A stretch of 64,000 nucleotides of DNA, from positions 1 through 64,000 of the forward strand of contig CAWJQC010000004.1 in NCBI GenBank assembly GCA_963844965.1. The letters are read 5' to 3'. This DNA is from an uncultured bacterium. GTDB lineage: Bacteria; Patescibacteriota; Minisyncoccia; UBA6257; 2-01-FULL-56-20. Made by a program: the position numbers and the translations under genes. Positions 1 through 64,000 of the stretch are shown one piece after another. The notes beneath the pieces were generated by a model, which made no database searches, was not told the origin of the DNA, and saw nothing but the letters and a program-made list of their open reading frames with translations. Each line of letters starts with the position of its first letter. Position 1 is the stretch's first letter.

Positions 1-3000
1 TATAGGCGGCGGCAGCAAAAGCTGCCAGTCCGCTCGGCAGTGAATTCGGATTTGTCGTCCACGCGCCGGTGCTGGAGGTGTTGATTTGGGCATAGAGAAC
101 CGTATGGTGCCTCCGTTACCGTTGCCTGTATTTGCGGTGCCGCCGAGATTGTAGATATAGCCATTCCAGACGACAGCCGAGTTGTACTCCAGCGCCGTAG
201 GCAGGAATTGGGATTTTTATACCACGTGCCGGTGCTTGAAGCGTTTATCTGAGCATAAAACACTGGAGGTGTTAACGCCGACTCCATTATCCTCGCCTCC
301 GATTGAATATATGTATCCGTTATAGGCAACGGCAGCCGTGTTATAAATAAGTGAAGCGGGCATATTGTTCGGATTCGTTTTCCACACGCCTATGGTGCCA
401 TTGGAGTTTATCGGAGCATAGTAAACATTATTGGTGTCCCCACCTAACGTATAAATATATCCGTTGTAAACGACGGCGGAGTAATGATTAAGCGCAACGG
501 GCAGCGAATTTGGTCGTCTGCCACGCCTGCACGATTGGCGACGCGTTGATGTGCGACGGAATCGTATTGAAACCGCTCACGGTCGCCGAGGAATCACTCA
601 ACTGCTGTTCCGCTCCGCCGAATGTGAAGGAAGAAGTCGCGTAATGCTGGGAACTCGTTGCCAGGAAATGTCCCAAACCGTCACTGAAGGCGGTACCGGA
701 TATGGCGAGGGTTGTTGAGGAATTGCCGGCGTTGCTCACATAGTGGATTTGGTTCGTGGAGCTGGTGTTCTGGCCGACGAGGAGCGTGCCGTAGGTTGAG
801 GACGCGGGCGAAACGTTAAAGCCCGTGAGGACGACAACGTCCACGTTGGAGGAAGTTGAGTTAGTGACACTGGATGTCGCACCCTCCTTGTCCACCGCCA
901 CGGCGTAAGCCACCCAATCCTGCGTGGGATAACTTGAGGTCGGCGATTGGCTGCCCGTGGAATCGGCGAAGTAGTAAAGTGCAACGGTATCGGTTTCGTT
1001 GTAATTCGTGCCGCTCACACAGGAACCAGTGGAAGAGACGACTCCGAGGTAGCACCAGCGGTTGTCGGTCGTGGGATTGGCTGTTTCACAAGTGGAAGAA
1101 GCGCCGGTGCGGAAAGCGGTGGAAGTAACGTGATAAATGTCCGTGTAGCCGTTCAGGTCCTGCACTGTGTAGTTTATCGTGAAGGTCGTCGTGGCGTTCA
1201 CGGTCAAGTTCAGATTGCTGTTGTTGTTAAGTTTCACAGCGGAGATAGTCGGTGTGTAATTGTGGTAAACATTCAACGCGATGCATGAAGTATATAGTCC
1301 GATGTCCTCTACGGTTGAAGTAGCGTGCCTCCGGTGCTCTTGCCGCCGACCATGTAGAGATAACCGTTCGCGATAGCAACCCTGCTGGTAGAGAGGAAGA
1401 GGCGTTGACGAGGCGGTGAGCCAGCTTGAGAGAGTGCCCGTGCCCTGATACCAGTACGTGCCCGTGGGAGTAGTTAATTGTTGGGCATAAAGAACGGTCG
1501 TGGTCACCCCTCCGTAGGCGGCGGTTGACGAACCGCCGGTAACGTAAATGAAGTTGTTGTAGCCCTCAACGTCCGGCTGGATGATGGGGGCGGGAAGTGC
1601 CGTGGCGGTCGTCCAGGAAGCGACCGAGCCGTCGGAGTTGAGATAGGCCATGTTCACGGTGGTCGTAATCGAGGAAAGCGAAGTGCCGGTGCTGCCTCCT
1701 ATGTTATAGATGACGTTATTGAGGATGGTTCCGTTCTGTTTTGTCATGGCAGCCGGAAGGCCTGGGTTGAGCTCCAGTTGGCTATGGTTCCCGTGGAACT
1801 TATGAGACCGTAGAGAACGGAAGTTGTGGCATTGCTCGTGTCATCGCCGCCTACGACATAGACATAGCCGGTATTAGGGTTAACTCCCGCGAAAGCGTTG
1901 TTGCGGTTTGCGGGAAGCTGGGCGGAGACGCTCGTGCTCCAGGAGCGAGAGTGCCGTTTGAGGCGATGGTTGACTGCGCGACCTGCGTGCTCGCCGCGCT
2001 TACCGTAGTTCCGCCGCCCACGACGTACATTATGGTAGTGCCGCCGGAGTTCGTGTAAGCGAAGGCCTGGTGCTGGACGCTGGCGGAGGGAAGCGCGGTC
2101 GTATTCCCTGAGCCGGTAGTTGTCCCGTTTGAGCCGACCGAGAAGTAACTCACTGTCGTCGTGCCGTTCGTACCGTCCGATGTTCCGCCTATGGAATAAA
2201 GATAGTTGTTGGAGAAGACGGCCTGGTTCAGGGAAATGGAGGTTGAAACCGCTCCCTGGGTCACCCAGCCCTCGGCGGCGGTCATACCCTGCTGGTTTAT
2301 CTGGGAGTAGAAAACTGTGGTCGTGGCGACGCTTATAGTACTCGTTCCTCCGGTCGTGTATATATAACCATTGGAGACAACCGCGGAGAGTTCGTCAAGT
2401 GGGCTCGGAAGAGCGGTGGCGGCGGTGCTCCAGGAGCCGACCGTGCCACTCGCCTGAAGCGGGGCATAGAAAATTGTGGTAGTAGCGCTGGAAATTGTGC
2501 TGCTTCCTCCCACCGTGTAGATGTATCCGTTATAGGCGACCGCGGAGTGCAGCATAAGCGGGCTCGGCAAGGAATTGGAGTTCAAGCTCCATGTTCCCAC
2601 CGTGCCGCTCTGATTTATCTTGGCGAAGAAAACGGAAGTGGTGGGGACGCCGGAAGTGGTCGTGGCTCGCCAGTCGTATAGATGTATCCGTTATAGGCGA
2701 CGGCGGAATGGAACATAAGCGGGCTCGGCAAGGAATTGGAATTCAGTGTCCACGTTCCTACGGTGCCACTGGAGTTTATCTGGGCGTAGAAAACAGAGGT
2801 GGTGGCGGGAGCGCCGGCGGCCGTGTTCGTGGCACCGCCGATCGCATAAAGATAACCGTTATAGGCGACAGCGGAAAGTTCGTTAAGAGGGCTAGACAAG
2901 GAACTGGAATTCAGGGTCCACGTTCCCACGGTGCCGTCCTGATTTATCTTGGCGAAGAAAACGGAAGTGGTGGCAGGAACGTTGGCGGCCGTGGTCGTGG

Positions 3001-6000
3001 CGCCGCCAATCGTATAGATGTATCCGTTATAGGCGACCGCGGAATGGTTGGCGATACCGCTCAGAAGTTTATTGGAGTTCGTAGACCACGCTCCCACCGC
3101 GCCGTTGGAACTTATCTGTGCATAGAAAACGGAGGAAGTAGCCGGAGTTGTGGCGGGAGCGCCGGTGGTTGATGTGGCTCCTCCCGTCGTGTAGATGTAG
3201 CCGTTGTAGACGACGGCGGAATGCCCGTAAAGAGCCGCAGTTGCGGGCAGGGAGGCCGCGTTCGTCGCCCACGTGTTGTCCACGCGCGTGAGGGTGCTTG
3301 AGCCATATAGGCCCGAGTTGTCGGGGTCATAGGCCTGCGCGCCCCACCAGTATGTGCCGGCTGTCAAGGTGTACTGAAAAATGCCGCTTGTTCCCGTCGC
3401 CGAAGTGGCGGAATAGGCCGTGCTGTTACTGGAACCGGAGGAAGCGTTCTGCCCGCTCCAGTTGGTCTGGCTTGAGGGCTCGGTGCTTGAAGTTACAACA
3501 TCCGTACACGCCTCGTTCTGGTAGAGAACCCACTTGTACTGCACGTACTGGTTAGAGGTTGATGTCAAAGTCGCCGTCATTTTGAATGTCGTGGAAGCGG
3601 TGTCAACTGTCGTCGTCGCGGCCACCGGAAAATTCAGTATCGGCCGCCGCGGCTGCGGCAGGGAAAGCGAAAGCGCGGGGTAGACGTTGTAAGAGTCAAA
3701 CGCAACAAAGCTCGCGCTCGTTGCCTCCTGAAGCCGGAAGTAGTAGGTTCCGTTGTTACCGTAGACATCCTGCGGACCAGCGCGGATGGCGTATTCCACT
3801 TCCGTCCAGGTAGAGGTCGGACTGCTGTAGGAAAAACCTATATTGACGAGTCCCGTCGTGCTTGAGGACTGCTTTATTTGGCCGGAAGTGGAAGCATTGG
3901 CGTCCGCGGTAAGCTGGGCGGTCGTGGAAGCGCCATCCGTAAAATTCGTTGAGGAGGCGATAAGGAAAAGTTGGCTGGAAAAAGTGGAGGTTGTGGGGAC
4001 CAGTGTCCAGGAACCGGAAGTCGCGTTGTATTGGTACTGAAGCTGGAGTTTGGGCTGGGTCGTTGTGGCGCGGGTGTTCGTAACCTCAATGCGCAGACGG
4101 TAAACGTTGGCCGTTGAGGTTGCGCTGCCCGTAGCGTTCTCCGCCGCCGTCTGCCAGACGGAGCTGGTTTCCGAGCCGGTATCGTTCCGCCAGCGGTAGC
4201 GCGTCTGCGTAAGATTGGGGGCGGCAGTGTAGGTAATGACGATGATACCCTTTGTGCCGTTGCCGCCGGCATTGGCTCTTCCTCCTCCTCCTCCGGCGGC
4301 GCCGGTAGGCGCCGCCGTTACTACCTGCCACGTTGCTGTTCGCTCCTCCTCCTCCTCCTCCGGCGCCGCCCGTCTCGTTGTTATTGGGAGAGGTTGCCGT
4401 CCAGTCCGTGTGCGTGCCGCCGACGCTTCCCGCCGCTCCTCCGAGCGCGCCGCAACCGCCGTTTCCGCCACGGCTGCTGGGGGTTGAACTCCCGACGCCG
4501 CAGTAGCTGGCAGCGCCTCCGCCCCCGCCGCCGACTGAAGTGGCGTTTGATCCGGCGCCACCGCCGTATAATATACTTCCGATGGAGCTTATTGTCGCTC
4601 CTCCCGCGCCTCCGGCTCTTTTGCTGTCGGTAGTGCTTGCCGCGCCGAATCCTCCCGCAGCGCACATCGAGGCACCGGTGCCTCCGCATGTCGTAGTGCT
4701 TACAGAAGCGCCGAACATCGTAGCGGTGCCGGTAGTCGCTGGCGTGGTGGAAGCGCCCAAGCCAACGTCGCCTACCTTAATACTTACGGAGGAACCGGCG
4801 ACGAGAGAGGTGCTGCCGTTTGCTATTTCAGCGTAGGCGGCGCCGCCTCCTCCTGCGCCGTAGCGGCCGCTACTAGCGCTTGTTGCTTTGGAGGCGCCGC
4901 CGCCGCCGCCGATGCCCTCAATCGTGTTTGAAGCAAGGTTCCAGTCGGCGGGCACTATCCAGCTCGTAACGGCGGTAGAGGTCACAAAAACGACCGTGTT
5001 CGCCGTGCCGGCGTCCGCCGCTATCTGCCACTGCCTCGTTTCTATAGGACTTATAAGACCTATAGGACTTATAGGAGCCGCGGTGAGCGGGCCCAGGAGA
5101 TAGAACTCCGGGCTCACGTTCGGCGCCTGGAATTCGTACCAAAGCGTGTGACTCTCGCCGGCCCGCCAGTTGACCTGCCAGGAAATATTTTGCGTGTCCG
5201 AACCGCAATTCACGAGACAAGTACTGCCGGACACGAGTACCCGTGACCTGCGACAGAAAACCGTTATCCTGCGATGCGTTGCCCGTTCCTTGCGTAGTGC
5301 CATCCATTCCCTGTTCCGCAACCTGGAAACCTTTCGGGACGGTTTCCGTGACCGTTCCGGAGAAATCCGACTGCGCGGCCGCCTTGATCTCCATCCTGTA
5401 GAACGCGGGCGGGTAAATTCTCGTGCGACCGATACGCTCCACGTTCCACAGCGGCGAATCCTCAACCGTGAAGCTGTCGCTCGTCGTTCGTTCGCCGTTC
5501 GCCGTCGTCGCCGTGAGCGTTACATTATAAGTGCCGGTCGCGTCCGGCTTGAAGGTCGCGTAGTAGTCGGGGGCGTTGGTGACGGTGGACGCGCCGCACT
5601 CGGAACTGCGCGTGATGGTGCCGTCTTCGGTGCTCATGACCGCGACGCCTCCGCTTGGCAGACCTGCCTGCGCAGGCAGGCTTATCGTGATATCGGCCTC
5701 GGCGTCGCAAATCGTGTGCCCCATGTCGTCCAAAACCGAAAATCCGATTCCCGCCTCGTCGCCGTCGCTCAAACTGTAAACCGTTTTATTGAAATTCAGA
5801 GCGATGACGCCCCAACTGAAGTCGCTCTGCGAGACATATACAGTGCCGTCCTTGACTATGAAAACCTTCACGGTGTAGCGGCCGGGGCGGAAGGAACTCC
5901 TTTTCGGGAAAGTGAACGTCAAACTGCTTCCGTTTTCCGTTGCCGAAGGCGAAATGTCCGGCATGAAATTCCCGTCCGGGCCGAAAACCTGAATGGCGTA

Positions 6001-6213
6001 GGGCGGAGCGGCACGGGCATGGGACACACCACACGCAACATGTAGCATGCAACATGTAACACCAGATAAAAAGAGGAAGGCAAAAAAGGCAGCAGCAAAA
6101 AATAACAAGAAATATGGGTGATACCGCCGGCTATTTTGAAGTTGAGAGGGAGTCATTTTGCCATATACCGCAAAACCAGCGGGACGAACAACCGCTTGTT
6201 CTAATTTTAACAC
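1..6213 (-). CDS. Giant secreted or cell-surface protein (about 2000 aa if contiguous) with N-terminal signal/TM, Ig/fibronectin-like beta domains, a Gly-rich segment and many Kelch-like beta-propeller repeats (motif AVAYNGYIYTxGG); broken into five or more frames (ORFs 4918..6213, 4086..5465, 2615..4561, 1851..2600, 488..1747, unlisted repeats in 1..487); runs off the left edge
   Basis: Consecutive minus-strand ORFs whose real parts abut; frame switches near 5230, 4330, 2670, 1800, 1350 and 480; repeats YNGYIYTIGG/SAVAYNGY in every piece; at 2670 one repeat unit is 1 nt shorter than its neighbours. Confidence 0.6.
2450..3250 (-). repeat. About 160-bp tandem coding repeats (5 units) encoding Kelch-like blades inside the giant surface-protein gene
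   Basis: Near-identical DNA units ...gtatagatgtatccgttataggcgac... recurring every ~160 bp. Confidence 0.8.
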
Positions 6214-6285
6214 ATATAAAACTGACCGACTTATTAACAGAGGCCGTTCGCGAGTTAACGAGTTGCGAGTTAACGAGTTGGCCGG

Positions 6286-6675
6286 CTACTTTTTTAAAAA
6301 TTGCCTGCTTATTCTTTTCCCCTCCAGATAAACTATAAAACTGCCTGTTTGATTGGCTAAATCCTCAAGTTTGCCGTTAATCCGGCTGAATTGCGCGCCG
6401 GAAATATAACCGACGGCTAACGCAACGTGAAGTTGGTTCCTTGTTTCGCCCACAGAACCCTTGGCGATTTTTAGGTAACGGATAAATTCATTGTTGTTGT
6501 TCTTTTCAAAACCCTCGGCAATATTGGAACTGATGGAGATAACGGCTCTTCTTATCTGATCGCGCAGACAAAAATCCCTGGAAAATTCTTTCTGGCTGGT
6601 CAAATCGTAAATTTCCTTCGTTATTTCCAAACTCAACTTCCAAATATTCAAATCCTCAAATTTAGTTATTCTCAT
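6286..6675 (-). CDS. Four-helix bundle protein (PF05635/TIGR02436, the 23S rRNA intervening-sequence protein family)
   Basis: 129 aa; typical ...ISISSNIAEGF..., ...KGSVGETRNQL... motifs; flanked by inverted CGAGTTAACGAG repeats (6251-6278 and 6688-6711). Confidence 0.8.
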   Translation of the reverse strand: MRITKFEDLNIWKLSLEITKEIYDLTSQKEFSRDFCLRDQIRRAVISISSNIAEGFEKNNNNEFIRYLKIAKGSVGETRNQLHVALAVGYISGAQFSRINGKLEDLANQTGSFIVYLEGKRISRQFLKK

Positions 6676-6725
6676 GAGTTGAATTAAACTCGTTAACCCG
6701 TTAACTCGTTAATTTATTAATGCAC

Positions 6726-6980
6726 CTATGGTAACTTATTCAAATCAATCTTAATGACCGGCTCCTCGTTTGACCTGTAGTCGGTTTTCGTTGGCGCCAT
6801 CGCACCGCTTGATGAAGAAACCTGGACCTGCGGCAGGTTGGGGAAGGGGTTGGGAGCGGAATACGGTGCCGTGGTCCCACCCGCCCCGCCGGATCTCTGC
6901 TCACTCACCATCGCCAAGTGGATGAGCACAAGCAGGATTATCACGGCGGCGAAAATCAAAATTATTTCTTTTGTCCGCAT
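6726..6980 (-). CDS. Small membrane-anchored protein (85 aa); its C-terminus is paralogous to a segment of the upstream 664-aa surface protein
   Basis: Internal Met of ORF 6726..7169; TM IILIFAAVIILLVLI; APNPFPNLPQ...EEPVIKIDLNKLP resembles NAPNPFPGLPQ...EEPTINIDIGDLP in ORF 7039..9033. Confidence 0.4.
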   Translation of the reverse strand: MRTKEIILIFAAVIILLVLIHLAMVSEQRSGGAGGTTAPYSAPNPFPNLPQVQVSSSSGAMAPTKTDYRSNEEPVIKIDLNKLP

Positions 6981-7038
6981 TGCTAAATTAGATCGATGAA
7001 CGAGAGGCAAAAAATGCCAATTGCCGATTCCCAATAAT

Positions 7039-9033
7039 CTATGGCGACGTTGACGATGCGCCGGCCGCTGAAGATGTATCTGTTGTTGAGGGTACGTCTG
7101 TCGTTGATGATACGTCTGTTGTTGGAGATGCGTCCCCCGTTGAAGACGCAGGTGTCGCAGAAGATACATCTGAAGAACTCGCCGACTCCCCAGTTGAAGA
7201 CACGACGGAAGAACTTGCCGGTTCCTCCGTCGAAGACGCGACGGAGGAACTTGCCGGTTCGGCGGCTTGGGCTTCGTCGTTCACGAAGACGGCCGGTTCG
7301 TTTGACGTTGACGATCCCGACCCGCTCGGCGTTGACGACTCGTTTGATGTTTGCTGCGCCGCGGAAATGCCGGCTGTTGACGTTTGCGTTTCGTAATCCG
7401 TAGACGACTGCTGCCCGGCGTAGGGTCCGGTCCCGCTTCCGCTAACGTTACCCAAGATGCTGCTCGCGACGGATATCGCGGACGGCAACAACGAGTCCCA
7501 AGTCGTTGACGGCAGATCGCCTATGTCTATGTTAATCGTCGGCTCTTCCCCGCCGCCCCAGTACTTTTTCTGGACATTGAGGCCGCTGCCCTCGGGCAAA
7601 GCCGACTGGGGCAGACCGGGAAAAGGATTGGGAGCGTTATTAAAGGACGGCTCGGCTGACCCGGCGGCGGGCGTGGAACTCCCGTTACTTATGGGATACA
7701 GAAATTGCAAATCCGGAGATGCCGTCGCCTCATAGTGGACCTCCATAAGTATTCCGTCCAGATACACGCGCGGCGGCTGTATGGTCGTCGGGATTGACTC
7801 TACCCTTACCTGAATTTTTTCAAGATCGTCCCAGTCCCCCACGGGCAACGAAACGGTAAGATTTCTCCAGTTATCTTCGTTCACCATCGCGAGTTCCGCC
7901 CATGTTTGGCCGTCGGTGCTGTAACTTATTTTCAGAAAATTTTCGTCCGGTGGTGCCGGCTCCACCACGGGCAAGGTGCTTGTAACCAAGGTACCGCTCG
8001 CGATCTCGGGCGTGCCGCTCGCCTCCTCGGTCCCCGTCGCAACCGGTCCGAGTTCAGCACTGAGCGGCGGGCCGATAATCACGGTCTCCGAGGCCTCTGT
8101 TGTTGAAGTCGTCTCTTGCGCCGCTTCCGTGCTTGAAGGATTCGCTCCCGAAACGGAGTTTACGGGTGATTCCGTTCCGCTTCCGGCTGTGCTGCTTGAG
8201 ATATCTTCCGACGAGGCGGGCGCCGCTTGCGATCCGGAATCTCCGTTAGAGCCAGCGGACGCTGAATCCGGCGCTGCTTCCGAGGCAGAAGAATTATCCG
8301 AAGATGCGTCGGAAGATTCTTGGGCGAAAGCGGGACTGATAAAAACGTAGCGCAGGTTCCCGAACCAAAAGGATTGCGTCGTTGATTGTCCCTCTGTGCC
8401 GCTCGGGGCAGGCATGACCGGCACGGTTTGTTCGGTTGACGACGCACCTCCGCCGGCAGGCGAAACAGGTTCTGGCGTGGTTGAAGATGGTACTATCGGA
8501 TTCACGGTCGGAGCCGCAGCGGGCACTTGTCCCTCGGCGCCGCTCGGGGCAGGCGCCACTTCCGCAGCGCTAAACTCCATCTGCCAGACAAAAGTTAGTC
8601 CGACGCCATTTATTTCCCCGCCGGCTTTATAATCCGGCGGGACAAAACCGCCGCAATATATCTGACCGCTCACGGACGGCGCGAGGATCGCGGAGTTGCT
8701 AGCATCAAAAACCGCCGGAGCGCCGACCGAAACCAGATTCTCCGGTTCATCCTGGGCATTTGACGGATTTTGCCATATGCCAAGACAGGTTGAAGGATAA
8801 AAATCGGCTACCTCGGCGCGCGTGGAAATATTCCGCACAAAGAAAAGTAAAGCAACGGCAAATATCACAAGGACAGCCGCCCAAAAAGGGTATCGTTTAT
8901 AAAAGGCCGGCTTCAGATTCACCGTCTGACCGTGATTTCCCAACCATCCGAGCGGCTTCAATCCTTCGCCGTGCGGCGTTGATTTAACATCCAAAAACCG
9001 CCTCTCGTGTTTTTTCCCGTTTGAGGCATTCAT
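7039..9033 (-). CDS. Ser/Thr/Ala/Pro-rich low-complexity surface protein with N-terminal TM anchor
   Basis: 664-aa ORF; TM FWAAVLVIFAVALLFFV near the N-terminus; long S/T/P/A-rich tracts. Confidence 0.55.
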   Translation of the reverse strand: MNASNGKKHERRFLDVKSTPHGEGLKPLGWLGNHGQTVNLKPAFYKRYPFWAAVLVIFAVALLFFVRNISTRAEVADFYPSTCLGIWQNPSNAQDEPENLVSVGAPAVFDASNSAILAPSVSGQIYCGGFVPPDYKAGGEINGVGLTFVWQMEFSAAEVAPAPSGAEGQVPAAAPTVNPIVPSSTTPEPVSPAGGGASSTEQTVPVMPAPSGTEGQSTTQSFWFGNLRYVFISPAFAQESSDASSDNSSASEAAPDSASAGSNGDSGSQAAPASSEDISSSTAGSGTESPVNSVSGANPSSTEAAQETTSTTEASETVIIGPPLSAELGPVATGTEEASGTPEIASGTLVTSTLPVVEPAPPDENFLKISYSTDGQTWAELAMVNEDNWRNLTVSLPVGDWDDLEKIQVRVESIPTTIQPPRVYLDGILMEVHYEATASPDLQFLYPISNGSSTPAAGSAEPSFNNAPNPFPGLPQSALPEGSGLNVQKKYWGGGEEPTINIDIGDLPSTTWDSLLPSAISVASSILGNVSGSGTGPYAGQQSSTDYETQTSTAGISAAQQTSNESSTPSGSGSSTSNEPAVFVNDEAQAAEPASSSVASSTEEPASSSVVSSTGESASSSDVSSATPASSTGDASPTTDVSSTTDVPSTTDTSSAAGASSTSP

Positions 9034-9146
9034 CCCGTTAGAAGCAGGTCGCTGTCAACGCCTGCATCATTATATTTATATTTAAAGTTAATTTTTCTGT
9101 CCCGTCATGTGCCGTACCGTAACGCGACCGCGGCTTCTAACGGGAT
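9032..9146. repeat. Inverted-repeat element of the ATCCCGTTAGA(A/G)(G/A)C family (copy A); about 115 bp, no ORF; right arm abuts the ATG of gene 7039..9033
   Basis: atcccgttagaagc at 9032-9045 and gcttctaacgggat at 9133-9146, with an extended imperfect stem (aggtcgc/gcgacc). Confidence 0.7.
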
Positions 9147-9312
9147 TCATCACCCTTATTTTAACATTATTGCCGCAAAAAATTGTCCCCTCCTCTGGGG
9201 ATTAACGAAAACGGCCGGTTAGCGAATTGGTGTATTAACGAATTAACGTATTAACGAATTGTTTTTAATGCGTTAATTCGTTAATCCGTTAATTAACAAT
9301 AATCCGATAAAA

Positions 9313-9881
9313 CTAGAGTTTTTTGTACTCAATAATTATCTCCTGTTTATCTTTCAGGACCAGATTCTCATATTCGGTGCTAGGTTTGCCGTCAACGGTC
9401 ATCGTGAGTTCATGATCGGCGTCGCGATAATAATCCATTATCCAGTCCTTGGAAAATCTCTCGCCCCAGACGGCGAAGAAATCCCCCAACGTGAACGGCG
9501 TATTATCATAGGGCTCTACGTCAATCGTTCCGCTCGCGTCGTCCGTGTGGATTATCCGCTCGCAATCCGCGGTGAGGCCAATGCCGGCCGGTATCGTGAC
9601 GCTCTTGCCGTTAACGATGATCGCGAGATGCGGATAGATGCGGTATTGCTGCGGAGGCGGATTCAAGAAACTCGCGCATGGCACTTCGTGGATGGCAGAG
9701 ACAGCCGTATTAGAGCTTGAAGCGGCGTTCGGCGTGCTGCTTTCTTCGGTCTCTACGGAAGGAGCCGTGCCGAAACTGGCATGCGCGAAAGTCCGCCCAA
9801 CCCCATGACCACGGTGAGACCCATGATGACCACGAGAACTATTGTGAGCGTTCTTTTGCCGCTGCCGCTTTTCTTTTTCAT
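9313..9881 (-). CDS. Hypothetical protein with N-terminal TM segment (MKKKSGSGKRTLTIVLVVIMGLTVV...); frame-shifted about 80 codons in
   Basis: ATG at 9881 overlaps the GIY-YIG stop as ATGA; downstream ORF 9313..9684 is in another frame. Confidence 0.4.
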
Positions 9882-10135
9882 CCCGTTAGAGACAGGAAAC
9901 GCTTTAACCTATTCTTGAGGTAGCGCTTACCCATGCCAGACTTTAAATATTTTTCTCTCGACTTTGCATCTTCCTCATTAAGACATGCTTCGTAATATAT
10001 CAGACGATACGGTCCATTATAGCTGGTATATTTCGATTTCCTTGCATTGTGGTCATTAAAGCGTTTCCGTAAATCCGAGGTATATCCTGTGTACCAACGT
10101 CTATTCTTATTTTCTAATACGTATACGTAGTACAT
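9878..10135 (-). CDS. GIY-YIG nuclease family protein (85 aa)
   Basis: N-terminal YYVYVLEN...RWYTGYTSDLRKRFNDHN is a GIY-YIG motif; gene lies between inverted repeats atcccgttagagac (9880-9893) and gtctctaacgggat (10146-10159). Confidence 0.8.
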   Translation of the reverse strand: MYYVYVLENKNRRWYTGYTSDLRKRFNDHNARKSKYTSYNGPYRLIYYEACLNEEDAKSREKYLKSGMGKRYLKNRLKRFLSLTG

Positions 10136-10199
10136 GAAATGGGTGGTCTCTAACGGGATTCATTGCAAATAAAAAAACTGACCATTATAATTATTTCGT

Positions 10200-10640
10200 A
10201 TTCTATAACATAATCGCAAGCGGGTCTAATAACACCTTGCCAGGTCGCCTGCCTGCCGGTTTACCCGCCGAAGGAGGACAGGCAGGTCTAACGGCCCACG
10301 CACCAAAACAAAGTTTGGTACGGGGTAAATAGGACATCGGCCGGCGCGAAGTCCCGCATAAAGCTGCGGGGTCGTCTAACTTGCCCCGCCGCACTTTAAA
10401 AAATCAAAAATAAATTTCTTGCCAGTGCTGCCGGGTCGTCTAATGGTAGGACATCGGCCTTTGGAGCCGAGTATCTTGGTCCGACTCCAAGCCCGGCAGC
10501 ACTGGCCGGAAAAGTGCGGCGGGGTGAAGTAGGACACGGGCCTTTGGAGCCCGGTATGAAGGTTCGATTCCTTCCCCCTCAGCACGAGCCACCGCAGTAT
10601 AATCCGACCCTACTCGCCATAGGTCGAGGAAGGCCGGATA
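10200..10640 (+). repeat. Cluster of tRNA-like repeats and pseudo-tRNAs; GTAGGACA(T/C)(C/G)GGCC occurs three times, gtcgtctaa twice, plus a P1/P2 palindrome
   Basis: Recurrent tRNA D-arm and anticodon-arm-like segments; only one unit folds into a complete cloverleaf. Confidence 0.5.
10429..10499 (+). tRNA. tRNA-Gln (anticodon TTG), no encoded CCA
   Basis: Acceptor tgccggg/cccggca, 3-bp D stem gtc/gac, anticodon stem tcggc/gccga with loop ctttgga, T arm cttgg-tccgact-ccaag; unusual C55 in the T loop. Confidence 0.5.
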
Positions 10641-10648
10641 GAAAAATT

Positions 10649-11176
10649 TCAAAATTCTAACGTGAACTTCGCCCGTTCCCCTTTCTTGAACGGGTGTTTT
10701 ATTTCTTTCATTTCGGTCACCAAATCGGCCGCGCCAATAAATTCACGCGGCGCGTTGCGGCCGGTCAAAATCAAAATTTTACCTTCCGGAAAACTTTTTA
10801 TGGCGCGCAATACCCGCTCCGCGGAAAGCAACCCCAATTTCACCGCAACATTTATTTCGTCCAGGACCATCAAATGCCACTTGCCGCTTTTCAATTCCTT
10901 CGCAAAATATTTGAGCGCTTTCTCCGCGGCTTCAGCGTGTTTCTTCTTCGGCAGTTTATCGCCAAGTATTCCCACGAACCCCAAACCCATTTTCTTGATT
11001 GAAAATTGAAAATTGAAAATTGAAAATTTTTCCGCGAATTCATCTTCGCCCGACCGCCACGGCCCCTTGATGAATTGGATCATGAGCGCCGATTTTCCGC
11101 GCCCCAAAACCCGCACCATCTGCCCCAAAGCCGCGGTCGTTTTCCCTTTTCCGTTTCCCGTGAAAACTATTATCAT
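10649..11176 (-). CDS. btuR: Cob(I)yrinic acid a,c-diamide / cob(I)alamin adenosyltransferase (CobO/BtuR family)
   Basis: MIIVFTGNGKGKTTAALG...IQFIKG P-loop typical of CobA/BtuR; the CDS contains a gaaaatt x4 microsatellite (FSIFNFQFS). Confidence 0.7.
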   Translation of the reverse strand: MIIVFTGNGKGKTTAALGQMVRVLGRGKSALMIQFIKGPWRSGEDEFAEKFSIFNFQFSIKKMGLGFVGILGDKLPKKKHAEAAEKALKYFAKELKSGKWHLMVLDEINVAVKLGLLSAERVLRAIKSFPEGKILILTGRNAPREFIGAADLVTEMKEIKHPFKKGERAKFTLEF

Positions 11177-11185
11177 TTCTGTCGG

Positions 11186-11258
11186 GCCGCTGGGAATCGA
11201 ACCCAGTCTTTATCCGCCAAAGGCGGACAGGCGCACCCTCACCCCCACACCGATTGTA
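11186..11258 (-). ncRNA. tRNA-like 3' portion (anticodon arm with TTT, T arm ctggg-ttcgatt-cccag, acceptor 3' strand cggcccg) directly downstream of tRNA-Pro
   Basis: Lacks its own 5' acceptor; the complementary cgggccg lies at 11399-11405 on the far side of tRNA-Pro. Confidence 0.5.
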
Positions 11259-11263
11259 ATTTG

Positions 11264-11334
11264 TCGGGGAGCCGGGAATCGAACCCGGTCTTCACGCACC
11301 CGAAGCGCGCGTACTGCCGGTATACTACTCCCCG
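11264..11334 (-). tRNA. tRNA-Pro (anticodon CGG)
   Basis: Acceptor cggggag/ctccccg, D arm gtat-accggca-gtac, anticodon stem cgcgc/gcgtg with loop ttcgggt, T arm ccggg-ttcgatt-cccgg. Confidence 0.75.
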
Positions 11335-11405
11335 GTAAATTGGTGTGGGGGCGTGGCGCACGCCTGTCCGCCTCCGGCGGATACTACCGGTATACTACGG
11401 CCCGT
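11335..11405 (-). ncRNA. tRNA-like 5' fragment (acceptor cgggccg plus D arm tagtataccggtagta, nearly identical to the tRNA-Pro 5' half), followed by a tccgcc-ggag-ggcgga hairpin and an inverted-repeat arm caggcg...cccccacacc
   Basis: No T arm; its 3' tail is complementary to the head of the 11186-11258 fragment (ggtgtggggg...cgcctg). Confidence 0.5.
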
Positions 11406-11457
11406 TGTGTCTTTAGCTTACAGTAAACGACTTATCTGGTAAAGAATGCGGAAGGGA

Positions 11458-11889
11458 CTATGCCGTCCCCGTACTGCCGAACCCCCCGCGGGTTTTCTTG
11501 CCCATTTTTTCCACTTCTTTCCAGTCGGCTCTCGCGAATTGCACGAACATCCCCTGCGTTACGCGTTCGCCTTTTTCTATTACCACCGGCTTGTCCGTGA
11601 AATTGTAGTATGCCGACCTGAACTCATCCTCGTCGCCGCAAAAGTCGGGGTCAACGATGCCTACGCCATTCGCGAGCATCAGTCCCTTTTTATAAGTTGA
11701 GCTCCGTGCAGCCAAAAGTATAAAATGTCCGGCGGGCGCCTCTATCGCGACGTTCAGCGGCACAAAACGGATTTCCTTCGGCGGAATTTCCACGGCCTCG
11801 CGCGCGCACAGATCAAAGCAAGCCGCGCCATCCGTCTTATGCGCCGGCAGAGGCAAATCTTTATTAAACCGCCTTATTTTGACCAGCAT
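11458..11889 (-). CDS. dut: dUTP diphosphatase
   Basis: 143 aa; C-terminal GGFGSTG; dUTPase motifs. Confidence 0.85.
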   Translation of the reverse strand: MLVKIRRFNKDLPLPAHKTDGAACFDLCAREAVEIPPKEIRFVPLNVAIEAPAGHFILLAARSSTYKKGLMLANGVGIVDPDFCGDEDEFRSAYYNFTDKPVVIEKGERVTQGMFVQFARADWKEVEKMGKKTRGGFGSTGTA

Positions 11890-11892
11890 TTT

Positions 11893-12294
11893 TTAGCCGA
11901 TTTTTCTCTTCGTTTTTTCCCGATGCAAACGCTTTGACTTTTGCGTCAAAGCGAAAACGGACAAAACCATAATGTAATCGGCTACGACTTCCGAAGAAAC
12001 CTTGTAAGCCGAACCCAGAAAAAATGAGGCGATGATGAGCGCGAAGATGACGACGGTCCAAAGAAGCACAAAAACTTCGCCGGGATGGCGGCTTTCGTGA
12101 ATATCGTACCACCTGTCAAATTCCTTTGTTCCGGCGTAGAGGCCCAAGACGCCCACATAAACCACGCTAAAAGGCGCGATGAGATACCCATAGGCATCAG
12201 CCGCGAAAAAATTTATCACTACGAAAACAATAAAAACCATCGTCCAAAAATTCACGATGTTGCGCAAAATTTTTTCGTTATGAAACAGGTCCAT
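11893..12294 (-). CDS. Hypothetical integral membrane protein (3-4 TM)
   Basis: 133-aa ORF with hydrophobic helices. Confidence 0.45.
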   Translation of the reverse strand: MDLFHNEKILRNIVNFWTMVFIVFVVINFFAADAYGYLIAPFSVVYVGVLGLYAGTKEFDRWYDIHESRHPGEVFVLLWTVVIFALIIASFFLGSAYKVSSEVVADYIMVLSVFALTQKSKRLHREKTKRKIG

Positions 12295-12486
12295 TACTTT
12301 ATATGATACTTTTCTTTCATCTCCTCTTCAACAACCACGCCCTCCCGCTCGGCAAATGCCGAGCGAGGCTCGCCCACTATCGTGGGCGGCAAACTCCATT
12401 ACTGAACATGATACTTATCTTTTATTTCTTGCTCAATCCCTGTTTCAAACTCCTCTTTGGCTCCCTTGGCTTTTTCGGAAAGTTTT

Positions 12487-14040
12487 TTAAGCTCCGCGTC
12501 CGGCATTTTCCCTAACTCCTTGATCCTTTTCTTCCAGCTTCTCTTTTATGTTTCGCTTCGGGTCGTCCAGAACTTCTTCAAGTAAAACCGACAAGATGAA
12601 CCCCACTCGCGGGCCGGGCGGAATGTCCAAAATCTTCATCACGTCGTCGCCTTTAACTTTGAGCATCTTCGGCGAGATCGGGTCGTGCTTCACTTTTTCT
12701 ATCATGAACAAAAGATGGCGCAGCTTATATGGGAAAGCTTTCGGGACGCCGGAACCGATGCGGTCGGCCTCGCGCACTTTGAGCAAGTCGGGAACGTTCT
12801 CCGGGCCGACGCGCGCCAAAAACCTCCGTACGCCTGCTTCCGTCACTTCTCCCACGTTGTAGTAGAAAAGATGGTAGCGCACGAGGTGCACGACTTTTTC
12901 CGCGAAATCCTTTGAGAAACGCAGGCGGTCCAGAGCTTTCGCCGCCATTTTCGCGCCGATATATTCATGCTGATAAAAAGTTGAGTCGGGCCCCTCGCCT
13001 CTTTTTGACTTGGGCTTGCCGAGGTCGTGCAAAAGCGAAGCCAGCCGCACTTCAAGCGAATAATTTTGCTTTACGGCGTAATCAAGCGCGCGGATGTTGT
13101 GCTCAAAAACCGAATAGATGTGATGCTTGTTCTGGCCGACGCCGAGCCCCTCCCGCAGTTCCGGCAGGACATACTGGAGCAAATTCAATTCTTCCAAAAG
13201 CAGAATTCCCTGCGCGGCGCGCGGCGCCATTATTATCTTCTCAAACTCGTCGCGGATCCGCTCTTTGGCGACGGCGTCCAGCAGCGGGCTCAGTTTTTCT
13301 ATCGCGCGGCGCGTTCCCAAATCGATCTGCCAGCCAGAGGCTGGTCCGCCTCCGGCGGAAAAATCAACCCCTCGACTTTGCTCGGGGTTGGCTCGTTCAT
13401 CGAACGAGCCAAGTTCCACGGCGAACCGCACGGCGCGCATGAGACGGAGCGCGTCTTCGTTGAATCGCTCTTCCGGCAGGCCCACGGTGCGGATAATTTT
13501 ATCTTTCAAATCTTTCCGGCCGTCGTACGGATCAATGATTCCCCCAGCTGTCCACCTGACAAGACCCATTGCGATCGCGTTTATCGTAAAATCGCGCCGC
13601 GACAGGTCTTCGTCAATCGTTTTCGCGAAGGTGATGTAATCGGGATGCCGCTTGTCGGTATATTTCCCCTCTTCCCGGAAGGTCGTCACCTCTACCACTC
13701 TTGTGGTCGCAGATACTCGCGGACTTAACGCCGAATCACGCTGAAAACTTTCTGCGTTATTCTGCGTACTGTCTGCGTCCTTCCGCGGTGCGAGTTTAAC
13801 GAGCACAGTGCCGAAATCGTTCTCGTAAACCGTTGACGGATTTTCCGGCGTGCCGCCGTGGAAATTCAGAAACAATTCCTGCACTTTATCGGGCGTCGCG
13901 TTAGTCGCCACATCCCAATCTTTCGGTTCCCGCCCGAGCAAAAGGTCACGCACGCAGCCGCCGACAAGATAGGCCTCGTAACCCTTTTCGCCAAGCAACG
14001 CGCCGATTCTCTTTTACTTCTCCGGGAATGTCGTGTTTCG
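12487..14040 (-). CDS. cca: CCA-adding tRNA nucleotidyltransferase with C-terminal HD domain; N-terminus disrupted by a 1-nt indel in an AAAA run near 13995
   Basis: GYEAYLVGGCVRDLLLGREPKDWDVAT; upstream frame MERKTKHDIPGEVK continues the canonical N-terminus; carries an in-frame palindromic insertion (FSAGGGPASGWQ) at 13331-13368. Confidence 0.85.
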
Positions 14041-14158
14041 TTTTCCTTTCCATTACCCATACTTTACCGGAAAATTTTAAATTGGACAAACTCCCCCCAA
14101 TATACTATATTGTGGCTAGCAACATCTGCGTAGTTTAACGCCAACAAAAGGAGGACGT

Positions 14159-14485
14159 ATGGCAGTAACTTATATGAAAGTAGACGACGGCTTTTATGTA
14201 AGGGTGGATGGCCAGCTTTTTACCCACCTGCGAAAAGGCGATGGATTCGTAGATGACCCCAACGTCAAGTTCAGAGAAACGGTCCTTGTAGTTTCTGCCG
14301 CGGATCTCATTGAAATCGCCATAAAGGCGGACGAAGTGAAGCAATATGGCGCGGAAATACCGACATGCCAATCCTGCAAGGGAACGCCGAATTTTCCAGG
14401 GGAAGTCTGTAATCCAAATGAGGGCATGCAGCAATGCTGTAGTCCTTTCCATCCATTCAATATCAGGAACTTCGGCCGGCCGTAG
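14159..14485 (+). CDS. Hypothetical protein with Cys-rich C-terminus (CQSCKG...CNPNEGMQQCC)
   Basis: 108-aa ORF with strong RBS aaaaggaggacgtATG. Confidence 0.5.
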   Translation: MAVTYMKVDDGFYVRVDGQLFTHLRKGDGFVDDPNVKFRETVLVVSAADLIEIAIKADEVKQYGAEIPTCQSCKGTPNFPGEVCNPNEGMQQCCSPFHPFNIRNFGRP

Positions 14486-14580
14486 ACCATAAACGACAAG
14501 TTCAATCCCCCGCCACCGGCAGCGCGCCACGCTCGCCGGCTTTTGTTTTTTTGCTTGATCTGCAAACCAAACCTCAACTC

Positions 14581-15267
14581 TCAGCGGGATTCCGTGTGAT
14601 CGCGGACCTTGTTAATGAGATGCGCCGCGTATTCACGCCCGCCCAAACCGAAGGCCAGTCCGCCGGCAATCGCCACCATGGCAATGAAGCCGGTGATAAC
14701 GGTATTAATGACGCTCGCGGCGATATTCAACTGCACGAGAGCCGTCAAAAATCCGAACACAACCACAGACCACCACGTAAGCGTCCCCAAGAGATGCGCG
14801 GCGTGCAGGCGGGCGCTCATCACGGATGCCATCACGAGCTTCCTCAAGAAACCGGCTACGACGAGCGACGCAAGTATAACGATGACCGCCACTATCACGT
14901 TGGGTATGTACGCCAGCACGCTTTCTCTCAGAAACGTGGAGAGAGCGGTGAGCTGCAGAATATCTGACGCGGCAAGAAGAAAAGCCACAACGATAAACCA
15001 GTAAACCAGCTTGCCGAGGAAGTGAGCGCCGCGCAAGCGAAGGCCGGCTCTCTCAAAATAAGGAGCAAGTCCCAGCTTCGCCAAAGCGGCGTCCAGCTTT
15101 ATCGCGTCAAACAATTTCTCAACGAGCGTGCCCAAACCGGCGGCGACCACCAAGCCGATTATAAGAACGATCAGAGCTCCGATAAGATTGGGAACAAAAC
15201 CTATAAAACCATACCAGAGGTTCTGCAAAGAAGTTGCAACCACGTCCGTCCAACTTTGAACAACCAT
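14581..15267 (-). CDS. Membrane protein with repeated TM-helix modules (PF05552-like, as in MscS-associated proteins)
   Basis: 228 aa; four similar hydrophobic segments (LIGALIVLIIGLVVA..., FIVVAFLLAAS..., IVAVIVILASLVVAG..., VVVFGFLTALVQL...). Confidence 0.5.
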   Translation of the reverse strand: MVVQSWTDVVATSLQNLWYGFIGFVPNLIGALIVLIIGLVVAAGLGTLVEKLFDAIKLDAALAKLGLAPYFERAGLRLRGAHFLGKLVYWFIVVAFLLAASDILQLTALSTFLRESVLAYIPNVIVAVIVILASLVVAGFLRKLVMASVMSARLHAAHLLGTLTWWSVVVFGFLTALVQLNIAASVINTVITGFIAMVAIAGGLAFGLGGREYAAHLINKVRDHTESR

Positions 15268-15279
15268 GTGTTAAGGGAA

Positions 15280-15545
15280 AATTTATGGAACGTACTTCGA
15301 CCTTTGCCCGGTAGTAGAACTTCGAACAGGACAGTTCTGCCGCCAATGTGTAGTTATAAAACAAAGCGTCACCAGTGCAATTGCCAGCAAAACAACCGCA
15401 CAACCCCCATTCGAAGTCTTCACTACCGGGTTTGCTGTCGTGTCTCGCTCTTGCGAGCCACGATTCGTACCTCACAAAAGTGAGGCACGAGGAACTTTTA
15501 TTAATTATAGCAAGGCTTATTAACTTTTGCACAACCCCCCCTCCA
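15280..15545 (-). promoter_or_regulatory. Structured 250-nt leader upstream of the TM-helix protein gene with a candidate sigma70 promoter (TTGTGC-17-TATAAT, read on the minus strand at about 15510-15540); possible riboswitch or ncRNA
   Basis: Several hairpins (cctcac-tttt-gtgagg, ctcgc-aaga-gcgag); no credible ORF. Confidence 0.3.
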
Positions 15546-15600
15546 TCACGCTCCAGGGCTGGTTAAAACCGCATCTGCACAATATCCTCATTTTTTACTG

Positions 15601-15680
15601 TGGACCCGCCGGGAATTGAACCGGGACCACTGCCTACCGGCAGGCAGGTCAGCAACTCCGCACATAAACTTGTCATAACC
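15601..15680 (-). ncRNA. Non-canonical tRNA-like element: encoded CCA and a T-arm-like segment joined to a P1 palindrome (ctgcctaccggcaggcag) in place of a normal D/anticodon region
   Basis: tggacccgccgggaattgaaccggg is the reverse complement of a tRNA 3' end; no full cloverleaf can be drawn. Confidence 0.35.
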
Positions 15681-15694
15681 CGGTCGCTTAAAAA

Positions 15695-16123
15695 TCACTT
15701 AATTAAAGCGAGGGAGAGCAATACTGCCGCTAAGGAAAGAATGATTAACCCGGAAAAAAATATATAATCAGCAACGTTCTCATAAAGATTAGATCTGCGT
15801 TCAGAAGCCGCGCGCATTGACATGAAGGAGAACAGGCTGCTTACGCAGAATAAAAGAATCTCCGCAGTTGCAATTTTGTCAATTATAGTTATGTTCGGCA
15901 GACCAAGAACCCTGACGGTGGTAAGTACTATGAACGAAAAACCTACCAGGTTTGATGAGGCATTCAATATGTGGGGTGAATTATTATTGTTGTCGTTGTT
16001 GGTAGACATGAGTAGATATAAATAGTTTATAGTGGATTTTGGTGGACCTAGGCGGAATCTCCCGATATTTCTCCCGACTTTAGTCGCGGATGAAATATCG
16101 CGGATACTCGATTTTGTAATCAA
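15695..16123 (-). CDS. Hypothetical small membrane protein (likely start at the internal Met, MSTNNDNNNN)
   Basis: ORF with two or three TM helices. Confidence 0.4.
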   Translation of the reverse strand: MITKSSIRDISSATKVGRNIGRFRLGPPKSTINYLYLLMSTNNDNNNNSPHILNASSNLVGFSFIVLTTVRVLGLPNITIIDKIATAEILLFCVSSLFSFMSMRAASERRSNLYENVADYIFFSGLIILSLAAVLLSLALIK

Positions 16124-16180
16124 ATCGGAGATTTGAACAAAATCGGGAGAACCGCCGCCTCGTCAATGTCCCGATAGCTG

Positions 16181-16254
16181 TGGTGGACCCACCGGGAATT
16201 GAACCCGGACCTCGGCAATGCGAATGCCGCGTAATGCCGTTTTACTATGGGCCC
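16181..16254 (-). tRNA. tRNA-Ala (anticodon CGC), CCA encoded
   Basis: Acceptor gggccca/tgggtcc (one G-U pair), D arm gtaa-aacggca-ttac, anticodon cggca-ttcgcat-tgccg, T arm ccggg-ttcaatt-cccgg. Confidence 0.8.
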
Positions 16255-16299
16255 GTCTCGTGAAAAATTGTAGAACGTTTGAGAATAAACCGCAAACAA

Positions 16300-17115
16300 C
16301 TACTTCTTCAAGATATCCCAGATAAAGATCACGATTTCAATAACAATCAATATGATAACAACCCACTCAAGGAAGTGCGCTTTTTGCGCGGTGATAAAGT
16401 TCAAAAGTGTGGTATTGTTCTCCGACAAGAAATCTATTTTCTCGTTCAGGATGTCAAAGCGGTCGCGGAGCTCGTACTCGTCACGCAATCTGTCGTAAAG
16501 TTTTTCTATCTCTTCGCGCTCCCACGTTTCGTTGGGCTTATCAAATAAGGACAGGCTGGACACCGCGTTCTGCTTAACCGACAGAACATTTCCAACTTGT
16601 TTGAGAAGGTTTGATTGCGTAGTGCGCGTGCGGCCGGAACTTTTCAGATTTTCCACGATCTTGCCAAGCTCATCAAGCCGCTCGTCTATCTCGTTTTCAT
16701 ATCTGTCCAACGCCACTGACTGCGCCGAGACATAAGAAATGATCTTTATCTTTTCCAGATCCAGACCTCTGATGTAAAGTTCTTCAAACGTGGCTTTCTC
16801 ATTGTAGGAAGTTCCGACATGGACAACAAGCGTGTCCGCGTAATCGTACCTTTCCCGCCGGCTTTTCACGAACGGCATTATTTCCCTCGCGAACTCGCTC
16901 GCCAAATTTTTCTTTACGTTCCAAAAAGTAACCGTGCCGAATTTCGTGAGCACGGCGTACTCGCCCTCCAGAAGCTGGACCACAAGCGGGTGGTCGCGGT
17001 TCATAAAATGGTACTTCTTCACGCCCTCCTGCAGATGCTTCAGATCCAACTGCTCGCCAAGGTAGCGGGTCTCAACAAAATACTTTGAAGTTTTTTCTTT
17101 GCGTCTGCTGGGCAT
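16300..17115 (-). CDS. DUF155 / RMD1-family protein with C-terminal TM helix
   Basis: 271 aa; family-like architecture with terminal TM VVIILIVIEIVIFIW. Confidence 0.55.
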   Translation of the reverse strand: MPSRRKEKTSKYFVETRYLGEQLDLKHLQEGVKKYHFMNRDHPLVVQLLEGEYAVLTKFGTVTFWNVKKNLASEFAREIMPFVKSRRERYDYADTLVVHVGTSYNEKATFEELYIRGLDLEKIKIISYVSAQSVALDRYENEIDERLDELGKIVENLKSSGRTRTTQSNLLKQVGNVLSVKQNAVSSLSLFDKPNETWEREEIEKLYDRLRDEYELRDRFDILNEKIDFLSENNTTLLNFITAQKAHFLEWVVIILIVIEIVIFIWDILKK

Positions 17116-17181
17116 TTTACCGGTTACTTACTTTCCCACCCTAACATAAAATTGCCTTGCCGGCAAAGTCAGAATCAGCAA

Positions 17182-19416
17182 CTACTTCTCCAATTTCAGC
17201 GATAAAATTTTGGACGTCCCGTCCTCATTCAATGTCACACCATAGAGTATGTCCGCGACTTCCATCGTGGCGCGGTTGTGCGTCACGATGACGAACTGCG
17301 TGCGTTTGGCAAACTCCTTGAGCATTTCGGCGAACCGCCTCGCGTTCCGTTCGTCAAGCGCGGCGTCAATCTCATCCAAAACCAGGAACGGCGGCGGGCT
17401 CACGGAGATCAAGGCAAAGAGCGCGGCGATTCCCACCAAACTTCTCTCGCCGCCGGAGAGCATCTCCAGGGAATTCACCTTCTTTCTCGGCAGGCGCAAT
17501 TCAATCTCCACGCCGCCTTCTTCCTCCGGCTCTTCTTCCGCTCCTCCTGCGGTTTTGTTCTCGTCGGGAACTTCCTGCGCCTCTTCATCCGTCCCCTCTT
17601 GACTCGTGACGCTTGACGCCTGACGCTTCTCTATCTTCAACTTCGCGTGCCCGCCGCCGAACATCACTTCAAAAAACTTGCCGAACTCCTCGTTTATACG
17701 GACGAGCGCTCCGCCAAATTCTTCCTTTATCTTTTCGCTTAGGTCCTTGATTAATTTCCTCAAATCAACGACCGCTTCCTCCAAATCCGCGGATTCTTTT
17801 TTCAGGAATTCGTACCGGGTTTCCGTATCGTGGGCTTCCCTCATCAGCGCTTCGTCTATTTCACCGATGCTCGCCAGGTCGCCACGTAATTTGAAAATTC
17901 TGCGCTCAATCTCTGGTAAATCTGTCTGAGCAACTATTTCTCCGCCAGAGGCGGATCCGCCTTCGGCGGAAAATTCGCGCGAATTACGCCCGGCTTGCGT
18001 TATCTGCCTCTCCAACTCCTCGCGCCTCAGCTCCAGACGTTCCTTTTCAAACAGAATTTCGCGATTTCGCGCCTCCCACTTCTCTATCTTATCCTTTACG
18101 GCCTCCACTCCCGAAACCGCCGTTTTAAAGGCGTGATAAAATTCCTCCTGATTTTTCTCCAACGCTTTCTCCTTATTTTTGAGATCAATCAATTCTTTCT
18201 CAAGCGCTTCCAGGTCGCGGTTAACTTTTTCAAATTGCGATTCTAAAGCGGGATTCGGCTCGGGCTTCGCCTTTGCCGCGCCGCTTTCTTTTATCTTTCC
18301 GCCTAAAATCTCTTCAATTTCCTCTATTGCGCTCCGTATCGCTTCCTGCATCTCAATCATGTCGCCGCGGAGGCCGTTCTCAAGCGTGCTCTTTATCCTT
18401 TTCACGAGTTCAAGTAATTTCGCGGAACTTGCGGCCTGCCCCGAATCGCCGCGGGGAGCGGCCGCCTGCGACATTTCTATCTGCGCCTCGATCCGTCCGA
18501 GTTCCTTCTGCAGCTGGCCCTTTTTGCCGAGCAGCTCCTGCGTCTGCTCTTTTATCTTTTCAATATCCCTTCTTCCTTCGGGCTGGCTCGCTTCCACTTT
18601 CGCCTGTTCCGCCTCCGCGGCTTTTTTCTCTCTTTCAAGAACCGCGAGCTCGCCGCGGTTCGCACCCGACTTTTTCTCCACATCGGCAAGACCCGTTCTG
18701 ATATCTTTAAGCTGGCTGCCGAAAAATTGATTCTCCAGATTTAGCAATTCTTCCGCGTACTCGCCTCGTTTTTCCCAGCGCGAGGTCTGGCGTTTCAACG
18801 ACCGGAGATGCGGCAGAATTTCCTCAACCAACGCTTTAACTTTATCCAAATTTATCTGGCTGTTTTTGAGCCGCCGCTCGGCGTCCGTTTTTTTAAGCTG
18901 ATATTCCCGAAGCCCGAGCACCTCTTCTATCATTTCCCGCCTCTCTTTCGGCGAAACGCGGATAAAAACGTCGCTGTTGCCTTGCGTCACGACAACAAGC
19001 CCGCGCGAGCCGAGCCGCGCTTTGGCGAAGAAATCAACGAGGTCGCGGAGTAGAATTTCCGACTTGTTCAAAAAGTAGCGGCTCGTGCCGTCGCGCCGGA
19101 TTTCGCGCATGACGGAAACCTCGGCAAAATCCACCGGGAAAAAATTATTGGCATTCTCAAAGTGCAAACTCGCCTGCGCCTGTCCCAGGCGCGGGCGCTT
19201 CGCCGTGCCCGCGAAAATCAAGTCGTCAATTCTGCCGCCGCGCAAACTTTTTGCGTCGCGCTCGCCGAGTAACCAGCGAATGGCGTCAACGACATTGGAC
19301 TTGCCGGAACCATTCGGCCCGACTATCGCCGTAATCCCTCCCGGAAACTCCAAAACCGTCTTCCCGGCGAAGGACTTGAAACCGTTTAATTCTAAGCGTT
19401 TGAGAAAGTGGGGCAT
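17182..19416 (-). CDS. smc: Chromosome segregation protein SMC (short form, 744 aa)
   Basis: Walker A GPNGSGKSN, coiled coils, signature LSGGERSLVGIAALFAL, Walker B VLDEIDAALDE; in-frame palindromic insertion FSAEGGSASGGE at 17942-17973. Confidence 0.85.
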   Translation of the reverse strand: MPHFLKRLELNGFKSFAGKTVLEFPGGITAIVGPNGSGKSNVVDAIRWLLGERDAKSLRGGRIDDLIFAGTAKRPRLGQAQASLHFENANNFFPVDFAEVSVMREIRRDGTSRYFLNKSEILLRDLVDFFAKARLGSRGLVVVTQGNSDVFIRVSPKERREMIEEVLGLREYQLKKTDAERRLKNSQINLDKVKALVEEILPHLRSLKRQTSRWEKRGEYAEELLNLENQFFGSQLKDIRTGLADVEKKSGANRGELAVLEREKKAAEAEQAKVEASQPEGRRDIEKIKEQTQELLGKKGQLQKELGRIEAQIEMSQAAAPRGDSGQAASSAKLLELVKRIKSTLENGLRGDMIEMQEAIRSAIEEIEEILGGKIKESGAAKAKPEPNPALESQFEKVNRDLEALEKELIDLKNKEKALEKNQEEFYHAFKTAVSGVEAVKDKIEKWEARNREILFEKERLELRREELERQITQAGRNSREFSAEGGSASGGEIVAQTDLPEIERRIFKLRGDLASIGEIDEALMREAHDTETRYEFLKKESADLEEAVVDLRKLIKDLSEKIKEEFGGALVRINEEFGKFFEVMFGGGHAKLKIEKRQASSVTSQEGTDEEAQEVPDENKTAGGAEEEPEEEGGVEIELRLPRKKVNSLEMLSGGERSLVGIAALFALISVSPPPFLVLDEIDAALDERNARRFAEMLKEFAKRTQFVIVTHNRATMEVADILYGVTLNEDGTSKILSLKLEK

Positions 19417-19418
19417 TC

Positions 19419-20108
19419 TTATTTATATCTTTTCAGCGCTTCTTTCGCCGCCTCCAACTCCCCTTCCTGTTTTGAGGCGCCGACGCCTTCGGCGATGAAT
19501 TCATCGCCGAAAAAGACGCCGATTCTGAAAATCCGCTTGTGCGCCGGGCCGGACTCGTCCAGAACCTTATATGTCGGCGTCACCTTGAGTTTTTCCTGCA
19601 CAATTTCCTGAAGTTCGCTCTTTGAATCCTTATAGCTCTTCGTTTTCATAATCGTGCCGAGGTTTGTCATCACGAATTTGCCGACGAAATTGCGGACGAC
19701 CTCCGTTCCTTGGTCAAGATAAATCGCGCCGATCACGGCCTCAATGGCGTTCGCGAGAATTACCTCGCGCGCCTTGCCCGTATCTTTTTTCTCGCCCCGA
19801 GAAAGCAAAATGAAATCGTCCAAGTCGATTCCCTCGGCGACTTTTGCCAGCGTCTGGTAATTCACGAGCGCCGCGCGCAAAACTGTCATCTGACCCTCCG
19901 GATAATTTGGGAACCTACTAAAAAGCTCCTCGGAAACTATAAGTTCCAGAACAGCGTCGCCCAAAAACTCCAGCCGCTCGTTGTGCGGCAGGCGCCAGTT
20001 CGGAAATTCGTTCAGATAGGAACGATGCGTCAGCGCCTCCGTTGGTAAATCCTTGTTTTTAAATTGTATTCCGATCTTTTGCTCAAATTTATCTAATTTC
20101 GGCGGCAT
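19419..20108 (-). CDS. rnc: Ribonuclease III
   Basis: ERLEFLGDAVLELIVSEELF RNase III signature plus C-terminal dsRBD. Confidence 0.9.
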   Translation of the reverse strand: MPPKLDKFEQKIGIQFKNKDLPTEALTHRSYLNEFPNWRLPHNERLEFLGDAVLELIVSEELFSRFPNYPEGQMTVLRAALVNYQTLAKVAEGIDLDDFILLSRGEKKDTGKAREVILANAIEAVIGAIYLDQGTEVVRNFVGKFVMTNLGTIMKTKSYKDSKSELQEIVQEKLKVTPTYKVLDESGPAHKRIFRIGVFFGDEFIAEGVGASKQEGELEAAKEALKRYK

Positions 20109-20203
20109 TCACATGCGCAAATTTCTAATTTCTAATATCTAATTTCTAAACCGCGAACGGTATCCGAAATTGGAAATTAGGAATCAGGAATTTACAAGAT
20201 TTT

Positions 20204-20692
20204 TTATTGCTGTTTATTTTTGTCCACCGCCACTTTTTCGTCCTTCTCCTCCGGCGGTTTCGCATTATTATTTTTTTCGCCCAGCTCACGGTAAATCGTG
20301 CCTAGGACACCGTTTATAAACCGCGCGGCGTTCGGCCCGCCGTAATTTTTAGCGATCTCAATCGCTTCGTTGATAGCCACCTTCGGCGGAACCTCATTCG
20401 GATCGGCGTACAAAAGTTCGTAAATGCCGATGCGCAAAATATTGCGGTCAATGATGGCTATCTTTGAAAGCGGCCATTCTGGTGCGGCTTTCGTGATGAC
20501 GTTGTCAATTTCTTTAATGTGTTCGGCAATGCCTTTCATTATCTTCCAGGCGAACTCCGGCTCGTCTATTCCAGGCGCGAATTCGGTGAGGTTTCTGTCC
20601 AGGATCGCCACCAAGTCCTTTTTCTGGTTATAAAAATCCCACTCGTAGAGGGATTGCAGTATTACCGTTCTTACAAGGTGCCGCGTGGCCAT
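20204..20692 (-). CDS. nusB: Transcription antitermination factor NusB
   Basis: 162 aa; NusB-like helical fold with [12 protein letters not shown]. Confidence 0.8.
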
Positions 20693-20743
20693 AATGAAAG
20701 TTTAAAGTTCAAAAATCAAAGTGCAGAATCGTAAAACCAAAGA

Positions 20744-20998
20744 TTACGAAACGTTTTCTTCATCTTCGTCTTTGTTGGATTCTCCGCCGTCCATTTCCTC
20801 CGCGGACAGCTCAATCTCCTCCTGCGGTTCAACGTCGTAACCGCTGCTTCCCCTTTTCGCCAGCGCCTCCTTTCCCGCAGCGGTGTCCATCCAAGCCCGC
20901 GCGTCTTCCTCCGAGGCAAATCCGCCTTTCACAACCTCACCGTCTGAATCCACAACCGCCCAAAGGCTTTCCTCTTGCGCCAGTATATCATCGTCCAT
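20744..20998 (-). CDS. Hypothetical acidic protein
   Basis: 84-aa ORF rich in D/E. Confidence 0.35.
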   Translation of the reverse strand: MDDDILAQEESLWAVVDSDGEVVKGGFASEEDARAWMDTAAGKEALAKRGSSGYDVEPQEEIELSAEEMDGGESNKDEDEENVS

Positions 20999-21050
20999 GG
21001 TAGTTGCTACTTATAAAGGTTCTACGTTGCTGTTTTCTGCTTTTTAATTC

Positions 21051-21203
21051 CTATTTTTTCCCGCACTGCCGGCAAACGCGGTGCGCCTCTTTGGGTCCGC
21101 CGCAACCCACGCAAACCAAAAGCCGCGTCCGCTTCAAAGCCAGATGCGACCGCCTGCGGCCGACCTTCCCGTGACTATGATGTTTTACCGGTACGCCGCC
21201 CAT
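21051..21203 (-). CDS. rpmF: 50S ribosomal protein L32 (not in the supplied ORF track)
   Basis: Translates to MGGVPVKHHSHGKVGRRRSHLALKRTRLLVCVGCGGPKEAHRVCRQCGKK: RRSHxAL motif plus a Cys4 zinc ribbon. Confidence 0.7.
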   Translation of the reverse strand: MGGVPVKHHSHGKVGRRRSHLALKRTRLLVCVGCGGPKEAHRVCRQCGKK

Positions 21204-21317
21204 TTGTTTCCATTTTATTGCACTATCCAAGAAACGTCAACCTGCGAAGGCAACTCCAATTATATCGTTGTATAAAACAAAAAAGCGGCGGAATTCGTGT
21301 CCTCGCCGCATGAACCC

Positions 21318-21345
21318 CCACACCTATGCATAGGTGTGGGGGTGA
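21318..21345. repeat. Perfect 28-bp palindrome cccccacacctatgcataggtgtggggg after gene 21348..21758
   Basis: Self-complementary; the cccccacacc motif recurs in the tRNA-Pro locus inverted repeats. Confidence 0.7.
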
Positions 21346-21347
21346 AA

Positions 21348-21758
21348 TTATCGCTTCCGCTTCTTCGGAAACCGCTGATTCTTTAACAGTTTTTCAGTAG
21401 GAAATACCACCAAATCGTCACCAATCATTCTCTCGCGAAGGTATTCTCCGCGCAGAAGCTCATCTATGTAATTAATATGCCCACCGGCTTGTGCCAGCTC
21501 GGATTTTTTGACACCCACGAAACAATCACAGTCGGTAACCTTCCCCAAAGCAAGAAGCAGAGCCGCAACAACTTCCAGTTCCGCTTTGCCCAAGCTACGA
21601 AGCCTCTGCTTACCATTGCACCGGCGAACATCATATACCACACCCAGTTTCTCCAACTCCTCATCGGAATAATACCCGCTGAAAAGCGTCTTGATTTCAA
21701 CCTTCCTGCCGCGCGCGTCGGTAAAGTTCGTAACATTACTCTTTCTTCTCGTCTCCAC
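21348..21758 (-). CDS. Hypothetical protein
   Basis: 136-aa ORF. Confidence 0.4.
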   Translation of the reverse strand: METRRKSNVTNFTDARGRKVEIKTLFSGYYSDEELEKLGVVYDVRRCNGKQRLRSLGKAELEVVAALLLALGKVTDCDCFVGVKKSELAQAGGHINYIDELLRGEYLRERMIGDDLVVFPTEKLLKNQRFPKKRKR

Positions 21759-21892
21759 AAGCTCCTCCTGTAACAGTTAGTATAATTGCTGCCCCCAGTA
21801 TAAAGGAATATTGCGGCAGATGTCAACCTACGACCTCCGTTTCATATGTATAACAACAAAAAGGCGGGCGCGAAGCACCCGCAGGAAAACCG

Positions 21893-22090
21893 CTAGAACT
21901 TTGGGAGGTTAATGGGCTTGGCGTCGCGCATGCACGACGCCTTGACCATTACGCCGGGGCCGTTGTCATCGAAAAGTTCGCGCTCCGCGGGACAGCTTAT
22001 AGTCCCCGCGTTCGCGGCTTTGGTTTCAGAATCAAATTCCTTAATGAACAGATGGCCATTGGAACATCTGTACACACGCTCTGTCTTCAT
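21893..22090 (-). CDS. Small zinc-ribbon protein
   Basis: 65 aa; CxxGH...C...CP cysteine pairs. Confidence 0.4.
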   Translation of the reverse strand: MKTERVYRCSNGHLFIKEFDSETKAANAGTISCPAERELFDDNGPGVMVKASCMRDAKPINLPKF

Positions 22091-22139
22091 GTGGCCTCCT
22101 CGGGCTGTGAATTGCCGAATTAAAGATATGGCCTATCTG

Positions 22140-22943
22140 CTACAAAGTCAAGTGCTCGCAGAATGTCCGCCTGTGAACCGGGGAAATCCCCAATCGTCTT
22201 ATCGCTCTCCGGTGAGCACTCGTTCCGTACCCCTTGTGGACCTCAAAACCATACCGCGGATATTTTTTCGCCAGGCGGACCATCGCGCGGTCGCGCGAGA
22301 CCTTGGCAACTATGGAAGCCGCGGCGACCGCCTTTATTTTTTCGTCGCCCCGCACGACCGTGCGCGCTGATAAACGCAGATTTCTACGCGGATGTACGCG
22401 GATGTTCACGAAGCCATCGTTGTCGTTTTTCATATTACCCAGGTAAAGTCCGCCGTCCAAACAAACGCGACAAGCGACAAGCGACAAGTGACAAGTTACT
22501 ATGAGCCGACGGAATGCTCGCAATGCCGCCAAATTAGCGGCGCGCGAGATGTTCATCTTTTCTATTTGCCGTGGATAAACCCACGCGACCTCATAGGCAA
22601 CTGCCGGATGCTTTCTGAAATATTCAAACCACCTCTCCCGCTGTCTCGGGGTTAACCTCTTAGAATCCCGAATTTTTGTTTGAAAATTAGAAATTGCTTG
22701 CCCCGTACCGACCTGCCTGGCAGGCAGGGCTTTGCTCTGGTACGGGGAAAATTGAAAATTCCGTGGCGCCGCCACGGCCGCGACAACTACCGGTCCAGCC
22801 AAAGAACCCCGCCCCACCTCGTCAATACCAATTACAAATCGAGTGGGCGAGGCTCCCGGCCTCGTCCTCGACTGGATGAGTCGAGGCAGGCGCCTCTTGG
22901 CGGCGCGACCGACTTCGTCTATGCCGATGATATAATGCATCAA
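22140..22943 (-). CDS. rnhB: Ribonuclease HII with an in-frame N-terminal insertion/duplication
   Basis: IIGIDEVGRA...(30 aa)...VIGIDEVGRGSLAGPVVVAAV duplicated catalytic motif; a P1 palindrome lies in frame at 22712-22728. Confidence 0.8.
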   Translation of the reverse strand: MMHYIIGIDEVGRAAKRRLPRLIQSRTRPGASPTRFVIGIDEVGRGSLAGPVVVAAVAAPRNFQFSPYQSKALPARQVGTGQAISNFQTKIRDSKRLTPRQRERWFEYFRKHPAVAYEVAWVYPRQIEKMNISRAANLAALRAFRRLIVTCHLSLVACRVCLDGGLYLGNMKNDNDGFVNIRVHPRRNLRLSARTVVRGDEKIKAVAAASIVAKVSRDRAMVRLAKKYPRYGFEVHKGYGTSAHRRAIRRLGISPVHRRTFCEHLTL

Positions 22944-23004
22944 TTAATTTTAGCCACACCTTGCGGAAAAACAAAATGGGCTGCTCGAACAGCCCACTAA
23001 AGTT

Positions 23005-23403
23005 TCAGTCAAAAAATCCCAGTTCTAACGCTTGAACGAGTTTTTCAAGTTCCGCCGGCTGCGCTTTGTGGTCGTCGTGAAGAATTTCGCGACACAGATC
23101 AAGGGCTGGTTCGGAAAGATCCAGCGGCTCCTCTGTCGCAAGCCCAAAAAGAATGAAGTGGCCGATAAAACTTTCTATGTCGTCGGACGTATATCCGCCG
23201 ATTCCCCAATCAATGGAGAAATCTTTTGTATCAAGGTCGATCTTCCCTTTGAGTTCAATGACTTTATCGGTCATCGCGTAAATCTCGCGATCCGACTCCG
23301 GGCAACTCTCGCGAAATTTTATGCTGTCCTGATTTTTCACGAACCAGAGAACAACCGCAGCACAAATGGAACGTTTCGGCACCGTAAGTTTTTCCATACC
23401 CAC
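23005..23403 (-). CDS. Hypothetical protein
   Basis: 132-aa ORF. Confidence 0.4.
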   Translation of the reverse strand: MGMEKLTVPKRSICAAVVLWFVKNQDSIKFRESCPESDREIYAMTDKVIELKGKIDLDTKDFSIDWGIGGYTSDDIESFIGHFILFGLATEEPLDLSEPALDLCREILHDDHKAQPAELEKLVQALELGFFD

Positions 23404-23460
23404 TCCTTTTCGTAAATGAAAATACCGATTTCAGAATAAGCCCACTCAAACGCAAAGTCA

Positions 23461-24622
23461 ATGTTTGTATGCTTGCGGAATTTTCCGGTACCTGCTATAA
23501 GATTCTTAATGAAAAAATCATTGTTTGGGATTATACTTGGGTGTTTACTTGTTTTCGCGCCGGAGTATTTGGTGAGCGCGACTTATCACTTTTCAAATTA
23601 CCAGGGCAAGCCGCCGCTGCACATTTACCGCTACGCAGAGAAAGCGCCTTCGGGCGTCACGCCGAGCGAAATAAAAGCAGTTTACAATCTGCCGAGCCGG
23701 GGCGGGCATGGAACAATCGCGCTAATCGGCGCCTACGACGACCCGACAATAGAGAAAGATTCTGAATACTTTCAGTAGCGCCTTCGGCCTGCCAACGTGT
23801 ACGACAAAGAATGGCTGTTTTGAAAAACATAAGATGGTGTCGTCGGTCGCGGCTAATTCCGGCTGGTCCCTAGAAACATCGCTTGATGTGGAATGGACTC
23901 ACGCCATCGCGCCGGACGCGAAAATTCTTTTAGTGGAAGCGAAAACTCCGAGCGGCGCGAATTTATTGAAAGCGGTTGATTATGCCGCGTCGCGTGCCAA
24001 TGTCGTTTCCATCTCCATGAGCTGGGGCGGCGCGGAATTCCCGGAAGAAACAGGCATGGACAGCCACTTTACGAGCAAAGCCAGCGCGGTTTTCTTCGCG
24101 TCTTCCGGCGACGACGGCTGGGGCGCGAGCTGGCCCGCTTCCTCGCCCAATGTTGTTGGCGTCGGCGGCACAACTCTCAATCTTTCCGCTACTGGGAAAT
24201 TGGTTTCCGAGACCGCGTGGTCGGGAAGCGGCGGCGGAGTGAGTTCCTACGAATCCCAGCCCAATTACCAGAAATCCTACGATATTCCCAAAGCGAACGG
24301 AAAGCGCGCGATACCGGATGTTTCTTACGACGCCGACCCGCAATCGGGATTTCCAGTTTACCGCACGACGGGCTCCTCAAAGAACGGCTGGTTCACTTTG
24401 GGCGGCACGAGCGCCGGCTCCCCGCAGTGGGCGGCAATCCACTCGCTCGGCCTTTCCGTTTCGCTCCAGAAACTTTACGACGACAAATCGTCCGCCGACA
24501 ACGCGAAATATCTCCGCGACATCGTAAGCGGCGCGAACGGCACGTGCAAATATTATTGCGAAGCGAGAAAGAGATACGACTATGTCACCGGCCTCGGCAG
24601 TCCGCAGACGACTAAGTTCTAA
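23461..24622 (+). CDS. Secreted S8/S53 (sedolisin/kumamolisin-like) serine peptidase; +1 frame shift near 23750
   Basis: Signal peptide; ...IEKD|NTFSSAFGLPTCTT continues in the next frame (extra t in gattctg); C-terminal GTSAGSPQWAA catalytic Ser motif. Confidence 0.7.
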
Positions 24623-24660
24623 CTTAACAGGAGTGGACGATCTTCGAACGATGCTATCCC

Positions 24661-24993
24661 GTGAATCAATCTTGGGATAACAAGGCCTTGACTCAAGCTG
24701 GTCCCAGCGATAAGGTGTATGCAGATACTGTTAATATTTTTTTGAAGAAGGAGCGCACAATGGCGGGAACGAAGGATGATTCACCGGTAATGGTCCGCAC
24801 AGATGAAGGCTATAAACCAGTGACGGTCGAAATGGTTCGCAGGGCCGTTGAGGAATACGACAAGCACGAGAACGACCCTTATGCATATTACCAAGAAGAA
24901 ATTGACGCCGTCCGAAACCTGCGTCTCAATGCCCGAGAGTTTATCGGCTTCTTACTGAAACAGCTGGACGAAGGCGTGACTCCCCAAAAGTAA
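24661..24993 (+). CDS. Hypothetical protein
   Basis: 110-aa ORF followed by intrinsic terminator ggccctgtgtatgcgggcc-T run (25008-25045). Confidence 0.4.
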   Translation: MNQSWDNKALTQAGPSDKVYADTVNIFLKKERTMAGTKDDSPVMVRTDEGYKPVTVEMVRRAVEEYDKHENDPYAYYQEEIDAVRNLRLNAREFIGFLLKQLDEGVTPQK

Positions 24994-25099
24994 CTAACCG
25001 AAGCAAGCAAGGCCCTGTGTATGCGGGCCTCTTTTATTTCGTTTTTGTGCGGGGTATTGGACCAGGTTCGAACCTATTTTAAGTCCATAGTTTGACAGG

Positions 25100-25273
25100 G
25101 TCGGTCATTATTTCAACTTCTTTGCGTAATACCAGTTGTGCACACGCGCGGCGACATATCCAATCCAGATACCGCAGATAACTGAGAAAATATCGTGGAA
25201 TGTGGCGGCGGAGGCAAGGAAGTAACCGACAGCCAATATAACAAGGGTTACGGCGATAGTCCCAATATAATAT
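25100..25273 (-). CDS. Small hydrophobic protein (57 aa, one or two TM)
   Basis: MKKYYIGTIAVTLVILAVGYFLASAATFHDIFSVICGIWIGYVAARVHNWYYAKKLK; not in the ORF track. Confidence 0.3.
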
Positions 25274-25369
25274 TTTTTCATATTTTGTATTTAGGTCTTT
25301 ATGGCCCTTAGAATCAAATCAAATTTGAAACTATTTCGTGCGGAAAATACGTTTTATAGATGCCCTAGG

Positions 25370-25522
25370 AATCTCGAGTAGAATGCTATAAATATTAGGA
25401 CAATTCCCACATTCACAGCTAGCCGTTCCCAAAAGAGGTTCCTGAAGAATAGGATATCCACGCCGATTATGATGGCTACCATCAGCACAACGAAGACCGC
25501 TGCGACATATGAGGAGTTCATG
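25370..25522 (-). CDS. Small hydrophobic protein (about 50 aa)
   Basis: MNSSYVAAVFVVLMVAIIIGVDILFFRNLFWERLAVNVGIVLIFIAFYSRFLGHL; not in the ORF track. Confidence 0.3.
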
Positions 25523-25607
25523 ACTTAATTATACTCCTATTTAAATAGATTCGCTCTAAGGTTCGAACCTATTTTACCCAATTAAAATCTATACTTTTTG
25601 TCTTTGT

Positions 25608-25688
25608 GCGCGGGAGAGGAGTCGAACCTCCATGCCTTGCGGCGCTACCACCTCAAGGTAGTGCGTCTGCCAATTTCGCCACCCGCGC
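25608..25688 (-). tRNA. tRNA-Leu (anticodon GAG), long variable arm
   Basis: Acceptor gcgcggg/cccgcgc, D arm gcg-aaattggcaga-cgc, anticodon ctacc-ttgaggt-ggtag, T arm ggagg-ttcgact-cctct. Confidence 0.75.
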
Positions 25689-25829
25689 AGATACTAACAA
25701 TTATCCTAAATTTATAAAAAAATGCAACAAACAAATCTGTAATCCGTCGCATGCGTTTTTGACTTTATAGGCCGATATTTATAAAATTACATCAGCCATC
25801 CACCATGGACGTTTGAAGGATGCCAAAAC

Positions 25830-26468
25830 ATGAACAAGAAAAATGAAATCCGGGGAATCGTGTTTGATCTTGGCGGTGTTTTGGTCCGGAGCTTCGAGTT
25901 TAATTTCTATAAAGTCGCCGGACGAAAAATTGGGCTGTCTCCTTCTACAATTGCAAAGATAGCGGAAAGCGAATGGGCAACGCTTGAGGTGGGAAAAGAA
26001 ACAAACAGCGAGCTGTGGCATCGGATCGCAAAAAAGCTTGGGAATCCAGGCCTCGGCAACGTACTGGCCTCGTTGTGGCTCAGACACTATAAACGCGATG
26101 CGAAGATCAAAAAAGCAGTCCTCGAAATAGTGAAGCGTCTACACCATAAGTACAAAATGGGCGTGATCTCAAACACACAAAGAGAGCACAGTATTGTCGA
26201 CAGGAAAAGGGGGCTTTTTAAACATTTCGATGTCGTACTCCTCTCGAACGAAATCGGCTTAAGAAAACCGCAGCATGAAATTTTCGCGCTCGCATCTGAG
26301 AAGTTGCGGGTTCCGCCTCAAAATCTGCTTTTTATCGATGACGATAGCCGATGGACGACGACCGCAAAACGATACGGGTGGAAGGCTTTGCGATTCATTT
26401 CCGCCCGCCAACTCAAAAAATCGCTCAAACGACTGGGAATCCGAACGAATCGTCGGTCGAAATCCTAA
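25830..26468 (+). CDS. HAD-superfamily hydrolase (subfamily IA-like)
   Basis: IRGIVFDLGGVLV motif I with downstream HAD motifs. Confidence 0.8.
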   Translation: MNKKNEIRGIVFDLGGVLVRSFEFNFYKVAGRKIGLSPSTIAKIAESEWATLEVGKETNSELWHRIAKKLGNPGLGNVLASLWLRHYKRDAKIKKAVLEIVKRLHHKYKMGVISNTQREHSIVDRKRGLFKHFDVVLLSNEIGLRKPQHEIFALASEKLRVPPQNLLFIDDDSRWTTTAKRYGWKALRFISARQLKKSLKRLGIRTNRRSKS

Positions 26469-26576
26469 TCCTGAAAACTAATGGCGCTTCCAACAGAGCG
26501 CCGTTTTTATTTGCAATTTAAAAATTATAATTATAAGTGAGCTTTTCACTGGCTTTGCGCCTGCCTACCGACAGGC

Positions 26577-26601
26577 AGGTCTGCCAATTTCGCCACCCGC
26601 G
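26577..26601 (-). repeat. Duplicated 5' end of tRNA-Leu (gcgcgggtggcgaaattggcagac) fused to a P1 palindrome (cctgcctaccgacaggcagg, 26560-26579); no T arm, so a tRNA fragment
   Basis: 25/25-nt identity with 25664-25688. Confidence 0.75.
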
Positions 26602-26701
26602 CGGGCACAGATAGAATTATAAACAAATTTCTCGTCATTTTCAAACCACCGAAGCTCATCGGGACTTTATTTGCTTACGCAAAGTATGCTAACATGTAGT
26701 C

Positions 26702-28145
26702 ATGTCCCCGAAGAAATTCTCCAGAACTAAAATAATAATCATTGTAGTTGTCGTCGCGCTCGCGGCCTGGCTCATTTATAAAATCGCAAATCCTAAACCG
26801 CCGGCAGTGAACGAGGTCACGGCAACGCGCGGAAACATAACGCAGAATCGTAAGCGTCACGGGAAACGTGGAACCGGCCGAAAACGTTGATCTCGCTTTT
26901 GAAAAATCCGGCACGGTAACCGGCGTCTACACGGATGTCGGCGAAATCGTGTCCGCCAGCCAGAAATTGGCCGAACTTGACACGTCGGAGCTCGCGGCGA
27001 GTCTGGCCAAAGCGCAAGCGGATGTGGCAACGCAACAGTCGGACCTGAACAAAACCGAGGTCATCCTCGCCAATTATTATGCTAGCGCTCCCGACATCCT
27101 GAACGATGCCTACACAAAAAGCAACGATGCGGTTAAAACACAGATTGACCCGATGTTCACAGACACGGACATAAATAATCCGCAGCTGACTTTTTCGGTT
27201 CTCAATTCGCAGGAAGTGACCGACGCCCAATCCCAGCGCCTGCAAATGAACAATATCCTGAGCGATCTCTTGACCGAAATAAATCAGCTGATTCCGAGCT
27301 CGTCAAGCATGGTTGAAGCGACGCTCGCCGACACCCAGTCAAAACTTACGACAACTCGCACTTTCCTTGACTTGCTCGCGAAGGTAGTTGACGACTCAAA
27401 CAATCTTACCGCTTCCACCGCGAGCACCTACAAGACGTCGCTTACCACGGCGCGAAACGAAGTAAACACGGCGCTCACCAACATCAATGACGAGGAACAG
27501 AACGTCGCCGTGGAGAAAGCGACCGCCTCCTCGGACCAGGCCGCGATAGAAAGTTCGCAAGCGGACATACAAAACATACAGGCGCAGATAAGCAAGGCCA
27601 CCCTCTACTCCCCGATTGACGGCACGGTAACGCGCGAAGACGCCAAAGTCGGCGAGATCGCGCCCGCCAACACGACGTTAATTTCGGTGATTACCGCTTC
27701 CAACCTAGAGGTTGACGCGGACATTCCCGAAGCCGACATCGCAAAAGTCAAAATCGGCAATCCCGCGGCGATAACGCTTGACGCCTACGGCAGCGATGTC
27801 GTCTTTGACGCCAAAGTCATCTCCATTGACCCGGCAGAAACGATGATTGAGGGCGTCGCAACATACAAAACCAAATTTCAGTTCGTTAAAAATGACAGTC
27901 GTCCCAAATCCGGCATGACCGCGAACATTGACGTCATGACTGACAAGCACGAGAACGTGGTCCTAATTCCCCAGCGGGCTGTGACAGCTCAAACCGACGG
28001 CAAATACGTGCTCGTGGATAATGGCAATCCGCAAAAACCGGAAGAACGTCTGGTGCAGACCGGACTCCGCGGCACCGACGGGAATGTGGAAATCACGGAC
28101 GGGCTCAGAGAAGGAGAAAAGGTGATAATTCCGACGCTGGAATAG
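26702..28145 (+). CDS. Efflux-pump periplasmic adaptor (HlyD/MacA family), frame-shifted near 26850
   Basis: N-terminal TM then ...VTATRGNITQN|(frame change)...GNVEPAENVDLAFEKSGTVTGV, a typical MacA lead-in; coiled-coil and beta-barrel regions. Confidence 0.7.
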
Positions 28146-28222
28146 GAGTATAACTTAGCAAAAGCGCAAAGCGCGTAGCGCAAATCGATCAGCGCTCCGC
28201 GATTAGCGATTCGCGACGCATT

Positions 28223-28939
28223 GTGCCTCTAATCGAAGTCCAAAATCTTGAAAAGACCTACGATAGCGACGGCGTCCAGACGCCCGCCTTGCGCGGCGTT
28301 TCTTTTTCCATGGAAAGCGGCGAATTTCTCGCCATCATGGGCCCGTCCGGTTCCGGCAAGTCCACGCTTCTCCACGTCCTTGGATTTTTGGACAGAAACA
28401 GCGGCGGCGCGTATCGCTTTGACGGCAAAGCGATGGACGACTACACCGACGACGAACTCGCGCACGTACGCAATAAAAAAATGGGATTTGTTTTTCAGTC
28501 CTTCAATCTCCTGCCGCGGGCATCGGTCCTGGAAAACGTGAAGCTTCCTCTGTATTATTCCGGCATAAAAGAATCGTTCTGGGACGAAATGGCCAGGAAA
28601 GCGGTTGATGAGGTCGGGCTCTCGCACCGCGCAAACTACGAAACCGCGCGGCTCTCGGGCGGCGAGAAACAACGCGTGGCAATAGCGCGGGCGCTCGTGA
28701 ACCACCCTCAGGTGATTTTCGCCGATGAACCGACGGGAAATCTGGACTCAAAATCCGGTGGCGTCATCATGGAAATCCTGCAAAAACTCAACGACGAGGA
28801 TGGCCATACGATAGTGCTCATCACGCACGAAACCTACACAGCCGAACACGCTAAACGAATAATTCATCTCTTGGACGGCAAAATAGACAGCGATAAAACT
28901 GTCGCGCACCGCCTCTCCAGCGACAGCTTTATCAAATAA
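28223..28939 (+). CDS. ABC transporter ATP-binding protein (MacB/LolD type)
   Basis: Walker A GPSGSGKST, signature LSGGEKQRVAIARA, Walker B IFADEPTGNLD. Confidence 0.9.
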   Translation: MPLIEVQNLEKTYDSDGVQTPALRGVSFSMESGEFLAIMGPSGSGKSTLLHVLGFLDRNSGGAYRFDGKAMDDYTDDELAHVRNKKMGFVFQSFNLLPRASVLENVKLPLYYSGIKESFWDEMARKAVDEVGLSHRANYETARLSGGEKQRVAIARALVNHPQVIFADEPTGNLDSKSGGVIMEILQKLNDEDGHTIVLITHETYTAEHAKRIIHLLDGKIDSDKTVAHRLSSDSFIK

Positions 28940-28941
28940 TC

Positions 28942-30180
28942 ATGACACTAAAATACAGTTTCAAAACTGCGGCCACGGGACTCAAAACCCACATGTCCCG
29001 CTCGCTTCTCACAATATTGGGAATTGTCATCGGCATCGCCGCCATAATTCTCGTCGTCTCGCTCGGACAAGGCGCGCAAAATTTGATTTTGAGCCAGGTG
29101 CAAAGCATCGGCTCAAAGACAATCGCCGTCGTACCCGGCAGACAACCGAAGGGACCGACGGACATAGCGGCGTCGCTCACCAGCTCCCTGAAAGAACAGG
29201 ATGTAACCGCGCTCCTGAACAAAAACAATGTGCCGCACCTTGCGAAACTTATGCCGGTTATTTTCGGAAGCACTGTTGCGATTTACGGTTCAAATTCTTA
29301 CAGACCGACGATTTTCGGAGTGACGGATTATTTCGCGGAGATTTATAATTCGTATCCAGCCGAAGGACGCATCTTTGACGAAGACGACATCAAAAGCTAC
29401 GCAAGCGTGGTGGTCATAGGCTCGAAGGTCAAAGACGAACTTTTCGGCAACGACGAAGCCCTGAACCAGAAAATAAAGCTGAACGGCAGAAATTTTACGG
29501 TCATCGGAATTCTGTCGAGCAAGGGCCAGTCGTCGTTCGTTGACTTCGACGAGGCCGCCATTGTCCCCTACACCACCGCGCAGGAATATATTTTCGGCAT
29601 CAAATACTACAACCGCCTCGTTGTTGAAGCAGACAGCGAAGCCAACGTGGCGCAAACCGTTCAGGACATAACAACGACTCTCCGCAATTTACACAATATA
29701 ACCGACCCGTCAAAAGACGATTTCTACATAGAAACGCAGGCGAGCGCCATGCAAATGGTGAGCACCATCACGAATGTTCTCACGCTCTTCCTTGCCGCCA
29801 TTGCCGCGATATCTCTCATTGTCGGCGGCATCGGCATCATGAACATCATGCTCGTTTCTGTAACGGAACGAACCCGCGAGATCGGCCTCCGTAAAGCCGT
29901 CGGCGCGACCGAAAGAGATATACTTTCCCAATTCCTTCTTGAAGCCACGATTTTAACGGCAACGGGCGGCGTAGTGGGCATCACCATCGGCGCCGGATTT
30001 TCTTTTCTCATCGCTCTCCTCTTGAGTAAATTTTACGCGCTCGCGTGGATATTCAGCTTCCCGGTAAATGCCGCTCTTCTGGGATTGGGCGTAGCCGCCG
30101 CCGTCGGTCTTGTTTTCGGAATTTATCCGGCGTGGAGAGCTTCGCGCTTGAGTCCGACGGAAGCGCTACGTTACGAATAA
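28942..30180 (+). CDS. ABC transporter permease (FtsX/MacB family)
   Basis: 412 aa; N-terminal TM, periplasmic domain, then three C-terminal TM helices. Confidence 0.85.
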   Translation: MTLKYSFKTAATGLKTHMSRSLLTILGIVIGIAAIILVVSLGQGAQNLILSQVQSIGSKTIAVVPGRQPKGPTDIAASLTSSLKEQDVTALLNKNNVPHLAKLMPVIFGSTVAIYGSNSYRPTIFGVTDYFAEIYNSYPAEGRIFDEDDIKSYASVVVIGSKVKDELFGNDEALNQKIKLNGRNFTVIGILSSKGQSSFVDFDEAAIVPYTTAQEYIFGIKYYNRLVVEADSEANVAQTVQDITTTLRNLHNITDPSKDDFYIETQASAMQMVSTITNVLTLFLAAIAAISLIVGGIGIMNIMLVSVTERTREIGLRKAVGATERDILSQFLLEATILTATGGVVGITIGAGFSFLIALLLSKFYALAWIFSFPVNAALLGLGVAAAVGLVFGIYPAWRASRLSPTEALRYE

Positions 30181-30216
30181 AAAGCGATTGATTTGCCCGG
30201 ATTTTTGGAGCTTGAC

Positions 30217-30245
30217 AAATCTTACCAATTTGCTATAATATACAC
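30217..30245 (+). promoter_or_regulatory. Near-consensus sigma70 promoter TTGACA-16-TATAAT
   Basis: cttgacaaatcttaccaatttgctataat. Confidence 0.5.
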
Positions 30246-30283
30246 AGTAAAAGTGGGGCACATCCGGGCGGAGGTTGAAGGTT

Positions 30284-30439
30284 ATATGAGTTTAATATCC
30301 AGAGTTTACAGTTCCACTTTCGGCTATTCCGAAAAGAAGCGGCGACGGTTAAAAGAAAAAAACCGCCAGAGGAAGCGTCGGGGACAGAAACCACTCAAAG
30401 AGCCGAAGCCTCAAATAGTAAAAATCGGCCGTTTTCTTT
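30284..30439 (+). CDS. Small highly basic protein (51 aa; MSLISRVYSSTFGYSEKKRRRLKEKNRQRKRRGQKPLKEPKPQIVKIGRFLS), followed by terminator at 30470-30500
   Basis: RBS ggaggttgaaggttatATG; hairpin cggctcggctattagccgagc plus T run downstream; ORF 30193..30444 in the track spans the promoter and is probably spurious. Confidence 0.35.
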
Positions 30440-30570
30440 CCTGACTTTCACGCAAGCAGAACACTACCGGCTCGGCTATTAGCCGAGCTTTCTTTTTCTC
30501 CAAAAACCTGCCTACCGGCCCGCTTCGCCATAGCTTTAACGAGGCGAGCAGGCAGGTTTGGGCGGGTAAC

Positions 30571-30600
30571 TTGCAAATATTTACTATCCGCGCTATAATG
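30571..30600 (+). promoter_or_regulatory. Near-consensus sigma70 promoter TTGCAA-17-TATAAT
   Basis: cttgcaaatatttactatccgcgctataat. Confidence 0.5.
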
Positions 30601-30649
30601 ATGCCAGCGTTTCAGTGGTTCAATTACTTCCGGAGCGTTGGAGGGTGAG

Positions 30650-30847
30650 ATGAGCAGAAGTATGTACGATTTTGACTTTCGACACTGTGAGGGCAAACCG
30701 TGCGGCAAAGAACCGCTCGGGATAGAACCGGAACCTAAAAAGAAATGTGTCGGCGCTGAATGCCACTTATATAGCTTGTGCGGCCTCGATAAGAAAACGC
30801 CCTGGGCCGAGCCGCTCGCGACAGGACCAGTCAGGTTGGCCGCATAA
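30650..30847 (+). CDS. Small Cys-rich protein (about 65 aa), followed by terminator at 30880-30905
   Basis: RBS ggagggtgagATG; CEGKPCG...CVGAECHLYSLCG; terminator gaccgccctcccggcggc plus T run. Confidence 0.4.
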   Translation: MSRSMYDFDFRHCEGKPCGKEPLGIEPEPKKKCVGAECHLYSLCGLDKKTPWAEPLATGPVRLAA

Positions 30848-30984
30848 ACACGAATGAATGGATAAAAAATAAAAAAGACCGCCCTCCCGGCGGCTTTGTT
30901 TTTTTGCTACACGTTACATGTTTCGTGTTACATGCCTACACCGATACACCGAGTTCACACCTCATCGGCGGGCAAGTCCGCCAA

Positions 30985-31284
30985 CTAAACCGATACACCT
31001 AATTTTTGGCGAATGCGCGCGCCGGATTCCTTGCGCACCCAATATAATTTAGCCCGGTGAACTTTTTTCGGTGAACTAACGACTGTAACCTTGTTAATAG
31101 CCGGTGAGTGTATAGGATAAACTTTCTCCACGCCGACGCCCGCGACAATCGCGCGCACCGTAAAGGTCGCGCCGGCCTCCGTTCCGTGCTTGCGCGCGAT
31201 GACCAATCCCCCGAACGGGACTTTACCTTCGTAAACCTTCACCCGCGCGCCGGGCTTTATTTTCTTCAGAAGTCTCCAGGTCAA
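30985..31284 (-). CDS. rplS: 50S ribosomal protein L19
   Basis: 99 aa; FTVRAIVAGVGVEKVYPIHSPAI...RRAKLYWVR. Confidence 0.85.
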   Translation of the reverse strand: MTWRLLKKIKPGARVKVYEGKVPFGGLVIARKHGTEAGATFTVRAIVAGVGVEKVYPIHSPAINKVTVVSSPKKVHRAKLYWVRKESGARIRQKLGVSV

Positions 31285-31369
31285 TCATAGTAAAAGGGTT
31301 TAGCCAATAGGATACAGCCAATGGAACTTTAATTCAAGTAGCTTAACTCTATGCCCTAGACCCTGTTGG

Positions 31370-31762
31370 CTACTTAAGGACGCTCTTGATTTTATTCACC
31401 AACTGATCAATGGAAACTTTTACCTTGACGAAGTATTCCGTCGCGCCGAATTGTTTGGCCTTGAGGACATCGCTTTCCTGCGCCAGGTTACTCAAAACTA
31501 TGACCGGGATCCGATTCATTAACGGATTCATGGAAATCGTCTCCAGCACCTCAAATCCCGACGCCTTCGGCAAGATCAAATCCAAAACAATAAGGTCGGG
31601 CTTCGCCTGTTTTAAAACATTCAACGCATCTGCCCCATCAAAGACCTGAACAACCGCAAAACCGTCTTTCTCAAGACGCGCTTTCAGGAGCGAAGAAAGA
31701 AATCGGTCGTCTTCAATGACGAAAACTGTCTTCTTGGTTGCCATGACATTATTATACCACAA
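31370..31762 (-). CDS. Response regulator, receiver domain only (CheY-like)
   Basis: VFVIEDDRFL...DLIVLDLILP...; conserved D/D/K positions. Confidence 0.8.
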   Translation of the reverse strand: MWYNNVMATKKTVFVIEDDRFLSSLLKARLEKDGFAVVQVFDGADALNVLKQAKPDLIVLDLILPKASGFEVLETISMNPLMNRIPVIVLSNLAQESDVLKAKQFGATEYFVKVKVSIDQLVNKIKSVLK

Positions 31763-32340
31763 TTGCGTGGGCAGTCGTGAATTTTACGCGGAAATGAACT
31801 TCCGCGCCGATCTGCGTTATGTCTGCGCTTGTCTGCGGTTGAACTTCGCCCGATATCTGAAAAAGAGCTTTTTAGTTGTCCCAACCTATCATGAAACACG
31901 CAACCTGAAACATGGAACATTACAAAATGTTTCATGCTTCATGTTTTATACTTCGTGCTTCACGTCGACTAACTATTTGTTAATAGTTTAATTGATCCAC
32001 GGGCAGCTTCCGCTACTCGTGCCTTGTTACGACTTATCCCATGTCACCGAGCTTAAGCTAAATCGCCTGAGGCGATCTTCACCTACTCCCGGCTCCCTTG
32101 GATTGACGGGCAGTGAGTACAGGACTCGAGAACGTATTCACCGCAACATAGCTGATTTGCGATTACTAGCGATTCCAGCTTCATGAGGGCAGGTTGCAGC
32201 CCTCAATCCGAACTGAGACCGGGTTTGATGGGATTAGCTCCGCCTTGCGACTTCGCAACCCATTGTCCCGGCCATTGTAGCACGAGTGTAGCCCAGGGCA
32301 TCAGAGGGCCATGCTGATTTGACGTCATCCCCTCCTTCCT

Positions 32341-32439
32341 CCCCGCTCAGAAACCACGAGACATGAGACACACGTCACGACTCACAAATTTATTGTGCAT
32401 CGTGCTACGTGTATCGTGCATCATGAACTCTGAGCGGGG
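32341..32439 (-). other. 16S intervening sequence 1: about 100-nt hairpin insertion closed by an 11-bp stem (ccccgctcaga/tctgagcgggg) in the helix 39/40 region
   Basis: Sequence between the conserved 1100 and 1190 blocks replaced by a self-complementary insert. Confidence 0.7.
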
Positions 32440-32511
32440 CAGTTTCGCGTGACACTTGTAACACACGATAGGGGTTGCGCTCGTTACCCCACTTAAGGGA
32501 ACACTTCAAAG

Positions 32512-32542
<31 letters not shown>

Positions 32543-32669
32543 ACGTGACGTCCTTGAGAGAGGGCCCGCCTTTCGGCAAGCTTTCGTCACGAATTTCAAG
32601 CCCTGGTAAGGTTCCTCGCTTACTGTCGAATTAAACCTCATGCTCCACCGCTTGTGCGAGTCCCCGTCT

Positions 32670-32701
<32 letters not shown>

Positions 32702-33161
32702 TCCCAGGCGGCCGACTTAACGCGTTAGCTCCGCCACTCCGAGGGTCGATACTCGAAACAGCAAGTCGGCATCGTTTAGGGCGTGGACTACAAGGGTATC
32801 TAATCCTTTTTGCTCCCCACGCTTTCGCGTCTCAGAGTCAGGAAGGTCCCAGTGCCATGCCTTCGCCTTTGGTGTTCCGCACGATATCAACGGATTTCAC
32901 CCCTACACCGTGCGTTCCAGGCACCTCTAACCTCCTCTAGTTTCGCCGTATCTCCTGCACTTCCACCGTTAGGCGGTGGGATTTAACAGAAGACGCACGA
33001 AACCTCCTACACGCTCTTTACGCCCAATAAATCCGGATAACGCTCGAGGTCTACGTATTACCGCGGGTGCTGGCACGTAGTTACCAACCTCTTTCCGTAT
33101 GGTACGGTCACCCAGCACTTTTGGAACGAACTTTTCTAATTTGCTCAAATTTTTGGAGGTA

Positions 33162-33190
33162 TTGACAACAGCAATCACTTCTGCTATAAT
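33162..33190 (+). promoter_or_regulatory. Perfect consensus sigma70 promoter (TTGACA-17-TATAAT) inside IVS-2, oriented antisense to the rRNA
   Basis: ttgacaacagcaatcacttctgctataat. Confidence 0.6.
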
Positions 33191-33269
33191 GCCCATAGCA
33201 CATTGGGAGACCAACGTGCCGCACGTCGGGCCTCAGCCCTTGTGCAATTCCCAAAAGGAGAATTGATTT

Positions 33270-33461
33270 ATGCGTGCCAAATTCCCGTCACAAGTCACGG
33301 ATCGAATACTGGAAGCAGCCAAGAAAGAGTACTCCTTCCAGATCAATCATGCGGAATTAGGGCGGCGGCTGTTTACGCGCAAGCACTGTGGCACGAGAAT
33401 GGTTCAGGTAAAAGTCTTTCTGCAAGGAAGACAACAACCTGCCATACTCGGAAAACAATAA
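33270..33461 (+). CDS. 63-aa ORF inside 16S IVS-2, antisense to the rRNA (MRAKFPSQVTDRILEAAKKEYSFQINHAELGRRLFTRKHCGTRMVQVKVFLQGRQQPAILGKQ); has its own promoter, SD and terminator
   Basis: SD aaaaggagaa 6 nt before ATG; intrinsic terminator ctgccaccagaagctttccggtggcag plus TTTTTT at 33543-33575. Confidence 0.45.
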   Translation: MRAKFPSQVTDRILEAAKKEYSFQINHAELGRRLFTRKHCGTRMVQVKVFLQGRQQPAILGKQ

Positions 33462-33542
33462 CCACAGATGCACGGACGCCGCAGTATGCCCCGTTTGTTT
33501 GCTGGCATATGTCATGACTAACGACTAGCTGCCACCTTTCTA

Positions 33543-33575
33543 CTGCCACCAGAAGCTTTCCGGTGGCAGTTTTTT
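33543..33575 (+). terminator. Rho-independent terminator of the IVS-2 mini-gene
   Basis: 11-bp GC-rich stem followed by a T6 run. Confidence 0.6.
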
Positions 33576-34434
33576 AAATCCAAAAATTTGAGCAAATTAG
33601 TTTTCCCGCCAAAAGTGCTGGGTTCTTCCCATACTACCGCAGTTTACAACCCGAAGGCCTTCTTCCTGCACGCGGCGTCGCTCGATCAGGCTTTCGCCCA
33701 TTGTCGAATATTCTCGGCTACTGCCACCCGTAGGTGTACGAACCGTTTCTCAGTTTCGTCGTTGGGGGTCAGGCTCTCACCTCCCCTACCGGTCATAGCC
33801 TTGGTAGGCCGTTACCCTGCCAACTAGCTGATCGGACCTAGGCCGCTCTTGGAGCGTCTTGCGACTTTGGATGCGAATGGCTTTCGCCCCCGCATCATCA
33901 TCAGGAATTACCCCGCCTTTCGGCGAGCTGTGCCCGTCTCCAAGGTACGTTACCAAGGTGTTACTAACTCGTTCGCCGCTCACTATTTTCCTTGCGGAAA
34001 ATAGTTCGCTCAACTTGCATGCCTTATCCACGCCGCCAGCGTTCATCCTGGACCAGGATCAAATCCTCAGTAAAAATCGCGCATTTATTCAATACGCGAG
34101 ATTGTGCGCCATGCATGACGCCCAAACTCGCGCATCTCACTCGTGCGTGAGTTCATACCGCGATTGATTTATTGATCTCGGTTTATTTCAATTCCAAACC
34201 GAAAAATGAATCTTATTGGGACAACTAAAAAACTCTTTTTTATTTACTTTTCTCATATTAATTTTTCAATCTGCAGTCGGCGCAGTCCTTTACCCCGCAC
34301 ATTACCTTCGGTAATAACGGGGCGAGCAACAAAACATCCCCCCTACACATTCTAAACCTCAGAAGAATGTGTAGGGCGGATGTCTTTAGACACACCATAA
34401 TATTGAGATATCAAACCTATCCGTTTTCCATATT

Positions 34435-34467
34435 GATAATTATATTCTACCCACAACCCTTGTCAAG
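34435..34467 (-). promoter_or_regulatory. Candidate rRNA promoter (TTGACA-16-TATAAT on the minus strand), about 370 nt upstream of the 16S 5' end
   Basis: Reverse complement reads cttgacaagggttgtgggtagaatataat. Confidence 0.4.
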
Positions 34468-34497
34468 CACCTATGATTGTGTATAATCTATAGCATT

Positions 34498-34770
34498 ATG
34501 GCCAAGAAAGACCTGCATCCCCAATATTATCCCGCCGCCAAGGTGCACTGCGCCTGCGGAAACACTTTCACAGTTGGCTCAACCAAACCCGAGATTCAGG
34601 TTGAAATCTGCCACAAGTGCCACCCGTTCTATACCGGCGAAGAAAAACTGATAGATACCGCTGGACGCGTGGAGAAGTTTAAGATACGACGGGCCAAAGC
34701 AGTCACGGCTCCCAAGAAAAAGCCCCGACGCGCCCGAGCAACGGAGGACAAGAAGGAACATCGGAAATAA
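34498..34770 (+). CDS. rpmE: 50S ribosomal protein L31
   Basis: [24 protein letters not shown]...[13 protein letters not shown]. Confidence 0.85.
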
Positions 34771-34955
34771 TCCCCCTACACATTGTTTGAATTTTGACAA
34801 TGTGTAGGGAAAACCAAGGAAACAAGGAAGCGGCCTCTACGTGAGGCCGCTTCGCGTTCTTGCTCGGATAAAAATCGGTCGTATTGCAAACTGTCCGATA
34901 TTTGTAAATCGGCTGCCCGCCACAATCGGCTGACCTCAAAAACGCGAAACTATTT

Positions 34956-35717
34956 CTAACCGACCTTCGGCAACGAGAAACGGAATGTTGAACCTTTACC
35001 TTCCCCCTCGCTTTCGGCCGAAATCTTCCCGCCATGCGCCTCAATAATGCTCTTAGTTATATGGGGCCCGATGCCCGAACCCATGATTTCGTTCCTCACG
35101 CGCTTATCGCGGACATATTCTCTGAAGTTCAGCGGATTCACGCCCGGATCAAAGCCAATGCCGGAATCTTTAACCATGAAGACCGCCTCGCCGTCCTTTT
35201 CTTCCACTCTCACGCCTACGAATCCCTCGGGGGTGTATTTGATAGCGTTGTCAATGAGATTTCTGATGGCGTGCTTCAGCTCCCGCGGGTCAGCGTTCAC
35301 GAAAATATCCCTCGCCGACGCGCTGAACGTCAGATCAATTTCTTGAACGTCGGCGAGCGGTCGCAAACCTTCAACCACGTCTTTTGCCAAACCCACCAGA
35401 TCGGTTTTTGAAAATTCGTACTCCATTTTTCCCTCTTCAACTTTTCTCAAATCAACCATGTTGGTTACGGTTTCAACGAGGTCGTCGGTCGTGGTTTCAA
35501 TTTTCCCGAGAGTTTCTTTCGCTTTCTCGTCTATAACTCCGCACAAGCCCTCACGCAGCAAGGTTGCATAACCTTTTATGACCGCGAGGGGAGTTTTCAT
35601 TTCGTGGGAAGCAATCGCAATAAGCCGGGTGCCGAAGCGATTGGCCTCTTCAAGTTTGCGCCGCATTTGTTCAAGTTCATCCGCAAGTTCCTGCAAGCGG
35701 GTATTAATGTCAGCCAT
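34956..35717 (-). CDS. Cytoplasmic sensor histidine kinase (HisKA plus HATPase_c)
   Basis: H-box IASHEMKTPL; N, G1 and G2 boxes (NLIDNAIKYT, VKDSGIGF, GSGIG). Confidence 0.8.
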   Translation of the reverse strand: MADINTRLQELADELEQMRRKLEEANRFGTRLIAIASHEMKTPLAVIKGYATLLREGLCGVIDEKAKETLGKIETTTDDLVETVTNMVDLRKVEEGKMEYEFSKTDLVGLAKDVVEGLRPLADVQEIDLTFSASARDIFVNADPRELKHAIRNLIDNAIKYTPEGFVGVRVEEKDGEAVFMVKDSGIGFDPGVNPLNFREYVRDKRVRNEIMGSGIGPHITKSIIEAHGGKISAESEGEGKGSTFRFSLPKVG

Positions 35718-35822
35718 ATTAAAATTCTAACATTGCGCCCAGAAATTTTGTAGATGCACTTGAAAAGCATGCCGCTTCCGTGTTATATTCGGATAAGCTA
35801 ATTTACATCTCTGTGAGGCGCG

Positions 35823-36665
35823 ATGAATTTTATGTATCGGATGGGGTTTTCGGCAATTCTGAAAGTGCGGAATGTCTACCTTGCCTTCCCAAGATGCTAT
35901 AAAGCGGCTGCCGAATGCTACGAAAAAATCGTTTGGTGGCACCTGCTCGTGGCGCCTATCATTCTCATAATCGGCGGCTTCGTGTGGGGCATCGTGACCG
36001 GCGGCCTTTTGTGGGGTCTGAAATGCGGCTCCGGCGTTTTCTTCCTGTTCTTCGAAGCCGAGGGCGTAATCGGATTCTGGGCAAAAGTCATCGGCATCTC
36101 GTTACGTGGGGCGGTGGTCCTCTCCATATTGTGCAGTTCTTACGATATCTTCTGTTTGTTCATACTATCAAACAAAGCGGTGGCTGGCCTAAGGCGTTCG
36201 GTAAAAGCCAACCCGGAAAAGGCCGGCGACTCCTGGACTGACAAATTTTTCTTTCTTGTGCGGGCATTTGAATCCCGCGCTCACGTGGCGGCCGCTGAGG
36301 TTGAAGACAAGGTAAAAAATCTGGAAACTGAATCGGACAACTCGCGGTTCGCCAGAGCATACCGTTGGTTCAAAAGACGCAAGTTACTTTACGCGACGCT
36401 TCCGATCTTCGGATTCGTAGTCGGCGCCCTTTTCATCGGCGTCCCCCTGTCCGTTGTCTGTGGGCTGAATCAGTTGCTTTCCTTTGTCCTAATCGTATCC
36501 GGCAATGCACTGAAGATGATCGCGGCCGGCTATACCGTCTTAAAGATAGGAATGTTCGGCGTCATTCTTTCAGTTGTAGCTGTGGCGTTCGCCGAAAAGG
36601 CAATCAAGTTCTGCATTAGAAAATGGCGGCATCGCCATCTGCAACATAAGAAGGGCCTCGCTTAG
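35823..36665 (+). CDS. Hypothetical polytopic membrane protein
   Basis: 280 aa with more than six hydrophobic helices. Confidence 0.45.
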   Translation: MNFMYRMGFSAILKVRNVYLAFPRCYKAAAECYEKIVWWHLLVAPIILIIGGFVWGIVTGGLLWGLKCGSGVFFLFFEAEGVIGFWAKVIGISLRGAVVLSILCSSYDIFCLFILSNKAVAGLRRSVKANPEKAGDSWTDKFFFLVRAFESRAHVAAAEVEDKVKNLETESDNSRFARAYRWFKRRKLLYATLPIFGFVVGALFIGVPLSVVCGLNQLLSFVLIVSGNALKMIAAGYTVLKIGMFGVILSVVAVAFAEKAIKFCIRKWRHRHLQHKKGLA

Positions 36666-36724
36666 CGGGGCCTTATTTAATCAATGGCAAAATCCGAGTA
36701 GGCGACAATTTCCCCCGACCATAA

Positions 36725-37126
36725 TCAGGGCGCAACATTCAACAATGTCTTGATTTGATCGACCGTCTTGTTCAGATCGTCGGATTTTTTGATGTACCCA
36801 TCGGCGCCCAATTCCCCGGCAAAGCGACGGTCAATTTCCTGTATTTCCCGCCGCGGATCGCCCAAACTTGATAGAAAAACCACTTTTATATTTTTGGTTT
36901 CGGGGTCACTCTTCAACCGCAATACTGCGTCGGCGCCGCTTACTCCCGGCATCTTCACGTCCATTAAAATTAAATCCGGCTTCAATTCTTTAGCCATTTT
37001 TATCCCGCTCTCACCGTCCCCAGCCGTTTCCACTCTAAATCCAGCACTGGTCAACTTCATGCCAAAAATCTCCAGAAAGTCCGGCTCATCGTCAACAATC
37101 AATATCAAGGGTTGTTTATCTGTCAT
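36725..37126 (-). CDS. Response regulator, receiver domain only
   Basis: LILIVDDEPDFLEIF...DLILMDVKMPGVSG. Confidence 0.8.
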   Translation of the reverse strand: MTDKQPLILIVDDEPDFLEIFGMKLTSAGFRVETAGDGESGIKMAKELKPDLILMDVKMPGVSGADAVLRLKSDPETKNIKVVFLSSLGDPRREIQEIDRRFAGELGADGYIKKSDDLNKTVDQIKTLLNVAP

Positions 37127-37337
37127 ATTACCTGCTTTAATTATACAATATCATTATATCATAATTGGCACTAAACACGGGAAGCGTGCCGAAACGCGTA
37201 GAGCGACAGCCGCGCCGGCACAATCCCCATTTACGAAACCATGAACAAAATAATCCTAGAAATCCGGGCTGGAACGGGCTTGCCCGCCATAGCCAAATTT
37301 TATAAATAATTCAAGTACGAAGTGGTGCAACAAAAGC

Positions 37338-38057
37338 ATGACAAATAAAGTTATTTTGGAAATAAGGGCGGGGGCGGGAGGTGACGAAGCCGCTATCTTT
37401 GCGGGCGATCTCGCGCGAATGTACCAACGCTACGCCGCAAGGCGCGGCTGGGGATTCGCGACGCTTGACTCAAACGAAACATCGCTCGGCGGCTATAAAA
37501 CATTTATCGCCGAGATAAAAGGAGAAAATGTTTATGACGCGCTGAAAAACGAATCTGGCGTCCATCGCGTCCAGCGCGTGCCGAAAACCGAGAAATCGGG
37601 ACGTGTACACACCTCAACCGCTTCAGTGGCTGTGATTCCCGAAGTGGAAGCAAAACTGGTTGATGTCAACCCGAACGACTTGGAAGTGACATTTTCTCGC
37701 GCCGGCGGCCCCGGCGGCCAGAACGTCAACAAGGTTGAAACGGCCGTAAGGATCTTGCACAAACCGACCGGCATCGTCGTTTCCTGCCGTGAAGAACGCT
37801 CACAGAACGCCAACCGCGAAAAAGCTCTGGAAATTCTGCGCGCGAAATTATTCGAACTTCAGCGCGAACAAGCAGCCGGCAAAGTAAGCGAAATCCGCCG
37901 CGAACAAATCGGCTCCGCCGAACGCGCGGAAAAGATACGCACATATAATTTCCCAGAAGACAGAATCACCGACCACCGCCTCGGAAAGAAGTTTCACAAC
38001 ATAGAGAAAATTCTTGACGGGGATTTGGAACCGATAGTCAAGGCTTTCCAAAAATAA
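37338..38057 (+). CDS. prfA: Class I peptide chain release factor, RF1-like, lacking the N-terminal domain; PKT in place of PAT
   Basis: GGQ motif ([10 protein letters not shown]), [14 protein letters not shown]; only 239 aa and only 207 nt of upstream space; a pseudo-start duplicate MNKIILEIRAGTG lies at 37241. Confidence 0.7.
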
Positions 38058-38067
38058 AACGAGGCGG

Positions 38068-38406
38068 TTATTTCCGCCTCTTGACCTTCTTGGTTTTGGA
38101 ATCCCGCCTTCCCGCGGGCTCCGGCTCCGTCCTACCGCCAAAATACATCCGGCTGTCAATTTCAATCCTGGTGCCGCATCCCGGGCAGGGAACATAATGA
38201 ACAATAAAATCCTGTGTGCCGACAGCGCCTCCGTCAACTGTCTGGATTTGCGCGACCACCTTTTTTCCATCATTTTTCTCAAGTTGGAATTGGCATGCGC
38301 AAATACTGTTGTTGCATACCCAAACTTTTTCCAGCCAATCAGGCCAAACGCTCTTAGATTTCCATTCTCTTACTACGTGCACGCGCCGACTAACCAGTAT
38401 TTTCAT
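38068..38406 (-). CDS. Hypothetical zinc-ribbon protein
   Basis: CPGCGTRIEID plus CNNSICAC cysteine pairs. Confidence 0.4.
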   Translation of the reverse strand: MKILVSRRVHVVREWKSKSVWPDWLEKVWVCNNSICACQFQLEKNDGKKVVAQIQTVDGGAVGTQDFIVHYVPCPGCGTRIEIDSRMYFGGRTEPEPAGRRDSKTKKVKRRK

Positions 38407-38500
38407 TGCTAACCTCCTTCCTTCTTGTGAAATATCACTCAACCACATGACAAGGCAACTGAGAATACAATATTGCACAATTATTAAAAAGTCAAATGAG

Positions 38501-38998
38501 CTACCGCGCCTTGCTGATTAATCCGTCCACATCTTTCAATTCTTCCCAAATGCCGTCAATCAAATCATATTTCTTAGCCTCTTCAAGCGTTACCCAGACG
38601 TGATCGGTCAGGTCCTTGCACAATTTTACTTCACCGCTTTTGTAAAACGTCCAGTATGACAGCGTGACCACGGGGAAACCATCAGGGCGGATGAAAACCA
38701 AATCCGTCAAATATTGCGGCTTCTCTATTTCCAGACCGACCTCCTCGCGCACCTCCTTGCGCACGAGCCAATCCATAATGCCGTAGTATTGAAAATATTC
38801 CGTCTCGTGCGGCAGTTTCTCGTATTCATGAACCACAAGTTTCCCGCCCGGCACGGTCCATTTATTCGGGAACGCTTTCTCGTGCGGCGCGCGCTTGGCG
38901 ATCAAAAACCGCGCAACGTCCTGAGCCGAAGGCGAAGGATCTCTTTTGACGATAATCGCTGTCGCGGTTACGAAATGCAGGCGAGGGTCAGTGTCCAT
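38501..38998 (-). CDS. NUDIX hydrolase
   Basis: Nudix box G.....E.....REVREEVGLEI. Confidence 0.8.
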   Translation of the reverse strand: MDTDPRLHFVTATAIIVKRDPSPSAQDVARFLIAKRAPHEKAFPNKWTVPGGKLVVHEYEKLPHETEYFQYYGIMDWLVRKEVREEVGLEIEKPQYLTDLVFIRPDGFPVVTLSYWTFYKSGEVKLCKDLTDHVWVTLEEAKKYDLIDGIWEELKDVDGLISKAR

Positions 38999-39115
38999 TT
39001 CAATTTAATTCCCGACATTTACGAAAGCTCAAAGGGGTAAATTATTCTTCTTCCCTGTGTTCTAAAACTTTCTCGCGCGCCGCTGCAAGTCTACTCGCCT
39101 CTTCGGTTTGGCGAA

Positions 39116-39514
39116 TCACATCTTTCCGACGATCTCTTCGATTTTCACTAAACCCTTCCCAACCATTTCCAGTCTATTCGCCAAAGCACCGACATTCTTC
39201 ATCTCTGCCTCGATTCTCTCAGTTTCTTCTCCTTTTTCCGCATTTTTATATTTCCCCTTAAGCCCCTCTTCCAACTTACGAAGTCCTTCACAAATCGTAT
39301 GCATGTCATGCTCAGTAAAATATTTACCAAGATCTTTTGACATCGAATCTGTTTTTATCATCTCTCTCTTAGCCTCTGCTTTCTGGTCGCCCGTTGCAAT
39401 AAGTCGTCCTTCTCTGTCAACCTCGGCTCCTCCTTTTACCATCTCGGCCTCTTGTATTCTGGCGCTTGCTATTTCCTCCGGCGTCATTCTTGGGAATTCT
39501 TCTGATTTTGGCAT
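39116..39514 (-). CDS. Hypothetical protein (charged, helical)
   Basis: 132-aa ORF. Confidence 0.4.
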   Translation of the reverse strand: MPKSEEFPRMTPEEIASARIQEAEMVKGGAEVDREGRLIATGDQKAEAKREMIKTDSMSKDLGKYFTEHDMHTICEGLRKLEEGLKGKYKNAEKGEETERIEAEMKNVGALANRLEMVGKGLVKIEEIVGKM

Positions 39515-39666
39515 TGTTTTAACTGTTTAATAATTTTACGGATACGACCTTTTTAGTAAGATACCAATATACAAATGCATGCAAATGATACAAATAATAC
39601 GAATTAATTATTAGTATCCATTCGTATCATTAGTACCATTTGTATATTTGTATCATAGTTTCAAAT

Positions 39667-40749
39667 TTATTCCAGTATTTCTGCAATTTGTTTGATCATC
39701 GCGAGCGCTACCGGTGCCGGCAATAAACTATAGGAATCAACGCCTTCGTCATCTTTCACGACCCACGGACTTTCAACGACTTTTATTTTCCCCGAAGAGT
39801 CGCGCTCGTAACTGTAAGCCGGCGTTATTTCGTAATCATCCACAAACTCCGCGGCCTTCGCGACCGGCACAGAGTTGCGGAGATAAACCTTGGGCACGCC
39901 GTGAAGTTCAAGAAGTTTGTTGAAAACCTTCTCGTCGGTTTCCAAGCGCTCTCTGATGGGCTCAATGCCGAGTTCGTCACCCTCTTTGGGCACCATCCGC
40001 GCGCCGTTGCACGAAGGGTTATCGCATATCAAATAAAATTCTTTTTTATCCCTGTCGTATCCCACCTCCTTCGTGGCAAGGAGTTTCGTGTTGCGCGGCG
40101 TCTTGCAAATCGGGCAGACGACGCGCGTTTTTATCCTTGCGTCAATGATGGAAGTCGGCAAACTTATGAACACAAAAAAGTCCGGGTCATCGCGGTAGCC
40201 CAGAAGCTCGCGCAAAAATATTGAATAATTTATCTGGTCCAAGCCGCGCGGAAAGCCGTCTATGAAAATCGCTTGCCTCGGCCGCTTGGAAATCTCATAT
40301 TTCAAAAGGGCCAAAATAAGTTCGGTGGAAACGAGCGAGGACTGACTCCGCCCCTCTATCAATCCGTCTATTTCTTCCAAACTGTGAAAGCCGCGGTAGT
40401 TCTTTTTGAAAAATTCGCTCAATTCTTTTTTCTTCGCCGAATCGGAAAGCCCGGCATGCACGTCACGGACGATGTCCCCCACCGCCACGTGGCCGACATG
40501 GCCTGCCTCGCCGGCAGGCAAACCGCCGCCGATGGTCTCCATGAAAAGCTTGGAGTAAGTGCCCTTGCCAGAATTCTTTTTGCCCAAAAGGTAGCCGACG
40601 AACGTTTTGCCGCTCGCTAAATATTTCCTTATTTTTTCAATTTCCTTGCCGGCCTTCAATTTAAAATACTCCCGGCGCTCGTCCGGGTCGTTCAGGTTGA
40701 ACTTTCGGTCAACTCCCTTTACTTTTGTTTTGAATATAGGGAAATCCAC
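39667..40749 (-). CDS. Atypical long adenylate/nucleoside-monophosphate kinase family protein with a zinc-ribbon LID
   Basis: P-loop GKKNSGKGTYSKLF, FIDGFPRGLDQ, CPICK...CDNPSCNG; in-frame P1 palindrome encodes GGGLPAGEAGHVGH at 40502-40520. Confidence 0.55.
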   Translation of the reverse strand: MDFPIFKTKVKGVDRKFNLNDPDERREYFKLKAGKEIEKIRKYLASGKTFVGYLLGKKNSGKGTYSKLFMETIGGGLPAGEAGHVGHVAVGDIVRDVHAGLSDSAKKKELSEFFKKNYRGFHSLEEIDGLIEGRSQSSLVSTELILALLKYEISKRPRQAIFIDGFPRGLDQINYSIFLRELLGYRDDPDFFVFISLPTSIIDARIKTRVVCPICKTPRNTKLLATKEVGYDRDKKEFYLICDNPSCNGARMVPKEGDELGIEPIRERLETDEKVFNKLLELHGVPKVYLRNSVPVAKAAEFVDDYEITPAYSYERDSSGKIKVVESPWVVKDDEGVDSYSLLPAPVALAMIKQIAEILE

Positions 40750-40794
40750 GCGTTTTTTTGTTTTTTTCCCCGACGCTACGGTCGGGGTCTTCGG

Positions 40795-42252
40795 CTATGC
40801 CTTTGACTTTTTAATTCCCAATCCTAACTCATTCAATTGTTTTTTGTCCACATCGCTCGGCGAACCCATCATCGGGTCATAGCCCTCGCCAGTTTTCGGG
40901 AATGCAATAACTTCGCGGATGTTCGGCTCGTTTTGCAAAACAGTAACCAGGCGGTCAAGTCCCCAGGCGATGCCGCCATGCGGCGGCGCGCCGAAACTCA
41001 GCGCCTCAAGCATGTGCCCGAACTTCGCCTGTATCTCCGTGTCACTGTAGCCCATAATACTAAACACTGCCTTGAGTGCTTCGGGCCTGTGATTGCGCAT
41101 ACTGCCGCCGCCGATCTCCAGTCCGTTCAAAACAACATCGTATTGGCTTGTCAAAATTCCGGCAATATTTTTCTGCGCCAGCAAATCATCCATAAACTCC
41201 GGCTTCGGCGCGGAAAATGGGTTGTGCGTAAAAGTCCATTTGGTTTTCTCTCCGCCAGAGGCGGATCCCTGCCCGCCGGCAGGCGCGGCGCCTTCGGCGG
41301 AAAAAAACGGAAAATCAATTATCCAGCAAAAAGCCAAAAGGTTCGGGTCGTTCTTATCCTTCCGTAAATCCGGCCGGTCGGTTTTATATTTTTCAGCAAC
41401 ATCTTTATAGCTCAGACGCGGGAAAGGAATTTCCTGAATTTTTTTGTCCGGATAGAGGGTCTCCACTATCTTTATCAGAAGTTCTTCGTTTATCGCCATC
41501 ACATCCTCGCGTTCCACGAAGCTCATCTCCAGATCAAGTTGCGTGAATTCCGGCTGCCTGTCTCCTCTTGTGTCCTCGTCGCGGAAACAACGGGCAATCT
41601 GGAAATATTTTTCCAATCCGCCGACCATCAAAAGCTGTTTATACTGCTGCGGCGACTGCGGCAAAGCGTAAAACTGTCCTTTGAAAATGCGTGACGGCAC
41701 AAGATAATCGCGTGCGCCTTCCGGCGTGGATTTTGACAGCACCGGCGTTTCTATTTCCAAAAATCCTTTCCCATCCAGAAAATCTCGTATTAACTTGATT
41801 ATTCTGTGCCGCGAAATCAAGTTTTTCTGCAAGCGCGCGCGCCGCAAATCCAAATATCTGTATTTCAGGCGGGTTTCCTCGTTGATCTCGTAACCGTCGG
41901 CGTCAACGGAAATCGGCGTGGCTTCCGAGCGATTCAGGATTTCCAGTTCGGTCGCGCTGACTTCATAGTGACCGGTCGGCAACTTGTCGTTCACCATCGC
42001 CGGCGGCCGCTTCTTGACCTCGCCTTTCACTCGCACGACATATTCCAGCCGCAGGTCGCCGGCGCCTGATAATGATGGCCCTCCGCCAGAGGCGGATCCG
42101 CCTTCGGCGGAAAAAACGACCTGCGCTAAACCGCTCCGGTCGCGGAGGTCAATAAAAACCAATTTCCCGTGGTCGCGCCGCGCGTGAACCCAACCGCAAA
42201 GCTCAACTTCTTTGCCTTCGTTTTTTATGATTTCTGATACAGATACCCGCAT
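40795..42252 (-). CDS. aspS: Aspartate--tRNA ligase, archaeal/eukaryal-type short form (no GAD domain)
   Basis: Class II aaRS motifs, N-terminal OB fold; 485 aa; two in-frame palindromic insertions (42083-42114 and 41262-41304). Confidence 0.85.
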   Translation of the reverse strand: MRVSVSEIIKNEGKEVELCGWVHARRDHGKLVFIDLRDRSGLAQVVFSAEGGSASGGGPSLSGAGDLRLEYVVRVKGEVKKRPPAMVNDKLPTGHYEVSATELEILNRSEATPISVDADGYEINEETRLKYRYLDLRRARLQKNLISRHRIIKLIRDFLDGKGFLEIETPVLSKSTPEGARDYLVPSRIFKGQFYALPQSPQQYKQLLMVGGLEKYFQIARCFRDEDTRGDRQPEFTQLDLEMSFVEREDVMAINEELLIKIVETLYPDKKIQEIPFPRLSYKDVAEKYKTDRPDLRKDKNDPNLLAFCWIIDFPFFSAEGAAPAGGQGSASGGEKTKWTFTHNPFSAPKPEFMDDLLAQKNIAGILTSQYDVVLNGLEIGGGSMRNHRPEALKAVFSIMGYSDTEIQAKFGHMLEALSFGAPPHGGIAWGLDRLVTVLQNEPNIREVIAFPKTGEGYDPMMGSPSDVDKKQLNELGLGIKKSKA

Positions 42253-42264
42253 GGATTGGCGTCC

Positions 42265-42576
42265 TTATTTAGCTCTTGCCTTATCAACCCTATCTATGGC
42301 GCTCTGATACTGATCGCGTATCTTTTCAAGCTCCTTGCGCTGATCGATCAGTGCATTTGCTGTCGCCTGACCATGCCTGACGCCATATTTTACTTGTTCT
42401 TGAATCTGCTTCTGAAGCTCCGCAATCTCTGCTAACTTCTTCGCAAGTTCTTCCTTGTAAATTTCGTACATTTCCTCGTCTTCTTGCGAAGCTTCGCCGC
42501 TATTTTGAATTATTTCTTTCCCGTCCATATGAGTATGATATAATTTCACTATACACCAATGCTGACTTTTGAACAA
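42265..42576 (-). CDS. Hypothetical coiled-coil protein
   Basis: 103-aa ORF. Confidence 0.4.
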   Translation of the reverse strand: MFKSQHWCIVKLYHTHMDGKEIIQNSGEASQEDEEMYEIYKEELAKKLAEIAELQKQIQEQVKYGVRHGQATANALIDQRKELEKIRDQYQSAIDRVDKARAK

Positions 42577-43047
42577 ATGATCTTGCGACTCATCGTCGCC
42601 CTCGCCCTCGGAGCGCTCATTGGCCTTGAGCGCGAACTCATCGGCAAAGAAGCCGGAATACGCACGACGATGCTTGTTTCAAGCGGAGCGACAATCTTCT
42701 CAATCATCGCGATGACTCTCCCCTACCTTGTCGCGACGGACGCGTCGCAGTTGCCCGACATCCTCGCGCACAACGGCGGCTTCCTCACAATAATAGGAAA
42801 CATCATCGTCGGCATCGGCTTTATCGGCGCAGGCATAATACTCAAGGAAGAAGGGCGCGTGCGCAGCCTGACCACCGCGGCGGATGTCTGGTTCGCCGCC
42901 GCCGTCGGCATTCTTGTCGGTATTGGCCTGCTCAGCTTCGCTGTCGCTTCCGCAATACTCGTTGCCGGCCTTCTCTACTTACTGCGAAAAGTTAGGCTCT
43001 CCGAATACGTGCGGCCGGAAGATAAGGCCGAAAACGTGTCGGACTAA
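42559..43047 (+). CDS. mgtC: MgtC/SapB family membrane protein
   Basis: LIGLERELIGKEAGIRT motif; four TM helices. Confidence 0.75.
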   Translation: MLTFEQMILRLIVALALGALIGLERELIGKEAGIRTTMLVSSGATIFSIIAMTLPYLVATDASQLPDILAHNGGFLTIIGNIIVGIGFIGAGIILKEEGRVRSLTTAADVWFAAAVGILVGIGLLSFAVASAILVAGLLYLLRKVRLSEYVRPEDKAENVSD

Positions 43048-43065
43048 AAAACTTGTACCTTCTAC

Positions 43066-43096
43066 GCAAACAAAAACGCCCCGTTCATCGGGGTAT
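43066..43096 (+). terminator. Intrinsic terminator after mgtC
   Basis: cgccccgttcatcggggta followed by a T run. Confidence 0.6.
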
Positions 43097-43604
43097 TTTT
43101 GTTGCTGGCAATCCGTAAGCCGGATTCTGTCGCGCCTGCCTGTCGGCAGACGATGCGATCATTTATCTGGGCCCTTGATTGCTCGCGGGCTCAAGCGGCA
43201 CTTCCACCTCATCGGCGGACACGGCCTTGCACCCAGTAAGGATTTAGCCGTTTCATCTCCACTTTTTTATCCCTATGGCGGAGCTGGACCGACTAGCTTG
43301 GGATTGGGTCCGTCCGACTTTTTCAAATCGGACCGTTTCTGCTCGCACCTCTATTCTTACGAACGACGGCTGTTAGCCGCTACTATTTTATCCCTCCCCA
43401 GTTTTGCCAGTAATGTCACTGGCAAAACTGGGGAGGGATGGTGTCCGGACTTTCCTCCCTACATTTTCTAGAATTTTAAGAAAATGTAGGGCGATCGCCT
43501 AGATTGCCAGCTAACTACAGTGTAACATTCTATCAAAAAAAATCAAGTCCGGAAGCAGTGTTCGCGACTAGCCGGTGATATTTTAATTCACGGCGGACAT
43601 ACCT

Positions 43605-44699
43605 TCAACTTATATTGAAAAGCAACTTGAATATGATAAAACACAACGCCGCGAGAACCCCACTCGCGATAATATTAACAAAGCAGACAAATCCCGAATC
43701 TTTTACCAGCCGCCAGCAAACCGCTTTAAAGCGGGATGCCACATCCGCTTCAGCTGTTGAGGATGAGATAACCTGCGCCGTGGAAAGCGGGTAACCGAAA
43801 ATTGTAAAAGTATAAATCACGAACGCCGATGCCATTTGCGGCGCGAAGGCGCGCGTCGGTTTAACTTTGCGTGAACGCACCCCCACTGCCTTAATCGCCC
43901 TCCAACCGCCGGCCATCACGCCCGCGGCGATGCCAAGCGAACACAACGCTATCACCCACCACGGAATAACCACCGAATCTCCCGCTCGTAAGACATTAAT
44001 GCCGACTATCACAAGTGTGAAAGCAATGACGCCCATCGCCTTTTGTGCTTCATTCGCGCCACAAGAGAACGTCTGTGCCGCCAAAGACACAGCTTGCATA
44101 TTTTTAAACGATCTATCGGCGCGGTGTCCAAATAGTCCCGAAAAACGGACCGCCACTTTAGCAAAAATACGCGCGACAGCAAACCCGACGAGAGGAGCGA
44201 TAAGCATTATAACTACGATCAAGAGCACTTTCAGCCAATGAATCGGCTGAAATCCCCAAGCGATTAAAAACGCACCGACAAGCCCGCCGATGAGCGCGTA
44301 AGATAAGGAAGACGGGACCCTAAGGCGCCTGGCCAAGAAGTTCCACACTATCGCCCCAAGCAGCGCGGCTATAATTACGAACGCGCCTACGCTCCTTTCT
44401 CCCAAAAAGCTCGGGTCAATAATTCTCTGGCTAATGGTTCTCGCTACCGCCGTTCCCAAAAGAAACGCGCCGGCAAAATTTCCCGCCGCCGCGAGCAAAA
44501 ACGCCCGGGTCGGTGAAACAGAACCAGACATAATCACCGCAGCTGTTCGGTCAGACGAATCGCCAAAACCATTCATGAAGTCAAAAAACAAGCCGAGCGC
44601 TATAGCGATCGCCGCGAGCAAGATTGCCAATCCGGTCACCGGTTCTATGACTTGCATCAATGTAAAAGTTAAATCGTTCGCGAATCGGCGCCCTAACAA
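43605..44699 (-). CDS. pit: Inorganic phosphate transporter, PiT (PHO4) family
   Basis: FDFMNGFGDSSD and GANEAQKAMGVIA signature repeats; about 10 TM helices. Confidence 0.8.
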   Translation of the reverse strand: MLGRRFANDLTFTLMQVIEPVTGLAILLAAIAIALGLFFDFMNGFGDSSDRTAAVIMSGSVSPTRAFLLAAAGNFAGAFLLGTAVARTISQRIIDPSFLGERSVGAFVIIAALLGAIVWNFLARRLRVPSSLSYALIGGLVGAFLIAWGFQPIHWLKVLLIVVIMLIAPLVGFAVARIFAKVAVRFSGLFGHRADRSFKNMQAVSLAAQTFSCGANEAQKAMGVIAFTLVIVGINVLRAGDSVVIPWWVIALCSLGIAAGVMAGGWRAIKAVGVRSRKVKPTRAFAPQMASAFVIYTFTIFGYPLSTAQVISSSTAEADVASRFKAVCWRLVKDSGFVCFVNIIASGVLAALCFIIFKLLFNIS

Positions 44700-44770
44700 G
44701 TTAGTGGGCTCTAGAGTGCTTTGTTTATATTCAGTTAGCCCGCGAACTCGTCAACTGAACAATTTTTCAA

Positions 44771-45205
44771 CTATAACCCATTCTTGTTCAAAACCTCATT
44801 CACGACTCTATCCGCTTTTCTGTTCTCCTCGCGCGGCACGTGGCGGAATTCCACCATTTTAAAGTCAAATTTCAAATTCCATACACCGACGAACAGTGGC
44901 TGCAGGTTTTCTTCCATGATCTTATACTTGCCGTTCAGTTGTTTCACCACGAGTTCGGAATCCATCCTTATTTCAACATCCGACTCCTTCGCTTTCGCTT
45001 TGCCAATGAGCTGTTTTATTTTTTTAAGCGCGAAAATGACCGCTTCGTATTCGGCCTGATTGTTGGTCTTCTCGCCTAGATATTCGCCATATTCTTTATT
45101 ATCAATCACAACCCCGATAGCGGCCGGACCTGGATTTCCCCTGGAACCGCCGTCGGTATAAACGACGTATCTTTGATTCTTTGAATAATTGACCCTTCTT
45201 CATTT
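44771..45205 (-). CDS. rnhA: Ribonuclease HI; N-terminus out of frame (indel in an AAA run near 45120)
   Basis: ...VVYTDGGSRGNPGPAAIGVV (alternate frame) then TNNQAEYEAVIFAL. Confidence 0.7.
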
Positions 45206-46153
45206 TAGCCTTTCAACAACTTCCATAGCGACCCTTCCAGCGTCTTCCTTACTTTTGAAGAAAGCACCCGCGGCGCCCTTGTGGCCGCCGCCGCCGTATT
45301 TTGCCATAAGTTCACCAGCATGAATTTTTGCCTCGCGCATTCGCCAGGGATTCGCTGAAAGCCCTACCTCAAAAAGGTTGTCGCTCCTTTGCAGGCGGAC
45401 GGCATAGATGGTCTTCGGATAAAGATAGTATGGCGCGAACCGCAGCTTGCCGCTACCTGCCAATGTCAGGTCTATAAATGTCGCCTTGCCGCGAACTTTT
45501 ATGTTCTTCCGGTAAAATCTCAATCCCAATCTTATCTTTTTGCGCGCACCGGCTGCGCATTCCTGAACGCGCGGGTCTTTAGCTATTTCCCTGAGCGACT
45601 TCCGGGAAAGAAGGTCTATGAGCGGCCGGCGCGTGCTGTTATCATTGGCGTTCTTTTCAATGAAGGCGTCAATGCGGAGTGCCGGCTCCTTTACTTCAAG
45701 CGTCTGCTTGGCGGATCCATAACCCGCTCCGTCAATAATGTCCAGCCATTTCGTCAACTCCTTGAAGTGCTTGGGTGGTTTCCAGTCGAAACCGACGCGC
45801 AGTGACGCCTCGGTAAAATGGCACGCCGACTTATACGACGGATCGTAACGGCGGAACTTGGATGGTCTGAACTTTTTCCGCCAGCTTTCTTTCTGAAAAG
45901 CGGTCGGATGGTGGTCAAACCAAAAAAAAGCCCCTGGGTGGTATTGGAAATCCAAAACGATGGCCGGATTGCGCCTGCCGCGGAAGAGTTTGTGCTTCAA
46001 AAAGAATTTTTCGTCCCGCCACTGCGGTAAAATATCAAAACCGAGAGGAACATAACGCTCAATATCGTCGCCGCGGTCGCGCAAAAATGCAAGCATCACC
46101 GCCGCTGACGCCCATCCGTCAAAATCGTTGTGAAAATAGACGTCGTAAGTCAT
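45200..46153 (-). CDS. DHH-family phosphoesterase (NrnA-like, DHH plus DHHA1)
   Basis: FHNDFDGWASAAV (DHH motif I) and C-terminal GGGGHKGAAGA (DHHA1). Confidence 0.7.
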   Translation of the reverse strand: MTYDVYFHNDFDGWASAAVMLAFLRDRGDDIERYVPLGFDILPQWRDEKFFLKHKLFRGRRNPAIVLDFQYHPGAFFWFDHHPTAFQKESWRKKFRPSKFRRYDPSYKSACHFTEASLRVGFDWKPPKHFKELTKWLDIIDGAGYGSAKQTLEVKEPALRIDAFIEKNANDNSTRRPLIDLLSRKSLREIAKDPRVQECAAGARKKIRLGLRFYRKNIKVRGKATFIDLTLAGSGKLRFAPYYLYPKTIYAVRLQRSDNLFEVGLSANPWRMREAKIHAGELMAKYGGGGHKGAAGAFFKSKEDAGRVAMEVVERLK

Positions 46154-46340
46154 TCTCTATTATGATAACGCCTGCCGCCCCTCCTCGCCAACTATCTGAA
46201 GTCATCGGCGAAAAATTCATAACCGCAGATTAGCACGGGCGTGGAAAGAAAATACCAGAATACCACGTCGTCTATGGGAAAAATATGGCCGAAAACAAGA
46301 ATTGGAAAGATATATTTTCCGGGTGACCAGGACCCCGTAA

Positions 46341-47460
46341 TTTAGACACAAAGGTCGAAACAAACTACCATTGTGTCATGAGCAACAAAAAAGGGCATCG
46401 GATTGCAAAGGAAGTGAAGGCGGACATCCTCCGCCGCGTGAAGGAAGAAGGCGTTTCGGTGGCCCAAGCCGCGAAGGACCACGGCTTGCACGAGTCCACC
46501 ATCTATAACTGGCTCGGAGCCGGAGCGGCAGGCGCTCCCTCGTGGAGCGAGTTCTCCCGCCTGCAGAAGCAGAACCGCGAGCTCTTTGAGGTGGTGGGCG
46601 AGCTCACCGTGAAGCTCTCTCAGGCCCAAAAAAAGAGTTGACGGAGAAACGGGACAAGTCGGCCCTGGCCAGGGCCATGGGCGTCTCACGGGCATCGCTC
46701 TACTACGTTCCGAAACAGTACGCGAAGGATTGGGCATTCAAGATCCTGATCGAGGAAGAGCTGCGGCGCCATTCCTCGTACGGCTCGCGGCGCCTGGCGC
46801 AAGCCCTCCACGCGAACCGCAAACGGACCAGGCGTGTGATGAAGCTCTTTGGCATCAAGCCATACCGGAGGCGGGGCAAGAAATATCGTAAATCAAAGGC
46901 ATCGCGGGCCTTTCCGAACCTCTTACTTGCCATCATGCCCTCGTACGCGAACCACGTCTGGGCAACCGATTTCACGGAGTTCCTGTATCGCGGCAAGAAA
47001 GTGTACGTGTCCACGATACTCGATCTTTTCACGAGACGATTGATGGGCGTCCATGTGGCGTTGCGGAAAGGATCGCCCCTCACGATACAGACCCTGGCCA
47101 ACGCGCTTTTCCACCATCCGCATCCGGTCATCTTCCATTCGGACAACGGCAGCGAGTACAAGGCACGAGCGTTCACCGATACACTGGGGGACTGTGGCAT
47201 CACGATCTCGCGGTCGCGGCCCGGTGCCCCATGGGAAAACGGCTACCAGGAATCGTTCTATGACAAGTTCAAGATTGACCTCGGTGATCCCAACCGGTTC
47301 GGGACCTTCGGCGAGCTCGTGGCGGAGATCTACAGCACCTTGTGGCAGTACAACCACACGCGGATCCACTCCGCCCTCAAGATGCCGCCGTCCGTGTTTG
47401 CCGAGAAGATTGCGGCTTAACGAAAAAAAACGGCAAAAAGCCGTCGAATCACTGTCTAAA
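46341..47460 (+). mobile_element. IS3-family insertion sequence (about 1.1 kb); orfA 46378..46641 (HTH) and orfB 46638..47420 (rve integrase/DDE) joined by a programmed -1 frameshift at A AAA AAG (46626-46632); terminal inverted repeats tttagacacaaaggtcgaaac / ccgtcgaatcactgtctaaa
   Basis: OrfB DFTEFLY...HSDNGSEYKARAF...ENGYQESF; slippery heptamer at the orfA end; GC content clearly above the flanks; exact ends uncertain by about 20 bp. Confidence 0.8.
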
Positions 47461-47472
47461 GAAACCTATCCT

Positions 47473-47736
47473 TTACAGGTGTTTATAGCTGCCATCTTCT
47501 GGTGCCCAAGACTCAAACAATTTCTTTAAGTCCTCTATGATTCCCACCTCCCACTCCATAATAACAAGCGCTGCAGTCGTTCCAAAAACGAATATGTGCG
47601 CGATTCCGTCCGAGAGGCCGGATTGCTTGACCACCGCAGCAACCCGATCGGTGATGTTTATAAAATCGTAGTGACCTTTTGTTTTGACGGAAAGGATCAT
47701 CGCCATATTATCTCGAAAGTTGCGGGTGGGGTGCAA
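47473..47736 (-). pseudogene. YjbQ/UPF0047 family gene lacking its C-terminal half, ending 13 nt from the IS3 right end
   Basis: HIFVFGTTAALVIMEWE...EDGSYKHL stops mid-family at the conserved Y.H; the expected remainder is absent on the other side of the IS. Confidence 0.55.
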
Positions 47737-48050
47737 ACGATTCTACCGCAAACTGGTTTTTTTTGCGGTTTTGACATGTCCATGTTTCCCAACTCTATCA
47801 CTTTAATTCTATCAGAACAGAGAAAATTATATGCATCTCGGTCTGTCCGATACTAAAACTAGGTGCGGGGAGTAGTGGACGACGTTAGAACCTGTTTGAT
47901 GGAAAATGCCAGCAAATTCAGTATCCCGAGTCTTGTGAGTTAGGTTCCCCCACCCTATCACCCACCATATCTACTCCGGTGGTTGGACGACATAAGGGCC
48001 TGTAAAAAAACCGAACATTCTTATCGCGATCAGCTTTGAGAAATTAACTT

Positions 48051-49106
48051 CTAGTTCCCCATCTTCGGCCCGCTTACGTCGCCATTGTTATTATATCCAG
48101 ACTTTTCCCACGTGCCTTTGTAATTAATATCATCGGACAACTCAATTTTGGTTATCCATTTTATCCATTTGTATCCCCATTTTTGTTCCGCAACAAGCTG
48201 AAACGGGAAGCCTTTTTCTGCCGGAATGACAACGTTATTCATTTTATAGGCCAAGAGAATATTATTATTTTCAATATAATCCAGGGGCAGTGAGGTGGTA
48301 TAACCATCGCTCGCATAAAATATGACAACTTTTGCTTGTGCTTTAATACCGGCCGATTCCAAAAGGTCTTTGACCAAGACCCCTTCCCATAAAATTTTTG
48401 CAGTCCAGCCCTCGACACAATCAAGCTCCACAACCTTAGAATATTTCTGAAAATTTAGAACTTGATCGTAGGTATAACTTTTTGGAGTCTGGACCAAGCC
48501 AGAGATTTCCAATGAGTAATTATCAATGTCTATATATTGAGTTCCTTTAATCGCGTTATCCTGAATATCGGCAATTGATGATAATTTTTCTCCCTGGTAC
48601 TCCTTAACCTGACTATCTGTTAATTGTTTTGTTGCGTAATCAGACGATAATTTAATTCTGATAAAAGAAATGCTTGCGATTCCGGCCAGCACCAAAAAAA
48701 TTATTAAAAACCAAATTTTGGTTCTCAAACCTAAAAATTTATTTTCAGGAGTTGCGTTGAGTGTTTTTTCGGAAACTTTAATTCGGCCCAAGACGATATT
48801 CATCAATGCCAAAACTACTATAATAATACCCGACCAATCATGTGCAAAATTTATCCAAAATAACGGCAAAGGCGCATAGCCAATTACATGATACAATTCC
48901 AAAAACTTAAAAACGCCCGTAATAACCAGTATTGGAACAAAAAATATCAAAACCAGTCGAACAATTTTTCTTAATGCAATCACGCTTTTATTATATCGTT
49001 TCCATCCGAAGTCAACAAAAGCGAAGAGCGTCAAAAAACCACCCCGTGTGCGGAGCGGCGGAAATTTACTCCAACGGGTGGACGGTGTTAGAATATAAAT
49101 CGCCAA
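48051..49106 (-). CDS. Membrane-anchored molybdopterin-dependent oxidoreductase (sulfite-oxidase fold, MsrP/YedY-like) with N-terminal 4-TM domain; AT-rich relative to neighbours
   Basis: C-terminal SUOX-like domain (...YASDGYTTSLPLDYI..., WGYKWIKW); strong compositional contrast with the flanks. Confidence 0.55.
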   Translation of the reverse strand: MAIYILTPSTRWSKFPPLRTRGGFLTLFAFVDFGWKRYNKSVIALRKIVRLVLIFFVPILVITGVFKFLELYHVIGYAPLPLFWINFAHDWSGIIIVVLALMNIVLGRIKVSEKTLNATPENKFLGLRTKIWFLIIFLVLAGIASISFIRIKLSSDYATKQLTDSQVKEYQGEKLSSIADIQDNAIKGTQYIDIDNYSLEISGLVQTPKSYTYDQVLNFQKYSKVVELDCVEGWTAKILWEGVLVKDLLESAGIKAQAKVVIFYASDGYTTSLPLDYIENNNILLAYKMNNVVIPAEKGFPFQLVAEQKWGYKWIKWITKIELSDDINYKGTWEKSGYNNNGDVSGPKMGN

Positions 49107-49163
49107 AAGTTAGAACCTCAAATTGCTTACCGGATAAGCGTTAACCGAGAAAAATTATCGTAG

Positions 49164-49234
49164 CGGGGGCAGTAGGAATCGAACCCACGTTAGCGGTTTT
49201 GGAGACCGCTGTCCTGCCACTGAACGATGCCCCC
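49164..49234 (-). tRNA. tRNA-Trp (anticodon CCA)
   Basis: Acceptor gggggca/tgccccc, anticodon gcggt-ctccaaa-accgc, T loop ttcgatt. Confidence 0.75.
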
Positions 49235-49332
49235 TTGCGCTCCGACCATGGTCGGAGCGCAATTTTCAAATCACAATTTCCAATTTTCAAACCATTACTG
49301 AATTACCACTAATTACAACTGAATTACATCTA

Positions 49333-49515
49333 TTACTTCCCTCCTATCTTAACCTCCTTGTGTGCCGTATGTTTTCGGCACCACTTGCAGAATTTTTTAT
49401 ATTCCAGTTTCCGCTCAACTTTCTTCTTGTTCTTGGTCGTATAATAATTCCGCCGTTTGCAGACGGAACAACGCAGGGCTATTAAATTCTCGGAATGCTT
49501 GGATTTAGCTGCCAT
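49333..49515 (-). CDS. rpmG: 50S ribosomal protein L33
   Basis: MAAKSKHSENLIALRCSVCKRRNYYTTKNKKKVERKLEYKKFCKWCRKHTAHKE. Confidence 0.8.
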   Translation of the reverse strand: MAAKSKHSENLIALRCSVCKRRNYYTTKNKKKVERKLEYKKFCKWCRKHTAHKEVKIGGK

Positions 49516-49635
49516 GGAATCAGAAAGTAGAAGGTAGAAAATAGAATTTAGAACATAGAACTGAGGGCGCGGAGAGAACAATCCTCAAAATTCCACACAG
49601 GAAATCTTAGCAGAAAACCGGTTTTCGCGCAAATC

Positions 49636-51424
49636 TTAAACGGTCCCTCGGGGTGACGCGCGGAACGCAGCCTCAACATCCAGGTCCTCCCAGCCGGCTT
49701 TCTTCAATTCGCCGCGAATCACGTCGTCCACAAACGCGGCGGCGCGGGCGGCCCTGATATATTCCACGAGCTCCGGATTCTGGGAACCGGCTTGGGTTGA
49801 TTTCACTTCCGCGGCCGGAGAAGCGGCGGTTGCGGCGTCCGCGCTAACTTGCCGCGCGGCTTCAGGGTTCGCCGCTGAAGCCGCTGAATTGTTTTTCTCC
49901 GCTTCTTCCCGCGTCGCCTCATGTTTTATAAGTTCTTTCTCTTCCGTCTCCAGCTTCACTATTTCCTCCTCCTCTTTTTTCATCCGCTTGCGAAGCATGA
50001 CTACGACAAACGCCGCTATTATCAGAACCAACACTCCGCCGCCCGCGATAAGCCACGCGGTGAGTCCGACTCCGCTCAGCCGCTCCTTTATGACATCCCA
50101 TGGCGTATCAAGCGACCCGCCCGCGGCGATAAGCGCCGCGCACTGCTCTATATACGGGTCAGCGTATTTGTTTACGGAGAATTTCGCGTCGGAATTCTCG
50201 GCTATCTTGAATTGCTCCGTCGCTTTCTTGCACTGCTTGGCGTGCAGAAGCGCGAGACCCTGTTCCATTGAATCGGTGAAGCCGCTTGTATCGTTTTTCA
50301 GCGACTGTGCGTCAAGCGCGGCTTTCGCCAGTTCAACCGGAACGGCGGATGCGAAATTATCCCCTAAAATGTCGCTGAGCCCCGATTCAAATGTCACCAA
50401 ACCAATGACCTCTCCGTCAGCTCCGAAGAGCGGCCCTCCGCTTGAACCTTCGGAGATCTTCGCGTCCGATTGCAATATTTTGAAATCCTTATTTTGGGAA
50501 TCTTTGATGGCGGTTATCACTCCCTGTGTGAACGTCGGCTCAAGATAATCTTGCGACCCGATACTGGGCCGTACCCGGAAAGCCAAACACGTAAATTTTC
50601 TGGCCGACAGCGGCCAACGCCGAAGCGCCGAGCTTCATGGCCGCGAGGTTACTTTCGCCAATCTTAAGAATAGCGACGTCCTTGTCGTCAAGGTTGTAGT
50701 TATCATTCACGCTCAAAACCGTTGCCGGAAACGAATCTTTGATAAGTTCGGTGAGTTTTTGTTTCGTTGATGTCGGATTCAGCACGACGACCTCCCGCAA
50801 GATGTCAAAGCGGCTGTTGGCTTCCAGGGCGGATAAAATTTTCTTTCCATATTCTTCTCCCATGCTTTCCGCATCCAGCGAGTCAATCCCTTTATCTTTA
50901 TAATACTTTTCCAAGTCCTGTATTTCATTCGGTTTCAAGGAGAACATTTCTTTGAATATCACCGACGTCATAGCCGCGCCGAGTATCGCCTGCCGCATGG
51001 TCTCTTCCGAAACAACATGGGAGTTTGTGAGGACCAGGCCGGATGGATTCACGACGAAACCGCTGCCCGCGAGATACTGCTCCGTGGAAGTGCCGTTAAC
51101 GGCGCCTGATTTCGGAAACGACACGGCAAACGTTCGGAGGTCAATGCTAAAATCGGGCACCGTTGAGGTTACCAGGAAATGCGTGAGCACCCGAACAATG
51201 GACGGCTTCGTTATGTCCGCCAATTCCTCTTCGCTCATCGCGAGCGGCTGCGGCGTGGGCATGCTCCAAAGATCGGAGAGCGACGCCGTCCCCGATCTCC
51301 CACCGCCGGGCAAACTGCGGAGAGCAACGGCGCCCAAAAACGCCGTGCTCACAAAAAGCGCGACCAAAAACAAAAAGAGCGGTAGCCATATCCGTCCACC
51401 TTCCCTACCGTTGCCGATAAATGG
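49636..51424 (-). CDS. Trypsin-like (S1) serine protease with N-terminal TM anchor, C-terminal TM plus coiled-coil/charged tail; frame-shifted near 50560
   Basis: GSGFVVNPSGLVLTNSHVV (His region) in ORF 50540..51514; GSSGGPLFGADGEVIGLV (Ser region) in ORF 49636..50586. Confidence 0.7.
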
Positions 51425-51562
51425 CATGTATAAATTATAACAAACCCGGAATGAGCCTGGCACTTCACGACAACTTAAACGTGGGTCTGAATTAACTCGT
51501 TCAAATCCAGCCAAAACTTAACCCGTTGCCCTAAACACTTCGTGTCGGGCAGCTAAAACAAA

Positions 51563-51596
51563 AAAGCAGGCGATTCACCTGCTTTTTTGTTTTAGG
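51563..51596. terminator. Bidirectional intrinsic terminator (aaaaaagcaggcgattcacctgcttttttgtttt) just 3' of tRNA-Thr(GGT)
   Basis: GC-rich hairpin flanked by an A run and a T run. Confidence 0.6.
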
Positions 51597-51599
51597 CTG

Positions 51600-51672
51600 A
51601 GCCGATGGCCGGATTTGAACCGGCGACCTACTCCTTACCATGGAGTTGCTCTACCAGCTGAGCTACATCGGC
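51600..51672 (-). tRNA. tRNA-Thr (anticodon GGT)
   Basis: Acceptor gccgatg/catcggc, D arm tagctcagctggtagagca, anticodon actcc-atggtaa-ggagt, T arm gccgg-ttcaaat-ccggc. Confidence 0.8.
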
Positions 51673-51808
51673 GAACTTAGTCCCGACGCGCTTCGGGCAT
51701 CGGTTTAAGTTTACTATTACGAAAACGCACAGTCAAAACACCGTGTTTTTATCCCGTCACACGGTCCTCATTTCTGGCGTGCCGGTGATTCTTCAAAAAT
51801 AGCCCGGA

Positions 51809-52060
51809 CTAGGCGGCACCGGCCGTGTCGGATTTGTCCTTGCTTATGCCGAGCTTGTTCATTAAACCCTTTCTCGTTTTCTCCAGCTCGGGCAACAGCA
51901 CTCGGTCCTCTACCGTAGAATTACCGGCTCCCATCCACATGTTCAATTCTGCAATCCGCTTCTCAAGATTCTTAAGCTCGGCTATATCGGCCTCGCGCCT
52001 TGCCATTTTTGCCTCATCCTCTAACCTTTTTTCTTTTCGTTCAAACCATCCCATAAACAA
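51809..52060 (-). CDS. Hypothetical coiled-coil protein
   Basis: 83-aa ORF. Confidence 0.4.
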   Translation of the reverse strand: MFMGWFERKEKRLEDEAKMARREADIAELKNLEKRIAELNMWMGAGNSTVEDRVLLPELEKTRKGLMNKLGISKDKSDTAGAA

Positions 52061-52142
52061 ATGTTAGCAAGCAAACGCCACAATATCAATATTTATGCCT
52101 ACGCGTCTTATTTAAACCGAACTGTTTTACCCCACACTTTCC

Positions 52143-52180
52143 GCCGAATGAGCCGAGGAGAGGAGTCGAACCTCCAACCT
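52143..52180 (-). ncRNA. tRNA 3' fragment (T arm ggagg-ttcgact-cctct, identical to that of tRNA-Leu, plus acceptor 3' strand cctcggc) directly downstream of tRNA-Thr(TGT)
   Basis: No room for a 5' half before the adjacent tRNA; a complementary acceptor strand gtcgagg lies at about 52402-52408. Confidence 0.5.
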
Positions 52181-52212
52181 ACGGTTTATCCCGATTTTGC
52201 AAAATTTGCCTT

Positions 52213-52284
52213 GAGCCGGCGGTCGGATTTGAACCGACGACCTGCTGTTTACAAAACAGCTGCTCTGCCGCTGAGCTACGCCGG
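52213..52284 (-). tRNA. tRNA-Thr (anticodon TGT)
   Basis: Acceptor gccggcg/cgccggc, D arm tagctcagcggcagagca, anticodon gctgt-tttgtaa-acagc, T arm gtcgg-ttcaaat-ccgac; flanked by direct repeats ttttgcaaaat (52187-52199 and 52289-52300). Confidence 0.8.
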
Positions 52285-52329
52285 CAATTTTTTTGCAAAA
52301 TCGCGGACTCGCGATATTGTAAGCAAATC

Positions 52330-52408
52330 GTAGATTTGCACAATATCGGAGCAAAACCGTTGCTCCCTGCCCCGCACCGAGCTTTGCTCTGGTGCGCGGG
52401 TGCCATTG
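52330..52408 (-). ncRNA. tRNA-like 5' fragment (acceptor gtcgagg plus D-loop-like tagttcaatggca) followed by two hairpins
   Basis: Hairpins ccgcgcacc...ggtgcggg and ggagcaa-cggtt-ttgctcc; acceptor complementary to the 52143-52180 3' fragment, with one G-U pair. Confidence 0.4.
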
Positions 52409-52520
52409 AACTACCTCGACAAATATGCCTGAACCCAAAAATTATTCTAACAGAAAATTGAAAAATCGGCAATTTTCATCAAAAAAGCCCCGCGCTCGAA
52501 GCACGGGGCTACTCAAAATA

Positions 52521-52784
52521 TCATTGCGCCAATACCTTGTTAGGTTGAGCAACTTGCCGTCTCCCGGTGTATCCCCTGATCTCACTCAGCCCGGCATAAA
52601 TGACGTGACCAACCATCAATTCCGGACGATCTTCGTCCATACCCCCTACAAACTCACAGGGAAAACCGGCTCCCATAACAAGCTGGCAAGCATCCCTTGA
52701 TTCGTTTGACACTCCAAAGATCAGAAGGGCTTCATCTCTGATGGGGATTTCTGTTGCCATTACAAGTCTCCTTTCGTAATTCAT
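52521..52784 (-). CDS. Hypothetical protein
   Basis: 87-aa ORF. Confidence 0.35.
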   Translation of the reverse strand: MNYERRLVMATEIPIRDEALLIFGVSNESRDACQLVMGAGFPCEFVGGMDEDRPELMVGHVIYAGLSEIRGYTGRRQVAQPNKVLAQ

Positions 52785-52919
52785 AATAAACTACTTTCAT
52801 AATAAGTCGCGGCGCAAATTTTGTCAAATTTTCACGCATATGTGCATAAATCCTCTTTCGCGGACGCGAGAATTTCTCTATGATTAAGGAAACAACAACC
52901 GAGACCGTCAAAATTTTTT

Positions 52920-55900
52920 ATGTCCAAGTTCACGCATCTCCATATCCACTCCCACTATTCTCTGCTTGACGGCCTCACAAAAATTGACGACCTTGTCGCG
53001 CGGGTAAAGGAACTCGGAATGGATTCGGTAGCGCTCACCGACCACGGCGTTCTCTACGGCGCCGTTGAATTTTACAAAAAGGCGCGGGCCGCCGGCATAA
53101 AACCGATCCTCGGCCTCGAAACCTACGTCGCGCCGAGGGACAGGTTCAGTAAAGAAACGAGTGAGCGGTATTATCACCTCATACTCCTCGCGGAAAGCAA
53201 CACCGGCTGGAAAAATCTCATAAAACTTTCCACCAAAGCGCACCTGGAAGGGTTTTATTACAAACCCCGCGTTGACAAAGACCTTCTGCGGGAATGCCAC
53301 GAGGGACTCATCGCGCTCTCGGCATGCCTAGGCAGCGAGATCGGCCAGGCGCTCCTTGAAGGCAACACGGAAAAAGCTGAGCGCATCGCTCGGGAGTATG
53401 AAGAAATATTCGGCAAAGGAAATTATTTTCTGGAGATCCAAAAACATCCGCGCATTGCCGATTCAGAAAAGATAGAGACGGGACTCATAGACCTGTCGCG
53501 CGCTACCGGCATCCCTCTCGTCGCCACGCAGGACAGCCACTACCTCCGCTCAGAGGATGCGGAATACCACGACGTGCTTCTCGCTGTGCAGACCGGCAAT
53601 CAACTCGCCGACCAGGACCGCCTGACGATGAAAGACGATGACTTCTCCCTCCTTTCTCCGGAAGCAATGGCGGAAAAATTCGTGCGCGTTCCCGAAGCCA
53701 TCGCCCAGACTTCCGTTATCGCCGAGCGCTGCAATGTTGAACTGCAACTCGGAAAAGTTATCCTGCCGAATTTTCCCAAGCCGGAGGATAAAACCGCGAA
53801 CGAATACCTGAGCGACTTGATAAACGAAAAGATCGGTAATCGCTTCACAAAAGAAAAACAAACTCCTGAACTTTTGAAGCGATTGGAATACGAGCTCACT
53901 ACGATCGAGAAGACCGGATTCGCCGATTACTTTTTGATAGTCGCGGACATGATCAACTGGGCCAAAACCCACGGCATAGCCGTAGGCCCTGGCCGCGGTT
54001 CCGCCGCCGGAAGCCTGGCTTCGTATATCCTCGGCATAACGGACATCAATCCGCTTGAATACAACCTCCTTTTTGAGAGATTCCTGAACCCCGACAGGGT
54101 TCAAATGCCGGACGTTGACATGGATTTCGCCGACACGCGGCGCGATGAGGTCCTGGCATATCTGCGCGAAAAGTACGGCACCGACCATGTGGCGCAGATA
54201 ATAACTTTCGGAACGATGATGGCGAGAGCGGCGTTGCGGGACGCGGGCCGCGCGATGGGATTTAGCTATAATTTCTGCGACCAAATCGCCAAGCTGATCC
54301 CGTTCAATCCGACACAAGGAATGAAAGAAGGATGGCTGGACAGGTGTCTCGCCATGGTGCCGGAACTTAAATCCACCTACGAAGGCAATGTGGACGCCAA
54401 GCGCCTCATTGACACCGCACGGCATCTTGAAGGAGTGGCGCGCCACGCGTCGGTCCACGCCTGCGGTACGGTGATCTCCAAAGAGCCGCTCGTGAATTAC
54501 CTGCCGTTGCAGCTCGCGCCACAGGACAAAAACAATGTCATCACACAATTTGAGATGCACAGCGTGGAAGACCTGGGACTCCTCAAAATGGATCTCTTGG
54601 GACTCAGGAACCTCACCGTAATAGAGGAAACCGTACGCCTCGTGAAAGACACGCGCGGCGAGGAGTTGAAAATTTCCGAACTGCCGCTCAACGACAAAAA
54701 AACATTTGAACTTCTGCGGGCGGCGAACACCACGGGCGTCTTCCAGTTCGAAAGTTCCGGCATGAAACGCTATATGAAGGAAATTGAACCGACAAGCATT
54801 GAAGACCTAATCGCCCTCGTCGCTCTTTTCCGCCCCGGCCCGATGGAACTTATTCCGTCCTTTATCAATCGCAAGCATGGGCGGGAAAAAATCACATATC
54901 TTCATCCCCTGCTTGAACCAATCCTAAAAAACACCTACGGCATCGGCGTTTATCAGGAACAAATGATGCAAATCGCCCGCGACCTCGGCGGCTACACGCT
55001 CGCGGAAGCCGACACCCTGCGGAAAGCGATCGGCAAGAAAATAAAAAAACTTCTGGACGAACAGAAAGAAAAACTCATAAGCGGCATGCGCAAAAAAGGC
55101 ATACCGCAAAAGACGGCGCAAGCTATCTGGGAACTCTTCCCACCTTTTGCGCGCTACGGTTTCAACAAATCGCACGCCGCCTGCTACGCCCTGATCGGCT
55201 ACCGGACTGCATATCTCAAAGCGCACTATCCGGAGGAATTCATGGCGGGACTCCTCAATTCCGAGCTGAGCGATATTGACCGCATCTCGGTTCTCATAGA
55301 AGAAGCGAAGCAGTCCAACATCGGGATACTGCCGCCGGACATTAATAAAAGTTTCGTAAATTTCACACCAGAGGGAGAAAAAATCAGGTTCGGTCTGGTA
55401 GCTGTGAAAAATGTCGGCGAAGAGATAGCGAAGAACATCATAGAAGAACGGATCCGCGGCGGCCCGTTCAAGAATTTTGAGGATTTCCTCTCGCGGGTTC
55501 AGCACAAAGACCTGAACAAAAAATCCCTGGAGTCGCTCATAAAAGGCGGCGCGTTTGACTCGCTTGGCGTGGAGCGCAATCAGGCCCTCCAAGGAATGGA
55601 GGATGTGCTCAGGTTCGCGAACGTTTTCCGCAAAGGCGCAGCATCCATGAATGGCAGAAGTACTTCCCTCTTCGGTGTGAGCACGCCCAAAGCTTCGTTA
55701 AAATTGAAAATTGTTCCGCCGGCGACAAACGAGGAAAAGCTTGCCTGGGAAAAGGAACTCCTCGGATTCTACCTGTCCGAGCATCCTCTGAAGGCCTACG
55801 AGAAAAAAATAAACGGCTACAACGCGAAGCCGATATCCGAAGTGCGGAAGATAACGAACGGCCAGCTTACGGTGCGGACCGCGGGCCTTGTCTCACAAAT

Positions 55901-56117
55901 CAAAAAAATTCTCACGAAGAACGGCCAGCCGATGCTCTTCGCGAAAATTGAGGACCTCTCCTCGCAGCCTATTGAGGTTGTCGTATTCAACAGCACTTTA
56001 GAAAAAACGGCGAAGGCCTGGGTTCTAAACAACGTCGTCCTGCTTGAAGGCCGCGTCAACTGGCGCGACAACGAACCCAAAATCATCTGCGAGCGAGCGG
56101 CGAAGCTGGAAGCGTAA
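52920..56117 (+). CDS. dnaE: DNA polymerase III alpha subunit (short 1065-aa form)
   Basis: N-terminal PHP domain HLHIHSHYSLLDG, polymerase core, OB fold. Confidence 0.9.
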   Translation: MSKFTHLHIHSHYSLLDGLTKIDDLVARVKELGMDSVALTDHGVLYGAVEFYKKARAAGIKPILGLETYVAPRDRFSKETSERYYHLILLAESNTGWKNLIKLSTKAHLEGFYYKPRVDKDLLRECHEGLIALSACLGSEIGQALLEGNTEKAERIAREYEEIFGKGNYFLEIQKHPRIADSEKIETGLIDLSRATGIPLVATQDSHYLRSEDAEYHDVLLAVQTGNQLADQDRLTMKDDDFSLLSPEAMAEKFVRVPEAIAQTSVIAERCNVELQLGKVILPNFPKPEDKTANEYLSDLINEKIGNRFTKEKQTPELLKRLEYELTTIEKTGFADYFLIVADMINWAKTHGIAVGPGRGSAAGSLASYILGITDINPLEYNLLFERFLNPDRVQMPDVDMDFADTRRDEVLAYLREKYGTDHVAQIITFGTMMARAALRDAGRAMGFSYNFCDQIAKLIPFNPTQGMKEGWLDRCLAMVPELKSTYEGNVDAKRLIDTARHLEGVARHASVHACGTVISKEPLVNYLPLQLAPQDKNNVITQFEMHSVEDLGLLKMDLLGLRNLTVIEETVRLVKDTRGEELKISELPLNDKKTFELLRAANTTGVFQFESSGMKRYMKEIEPTSIEDLIALVALFRPGPMELIPSFINRKHGREKITYLHPLLEPILKNTYGIGVYQEQMMQIARDLGGYTLAEADTLRKAIGKKIKKLLDEQKEKLISGMRKKGIPQKTAQAIWELFPPFARYGFNKSHAACYALIGYRTAYLKAHYPEEFMAGLLNSELSDIDRISVLIEEAKQSNIGILPPDINKSFVNFTPEGEKIRFGLVAVKNVGEEIAKNIIEERIRGGPFKNFEDFLSRVQHKDLNKKSLESLIKGGAFDSLGVERNQALQGMEDVLRFANVFRKGAASMNGRSTSLFGVSTPKASLKLKIVPPATNEEKLAWEKELLGFYLSEHPLKAYEKKINGYNAKPISEVRKITNGQLTVRTAGLVSQIKKILTKNGQPMLFAKIEDLSSQPIEVVVFNSTLEKTAKAWVLNNVVLLEGRVNWRDNEPKIICERAAKLEA

Positions 56118-56206
56118 TTTTAGAAAATAGTAAGTAGAAATTAGAAAATAGAATTTTGTCGGGATTTTCGGCGAAGTTCCGATTTCTATTTTCTATTTAC
56201 TATTTT
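56118..56206. terminator. AT-rich long inverted repeat (tagaaaatagtaagtagaaattagaaaatagaattt / tttctattttctatttactattttctactttcta) between convergent dnaE and the nucleotidyltransferase gene; likely bidirectional terminator
   Basis: Member of a TAGAAA(A)TAGAA family also at 20110-20190, 49500-49560 and 59750-59840. Confidence 0.5.
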
Positions 56207-56614
56207 CTACTTTCTATCTACGATATTGCTTTTATATCTATGCGGCTCGTGCGCCCTCAAAACAACCATCTTCGGCCGCCAACGAAATTCCTTGCGGTGA
56301 TTTTTCAGGTCCTCTTTGAGCGCCACCTGGTCGTAACCCAAAGCGATAACGTCGGGCTTGTGCTTTTTCACGACCTCGTAAACGCCGAGTTCAGCGTCGC
56401 CGAGCGCGACCTCGTCAACAAGAGGTTCTTTTCGCAGGTCGTCAATTCTCCGCGCGAGATTTCTCTGCGGCAGACGGCCCTTCAAGTACTCAGCCGTATG
56501 GTCCTGCGCGACTGCGACGAGCAAATAATGGCCGTATTCCCTGGCTTGTTTAAAAAATTGACGGTGACCTTCATGGATGCCGTCAAAAACGCCGAAGACC
56601 AGAACTTTTTTCAT
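56207..56614 (-). CDS. Cytidylyltransferase-family nucleotidyltransferase (HxGH; RibL/TagD-like)
   Basis: VLVFGVFDGIHEGH motif; 135 aa. Confidence 0.65.
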   Translation of the reverse strand: MKKVLVFGVFDGIHEGHRQFFKQAREYGHYLLVAVAQDHTAEYLKGRLPQRNLARRIDDLRKEPLVDEVALGDAELGVYEVVKKHKPDVIALGYDQVALKEDLKNHRKEFRWRPKMVVLRAHEPHRYKSNIVDRK

Positions 56615-56676
56615 GTATCACGCAACATGAAACATGTAGCAGTTAAAACGGTGCTACATGTTTCGTGTTATATGTT

Positions 56677-58125
56677 TCATTTTTTCGGACGCATCAGCGG
56701 GAAAATCACGGTCTCGCGCACGGGCTTGTCCATCAAAATCGCGAATAGGCGCTCTGACATGCCGAAACCGGCGGCGGGCGGCATACCGTACTCCATAGCT
56801 TCCAAGTAATCCTCGTCCAGCCGCTGGGCTTCATTGTCCCCTTCCGCACGCAACTTCATCTGCTCCTCAAACCGCGCGCGCTGGTCAAGGGGGTCATTCA
56901 GTTCCGAAAAACCATTTCCCACTTCCGTGCCACAGGCCACTACCTGAAACCGTTCCGCGACTTTCGGATTTTTCCGACTGCGTTTGGCCAAGGGTACTAA
57001 TTCAACCGGTGGGTCAACCAAAAAGCACGGCTCAATCAGTTTGGGTCGGATGGCTTTCTTATATATCAGATCAATAAGGCGTCCTCTGCCGAGATTTTCC
57101 TCCGGCTGCAGGCCGAAAGAACGTGCCGTGATAAAAAGCTCTTTGCGCGTGGCAACCGTCGGGTCAAGCCCGGCAGCTTTCTTAAATTCCTCCACGTAAT
57201 TCACTTTCGGCCACCTCTTCCCCCAGTTTATTTTTTTGCCGCCGAAGGTCACGGTAAAACCGCCGCAGGTTTTTTTGACAACGGCTTTGTACATTTTTTC
57301 CACGGACGCCATCATGTCGTTGTAATCGGCGTAAGCCCAGTAGTATTCCATGTGCGTGTAGTCCTGCAGATGTTCCTTGTCTATGCCTTCGTTGCGGAAC
57401 ACGCGGCCAATCTCAAAGACCCTTTCAAAACCGGCGACGAGAAGTTTTTTCAAAGACAGTTCCATGGATATGCGCAGGTAGAAGTCAACATCCAGCGCAT
57501 TGTGATGCGTTTTGAACGGCTCGGCGTCCGCGCCTCCGGGAACGCTCTCCAGAACGGGCGTTTCCACTTCCAAAAATCCTTCGCCCTTAAGATAATTGCG
57601 GATAGTTTCCCAAAAAACGGCTTTCTTCTCAAAAAGCACCTTTGCTTCCGGATTCATAAGCAAATCCAGGTATCGTTTCCGCAGGCGCGTTTCAATGTCT
57701 TCCAGCCCGTACCACTCGCTCGGCAACGGACGCAGGGATTTCGCCAGTATTTTAAGCTCTTTAACTTCCAGACTTTCCTCTCCTTTTTTCGTCTTGAACA
57801 ACGAGCCACCCGCGTAAATAAAATCGCCGATGTCCAAAACGGATTTCCAAAATTCAAAATCCGGCAAATTGTCTTTCTTCAAAACCAGCTGCAGCTTGCC
57901 CGTGGCGTCTGCCAGATCAAGAAACACGATATTCCCCTGGTCGCGCGAGCCCAAAATGCGCCCGACCAAAGAAATCTTCTTCCGGGATTTCGCCAGCGCG
58001 TTGAATCTTTTCCGCGCCTCGGCAATCGCAAGCGTCCGCTTCGCCTCCGGCGGATACGGGTCGAGCTTCACTTTCTTTATTTCTTCCAGCTTCTTCAACC
58101 GCTCTTTGATAAGATCGTCAAGCAT
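56677..58125 (-). CDS. lysS: Lysine--tRNA ligase (class II)
   Basis: 482 aa; N-terminal OB fold and class II motifs 1-3. Confidence 0.9.
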   Translation of the reverse strand: MLDDLIKERLKKLEEIKKVKLDPYPPEAKRTLAIAEARKRFNALAKSRKKISLVGRILGSRDQGNIVFLDLADATGKLQLVLKKDNLPDFEFWKSVLDIGDFIYAGGSLFKTKKGEESLEVKELKILAKSLRPLPSEWYGLEDIETRLRKRYLDLLMNPEAKVLFEKKAVFWETIRNYLKGEGFLEVETPVLESVPGGADAEPFKTHHNALDVDFYLRISMELSLKKLLVAGFERVFEIGRVFRNEGIDKEHLQDYTHMEYYWAYADYNDMMASVEKMYKAVVKKTCGGFTVTFGGKKINWGKRWPKVNYVEEFKKAAGLDPTVATRKELFITARSFGLQPEENLGRGRLIDLIYKKAIRPKLIEPCFLVDPPVELVPLAKRSRKNPKVAERFQVVACGTEVGNGFSELNDPLDQRARFEEQMKLRAEGDNEAQRLDEDYLEAMEYGMPPAAGFGMSERLFAILMDKPVRETVIFPLMRPKK

Positions 58126-58356
58126 TAGATTAATTATGCCCCATTATCAATCAAAATTCAAAATCGGGATAACATAAAAAGCTGTTTTTGCCGACAGGCT
58201 AAAACACCTTATATCCAAAAGAATTGAGTGGCGTTTCTTGGGAAACCCGCAGCCGATTTAGCTAGGTCTTTGCCGAAAGGCAAAGTAAATCGGCGAGGAC
58301 AAGTCGAATTTGCCGCCGGAGCAAATTCGACGGGTTCCCAAGAAATCTCGCCGCTC
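58126..58356 (-). promoter_or_regulatory. Structured greA-lysS intergenic leader: about 125-nt multi-stem element (20-bp outer stem ggcgagatttcttgggaacccg/cgggtttcccaagaaacgcc enclosing two hairpins, one with a GAAA tetraloop), then a terminator-like hairpin plus U run about 60 nt before the lysS ATG
   Basis: Begins right after the greA stop; no T-box consensus found; candidate attenuator/riboswitch, or a palindromic repeat element. Confidence 0.4.
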
Positions 58357-58823
58357 GATTCCCTCACTCTATCTTAGTAATCTGGTATACAATCTGTCCC
58401 GCCGGCGCGTTAACGGTCACGCTGTCGCCGACTTTCCTGCCGATGAACGCTCTGCCGAGCGGCGATTCGTCGGAAATCTTTCCTTCCTCCGGCTTCGCTT
58501 CATAAGAACCGACTATCGTGTAACGCGCAATCTGATTCTCCTTTCTTGGCGAAAACCGTGGAGCAGACGCCAACTTTCTCCGCTCCTTCTGTCTTCTTTA
58601 TAATCACCGCTTTTTTCAGAAGTTCCTCCAGATCAAAAATCCGCGTCTCAACGAGCGCCTGCTCTTCCCTCGCCTCCGCGTACTCGGAATTTTCCGAAAG
58701 GTCGCCGTATTCCTTCGCGTGACGCAAACGCTCCGCGATTTCCGCGCGTTTCGTATTTTTCAGAACGTCAAGTTCCTGCTTCAATTCCTCAAGACGTTCT
58801 TTTGTTAAGTAATATCTGTCCAC
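58357..58823 (-). CDS. greA: Transcription elongation factor GreA; frame-shifted near 58540
   Basis: N-terminal coiled coil ...GDLSENSEYAEAREEQ... (ORF 58500..58823); C-terminal FKBP-like ...SPLGRAFIGRKVGDSVTVNAPAG (ORF 58364..58573). Confidence 0.8.
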
Positions 58824-58885
58824 GATAGAAAATTAAAAAATTTAAAAATCAAAATGCAAAATTTGGGTGTCCTACGGACCAGATT

Positions 58886-59749
58886 TTATAATTTGTCAAT
58901 TTTAAATTTTTCATTGTTATTTTGAACTTTGATTTTTACATTTTCAACTTGATACTTGCCGGTCCACAGCCACCAACGAATTTTACACGTTTCCCATAAA
59001 GTTTTCAAGTAGGCGGAAGCCGGAAGCCTTGAGCGGGCATCGTTCACCCAATGAACCGGAATTTCCTTAATTTTGTAGCCGAATTTCTTGGCCAATGCCA
59101 GGATCTCCACGTCAAATCCCCAACCGCTGATTTTTGATAAATTGAAAATTTTTTCCGCTGCCTCATCCGTAAACGCCTTGAAGCCACACTGCGTGTCCCA
59201 AATCTTCGGCAACAGCAGTGCTTGAATGATCAAATTCCCGACCTTTCCCGGGATCTGGCGGTAGAAGGGCTGCGGCGGGTCAAGTTTGCTTCCTTTGAGC
59301 ACGCGGTCACAGATCACGACATCATATCTCTCGCGCGCCGCCACGGTCGGCGCAGAAAGCGTTCCCAGTTTCATATCATCCGAATCCGACTCAACTGGTA
59401 CGCCTCCCGGAGCAAAATACGGCATCATGGCATTGAAGTGATCTATGGACGTAGAATTGTCGGCATCGGTGAAGAGCCGAATCTTCCCCCTTGCGAGAAG
59501 CATTCCCTGCCGGACAACTCCGCCCTTGCCCTTGTTCTCGGAATTATCTATCAGCTTGAGGTTTTTGATAAGCTTCGCCATATTGCTGACGATTTGGGCG
59601 GTGTTGTCCTTTGAGCCGTCGTTCACGACCAAAATTTCGTAGGAATATTCCGCGTCTGCCAGGCGCTTGTCAATATCAACGAGCGTCAAGGGCAGCCGCT
59701 CGGCCTCGTTGTAGGCGGGAATGATGATAGAAAGATAGGGCTGGGCCAT
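58886..59749 (-). CDS. Family 2 glycosyltransferase (polyprenyl-phosphate sugar synthase-like)
   Basis: LSIIIPAYNEAERL...VVNDGSKDNT... Confidence 0.85.
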   Translation of the reverse strand: MAQPYLSIIIPAYNEAERLPLTLVDIDKRLADAEYSYEILVVNDGSKDNTAQIVSNMAKLIKNLKLIDNSENKGKGGVVRQGMLLARGKIRLFTDADNSTSIDHFNAMMPYFAPGGVPVESDSDDMKLGTLSAPTVAARERYDVVICDRVLKGSKLDPPQPFYRQIPGKVGNLIIQALLLPKIWDTQCGFKAFTDEAAEKIFNLSKISGWGFDVEILALAKKFGYKIKEIPVHWVNDARSRLPASAYLKTLWETCKIRWWLWTGKYQVENVKIKVQNNNEKFKIDKL

Positions 59750-59884
59750 TGAAATAGAAAATAGAATTTAGAAAGTAGAAAGTAGTAGGTAGTAGGAAGA
59801 AAAAACTGAAAATTTCTAAATTCTAATTTCTGATTTCTAAACAATTAAAATTATAACACAAAAGAAACAGCTGAAATTCCACGC

Positions 59885-60646
59885 TCAAATCTTGGTTAGT
59901 ATTCTTGTTCCCTGTTCTGTTATAGCAACCGTATGTTCCCAATGAGCGGATGGTGAGCCGTCGGCGGTGATAAAACTATCGTCGGCGAGCTGCTTTGTCG
60001 CCCCGGAGCCCATCGCTACCATCGGCTCAATCGCGAGCACCATTCCTGGCACAAGTTCTTCGCCTTCGCCTTTGCGGCCAAAATTCAGAACTTGCGGCTC
60101 TTCGTGAAGGTCGCGGCCGATACCGTGACCCGTGAGCGAACGAACGACCGAGAAACCATTTTTTGTCACGAACTTTTCAATAGCACAACCGATGTCCCCC
60201 ACCATTTTTCCAGGCCTCGCTTCCGCAATACCAATATTAAGTGCTTCTCTCGTGACGTGAATTAATTTCTGTGCTTCACGGCCGATAGCGCCAACGGGAA
60301 CGGTAATCGCCGAATCGGAATAAAATCCCTTGTATTTTAGTCCCAAATCCAATTTAAGAAGATCGCCGCTCTTCAGCGCGTAATCCGACGGCAACCCGTG
60401 CACGACAACGTCGTTCAGGGATGCGCAAATCGTAAATGGATATGGCTTTTCGGAGCCCGCTGGTCGGTAACCCAAAAACGCCGGCTCGGCTCCAGATTCT
60501 TTTATCAGCTTCTTCGCCAATTTGTCCAAAAAAATTGTGGTGACGCCCGCGCGGACCTCTTTCCTAAGCGCCTCAACAACCGAAGCGAGCCGCTGCCCAG
60601 CCTCGGCCATGATTTCAACCTCAGCGGGAGTTTTTATGGTGGTCAT
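59885..60646 (-). CDS. map: Methionine aminopeptidase, type I
   Basis: 253 aa; pita-bread fold metal ligands. Confidence 0.9.
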   Translation of the reverse strand: MTTIKTPAEVEIMAEAGQRLASVVEALRKEVRAGVTTIFLDKLAKKLIKESGAEPAFLGYRPAGSEKPYPFTICASLNDVVVHGLPSDYALKSGDLLKLDLGLKYKGFYSDSAITVPVGAIGREAQKLIHVTREALNIGIAEARPGKMVGDIGCAIEKFVTKNGFSVVRSLTGHGIGRDLHEEPQVLNFGRKGEGEELVPGMVLAIEPMVAMGSGATKQLADDSFITADGSPSAHWEHTVAITEQGTRILTKI

Positions 60647-61401
60647 TACGAAAACAAAACCCGATAAAAGTCCACTGAGCCGGCGGAGGCCTTCCTCACG
60701 GTGGTTTTTCTGCCGATGCCGCGCGTTCGCAGCATAATCGTACCAATTATCTTGTTGAGCACTTTATATGGCGCGGCTCTGGCGTTAATAACTTCCAGGT
60801 TGTAACCCAATTTATCCAAAATATTGAAAACCGGCTCGGTGCGATTCTTATACTCCTTAAGACGTACCTTGATCACCTCCGGTTTATCCAATGAACGTCT
60901 GTAAAAATTTCCGCCGCACACGGGGCAATACCTCGGCTTAACCTTGGGGTAATATTTCGCAAGCAGCGTGTAGCCGCAGGATTTACACACCATGCGGGCG
61001 CCGTTTCTCTTGATTGAATATTCTGCCGGCAGCCGCAACTCAAAAATAAATATATTCTCCCGGCCATAAAGCCGATCCAAAATCGGCATAAGCCGCTCGC
61101 CTTCGTAAACGGTGCGCGGCGAGCCGCTGAAAGCGACGCCGAATCCCGCCTGCGCGATCTTCGTGACCGCGTTCGCCACCTCGCGCGAAACAAAGCTCGG
61201 TGTCATCAAAATCCCGCCATCAAAAAGTTTCCGCTCGCGCTTTACAATTTTTTCTTTCTGCCGCGCCTGGTCGTGCACAACCGATTCCAAAAATTTTCCC
61301 GTGTCAAAATGAATCAGGTTCAGTTTTTGCGCCAATAAATTCGCCTGTGTTCCCTTACCCGAACCCGGCGGCCCGTAAATTATAATGGCGATTTTTTTCA
61401 T
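60646..61401 (-). CDS. adk: Adenylate kinase (long form with zinc-ribbon LID)
   Basis: IIIYGPPGSGKGTQ P-loop, CKSCG...CPVCGG LID; the adk-map gene order is typical of the end of the ribosomal protein operon. Confidence 0.9.
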   Translation of the reverse strand: MKKIAIIIYGPPGSGKGTQANLLAQKLNLIHFDTGKFLESVVHDQARQKEKIVKRERKLFDGGILMTPSFVSREVANAVTKIAQAGFGVAFSGSPRTVYEGERLMPILDRLYGRENIFIFELRLPAEYSIKRNGARMVCKSCGYTLLAKYYPKVKPRYCPVCGGNFYRRSLDKPEVIKVRLKEYKNRTEPVFNILDKLGYNLEVINARAAPYKVLNKIIGTIMLRTRGIGRKTTVRKASAGSVDFYRVLFS

Positions 61402-61526
61402 CCCGTTAGAGACAGGGAACGCTTCGCCAGTTAGACGAACCGCTATCTGTCATTATTATTTTTGATAAATGAAGTTGGTTTGTGTAAATTAAGCGTCCCC
61501 GTAGCGAAGCGGTCTCTAACGGGATT
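61400..61526. repeat. Inverted-repeat element of the ATCCCGTTAGAGAC family (copy C), about 127 bp, abutting the adk ATG
   Basis: atcccgttagagac at 61400-61413 and gtctctaacgggat at 61513-61526, with extended stem gcttcgc/gcgaagc. Confidence 0.7.
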
Positions 61527-61648
61527 CATGCACTTGAAACAATTCTAACACAAGATGCCCCTGCAATTTAAGGGGGATTTATGCACAGCAAATCGGCACA
61601 CGCCATGTCGCGACAAACAAAAACCCCGATTCTCATCGGGGATGCAAA

Positions 61649-62314
61649 CTATTCCGGCTCAATACCAAGAACATCGCAAACGGCGCAGAAAAGGCGCTCT
61701 TTCTTCTTTTTGAAACCTGTAGAATTATCAATTACCGTCAAATTTCTGTGTGGTCGCCAACCGGCGAGAATGCGCCGATCCAAAGCGCGGGCTTTTTTAG
61801 GGGTCTCGTATCTCACTTCGTTGCTTTTATTCCCATAATGCTTCTCTGCGCCCAACGCGGCCGTCACAAGGTGTATCACGGCGTCGTATCTCGTATAGAT
61901 GTCGTGAAGCAACATTTCCTTGTCTTTCAAAATCTTTTCCAATGAAACTAGACCGTCGTATCCAACCCGATCGACGATTCCACGATCGCACAAGATTACT
62001 ATATTTTCACGGGGCAAGGTTTTTGCCAAAACCTCAGTCCCGTCTTCAAGGGCTAGTTGCAAATCAACAATATATCTCCCCATAAGGAAAGAGGTGTGTG
62101 AATCTTCCGCAACAATTCTCTTTATGTCGTATGCGCCCGTGCCTATACCGAAAAGGATGGTTGCAGCTTCCGGAACGAGCAATGGTTGCCAACCAGCCGC
62201 CTTCAACTTTCTAACGACGTACTTTATTCCCAGCGTTTTTCCCGAACAAGGCCCACCGGTAATGGCAATCTTTATAATCCTTCCCATTTGCGACCTCCCG
62301 GAAGATAATTTCAA
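61649..62314 (-). CDS. P-loop NTPase (AAA_28 / NadR-kinase-like)
   Basis: IAITGGPCSGKTL Walker A. Confidence 0.5.
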   Translation of the reverse strand: MKLSSGRSQMGRIIKIAITGGPCSGKTLGIKYVVRKLKAAGWQPLLVPEAATILFGIGTGAYDIKRIVAEDSHTSFLMGRYIVDLQLALEDGTEVLAKTLPRENIVILCDRGIVDRVGYDGLVSLEKILKDKEMLLHDIYTRYDAVIHLVTAALGAEKHYGNKSNEVRYETPKKARALDRRILAGWRPHRNLTVIDNSTGFKKKKERLFCAVCDVLGIEPE

Positions 62315-62442
62315 TTTCGCTGCCTAAAATATATCAGAACCTTAAAATTTGTGCAACAAAAAGTTTTGTATGGTAGCGGTCAATGGACAACAACGTAGGA
62401 ATGATTTAGAATTTAGTCAGCATCACAAAATACGGGAGGTGG

Positions 62443-62801
62443 CAATGGCTACTAAGAAAAAATTCAGATTGACGAAGAAAGAGCGCACAAAACGGAATCC
62501 GAAAGGAAAAATTTCCCGCCGAATTGCCGAATTGCGCCGGAAATTTAAAAAATTTTCAAAGACGCCTACAGACAACGTGTCTATTCGTTCCTTGGTTCGC
62601 TCTAATATTAAGCGCAAGATTAAGATGCTGAACGACCACCTGAAGGGCAAGATTGATATTTTTGCCGAGATTGCGAACGAAAAACCCAAGACCGAAGTTC
62701 TGCGTTCGGCAGAGCAGCAATTATCTTTAGCTCAAATCAGGGTAGACACGCTCAAGAAAGAATTGCAGAGAATTGTCTGGCTCAAAGATTTGGTCGGTTA
62801 G
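62443..62801 (+). CDS. Hypothetical basic helical protein
   Basis: RBS gggaggtggcaATG; K/R-rich, about 119 aa. Confidence 0.4.
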
Positions 62802-62987
62802 ATGTGGAATTTACCAGACAAAATAACGGCGCCCCCTCGGCGCCGGATTTTTTTCGGCAGTTGCACATGCTTAGTTATCTAAATTTTCCCAATGCGGAGG
62901 CCATTGCCTCTCAAAAAAGAAAGGGCCGGATTATCCATCCGGACCCTGCGGCCTGCCGTGGCCGCTTCAAACCGGTCTCGCCCCGCC

Positions 62988-63422
62988 TCATTTGCCAACT
63001 TTCGGAGTGACGTCAGCCGCCGGAACGGCAAACTTGATCTCTTCTATGTCGCTGCCAAAGTCAGTACCAAGGTTATAGACAAACCTACCAACACATACCT
63101 GCTCTCCGACTACCATCTTCAACCCTGGTTTAACAGGAACAGAACGGATCCTGTCACGCTGACTCTTGATTGCGACCCTGTCGAGGCCGAGGACCCCATC
63201 AGGTATCACCTTCACGACGGTATAACGATAATCGTCAATGCCCTTGACATAGATGCGCAGGGACTCCCGACTGACGAGATCAATGTCTTTTTGTTCGCGC
63301 AACGCTTCTTGCTTGACGACATCGCGGGCGTGATCGTAGGCGGGTTGAGTTGCCCTCCAAACGATTCCCGCCAGAAGCAATACCGCAGAAATTAATAAAG
63401 CGACCGTAAAGTTCTTCCCCAT
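62988..63422 (-). CDS. Hypothetical membrane-anchored protein (N-terminal TM, beta-rich periplasmic domain)
   Basis: 144-aa ORF, TM ALLISAVLLLAGIV. Confidence 0.4.
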   Translation of the reverse strand: MGKNFTVALLISAVLLLAGIVWRATQPAYDHARDVVKQEALREQKDIDLVSRESLRIYVKGIDDYRYTVVKVIPDGVLGLDRVAIKSQRDRIRSVPVKPGLKMVVGEQVCVGRFVYNLGTDFGSDIEEIKFAVPAADVTPKVGK

Positions 63423-64000
63423 GTTTCTTCCCTCCGATTTGAGATACCCAACCAGAAAAAGCTGGGCTATAAGACCGAAAACTAGATTGTGCAGAACTAC
63501 TTATATGTTAGCATATAGTCAATAATAAGTCAAGTGCTTAAAAACGCTTGATTTTGTTGGCTAAAACGTACTTCGCCCTGCTATCAAGAAAGCGCACGGA
63601 GATTCTTCGCATGGCTCAGAATGACACCGGCTCTTTATAAAAAATCCGTTTTGCGCCAGCAAAACTCCTTATTTCCTACAGCATTGAGGGATGTTTCTTT
63701 GGAACCAGAAGCGGAGGCCGCGCAAAAATGAATGAGTGCGGCGAAGATTTTTAAAAGCCGATTTTGCCGTGAGGCAAAATCACCTTAAGCACTCGCAGAA
63801 GTTTTTGTTTCGCGAGGGTGTATCGCAGGAGCGAAGGCGACGAGATGCAGCGCGTTTTCAGCAGAAAACGACGCGACCATCGCGAAATAAAAACTGGAGC
63901 TACTCGATGCCCTCGTATTCGCGAACCGTCAGCTGCGAATCCACCTGCCTCATTGTCTCCAAGCGCTACCGCGACAACGATCAGAAGCGCCGTGCCCGAA

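Follow-up and report, generated by a model that had tools for sequence, protein, structure and literature searches.

Insertions within rRNA genes are usually read as introns, as carriers of homing endonucleases or as inert spacers that are excised by RNase III. Among other compact elements, the miniature inverted-repeat elements (Correia/NEMIS, RPE and ERIC) are non-coding by definition. Phage morons, as reported by Juhala and co-workers in 2000 and by Hendrix and co-workers, are autonomous promoter-gene-terminator units that lie between genes. In the S23p intervening sequences (IVSs), the ORF is oriented in the rRNA sense, without a promoter of its own and with a poor SD, and stem-closed IVSs bearing an ORF are excised by RNase III (PMC4990558). 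A survey of CPR rRNA insertions reported introns, homing endonucleases (LAGLIDADG and GIY-YIG) and insertions of 500–1000 bp, the last of which, with neither intron features nor recognised ORFs, were left uncharacterised (PMC11270868); we found no mention in that survey of an antisense orientation or of an internal promoter. On the strand opposite the rRNA, the yeast TAR1 is a protein gene antisense to the 25S rRNA (PMC3026818), while Helicobacter pylori has a cis-antisense RNA to its 23S-5S precursor (PMC6582327).

Here we examined a 16S rRNA gene within the window, i.e. the whole 64-kb stretch of DNA that was analysed. The gene is 2090 nt long, compared with the 1533 positions of the Rfam model for a full-length bacterial SSU, and the initial annotation had attributed this enlargement (to ~2.08 kb) to two insertions. 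Both were identified, one of 500 nt in helix 17 and one of 87 nt in the loop of helix 40. At the first, the cmscan alignment runs GAAC-CCAGCA, an unaligned [500] and CUGGGUGACC; the 500 unaligned nt lie between CCAGCA and CUGGG, which make up the distal helix 17 hairpin, and uninterrupted 16S sequence flanks the hairpin-loop insertion on either side. Alignment to the reference model thus identified a true insertion with defined boundaries (Table 1) rather than ordinary variable-region sequence.

The inverted repeats said to close the larger insertion were found at that very site, as perfectly complementary outer and inner arms. When the IVS was folded in the rRNA sense, the arms formed the closing stem in both the MFE and the centroid structures (z = -9.3; 0 of 100 shuffles were as stable), giving an intramolecular stem of 37 bp in total (15 + 22). 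The insert has both traits of the IVS class, namely a position in the loop of a conserved rRNA helix and a long inverted-repeat stem, and its assignment as a stem-closed IVS, of RNase III type by structure, is supported. No group I or group II intron family was detected at the gathering score in an Rfam scan of the 64-kb window, and by this measure the helix 17 insert appears not to be a self-splicing intron. A terminator scan showed no terminator-like sites on the rRNA strand within the IVS, and neither direct repeats nor a target-site duplication were seen around the window copy.

Table 1. Coordinates of the features identified in the 16S rRNA gene, its helix 17 insertion and the second module of the window
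Feature	Position	Strand	Details
Second module, outside the rRNA gene, ordinary intergenic	30201-30506	plus	Same end motif and promoter design, different small ORF
Second-module promoter TTGACA-16-TATAAT	30212-30239	plus	Preceded by ATTTTTGGAG, related to GCTCAAATTTTTGGA
Second-module ORF, 52 aa, Arg/Lys-rich	30286-30444	plus	Own SD
Second-module terminator hairpin	30470-30488	plus	Followed by a T-run
Second-module right end CTCCAAAAA	30498-30506	plus	After the T-run
16S rRNA gene, host of the insertion	31985-34074	minus	Rfam RF00177, 1347 bits, model 1-1533
Outer stem arm, left	33110-33124		Pairs with 33609-33623, 15/15; includes native h17 CCAG/CUGG
Intervening sequence (IVS), terminal loop of helix 17	33116-33615	minus	500 nt, SSU model about 455-465
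Inner stem arm, left (left terminal inverted repeat)	33136-33157		22/22 complementary to 33579-33600
Sigma-70 consensus promoter TTGACA-17-TATAAT	33162-33190	plus	12/12 match, TG extended -10
5′ leader	33197-33264	plus	Two tandem hairpins (33198-33219, 33221-33245); SD-presenting small hairpin 33246-33264
SD AAGGAG	33255-33260	plus	9 nt before ATG at 33270
63-aa ORF	33270-33461	plus	Residues 1-50 homologous to the family; 51-63 out-of-frame read-through
Full gene remnant	33270-33528	plus	Frame 0 33270-33419; +1 frame 33421-33525; TAG 33526-33528
Intrinsic terminator	33542-33575	plus	Hairpin 33542-33570 with 13-bp arms and one A-C mismatch; T6 33570-33575
Inner stem arm, right (right terminal inverted repeat)	33579-33600		Core 33579-33593; 22/22
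Outer stem arm, right	33609-33623		15/15 complementary to 33110-33124; closing stem in the MFE fold

On the strand opposite the rRNA, all three expression signals of the initial annotation were recovered: the perfect promoter, an AAGGAG-type SD, and the stem with a T6 terminator that it had placed at 33543-33575. The T6 run was read directly from the sequence; a simple terminator scanner missed this site, the A-C mismatch in the hairpin being the probable reason. Three perfect promoters of that kind are present in the 64 kb compared with 0 in 100 shuffles, one of them being the promoter of the 16S rRNA itself. At a loose threshold the promoter scan returned 3 promoter-like sites against 3.1 expected, and such consensus scans alone are not evidence. 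Transcription is predicted to start near 33197. Immediately 5′ of the -35 hexamer, where an UP element would be expected, is the core of the left arm, GCTCAAATTTTTGGA, and the leader of the window copy has two tandem 5′-terminal hairpins where the other loci have one. The signals support the presence of a genuine, self-contained antisense transcription unit in the IVS. In a limited literature search we found no description of an antisense, promoter-bearing gene cassette inside a bacterial rRNA insertion, which agrees with the earlier view that the arrangement had not been described. The arrangement is not peculiar to the IVS, since a second module with the same ends occupies ordinary intergenic sequence elsewhere in the window (Table 1). 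The 52-aa ORF of this second module had no detectable homologue. As a side observation, ATTTTTGGA is 9-fold enriched in the window, an enrichment that stems in part from coding sequence, namely an aminoacyl-tRNA synthetase motif.

The 63-aa ORF reported from the first reading is present and belongs to a real conserved gene rather than being a chance ORF, as judged from its homologues, although it is only a part of a frameshifted protein of 85–92 aa. One extra base near 33410-33420 (modelled as C33420) breaks the window gene, and the conserved C-terminus (...LPYSENN...DAAVCPVC..., with an AVCPVC end) is encoded in the +1 frame. The reconstructed product of 85 aa reads MRAKFP...VQVKVF followed by CKEDNNLPYSENNNHRCTDAAVCPVCLLAYVMTND. 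The frameshift was identified by three-frame translation, by alignments with P0002-P0009 and by tblastn of the family against the window. It is most likely that the window copy is a recently inactivated pseudogene, or else that the extra base is a sequencing error; with its 1-nt frameshift, this copy may have lost its function. A programmed +1 frameshift at GUC-UUU-C-UGC was considered very improbable, as the A site has no slow or stop codon; a closely spaced SD-like stimulator is also absent and all 8 other members are unshifted.

A word-index protein search with the 63-aa ORF matched only the ORF itself, whereas a full HMMER scan revealed a family. Using phmmer against 1.84 billion representatives, 5 matches were obtained (E values of 3e-10 to 4e-4), and a profile search of 5.8 billion proteins identified 9 clusters with E values down to 1e-36. 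The search for relatives of the ORF thus yielded a family of 9 clusters, at whose loci the promoter, leader and terminator also recur. The homologues are 87–92 aa long, and the family spans 85–92 aa when the reconstructed window copy is included. In all 28 pairs compared, pN (0.31–0.50) was lower than pS (0.66–0.92), and the family protein is kept by purifying selection. The protein is basic (pI about 9) and contains Cys and His residues, with a conserved (H/C)(C/H)...CPxC cluster; the AlphaFold model is confident (pLDDT 89.8) and its predicted fold consists of one helix and a beta-sheet.

No meaningful match for the family was found among the Pfam, NCBIfam, PADLOC, PHROGs or PDB sequence profiles, and no LAGLIDADG, GIY-YIG, HNH, His-Cys box, DDE or recombinase signature was detected in Pfam/NCBIfam at E values up to 10. 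The 85–92-aa ORF, the only ORF of the module, has no transposase signature, and none of the family members matched the Pfam 23S_rRNA_IVP family (the S23p four-helix bundle). Foldseek searches of the PDB and BFVD returned nothing at E <0.3. Scans of 185,579 species-representative genomes (GTDB) detected no family member, nor did any phage record, viral contig or plasmid match the family. The one locus returned by the metagenome scan (L016) shows 38% identity over 42 aa, lacks CPxC and is eukaryote-like, and was rejected as spurious. By these searches it is a tiny and very rare orphan family to which no domain or fold is assigned, and nothing was found in support of the suggestion that the protein is a toxin.

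At all 8 family loci, a promoter-like site was found at the same distance from the gene, with TTGACA as the -35 hexamer in 6 of the 8. The leader motif TTGTGCAATTC is conserved in six loci and a 5′-terminal hairpin is kept in all eight; its stem sequences differ in L005, L002 and L001, yet still pair. The leader hairpins were judged from individual folds, with weak z-scores (-0.2 to -2.8), and since the MAFFT leader alignment sets the L005 stem out of register, column-wise covariation was not usable. An SD is present at 8/8 loci. At 7/8, the stop codon is followed, in the same position, by a hairpin and its T-rich tract; at L002 the tract is interrupted (CCTTTATTTT), and the terminator scanner listed no terminator there, only the hairpin with its weak tract being present. 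The moron-like trait, one gene with its own promoter and terminator-like hairpin, is thus shared by the 8 loci, weakly so at L002.

The genomic contexts of these loci are unrelated (rpsT/uvrB, ruvB, tRNA-Tyr and beside an IS30-like transposase), and the gene with the same promoter, leader and terminator is found at six or more non-rRNA sites. The flanking genes are cellular, not phage, and the IS30-like transposase adjoins the gene in L014 and L015 only. At L002, the gene lies in a 499-bp insert between perfect 27-bp direct repeats that duplicate the 3′ end of uvrB. At L001, a methyltransferase-like C-terminus follows the element, and no restored ORF was found across the junction. A 21-nt inverted repeat around the L014 cassette was judged to be due to chance or to a native helix.

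In one case the gene is again inside an rRNA gene: in contig L005, the gene for P0005 occupies a hairpin loop of the 23S rRNA (LSU model about 681-697), on the antisense strand. This element is bounded by the same core, GCTCAAATTTTTGGA / TCCAAAAATTTGAGC, as the window element. The 15-mer at window positions 33143-33157 is identical to L005 643-657, and the right ends agree over all 24 nt of TTTTTTAAATCCAAAAATTTGAGC (window 33570-33593; L005 1056-1079), even though the window and L005 genes are saturated at their synonymous sites (pS 0.80). Conserved terminal inverted repeats are therefore present in the window and L005; a related inverted core occurs in L001, and inverted ends are absent from five loci (L002, L008, L009, L014 and L015), i.e. 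from most family members, so that the L002 copy has its 27-bp direct repeat without inverted ends. Neither direct repeats nor a target-site duplication were seen around the L005 copy. A cargo-less hairpin of the same ends, with a T6 remnant, was identified at a second 23S site (L005 1786-1826). It is found in one of the three 23S contigs bearing P0005, being absent from L006 and L007. For ~1.37 kb surrounding the element the three contigs are 100% identical, and beyond it their identity falls to roughly 70%; the shared 1.37 kb could be a co-conversion tract or a product of chimeric metagenome assembly, both of which fit equally. The stem of the h40 insertion (CCCCGCTCAGA) resembles the L005 end, and this resemblance was put down to chance or a native-helix effect.

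We consider it fairly probable that the loop of the helix 17 IVS holds a small, self-contained, moron-like and probably mobile gene module. This reading builds on what was directly observed, namely the anatomy of the insertion, the protein family with its genomic contexts, the ends common to two rRNA-borne elements and the purifying selection. Signs of mobility are the cargo-less hairpin of L005, the direct repeat at L002, the unrelated contexts of the loci and the second module of the window; the lack of inverted ends in most members and of a target-site duplication at both rRNA sites speaks against the reading. The module would comprise, in order, an inverted end, a consensus promoter, a hairpin leader, an SD, a gene of ~86 aa, an intrinsic terminator and the second inverted end. 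When read in the rRNA sense, these ends and the flanking stem would pair into a duplex of 15 + 22 bp, which RNase III may cut, removing the insert from the pre-16S rRNA; the resulting 16S rRNA would be fragmented or trimmed but would still work, the usual outcome for classical bacterial IVSs. From the opposite strand, the module is expected to transcribe itself, its promoter being as near to consensus as that of the rRNA. A transcript of about 380 nt is predicted, which would end at the module's own terminator and lie wholly inside the IVS, and therefore would not overlap the mature 16S sequence. Probably only the antisense orientation is tolerated, because in the sense orientation the hairpin and T6 would stop transcription of the rRNA. 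The protein may serve the module rather than the ribosome, through mobility, maintenance or autoregulation by nucleic-acid binding; as it has no domain or fold of a known nuclease, recombinase or DNA binder, the link to mobility is a guess. Among the options raised by the initial annotation, a selfish IVS-borne gene fits best, because a 23S rRNA gene elsewhere contains this cassette, ends included, in the antisense orientation, and relatives are free-standing in unrelated intergenic sites.

A bolder version of this reading, which we think unlikely, is that the module represents a new class of miniature autonomous elements, whose small Cys/His protein would recognise the ends or hairpin loops and mediate insertion or homing. 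Hairpin loops of rRNA would then offer it shelter, since its ends would also serve as the stem for excision by RNase III. If true, no smaller self-mobilising DNA element would be known, and its protein would have a new fold for the processing of nucleic acids.

Similarly unlikely, but the best placed of the rival explanations, is that we are dealing with a small host gene of the usual kind, perhaps one for a zinc-binding protein that is regulatory or induced by stress. Such a gene would not be actively mobile and would have reached an rRNA expansion hairpin through a rare event of illegitimate recombination; its ends would be a host UP-type promoter element together with the complement of that element, under selection solely for upkeep of the rRNA stem. 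At the orthologous loci L008 and L014, which lie beside the same tRNA-Tyr, the gene appears to be inherited vertically and to reside there stably. The window genome has several small genes that stand alone and have strong promoters and terminators, and ATTTTTGGAG + TTGACAA + TGCTATAAT is also used by another strong promoter of the window. The left end thus coincides with an UP-element-like motif of another host promoter, and so the "terminal repeats" may be a promoter element and its complement kept for RNA pairing, not recombination sites. On the other hand, the two independent rRNA insertions, in 16S and 23S, share identical ends of 15 and 24 nt, a cargo-less derivative exists, and the 27-bp direct repeat at L002 is perfect. 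The extremely patchy spread of the family (9 clusters in 5.8 billion proteins and 0 GTDB representatives) also argues against a conserved housekeeping role.

It is improbable, in our view, that the ~86-aa protein belongs to a new and very small kind of homing endonuclease or transposition protein, which would recognise the inverted ends or the empty hairpin-loop target and so mobilise the module directly. The identity of the ends across saturated divergence, the solo-end derivative at the second 23S site, the 27-bp direct repeats flanking the L002 insert and the occurrence of the element in 16S as well as 23S genes would all be explained, the 1.37-kb identity among the three 23S contigs could be a co-conversion tract, and the protein is basic with a conserved (H/C)(C/H)...CPxC cluster. 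Moreover, CPR rRNA insertions commonly carry homing endonucleases (PMC11270868). Against such a role, the protein has no LAGLIDADG, GIY-YIG, HNH, DDE or recombinase signature, most copies are without inverted ends, and the identical 1.37 kb may equally reflect chimeric metagenome assembly. To our knowledge, 86 aa is also far below the size of any known endonuclease or transposase.

Alternatively, the functional product could be a strongly transcribed antisense RNA, perfectly complementary to the IVS, which pairs with the pre-16S rRNA; the long duplex would recruit RNase III to remove or degrade the insert, and the ORF would be a by-product or a vestige. By consensus the promoter is very strong, and the predicted transcript is confined to the IVS; the ORF of the window copy is broken while its promoter, leader and terminator are intact, and a precedent exists in the cis-antisense RNA on the rRNA precursor of Helicobacter pylori, which is cut by RNase III (PMC6582327). 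Nevertheless, the gene occurs with the same signals at six or more non-rRNA sites, where it has nothing to pair with, purifying selection acts on its protein, for which a fold is predicted with confidence, and the IVS already contains an intramolecular stem of 37 bp. We regard this explanation as quite improbable, and the related proposal of an antisense regulator of rRNA maturation leaves the conservation of the protein outside rRNA genes unexplained.

Chance matches in a variable region, or an assembly artefact joining foreign DNA into the 16S gene, are hardly credible: the contig is an assembled one and the loose promoter scan did not exceed expectation, but perfect 12/12 promoters number 3 against 0 expected, homologues reach E values of 1e-36, the insertion falls exactly in a hairpin loop with the 16S continuous on either side, and an independent assembly has the same design in 23S rRNA.

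If the module is as we propose, it adds a third kind of content to rRNA insertions, namely a complete gene on the opposite strand with its own transcription signals. The gene also defines a new, small protein family, whose fold is predicted with confidence and for which the searches gave no relatives outside it. Like the window element, CPR rRNA insertions are long, are found in 16S and 23S genes, several per gene, and the same kind occurs at different sites and in different lineages. Unlike the CPR introns, the window insert matches no Rfam intron family and encodes no homing-endonuclease domain. Annotation pipelines commonly leave genes inside rRNA genes uncalled. Such genes may therefore be undercounted, and long "uncharacterised" insertions may hide more of them.

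Morons resemble the module in being single small genes with their own sigma-70 promoter and intrinsic terminator, inserted without disturbing their neighbours, whereas the module has no phage, viral-contig or plasmid match, is bounded by inverted repeats and lies inside an rRNA gene. Miniature inverted-repeat elements share with it a short length, terminal repeats that fold as an RNA hairpin, cargo-less copies and ends overlapping promoter elements; the module differs from them in its expressed-looking gene, in having no target-site duplication at the rRNA sites and in its mere handful of copies.

TAR1 is, like the window gene, protein-coding and on the strand opposite an rRNA gene. It overlaps the mature 25S rRNA and is eukaryotic and transcribed by Pol II, whereas the window gene lies in a bacterial 16S insert whose excision is predicted and has no overlap with mature rRNA. 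The H. pylori RNA, like the predicted window transcript, is complementary to a discarded part of the precursor and a potential RNase III substrate, but it is non-coding and overlaps the leader, while the window transcript would be an mRNA for a conserved protein, in an internal insertion. Since the cassette would be transcribed convergently with respect to the rRNA promoter, its expression could, speculatively, be inversely coupled to rRNA synthesis.

The S23p IVSs of the 23S rRNA genes of Coxiella burnetii, Leptospira and Brucella are similar to the window element as few-hundred-nt inserts in a hairpin loop, with an inverted-repeat processing stem and one small ORF. They are regarded as selfish and horizontally spread, with a decay-prone ORF, a further likeness to the window element (PMC4990558). 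The two differ in host site (16S helix 17 in the window, 23S helix 25 or 45 for S23p) and in protein, the window protein being unrelated to S23p by Pfam. The S23p ORF is in the sense orientation without a promoter, while the window gene runs antisense and brings a consensus promoter, an SD and a terminator of its own. By its orientation, its terminator and the ends that double as a processing stem, the element could serve as a model for how a genetic parasite colonises the most constrained genes of a cell: the host may discard it from the rRNA, and the element would still express itself.

Searching the window with Rfam models returned a single full-length bacterial 16S rRNA gene on the minus strand (31985-34074, 1347 bits). 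The gene is 2090 nt long, the excess coming from two insertions with the larger in helix 17, as the initial annotation had proposed; they measure 500 and 87 nt. In the cmscan structural alignment, 500 nt fall outside the model, in the loop that caps the distal hairpin of helix 17 (GAAC-CCAGCA, 500 nt, CUGGGUGACC), which fixes the boundaries of the intervening sequence (IVS). The inverted repeats closing it, previously described as 45 bp and imperfect, are present but consist of two perfectly complementary segments of 15 (33110-33124/33609-33623) and 22 positions (33136-33157/33579-33600), both of which form the closing stem when the rRNA-sense strand is folded (-228 kcal/mol, z = -9.3). The helix 40 insertion has no ORF, and its hairpin folds at -61.9 kcal/mol (z -8). 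No 23S rRNA (Rfam), 5S rRNA or spacer tRNA was found in the 64-kb window, and the 16S gene (region 31985-34500) stands alone there, its promoter lying back to back with that of rpmE (34460-34487, plus). At the universal 515F site (about 33060-33082; 16S model about 505-526; GUGCCAGCACCCGCGGUAAUAC), a C replaces the consensus G; together with the insertions, this mismatch could cause the organism to be missed or wrongly sized in standard amplicon surveys.

Antisense to the 16S gene and inside the IVS, the promoter, SD, ORF start and terminator were all found where they had been claimed. Perfect TTGACA-N16-18-TATAAT sites occur three times in the 64 kb and in none of 100 shuffles, so the IVS promoter is not a chance match; another of the three is the 16S gene's own (34466..34439, minus). 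A terminator scan detected no terminator-like site on the rRNA strand of the IVS.

Among 5.8 billion proteins, word-indexed searching matched the 63-aa ORF only to itself; exhaustive phmmer against 1.84 billion representatives retrieved five homologues of 87-91 aa, 42-61% identical to ORF residues 1-51. All five conserve a C-terminal ...D-x-A-(V/I)-C-P-(V/I)-C... segment which the ORF lacks. Translation of the three plus-strand frames revealed that the +1 frame takes over exactly where the homology ends (KSFCKEDNNLPYSENNNHRCTDAAVCPVCLLAYVMTND, then a stop at 33526-33528), and deletion of one base near 33410-33420 yields an 85-aa protein that aligns with the family end to end. The ORF reported earlier is a conserved real gene with the correct ATG, but its length was wrong, as the window copy carries a 1-nt insertion that truncates the 85-aa protein. 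We read this insertion as a recent inactivating mutation, because the extra base is not part of a long homopolymer, and downstream of it the frame remains intact and conserved. A sequencing error is possible, while programmed frameshifting is unlikely, since stimulatory features are missing from the site and the remaining family members are unshifted.

Profile searches brought the family to nine clusters (P0001-P0009, E down to 1e-36), none with a Pfam domain or name. No additional member was found in 185,579 species-representative genomes, viral contigs, plasmid records or phage records, and the JGI metagenome contig set gave no true member and one spurious match. The proteins are basic throughout (pI 8.9-9.7), as had been noted for the window ORF. 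Invariant residues in the family alignment include C73, P74 and C76, with an (H/C)(C/H) pair at positions 39-40, which suggests a metal site. In 28/28 pairwise comparisons pN (0.31-0.50) was below pS (0.66-0.92); the family is under purifying selection, with saturated synonymous sites. From the nine-sequence alignment, AlphaFold2 gave a confident model (pLDDT 89.8) in which a single helix (7-20) precedes a long beta-hairpin (27-51), with short strands around CPVC.

At eight independent loci, a sigma-70-type promoter lies at a constant distance upstream of the gene (-35 TTGACA in 6/8). The inferred transcript start opens straight into a hairpin, AGCAYGTCGGG...CCCTTGTGC, followed by AATTC...AAAGGAGAATTG and the ATG. 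This 5' hairpin is predicted at every family locus, with modest individual z-scores; its stem bases differ at L005 (CGAGAGA/TCTCTCG), L002 (GCGT/ACGC) and also L001, and the window copy has it as two tandem copies. Another hairpin with a T-rich tract lies within about 20-60 nt 3' of the stop; L002 has an interrupted tract, and no terminator is listed there by the scanner. ORF, promoter and terminator are thus conserved in relatives, weakly for the L002 terminator, and the shared promoter, leader hairpin, SD and terminator-like hairpin indicate that the "self-contained expression cassette" is a family-wide property.

The third perfect promoter (TTGACA-16-TATAAT, 30212-30239), with ATTTTTGGAG directly upstream, belongs to a second module and has TTGACAA and TGCTATAAT in common with the IVS promoter. 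Its cargo is different from the IVS gene: an SD and a 52-aa Arg/Lys-rich ORF (30286-30444) with no detectable homologue in a protein search. A terminator follows and, right after the T-run, CTCCAAAAA, a 9-mer that is an inverted copy of the upstream motif. Judging from the matching promoter and inverted motifs, the same chassis carries a second kind of cargo here, between genes and outside any rRNA gene, which supports the existence of a module class. The second module also suggests that the left end doubles as a UP-like promoter element, in which case conservation of the ends could come partly from promoter function and a complementarity requirement, not from recombinase recognition. The third small gene contains a Cys-rich ORF of about 65 aa (30650-30847, MSRSMYDFDFRHCEGKPCGK...), and 30.2-30.9 kb is a small-gene cluster. 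Elsewhere in the window, the N-terminal part of the RF-1-domain gene (region about 37000-38057) must be in another frame, the gene probably being prfB (RF2) with the natural +1 programmed frameshift, and the RNase P RNA is very divergent.

Features of the window and genomic contexts of the homologues (P, protein cluster; L, locus)
Feature	Location	Strand	Basis or remark
Helix 17 insertion (IVS)	33116-33615	minus (rRNA sense)	cmscan; model positions about 455-465
Helix 40 loop insertion	about 32345-32440	minus	87 extra nt, nearly perfect long hairpin
Promoter TTGACA-17-TATAAT, TG extended -10	33162-33190	plus	promoter scan
SD AAGGAG	33255-33260	plus	sequence
ATG of 63-aa ORF	33270	plus	ORF scan
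Terminator hairpin, then T6	33542-33570 (hairpin)	plus	inverted-repeat search and sequence
Second inverted-repeat-bounded module	30201-30506	plus	after MacB/FtsX-type permease gene
Third small stand-alone gene	30571-30905		TTGCAA-17-TATAAT promoter, strong terminator
ORF with PCRF domain match starting only at profile position 100, then RF-1 domain	37338-38057		
RNase P RNA (bacterial class A)	43101-43510	minus	100.2 bits vs gathering score 100
P0005	L005-L007	antisense	inside 23S rRNA gene; hairpin loop, LSU model about 681-697
P0003	L001		related pair of ends flanking, AAAATGTTTGGAG / CTCCAAACATT
P0004	L002		between rpsT and uvrB
27-bp direct repeat copies	L002, 2876-2902 and 3402-3428		
P0007	L009		convergent with ruvB
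P0006, P0008	L008, L014		convergent with same tRNA-Tyr
P0008, P0009	L014, L015		directly after 3' end of IS30-like transposase gene

The homologous loci bear signs of past movement of the element. The copy lodged in the 23S gene is enclosed by GCTCAAATTTTTGGA ... TCCAAAAATTTGAGC, whose 15-nt core is the one found in the window, and 24 nt of the right end (TTTTTTAAATCCAAAAATTTGAGC) are identical between the two copies, although synonymous sites of their genes are saturated (pS 0.80). At L002, a 499-bp gene-bearing insert lies between the two copies of a perfect 27-bp direct repeat (TATTTACACCTCAACGTCGTCTTCGCT) duplicating the last uvrB codons, the right copy being the true uvrB 3' end. A second 23S hairpin of L005 (LSU model about 151-178) holds, at 1786-1826, a cargo-less hairpin built from the element's own inverted ends (GCTCAAATTTTTGRA) plus what is left of a T6 run, reading ...CCCGCTCAAATTTTTGGAG-AAAAAAGTTATC-TTCAAAAATTTGAGCGGG...; L006 and L007 have none at this site, and the hairpin looks like an internal-deletion derivative. 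The inverted ends are absent at L002, L008, L009, L014 and L015, among which L008 and L014 are orthologous loci, as they have the same tRNA-Tyr neighbour.

L007 (1657-1700) has a palindromic 23S insertion (ATCATTTAATATTTTTGGGCAATTGCTCAAAAATATTAAATGAT), absent from L005 and L006, with an A/T-rich ...TTTTTGG / CAAAAA... flavour resembling the module ends. In these three assemblies, about 1.37 kb of 23S segment plus element is 100% identical (L005 1-1370, L006 1-1367, L007 27-1396), with an abrupt drop beyond it to roughly 70% (23S 5' domain), which reflects either between-species gene conversion or homing, or chimeric metagenome assembly. The IS30-like transposase gene in L014 (96-1053, split into two ORFs) and L015 (1-198) stops 10-20 nt upstream of the cassette promoter; the transposase ends are nearly identical by eye and the cassettes strongly diverged (pN 0.31, pS 0.70). 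At L002 and L009, from unrelated lineages, the gene and a DNA-repair helicase gene meet at their 3' ends (uvrB at L002, where ruvA is also close by, and ruvB at L009), which may be coincidental given the few loci.

The anatomy, the protein and cassette conservation and the shared 16S/23S ends are observed, and a probable working can be proposed. RNase III would cut the 37-bp interrupted stem and the insert would be lost from the 16S rRNA, much as stem-closed IVSs of Coxiella were shown to be excised (PMC4990558). Cassette transcription would run from about 33197 to 33575, wholly within the discarded part. The antisense orientation, seen in both the 16S and 23S cases, would be imposed because the terminator of a sense-oriented cassette would act on rRNA transcription. 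Perhaps the protein acts on behalf of the module, whether in its mobility, its maintenance or autoregulation, the weakest step. Less likely rival readings are an antisense-RNA function of the cassette, which has a precedent (PMC6582327), a protein that is a miniature homing or transposition enzyme, and a gene that is a domesticated host gene. An artefact is very unlikely. The cassette finding is real, and it gains in interest when viewed with its family rather than as one locus; what tempers it is that the window copy is frameshifted, that expression is inferred, and that neither sequence nor predicted fold points to a function of the protein.

In architecture, the cassette is reminiscent of a phage moron, and the module ends of a miniature inverted-repeat element. 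Nearest in kind to the 16S IVS are the ORF-bearing IVSs encoding S23p, whose ORFs are rRNA-sense, without their own promoter, and belong to Pfam 23S_rRNA_IVP (PMC4990558), whereas the cassette gene is antisense with its own promoter and its protein does not match that Pfam family. Among insertions in CPR rRNA genes, introns and carriers of homing endonucleases predominate; a survey left those of 500-1000 bp with no recognisable content uncharacterised, and a text search of that paper turned up no reference to either antisense orientation or a promoter inside the insertion (PMC11270868). The one protein gene antisense to rRNA that we could trace in the literature, yeast TAR1, overlaps mature rRNA in a eukaryote (PMC3026818). 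From these comparisons, we place the element among the IVSs, as a putative variant whose cargo is a new protein family.

Follow-up and report, generated by a model that had tools for sequence, protein, structure and literature searches.

Domain 1 of release factors RF1 and RF2 occurs in nearly all bacteria, yet it is dispensable for stop-codon reading and catalysis in laboratory deletions. According to PMC1586002, E. coli RF1 and RF2 from which domain 1 has been deleted (Mora et al. 2003) retain release activity in vitro and function in vivo with unchanged codon specificity, whereas stimulation by RF3 is lost. A natural class-I release factor paralog, PrfH (RF-H), is also without domain 1 and also carries GGQ, but it has a different reading head and an RtcB2 partner and serves as an accessory rescue factor. 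Human mtRF1a (MTRF1L) decodes UAA and UAG with a PKT tripeptide (PMC1976341). Canonical RF1 is represented by structures from T. maritima (1RQ0), T. thermophilus (4V63/4V7P) and E. coli (5J30).

The window analysed here, a stretch of 64,000 nucleotides, carries a prfA ortholog whose product has domains 2, 3 and 4 in common with these structures and resembles canonical RF1 in its PxT loop, alpha5 tip, GGQ motif, switch-loop region and rpmE-linked locus; the difference is that the ~100-residue domain 1 is wholly absent (Table 1). Its architecture is that of the E. coli domain-1 deletions, but those are laboratory constructs whereas the deletion here is natural and lineage-fixed. Unlike PrfH, the window protein is a PxT-bearing RF1 ortholog with no RtcB neighbour. 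The PKT tripeptide is common to it and mtRF1a, and PDB chain 7nqh_BL aligns over the whole window protein, but mtRF1a keeps its N-terminal domain and the common lysine is one of many residues tolerated at x rather than a sign of relatedness.

Table 1 Features of the prfA region (coordinates of the window)
Feature	Position	Strand	Remarks
prfA ortholog, 239-aa RF1, domains 2-4 only	37338..38057	+	ATG start, TAA stop
22-codon upstream ORF	37241..37309	+	ATG 37241, TAA 37307-37309; 97 nt before RF1 ATG
58-nt spacer, copy to real ATG	37280..37337	+	small G+C hairpin (CGGG-CUUG-CCCG) first; AT-rich TATAAA-like boxes
Promoter-like site (CTGTCA, 18 nt, TACAAT), predicted	37120..37149	+	-10 within element TATTATACAAT
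G14-G15-D16-E17, helix alpha5 tip, reader of first stop-codon base (U)	37377..37388	+	aligns with T. thermophilus G116..E119
P82-K83-T84, PxT 'tripeptide anticodon'	37581..37589	+	read directly; P and T invariant in best 120 homologs
G126-G127-Q128, catalytic GGQ	37713..37721	+	read directly; in 119/120 best homologs
G+C hairpin, terminator-like for minus strand	38061..38080		between convergent RF1 gene and ORF 38068-38478

An initial annotation of this DNA had placed the start of the protein at the domain 2 boundary with no room upstream for domain 1, and both the profile and structure alignments and the size of the upstream gap agree. The N-terminal domain 1, which spans profile positions 1 to about 103-111, is absent: matches to the NCBIfam prfA models begin at profile position 104 or 112, and PDB RF1 chains align from residue 85 (T. 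maritima) or 107 (T. thermophilus). The first strand of domain 2 begins only four residues after the start. Upstream, the reading frame runs into a stop codon without any ATG, GTG or TTG, and a minus-strand response-regulator gene has its 5' end at 37126. With no in-frame start available and only 211 nt left before the RF1 ATG, there is no room for a domain of ~100 residues. The gene rpmE (34477-34770) lies 2.5 kb upstream of prfA in the window and directly upstream of it in relatives L012, L013, L015, L026 and L034, which identifies the orthologous prfA locus; genes for a response regulator and for NUDIX and ADK-like proteins neighbour RF1 in the window.

Several comparisons indicate that this truncation is the standard, clade-wide form of RF1 in Parcubacteria/Paceibacteria and no local event. 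The best 120 database relatives, named Patescibacteria, Parcubacteria or Paceibacterota, are all 233-267 aa long and 76-100% identical to the window RF1, with a common start of the form M-x-K-(I/V)-I-L-E-I-R-A-G. Counted from the first ATG, RF1 ORFs are 239-249 aa in the close clade (L006-L014) and 267, 270, 292 or 312-329 aa in most other CPR loci, while four CPR-named loci (L037, L054, L056, L064) encode 341-360 aa; RF1 of non-CPR phyla measures 352-372 aa, outliers excepted. The intermediate lengths would fit a stepwise loss of the N-terminus in CPR RF1. P0121 and P0122 (477-481 aa), which head the representative search, are RF1 sequences whose internal duplications resemble assembly artefacts rather than fusions.

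From sequence comparison and the predicted structure, we consider it probable that the ORF is a genuine, functional RF1 in minimised form, fixed in this Parcubacteria/Paceibacteria (CPR) clade, and that the partial copy of its start found just upstream is most likely a recombination or insertion mark. The protein keeps the alpha5 tip, the PxT loop, the GGQ domain and the Q/H/T readers of bases 2 and 3. To judge from this conservation and from how its model fits ribosome-bound RF1, it would follow the canonical RF1 course: binding to UAA or UAG in the A site, opening, and hydrolysis of peptidyl-tRNA. Missing is domain 1, a helical bundle through which RF1 touches RF3 and the L11 stalk. Peptide release and recycling would have to proceed without RF3 stimulation since domain 1 is absent, in agreement with the domain-1-deleted E. 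coli RF1, and by that analogy the factor probably works without RF3. The loss of the RF3- and stalk-contacting domain, as the initial annotation put it, follows fairly for an RF1-type factor in which domain 1 is truly absent.

The first 13 codons of the upstream ORF (37241-37279) are a copy of the RF1 start, reading MNKIILEIRAGTG, and are followed by an unrelated tail, LPAIAKFYK. Over the 12 residues after Met (NKIILEIRAGTG) ten are identical. The copy has an intact ATG, and a count by hand puts its 12 nucleotide differences at third (eight) and first (four) codon positions, with none at second positions; over the first 10 codons the Nei-Gojobori values are pS 1.26 and pN 0.04. With an ungapped BLOSUM score of 52, the copy is far above chance, as all gene-terminus/flank comparisons in the window average 22.3 (sd 8.9). 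A 13-codon duplicate ~97 nt upstream had been reported earlier as decayed; the duplicate holds, by its score and its recurrence in relatives, but decay does not describe a copy with an intact ATG and mostly synonymous differences.

Integrating elements can supply a replacement terminus to the gene they enter, as SXT/R391 does at the 5' end of prfC and e14 and phage 21 do at the 3' end of icd. Those scars likewise place a short terminus copy beside an intact gene with mainly synonymous differences; they differ from the present case in that the window copies lie only 58 nt apart with no integrase or element body between them, and no recognisable element or inverted repeat was found in the 58-nt spacer. 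The autoregulatory frameshift of prfB also has a short upstream frame ahead of a release-factor coding sequence, but here there is neither a common frame nor a slippery site nor an RF-specific stop, and most relatives have no copy.

Copies of the RF1 start recur upstream of the gene in four related lineages (L001/L002, L168/L169 with two copies, L014 and L173), with a patchy phylogenetic spread, unrelated or partly related spacers, and 20-90 nt between copy and gene as against 58 nt in the window. Duplication of a terminus with differences mainly at synonymous sites is seen in the window copy and twice more. L168 has a copy of the RF1 C-terminal codons (EPIVKAFQR and stop) downstream of the stop codon, in which seven of the eight differing codons have a third-position difference; it is short (9 residues) and alone not significant after multiple testing. 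A similar module lies between two other genes of the window (12290-12436), where 42-nt repeats are 79% identical and none of nine differences falls at a second codon position. Across all copies pS is about 0.6-1.2 against pN of 0-0.13.

Taken with this recurrence, the upstream copy is most likely a scar of recombination or insertion at the RF1 5' boundary. The copy and the present start would have diverged while both were coding sequence, and the boundary would be a rearrangement hot spot in the clade. A weakness of reading the copy as a scar is that mostly synonymous divergence would also be expected of a translated leader peptide under selection. Such a leader ORF, which would load or couple ribosomes onto the RF1 start or regulate it, is unlikely but carries appreciable weight. 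The window ORF has an intact ATG and 22 codons and lies downstream of a conserved -10 element, and conservation among the copies is of coding type, with pS saturated and pN 0-0.13. Between the window and L001 copies six of seven differing sites are synonymous (neutral p about 0.001-0.01, provided that the copies are orthologous) while the spacer is barely alignable. Shine-Dalgarno motifs are rare in this genome (6/41 genes), so the absence of one would be no obstacle to leader translation. Start codon and ORF are both present in the window, in L001 and in the two L168 copies. The upstream ORFs of L001 and L168 run up to or into the following ATG; this stop-overlaps-start pattern, however, is automatic, as ATGRATAAA has stops in both other frames. 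Against selection on a leader, the copy is missing in most close relatives (L003, L166, L167, L170-172, L086, L127, L006-L013), the L014 copy has no ATG or other canonical start codon, and the L173 copy is decayed and diverged in its RAG part. The stops of the upstream ORFs are TAA, TAA, TAA, TGA and TAG, a mixture that leaves no RF1-specific sensor, and the window leader is without significant structure. Coding-like divergence is equally marked in the L168 3' copy, which is out of frame and thus cannot be under peptide selection. We keep to the scar reading, with a recurring rearrangement mark as the most likely description of the upstream copy, while allowing that ribosomes may read it as a short leader ORF, with at most a putative function.

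Other origins for the copy were considered and set aside. It is no decayed remnant of a longer RF1 fragment, as nothing in the spacers resembles the coding sequence downstream. That a frameshift or hop connects the upstream ORF with RF1 is contradicted by offsets of 97, 115 and 72/59 nt in frames that differ between genomes, and by the in-frame ATG and full N-terminus that RF1 has of its own in every genome. Recent capture from a sampled donor was rejected in that no real RF1 start exceeds the background match to any copy, 0.79-0.85. In L001 a reverse-transcriptase gene adjoins RF1, which raised the idea of a DGR template/variable repeat pair, but the differences are not restricted to A positions. 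The window RF1 as a foreign allele was not borne out: amino-acid identities looked incongruent and third-position identities did not. At third positions the identity to the nearest relatives is just 0.55-0.63, too low to demonstrate that a diverged allele has taken the place of RF1.

The spacer is not derived from RF1 coding sequence, and its similarity to the spacers of relatives is not significant. A known RNA family or stable leader structure was rejected both by an Rfam scan of window positions 36600-38300, in which the only match (15.7 bits, E 0.99) lies outside the spacer, and by a fold test of the leader and spacer (z -0.17, not significant). Element TATTATACAAT is conserved upstream of RF1 in L001, L003, L166, L168, L170, L171, L127, L173 and L175, and contains the -10 box of the candidate promoter. 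One small element common to all spacers was excluded as well: palindrome GGCGAGSCTCGCC is common to L168 (three sites), L014 and window position 12363 but is not in the RF1 spacers of the window or L001. MITE-like inserts with inverted repeats occur at the same RF1 boundary in L003 and L175; the window spacer holds none. Motif CCCGTAGAG was not enriched.

A bolder extension of the scar and leader ideas would have the clade terminate translation with class-I factors that have no RF3/L11 docking, with the breakpoints after ILEIRAG recording domain shedding by terminal duplication or insertion that made a new start, and with the surviving copies acting as leader peptides that load or tune RF1 in a Shine-Dalgarno-poor genome. 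We regard this combination as quite doubtful.

In the window protein Pfam recognises PCRF, over no more than profile positions 100-194 (PF03462, E 2.7e-45), and RF-1 (PF00472, E 1.7e-39), and the NCBIfam score is 371 bits (371.2) for RF1 against 246 (245.8) for RF2, so that the alignment to both families proposed in the initial annotation came out as RF1-type with domain 1 truly missing. RF1 scores fall below the curated equivalog cut-offs (371.2 < 400 and 359.5 < 423.25 for TIGR00019 / NF001859) because ~100 N-terminal residues are missing; for RF2 (TIGR00020) the tripeptide is PKT rather than SPF and 245.8 bits compares with a cut-off of 370. Solved RF1 chains are 50-60% identical to the window protein from residue 85/107 on, and in Foldseek ribosome-bound RF1 chains match at 46-51% identity and TM 0.76-0.84. 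The AlphaFold model (pLDDT 85) superimposes on ribosome-bound RF1 over all 239 residues with TM 0.83-0.84.

These scores bear on the idea of a paralog with a rescue or accessory role, like ArfB/YaeJ, PrfH or ICT1, alongside a full-length prfA elsewhere in the genome. Domain 1 is indeed missing here as in PrfH and ArfB, but the ArfB match covers residues 108-140 only (52.4 bits against a cut-off of 100), and PrfH (TIGR03072) scores 76.5 bits against a cut-off of 166.65 and the 371 bits for RF1, which disposes of the ArfB/YaeJ paralogy that the initial annotation had named as one part of its refutation. ArfB, YaeJ and ICT1 consist of ~140 aa with a GGQ domain and a basic tail, whereas the window protein has a full codon-reading domain with PxT. 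Its 50-60% identity to orthodox RF1, its rpmE-linked prfA locus, the absence of an RtcB neighbour beside it, and best 120 homologs that are short without exception all argue the same way, and we judge a paralog very unlikely. A search for release factor paralogs, RF2 and RF3 included, found none in the 64-kb window or in ~1 Mb of related loci.

A split gene, in which a separate small ORF still produces domain 1, is just as improbable. A Parcubacterial domain-1 profile picks up numerous database proteins of only 58-167 aa, and a few of these come from long contigs (P0271, P0302, P0324), but most are genes cut off at contig ends or carrying frameshifts, from lineages whose RF1 has the ~320-aa form. 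Within the window, tblastn and HMM searches gave no convincing domain 1; the sole candidate, an 87-aa helical ORF within 42265-42576 (minus strand; HMMER E 0.0037, hhalign probability 57%), was rejected as a weak, generic coiled-coil match.

The initial annotation had read the PKT tripeptide and the intact GGQ correctly, as both are plain in the sequence, and had proposed from an 'altered PxT' and the loss of domain 1 that stop-codon recognition is modified. The middle residue of PxT, however, varies freely: among the best 120 homologs it is K in 75, A in 14, T in 7, S in 4, V in 4, E in 6 by motif count or 7 by alignment column, and others, and full-length RF1 of other phyla has A, V, E, D, Q, L or M. 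By this comparison, and with PKT also in mtRF1a, PKT is an ordinary PxT variant. The residues known to discriminate the stop codon are conserved throughout these 120: the equivalents of T. thermophilus G116, E119, Q181, P184, T186, H193 and T194 are invariant, and window G14, E17, Q79, H91 and T92 align to T. thermophilus stop-codon contacts. At the alpha5 tip, only 13 residues from the N-terminus, G14, G15 and E17 are invariant and D16 is kept in 118 homologs, with E in the other 2; the equivalent of T. thermophilus I192 is V (V107/I13). In the single exception to GGQ, D replaces the first G, and Q is invariant.

An altered code or an omnipotent factor could draw on the missing domain 1, the lysine at x, and the failure to find RF2 in the 64-kb window. 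Yet all residues discriminating bases 1-3 are invariant in the best 120, PKT occurs in a UAA/UAG-specific factor, and domain-1 deletion leaves specificity unchanged according to PMC1586002. Stop usage, which the initial annotation had asked to be checked, was counted within the window: 65 crude ORF calls, long ORFs among them, end in TAA (27), TAG (23) and TGA (15), and the window tRNA-Trp anticodon is CCA, so TGA is still a stop and the genome is expected to encode a distinct RF2 elsewhere. Altered recognition is accordingly extremely unlikely. Given a freely varying x, otherwise invariant reading residues, three stops in use and tRNA-Trp(CCA), the window protein is predicted to be a minimal yet canonical UAA/UAG release factor.

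That the RF1 5' end was lost by mis-assembly or a recent deletion, leaving an artefact or fresh pseudogene, is virtually certain to be wrong: although the region upstream of RF1 is rearrangement-prone, the same start turns up in over 100 independent clusters drawn from many assemblies and sources, and strong sequence conservation goes with an intact ORF.

Full-text searches turned up no report of an RF1 form without domain 1, which is not proof that it is undescribed. A large natural lineage with such an RF1, flanked by sister lineages of intermediate length, is a ready-made evolutionary experiment on what termination owes to domain 1, RF3 and the L11 stalk, and one more case among the reductions of the translation machinery known in CPR bacteria. 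The short proteins are annotated only as 'PCRF domain-containing protein', and with RF1 scores under the cut-offs, genome surveys could miscall RF1 as missing. Of lesser weight, the terminal-copy modules point to an uncharacterised duplication of gene ends in these genomes.

Domain and family comparisons indicate that the gene is an RF1 (prfA) naturally lacking domain 1, the N-terminal domain that contacts the L11 stalk and RF3, and otherwise canonical, as is typical of a Parcubacteria clade. Pfam recovers only the C-terminal half of PCRF (profile positions 100-194 of 194) together with a complete RF-1/GGQ domain, and alignments to solved RF1 chains run from T. maritima residue 85 or T. thermophilus residue 107 through to the end. 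The AlphaFold model (pLDDT 85) superposes all 239 residues on ribosome-bound RF1 with TM 0.83-0.84. NCBIfam RF1 models rank top, with 371 and 360 bits over profile positions 104-338 and 112-347, placing the protein with RF1 ahead of RF2 (246 bits), PrfH (76.5) and ArfB (52); lacking the first ~100 profile positions, the protein stays slightly below the equivalog cut-offs of both RF1 models. Upstream of the start codon the frame runs to a stop without another ATG, GTG or TTG and so cannot be extended; the gap to the response-regulator gene on that side, which is on the opposite strand, is 211 nt. These results bear out the initial annotation, which had described an RF1-like factor starting at the domain 2 boundary, with no room upstream for domain 1, PKT in place of PAT as the stop-codon-recognition tripeptide and an intact GGQ. 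No description of a domain-1-less RF1 was found in the full-text literature searched; the form is of moderate interest for termination biology and annotation.

Features at the RF1 locus, in related RF1 loci from other genomes (L-numbers) and elsewhere in the window
Feature	Locus	Positions	Strand	Description
RF1 ORF	window	37338-38057	+	239 codons, ATG start, TAA stop
PKT	window	37581-37589	+	RF1 PxT tripeptide
GGQ	window	37713-37721	+	RF1 catalytic motif
Upstream ORF	window	37241-37309	+	22 codons, ATG at 37241; first 13 mirror RF1 start
Start copy	L001/L002			RF1 88% identical; 40-codon ORF overlapping real ATG
Start copy	L168/L169			RF1 82% identical; two copies in succession
Start copy	L014			RF1 69% identical; without canonical start codon
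Start copy	L173			RF1 84% identical; MDKIIVETKVG..., partly decayed
Response-regulator gene	window	36725-37126	-	
rpmE	window	34477-34770		
Small helical ORF	window	42265-42576	-	
42-nt repeat module	window	12290-12436	-	
Palindrome GGCGAGCCTCGC	window	12363-12373		
Gene overlapping the module	window	11893-12294		
CCA-adding-enzyme gene	window	12487-13998	-	
Copies of RF1 termini	L168	2860-3010; 3724-3810		
MITE-like insert	L003	4824-4985		
MITE-like insert	L175/L176	1376-1507		
Tandem 7-8-nt repeats	L166	1-70		
Tandem 7-8-nt repeats	L127	about 2280-2340		
Tandem 7-8-nt repeats	L168	2765-2830		
Tandem 7-8-nt repeats	L001	4755-4790		
CCA-adding-enzyme fragment	L173	1-290		
Reverse-transcriptase gene	L001	5742-6710	-	RVT_1, 322 aa
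tRNA-like sequence	window	10515-10582		
Partial tRNA-like repeats	window	11180-11225; 11377-11404		
Kelch/beta-propeller-like genes	window	1-4561		

The truncation is a lineage trait rather than a local accident. The best 120 database homologs are all 233-267 aa long, 76-100% identical to the 239-aa RF1, share the N-terminus M-x-K-(I/V)-I-L-E-I-R-A-G and, where named, belong to Patescibacteria, Parcubacteria or Paceibacterota (Jorgensen-, Brenner- and Liptonbacteria). Measured as first-ATG ORFs at 80 loci from species-representative genomes, RF1 is 239-249 aa in the close clade (L006-L014), 267, 270, 292 and 312-329 aa at most other CPR/Parcubacteria loci, 341-360 aa at four other CPR-named loci (L037, L054, L056, L064) and 352-372 aa in Cyanobacteria, Bacteroidota, Ignavibacteria and others, outliers aside (L079, 387 aa; L081, 381 aa; and L021 and L042, in which the upstream frame is cut short or has no early ATG). 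Parcubacterial RF1 N-terminal regions span ~80 aa versus the usual ~110, and when 1.8 billion cluster representatives were scanned with HMMER, a few short clusters (P0123, 232 aa; P0124, 242 aa) again appeared along with intermediates. The window prfA locus is the orthologous one: rpmE directly adjoins prfA on the 5' side in L012, L013, L015, L026 and L034, and in the window the two are 2.5 kb apart, rpmE on the 5' side, with a two-component block between.

Separate synthesis of domain 1 from a split gene is unsupported, as tblastn and HMM searches of the window with the Parcubacterial domain 1 gave nothing convincing. The weak match, an 87-aa helical ORF (counted from an internal Met; HMMER E 0.0037, hhalign probability 57%), is probably a spurious, generic coiled-coil similarity; it sits upstream of a class II aminoacyl-tRNA synthetase gene, and L003 has an 81-aa ORF at the equivalent position. 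In other Parcubacteria the profile search found domain-1-only ORFs of 75-88 aa (database proteins P0271, P0275, P0302 and P0324, of which all but P0275 are noted on 12-99 kb contigs); several of these ORFs stop just past an ...FPNEIVLE(VR) / EIVLEVR motif. Such ORFs may represent prfA genes that have been split or frameshifted, i.e. intermediates toward the 240-aa form. ArfB and PrfH identities, the former raised initially as a YaeJ-like paralog, are ruled out by scores (52 bits for ArfB), architecture and neighbor genes. Recurrence of the short RF1 in >100 clusters rules out an assembly artefact or a fresh pseudogene.

The initial annotation had also taken PKT, combined with the loss of domain 1, to suggest modified stop-codon recognition, which is unsupported because the middle residue is variable, the codon-reading residues are invariant and human mtRF1a, which terminates at UAA and UAG, itself carries PKT (PMC1976341). 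That middle residue is uninformative for codon specificity: among the 120 homologs it is K in 75, A in 14, T in 7, E in 6 or 7 (two tallies differ), S in 4 and V in 4, with N, D, R, I and Q also found, and in full-length RF1 of other phyla in the 80-locus set it is A, V, E, D, Q, L or M. Equivalents of T. thermophilus G116, E119 (helix alpha5 tip), Q181, P184, T186, H193 and T194 are invariant in the 120 homologs, and that of I192 is V or I; the Q of GGQ is likewise invariant, with the first G replaced by D in one sequence. A passage of PMC1586002 referring to Mora et al. 2003 states that deleting domain 1 leaves codon specificity and in vitro release unchanged, that truncated RF1 works in vivo, that RF3 stimulation requires domain 1 and that small genomes lack prfC. 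On the TGA reassignment raised initially as a genome-wide check, stop codons in 65 crude ORF calls of the window are TAA 27, TAG 23 and TGA 15, the tRNA-Trp anticodon is CCA and coding density is normal with the standard code. We conclude that the 239-aa RF1 is a predicted canonical UAA/UAG factor and that UGA still serves as a stop. An RF2 is therefore expected in another part of the genome; neither the window nor ~1 Mb of related loci contains one.

The duplicate of the RF1 start noted initially is real and recurs in related loci. It matches the gene start at 24/36 nucleotides, the 12 differences falling at 8 third and 4 first codon positions, and by Nei-Gojobori over the first 10 codons 9/10 scored differences are synonymous; internal repeats of a repeat protein excepted, it is the top terminus-to-flank match of the window. 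Its distribution over the RF1 tree is patchy, with no copy in L003-5, L166, L167, L170-172, L086, L127 or L006-L013. Among copies, and between copy and own gene, pS is 0.6-1.2 (saturated) and pN 0-0.13, and the real gene starts behave alike.

This copy is best read as a rearrangement mark at a hot spot, a regulatory role being possible; we hold the rearrangement account with slightly better than even confidence. Copy and gene would have diverged as functional coding sequence in separate genomes or alleles and been joined later. L168 favors this: RF1 there has two copies of its start on the 5' side and one of its end on the 3' side, and this 3' copy of the C-terminal codons (EPIVKAFQR-stop), ~55 nt beyond the RF1 stop in a different frame, differs at third positions in 7/8 differing codons, a coding-like divergence in a sequence that cannot be under peptide selection, though the 9-residue match is not significant taken alone. 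A comparable module between two unrelated genes of the window points the same way: a 42-nt direct repeat (79% identical, 0/9 differences at second codon positions) comprises the end of the CCA-adding-enzyme gene (EIKDKYHVQ-stop versus EMKEKYHIK-stop) and the overlapping start (TAATGG) of the gene that follows, the two copies being separated by a 63-nt insert holding two hairpins and a palindrome. The palindrome GGCGAGSCTCGCC is common to this insert and to the spacers of L168 (all three) and L014 (p <= 0.002), which also favors rearrangement; L173 has a one-mismatch version, and the window and L001 RF1 spacers have none. The three L168 palindromes lie at junctions, and two fold together into a 17-bp stem that encloses the second 5' copy (fold z -4.1). 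Finally, the RF1 5' boundary is an insertion hot spot, again in keeping with rearrangement. MITE-like elements with short target duplications occur in L003 (32-nt inverted repeats, 20 nt perfect, TTATAC flanks), splitting the conserved promoter-like -10 element, and in L175/L176 (~120 nt, CCCGTT/AACGGG ends, ATGGAT flanks), exactly at the RF1 start codon. Several relatives also carry tandem 7-8-nt repeats on the 5' side of RF1. With third-position identities of only 0.55-0.63 to even the closest relatives, a test for RF1 replacement by a diverged allele had no power.

That the copies are instead a functional leader ORF, translated and kept by selection, we consider unlikely. Of the 7 sites at which window and L001 copies differ, 6 are synonymous, while their spacers are barely alignable, which indicates purifying selection (p about 0.001-0.01) if the two are orthologous, and Shine-Dalgarno-like motifs are so rare (6/41 window genes, loosely defined) that the upstream ATG is no less plausible than other starts. 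However, the apparent coupling of upstream stop to next ATG is an automatic outcome of ATGRATAAA, and the upstream ORF stops (TAA, TAA, TAA, TGA, TAG) form no RF1-specific sensor. No RNA fold of the window leader reaches significance, and the single Rfam match in 36600-38300 (15.7 bits, E 0.99) lies outside it.

Several minor features were also noted at these loci and elsewhere in the window. In L166 and L170 the conserved TATTATACAAT element is spaced just 9-17 nt from the RF1 ATG, suggesting short-leader or leaderless mRNAs. Tandem 7-8-nt repeats, with units different in each genome (TTAGTCA, AGCTCGTT, GTGTTAG, TTTAGAA), separate the response-regulator gene from the RF1 promoter-like element in L166, L127, L168 and L001; the window has none there. 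In L173, a ~55-aa N-terminal CCA-adding-enzyme fragment runs in frame into the promoter-like element and decayed start copy, the whole being called as one 93-aa ORF, and in L001, which has a start copy, a reverse-transcriptase gene lies immediately 3' of RF1. The window CCA-adding-enzyme gene has an apparent frameshift near GAAGAAAAGGATCAAGG (about 12487-12560), its expected C-terminus (IKELGKMPDAELKKL...KYHVQ-stop) being read in a different frame; the shift is either genuine or due to a sequencing error. Next to tRNA-Gln is a second tRNA-like sequence, weak at 32.8 bits in Rfam and left uncalled by ARAGORN; it and the partial tRNA-like repeats on both sides of tRNA-Pro could be degenerate tRNA copies or scars of integration. 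The Kelch/beta-propeller-like repeat protein genes contain tandem DNA repeats of 159-168 nt that are 63-84% identical.

Follow-up and report, generated by a model that had tools for sequence, protein, structure and literature searches.

Insertion sequences of the IS3 family, exemplified by IS911, IS150 and IS3 itself (NF033516), are about 1.15 kb long and carry two consecutive ORFs, orfA (HTH) and, in the -1 frame, orfB (DDE rve), with an A_AAA_AAG motif at the overlap, imperfect inverted repeats ending 5'-TG...CA-3' and a target-site duplication of 3-5 bp. The OrfAB transposase of IS3 elements is made by -1 frameshifting at A_AAA_AAG. An element of this kind lies in the 64-kb stretch of DNA analysed here (64,000 nucleotides, hereafter the window), next to a truncated yjbQ gene, a molybdoenzyme gene of deviant composition and a tRNA-Trp gene. 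The closest described counterparts of the molybdoenzyme are MsrP/YedY-MsrQ, SorA and SoxC, and integron gene cassettes with their attC sites offer a point of comparison for a repeated small ORF at the same locus. An earlier note on this DNA had read these features together as a single horizontally acquired patch; the analysis described below argues against this and probably favours two unrelated events, an IS insertion with a later deletion and a separate import of the oxidoreductase gene.

The IS (46324-47477, plus strand) is 1,154 bp long and apparently intact. Its true ends, TGACC... at 46324 and ...TTTACA at 47477, are of the TG...CA type and were defined by alignment with two related copies, which sit on one scaffold with differing flanks; they lie 17 nt farther left and 57 nt farther right than orfA and orfB had suggested. 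The element is 81% identical at the nucleotide level to copies in groundwater metagenome contigs over its full length, with similarity that sets in at 46324 and, in the alignment of the ends, gives out at 47477. CPR-type contigs from groundwater seem to be where this sub-lineage circulates. At the left end, the terminal inverted repeat (TGACCAGGACCCCGTAATTTAGACA, 46324-46348, plus strand) is kept in all related copies. The right one (ending in TGTCTAAAGAAACCTATCCTTTACA, 47453-47477, plus strand) is degenerate beyond that of the relatives, whose shared sequence reaches ...CTCCA and diverges from there on; by eye, the two arms pair at 15 of 25 positions, compared with 18 of 25 in the relatives.

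Pfam analysis identified HTH_Tnp_1 (E 5e-10) in orfA (46378-46641, plus strand, 87 aa) and rve (E 9e-21), as well as rve_3, in orfB (46638-47420, plus strand, -1 frame). Direct reading of the sequence places the slippery heptamer A_AAA_AAG (46629-46635, plus strand) in the orfA frame, immediately 5' of the orfA stop, and its A-run plus G is common to the relatives of the IS. The fused OrfAB protein scored 219.6 bits on the NCBIfam profile NF033516 (positions 1-362 of 369), for which the IS3-family transposase cut-off is 160 bits, and OrfB alone scored 192.6 bits. By these matches the element is an IS3-family member with a predicted site for programmed -1 frameshifting, as the earlier note had proposed. 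A small GGCCC...GGGCC hairpin is predicted 3' of the heptamer, with a fold no better than shuffled sequences (z = -0.04). The IS had also been called clearly GC-richer than its surroundings, which holds locally but not for the window as a whole, where its GC content of 57.2% (z = +1.7) is equalled by 6.9% of the windows scanned and the IS is no compositional outlier.

The search of the IS ends for a target-site duplication that had been recommended returned none of 3-5 bp, the flanks being GGG and GGT. These two triplets agree at two of three positions, which is uninformative. A 4-bp GGTG repeat was rejected as a duplication, as it requires a TG taken from the IS, but the related copies put this TG in the IS end. 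A 3-bp duplication is present in one of the related copies (TGG/TGG, contig L010), and its absence here fits a later deletion or rearrangement rather than a position outside the IS3 family. Self-BLAST of the IS returned only the IS itself, so the window holds no second copy that could flank a cargo in the manner of a composite transposon.

At its right end the IS meets the 5' fragment of yjbQ (47478-47706, minus strand, residues 1-76), which was delimited with UPF0047, TIGR00149 ('secondary thiamine-phosphate synthase enzyme') and homologue alignments. These residues can be aligned to the N-terminal half of family proteins: the Pfam match covers UPF0047 positions 1-61 of 117 only, and the TIGR00149 match (positions 3-75 of 132) reaches 50.9 bits, below the cut-off of 67.75. 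The eight YjbQ homologues compared have lengths of 129-141 aa, and the best full-length one has 137 aa and is 56% identical to the fragment. Seven of eight tblastn alignments with these homologues end at 47479, the IS edge, which corresponds to residue 74 in the closest homologue, and the eighth runs to 47464, 15 nt into the IS. The truncation recognised in the earlier note is therefore upheld, but not its gap of 13 nt between yjbQ and the IS: the yjbQ frame continues into the right end of the IS, and the fragment terminates in two IS-derived nucleotides followed by a stop codon (47473-47475) that is itself IS sequence. Judged from its sequence, the fragment is almost certainly non-functional.

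The C-terminal half of yjbQ had been reported missing from the other side of the IS, and tblastn with the eight homologues detected it nowhere in the 64-kb window. The left flank of the IS (46154-46323), which is the upstream region of a DHH-family gene, carries no yjbQ remnant; UPF0047 matched none of its three minus-strand frames, tblastn was likewise empty there, and splicing this flank onto the yjbQ fragment brought no gain in match. A word-based search with the YjbQ fragment returned the fragment alone. The lost half could lie elsewhere in the genome, beyond the window, for example through an inversion.

The oxidoreductase gene (48051-48983, minus strand) encodes a 310-aa protein with a multi-TM region at its N-terminus and an Oxidored_molyb domain (Pfam, E 2e-35, 122.6 bits against a gathering cut-off of 24). 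Alignment with P0002 sets the start at the GTG at 48983, which shortens the over-extended ORF of the earlier note. The protein had been termed MsrP-like, and profile and structure comparisons predict that it is so at the level of the superfamily only, as a member of the sulfite-oxidase fold. It scored 66.6 bits against the MsrP (YedY) equivalog NF003767, where the cut-off is 207, and was also far below the equivalog cut-offs of SoxC (68 of 420 bits) and SorA (64 of 600). Among solved structures, the SorA sulfite dehydrogenase is nearest (E 3.5e-13), and YedY follows at E 4e-7. With MsrP/YedY, SorA and SoxC it shares the Oxidored_molyb domain with a CVEGW-type motif, which we take to be the one containing the cysteine ligand of Mo in YedY.

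The description of this gene as AT-rich and compositionally foreign proved accurate. Its GC content is 36.7% against 50.7% (z = -3.7) and is the lowest among all 933-bp windows, so that the windowed GC check proposed beforehand singles out the oxidoreductase gene but not the IS. The closest homologues are only about 82% identical, over a nucleotide match confined to 48042-49018, and the donor lineage is a presumptive one. These genes have a GC content of 35.5-42.2% and reside in contigs of 36-45% GC, the best match being to part of a large contig where the GC content is 37.6%, and homology to the nearest loci extends no farther than about 10-35 nt from the gene ends. The gene is thus compositionally and phylogenetically foreign. 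A near-identical strain carries both a nonsense codon and a frameshift in it, which suggests that the gene may be dispensable.

The oxidoreductase gene had also been described as bracketed by imperfect direct repeats (47876-47893 and 49077-49094). Both repeats exist, but they represent neither a target-site duplication nor an att scar. The first arm forms the 5' end of a small conserved ORF (VVDDVRT...IPSL; about 22-32 codons), of which copy 1 (VRGVVDDVRTCLMENASKFSIPSLVS, then a stop) occupies 47863-47943 on the plus strand and may have its true start at the GTG at 47875. This arm falls within a 32-mer shared without mismatch by unrelated contigs, including L009, and an exact 20-mer of the ORF is present in 52 metagenome contigs. 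The ORF has a clear forward-strand coding signature, and the family HMM matches copy 1 at E 2.6e-14. The second arm is a degenerate match to the 5' box of the small ORF (49075-49100, plus strand) and at best a decayed copy; its PWM score of 10.4 bits is the fourth-best in the window, where only 4 of 128,000 positions score at least 3 bits, and the family HMM found no protein-level signal there. A possible diverged or decayed copy at 47980-48039 (plus strand, ending in WLDDIRACKKTEHSYRDQL and a stop), convergent with the oxidoreductase gene, matches arm 1 at 80% in DNA and is weak, with neither the PWM (-6.2 bits) nor the HMM (E 47) reaching significance.

In other contigs, copies of the small ORF form arrays in the same orientation with gene-sized spacing, mostly with the flanking genes on the other strand. 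The genes that they separate are unrelated and often small accessory genes, such as NUDIX, PgpA, MazF, NYN and others, and homology between contigs is restricted to the element itself, with unrelated flanks. The peptide had no match in Pfam or PDB, the element had no Rfam match at gathering or E-value thresholds, a viral contig collection contained 0 exact matches and no relatives, and the literature on CPR integrons and RNA motifs offered nothing relevant. Several other identities were considered for the box and rejected. A structured RNA is disfavoured by the empty Rfam search and by single-sequence folds no better than shuffles (z -1.35 to +0.22). The 5' GGGGAGUAGUGGACGAC and the 'NYA' codon run appear tmRNA-like by eye, but ARAGORN returned no tRNA or tmRNA and the T-arm and acceptor pairings fail. 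As an integron attC site, the box would offer a GTTAGAA core but has no inverted partner and no integrase nearby, while hexamers and orientation are both inconsistent with a promoter or terminator. The forward-strand coding signature speaks against a 3'-UTR element of the flanking genes, and nothing in the viral contigs indicates a phage element.

The tRNA-Trp gene (CCA anticodon, 49163-49234, minus strand) lies beyond the oxidoreductase gene, in the position given for it earlier, and the intervening slot is variable: the syntenic contig L055 has rpmG, tRNA-Trp, a different 159-aa gene and then the same small ORF. The comparison with related genomes that had been suggested as a synteny check revealed no common neighbours; identity to the nearest GTDB genomes that share the DHH-family gene is only 50%. 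No close relative yielded an allele free of the IS or of the oxidoreductase gene. For these reasons, we infer the order and mechanism of the events rather than read them from an ancestral arrangement.

The IS and the oxidoreductase gene are less than 600 bp apart and beside a tRNA gene, a type of site classically used for integration, and the earlier note accordingly had them arriving together. As one mobile patch they would form a composite or one-ended transposon or a tRNA-targeted islet, and this is highly improbable. Their GC contents deviate in opposite directions (57% and 37%) and are separated by 570 bp of intermediate GC (47% in the yjbQ fragment and 43% in the intergenic stretch), while the 64 kb contain a single IS copy. 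Because of these three features the IS and oxidoreductase events are considered independent. A tRNA-targeted genomic island would be recognised by an integrase and a repeat of the tRNA 3' end, but no integrase was present among the ORFs checked between 46154 and 49162 (DHH gene to tRNA-Trp) and no direct repeat of the tRNA-Trp 3' end was found; furthermore, homology to the nearest oxidoreductase loci ends just beyond the gene. It is improbable, too, that the oxidoreductase gene is native and owes its low GC to a gene-specific bias of membrane proteins. Members of the protein family are plentiful among Parcubacteria and related groups, and the N-terminal half is hydrophobic, but the GC content falls below that of every other window, including that over the PHO4 membrane transporter gene (~50%), and the AT-richness extends to the catalytic half. 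The lower GC of the contigs that hold its closest relatives, the different gene in the same slot of L055 and the two disabling mutations in the near-identical strain also count against a native gene.

A mis-joined metagenome contig, in which the truncation and the 'foreign' gene would both be chimeric, deserves consideration since IS elements occur in many copies in these communities and often interrupt assemblies or join them wrongly; one short contig (L001) from sequencing run ERR10755942 ends 36 nt inside the IS. We nevertheless regard an artefact as very improbable. Short ERR10755942 contigs, which were assembled separately, reproduce the DHH-to-IS and tRNA-Trp-to-oxidoreductase junctions at 99.7-99.9% identity, although they do not extend over 47478-48155, where the right edge of the IS and the boundary between the oxidoreductase gene and yjbQ lie, and the reading frame of yjbQ passes without a break into the IS end. 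Somewhat less unlikely is a scenario in which small-ORF copies served as recombination anchors between which the oxidoreductase gene was installed as a cassette, by integron-like or homology-facilitated exchange. The gene does lie between the diverged copy at 47980 and the degenerate box at 49075, with an intact copy at 47863, and the arrays in other contigs, their unrelated flanks and the exchanged gene beside tRNA-Trp in L055 are all in keeping with such a process. However, both flanking copies are weak, without a significant HMM match for either, the 129 neighbouring ORFs show no recurrent recombinase family, dyad symmetry of the attC kind is not visible by eye in the element, and the closest oxidoreductase loci have no small-ORF element nearby. 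Given the protein-coding signature, conservation of the small ORF does not require a DNA-site function.

Two unrelated events therefore remain the probable explanation. The setting would be a CPR (Parcubacteria-like) genome of ~51% GC in which the region downstream of rpmG and tRNA-Trp is variable. An IS3-family element would have entered yjbQ after codon 76, and about 190 bp of yjbQ, its 3' half, would later have been lost together with the original left junction, likely by a deletion beside the IS or by recombination with a further IS copy. As a consequence of this loss, the IS would now abut the promoter region of the DHH-family gene without a matching target-site duplication. In a separate event, the gene for a membrane-anchored sulfite-oxidase-fold molybdoenzyme would have arrived from a lower-GC Patescibacteria lineage, and it appears not to have drifted towards host composition since. 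The imported gene would occupy the slot between tRNA-Trp and a small-ORF copy, where the small ORF would not be an insertion scar. A bolder proposal is that the small ORF represents an undescribed CPR-specific family whose copies flag sites of cassette-like gene turnover beside tRNA genes and perhaps bring this turnover about, by integron-like or homology-anchored exchange with no linked integrase, the AT-rich oxidoreductase gene being one such cassette. We consider this doubtful, and whatever part the small ORF may play in gene turnover is conjectural.

In itself the locus is ordinary, as an IS insertion followed by a deletion and the acquisition of one lateral accessory gene amount to everyday genome flux, here seen operating in a small CPR genome. 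It also provides a caution that short 'bracketing repeats' beside foreign genes need not be insertion scars, with one arm here being conserved coding sequence. The by-product of interest is a very short ORF whose coding signature is strong; it occurs in dozens of CPR contigs and often forms arrays that separate unrelated accessory genes. If this ORF were linked to the turnover of genes or served a conserved function in the cells of these poorly understood organisms, it would offer a new handle on CPR genome dynamics.

In comparison with IS911, IS150 and IS3, the present element differs in its imperfect target-site flanks, its more degenerate right inverted repeat and, as far as fold prediction goes, a region downstream of the slippery site without a significant frameshift-stimulating structure. 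The yjbQ fragment departs from other YjbQ/UPF0047 proteins in lacking the C-terminal ~60 residues. Like MsrP/YedY-MsrQ, the oxidoreductase combines its catalytic domain with a membrane, cytochrome-b-like module, for which its homologues show DUF4405 and Ni_hydr_CYTB matches; in contrast to that system, where MsrQ is a separate subunit, the module is fused to the N-terminus of the enzyme. The small-ORF arrays are comparable to integron gene cassettes with attC sites and to chromosomal cassette arrays in their same-orientation repeats, gene-sized spacing and unrelated accessory genes. They differ from these in having no integrase nearby and in consisting, by eye, of direct repeats without the dyad symmetry of attC (R''/R' boxes), and the repeat itself is a translated-looking ORF.

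The window (mean GC 50.7%) encodes several tRNAs, RNase P RNA and a 16S rRNA that has large insertions. Annotations of the homologues of its genes point to Parcubacteria, Patescibacteria and related groups, so it was assigned to a candidate-phyla-radiation (CPR) genome. The 16S rRNA gene (31985-34074, minus strand) spans 2,090 nt versus 1,533 nt for the model and therefore carries ~550 nt of insertions, a feature reported for many CPR bacteria. At the locus under study, the minus strand encodes, in order, rpmG (L33), tRNA-Trp, an AT-rich oxidoreductase and a yjbQ fragment, followed by an IS3-family element (plus strand) and by genes for a DHH-family protein, an RNase H-like protein and a PHO4 transporter. 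The earlier note had read this locus as a small horizontally acquired patch. Its observations were borne out, while its interpretation was right only in part: instead of one mobile patch, the locus records two independent and ordinary events, insertion of an IS3 element plus a probable secondary deletion, and the lateral gain of an accessory molybdoenzyme gene. Elsewhere in the window, a trypsin-like serine protease (49636-51514, minus strand) is split into two ORFs (50540-51514 and 49636-50586) that overlap by 47 nt, which reflects a frameshift, a pseudogene or a sequencing error, and a weak Rfam tRNA match (10515-10582, plus strand, 32.8 bits) directly follows tRNA-Gln and was not called by ARAGORN.

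The proposed IS3-family element with a -1 frameshift site was confirmed. On the plus strand, orfA (46378-46641) encodes an HTH_Tnp_1 domain and orfB (46638-47420, -1 frame) encodes rve and rve_3 domains, with the slippery heptamer A_AAA_AAG (46629-46635) lying in the orfA frame two codons ahead of the orfA stop. The fused OrfAB scored 219.6 bits against NCBIfam NF033516 'IS3 family transposase' (cut-off 160 bits), covering profile positions 1-362 of 369. The A-run and G of the slippery site are kept in IS relatives, and no significant structure was predicted downstream of the heptamer. OrfB has thousands of metagenomic relatives, mostly on 1.1-1.6 kb contigs, which fits a repetitive element of IS size. 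One relative is present as two copies with differing flanks on a single groundwater scaffold, and alignment with these copies (81% nucleotide identity) placed the IS ends at 46324 (TGACC...) and 47477 (...TTTACA), a length of 1,154 bp. By eye, the terminal arms pair at 15/25 positions in the window copy versus 18/25 in the relatives. The right inverted repeat (47453-47477) lacks an internal GGACCCC block that both arms of the related copies retain, a loss that may have reduced the mobility of the window copy. A target-site duplication could not be recovered in clean form, as the window element is flanked by GGG and GGT; the triplets around one related copy (L010) are TGG/TGG. No second copy was found within 64 kb. 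A short, separately assembled contig from sequencing run ERR10755942 joins the DHH gene to the IS and ends 36 nt inside the element, which confirms the left junction and suggests that the IS is multi-copy in this sample. On the groundwater scaffold (ANAN16-1...scaffold_176), a type IIG (MmeI-like) restriction-modification gene lies between the two same-orientation relatives (L009 and L010); this could be a composite transposon, with flanking triplets that do not all match.

The yjbQ ORF is truncated at the IS, as the earlier note had stated. Of the 117 positions of UPF0047 it covers no more than 1-61, and of the 132 positions of TIGR00149 no more than 3-75, the latter under the cut-off. An exhaustive HMMER search retrieved 1,014 relatives; eight inspected among the best matches have lengths of 129-141 aa, and the closest of them, at 137 aa, shares 56% identity over residues 2-74. 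When these eight homologues were aligned to the window by tblastn, seven alignments stopped at base 47479, a single nucleotide away from the IS end, and the other continued to 47464, within the IS; the C-terminal half had no match anywhere in the window. Past 47479, the yjbQ frame takes in two IS nucleotides and then an IS-encoded stop codon. To the left of the IS, no frame of a 170-bp stretch encodes YjbQ-like sequence, and this stretch appears to be DHH upstream DNA. In the simplest history, the IS would have inserted into yjbQ, and we infer that the 3' half and the left duplication were then lost, either by an IS-adjacent deletion or by recombination between IS copies.

Alignment with homologues showed that the oxidoreductase ORF was over-extended and starts at GTG 48983, giving 310 aa (48051-48983, minus strand). 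The N-terminal half of the protein is multi-TM, and an Oxidored_molyb domain is present; many homologues also match DUF4405 and cytochrome-b families. The protein falls far under the equivalog cut-offs for MsrP (66.6 versus 207 bits), SoxC and SorA, and its nearest solved structure is SorA sulfite dehydrogenase, so the label 'MsrP-like' is valid at the superfamily level only. Its foreign composition was upheld: GC is 36.7% (z = -3.7), compared with a minimum of 41.4% among all other 933-bp windows, and the segment ranks among the strongest tetranucleotide outliers, while the IS deviates in the opposite direction (z = +1.7). In tetranucleotides and GC the window deviates most at 2000-5500 (GC up to 64%, z reaching 4.1) rather than at the locus under study. 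The nearest homologues (81-83% aa and 82% nucleotide identity) are in lower-GC contigs; the best is a 35.5% GC gene on a 541-kb contig, in a stretch with 37.6% GC, and the others lie at 42-45%. Nucleotide homology is confined to 48042-49018, the gene plus ~10-35 nt per side, and the donor would have been a lower-GC CPR relative. A second ERR10755942 contig carries the tRNA-Trp/oxidoreductase junction at 99.7% identity. In this variant, a CAA codon is changed to TAA, with an adjacent base also changed (window 48464-48465), and an A-run has a 1-nt insertion at about window 48216, which hints that the gene is dispensable; it may be undergoing decay in a fraction of the population.

The imperfect direct repeats around this gene are not scars of an insertion. 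Arm 1 (47876-47893) represents the start of a conserved small ORF, intact at 47863-47943 (plus strand, HMM E 2.6e-14), and falls within a 32-mer (47865-47896) that an unrelated contig shares without a mismatch. Both copies directly flanking the oxidoreductase gene are weak: 47980-48039 matches arm 1 at 80% of DNA positions and is not significant by PWM or HMM, and arm 2 (49075-49100) has PWM rank 4 among 128,000 positions, with no protein-level signal. At 25051-25092 there is a borderline second copy, and weak fragments at 24633-24656 and 25561-25599 adjoin tRNA-Leu (25606-25688). This stretch (24600-25700) is a second low-GC region (42% in 25001-26000), where small-ORF copies alternate with a 110-aa ORF and two small membrane ORFs of ~55 aa each, an arrangement like that at tRNA-Trp.

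Both events at the locus are ordinary and of little surprise, and the small ORF is the sole element worth pursuing. Exact copies of its core 20-mer occur in 52 contigs from metagenomes and are absent from the viral contigs searched. Homology between contigs mostly stops at the ~100-nt element, with unrelated flanks. Several contigs carry near-identical copies arrayed in the same orientation at gene-sized spacing (at least 11 in one, 2 to 4 in others), separated by mutually unrelated genes (PgpA, NUDIX, a YcaO-nitroreductase fusion, NYN, MazF and others). Large genes beside it are on the opposite strand in most cases, and the 129 neighbouring ORFs include no recurrent recombinase. Rfam, ARAGORN and single-sequence folding lent no support to a known or strongly structured RNA; the element reads instead as a forward-strand ORF of about 22-32 codons with the consensus (R/G)GVVDDVRT(C/Y)(F/W)...FFIPSLSL..KIN*. 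The coding signature is strong: entropies by codon position are 0.56, 0.58 and 1.04, and of the single-nucleotide differences between codons, 823 are synonymous and 549 non-synonymous, compared with 251:1030 and 122:1179 in the shifted frames. Stops interrupt nearly every copy in each of the five alternative frames. The length from VV to the stop is exactly 29 codons in 19 distinct copies, with TAA, TGA or TAG as the stop. Only 11 of 53 copies have a canonical start codon three codons upstream, and the invariant GTG after GGRGRG may be the real start. The peptide has no match in Pfam, PDB or the viral set, and one copy is a called, unnamed gene in IMG. The small ORF is an undescribed, widely distributed family.

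In a comparison contig (L055), rpmG and tRNA-Trp are followed by a different 159-aa gene and then the same small ORF, so what lies between tRNA-Trp and this ORF varies among related genomes. The small ORF might have some role in gene turnover; a cassette-like exchange seems unlikely.
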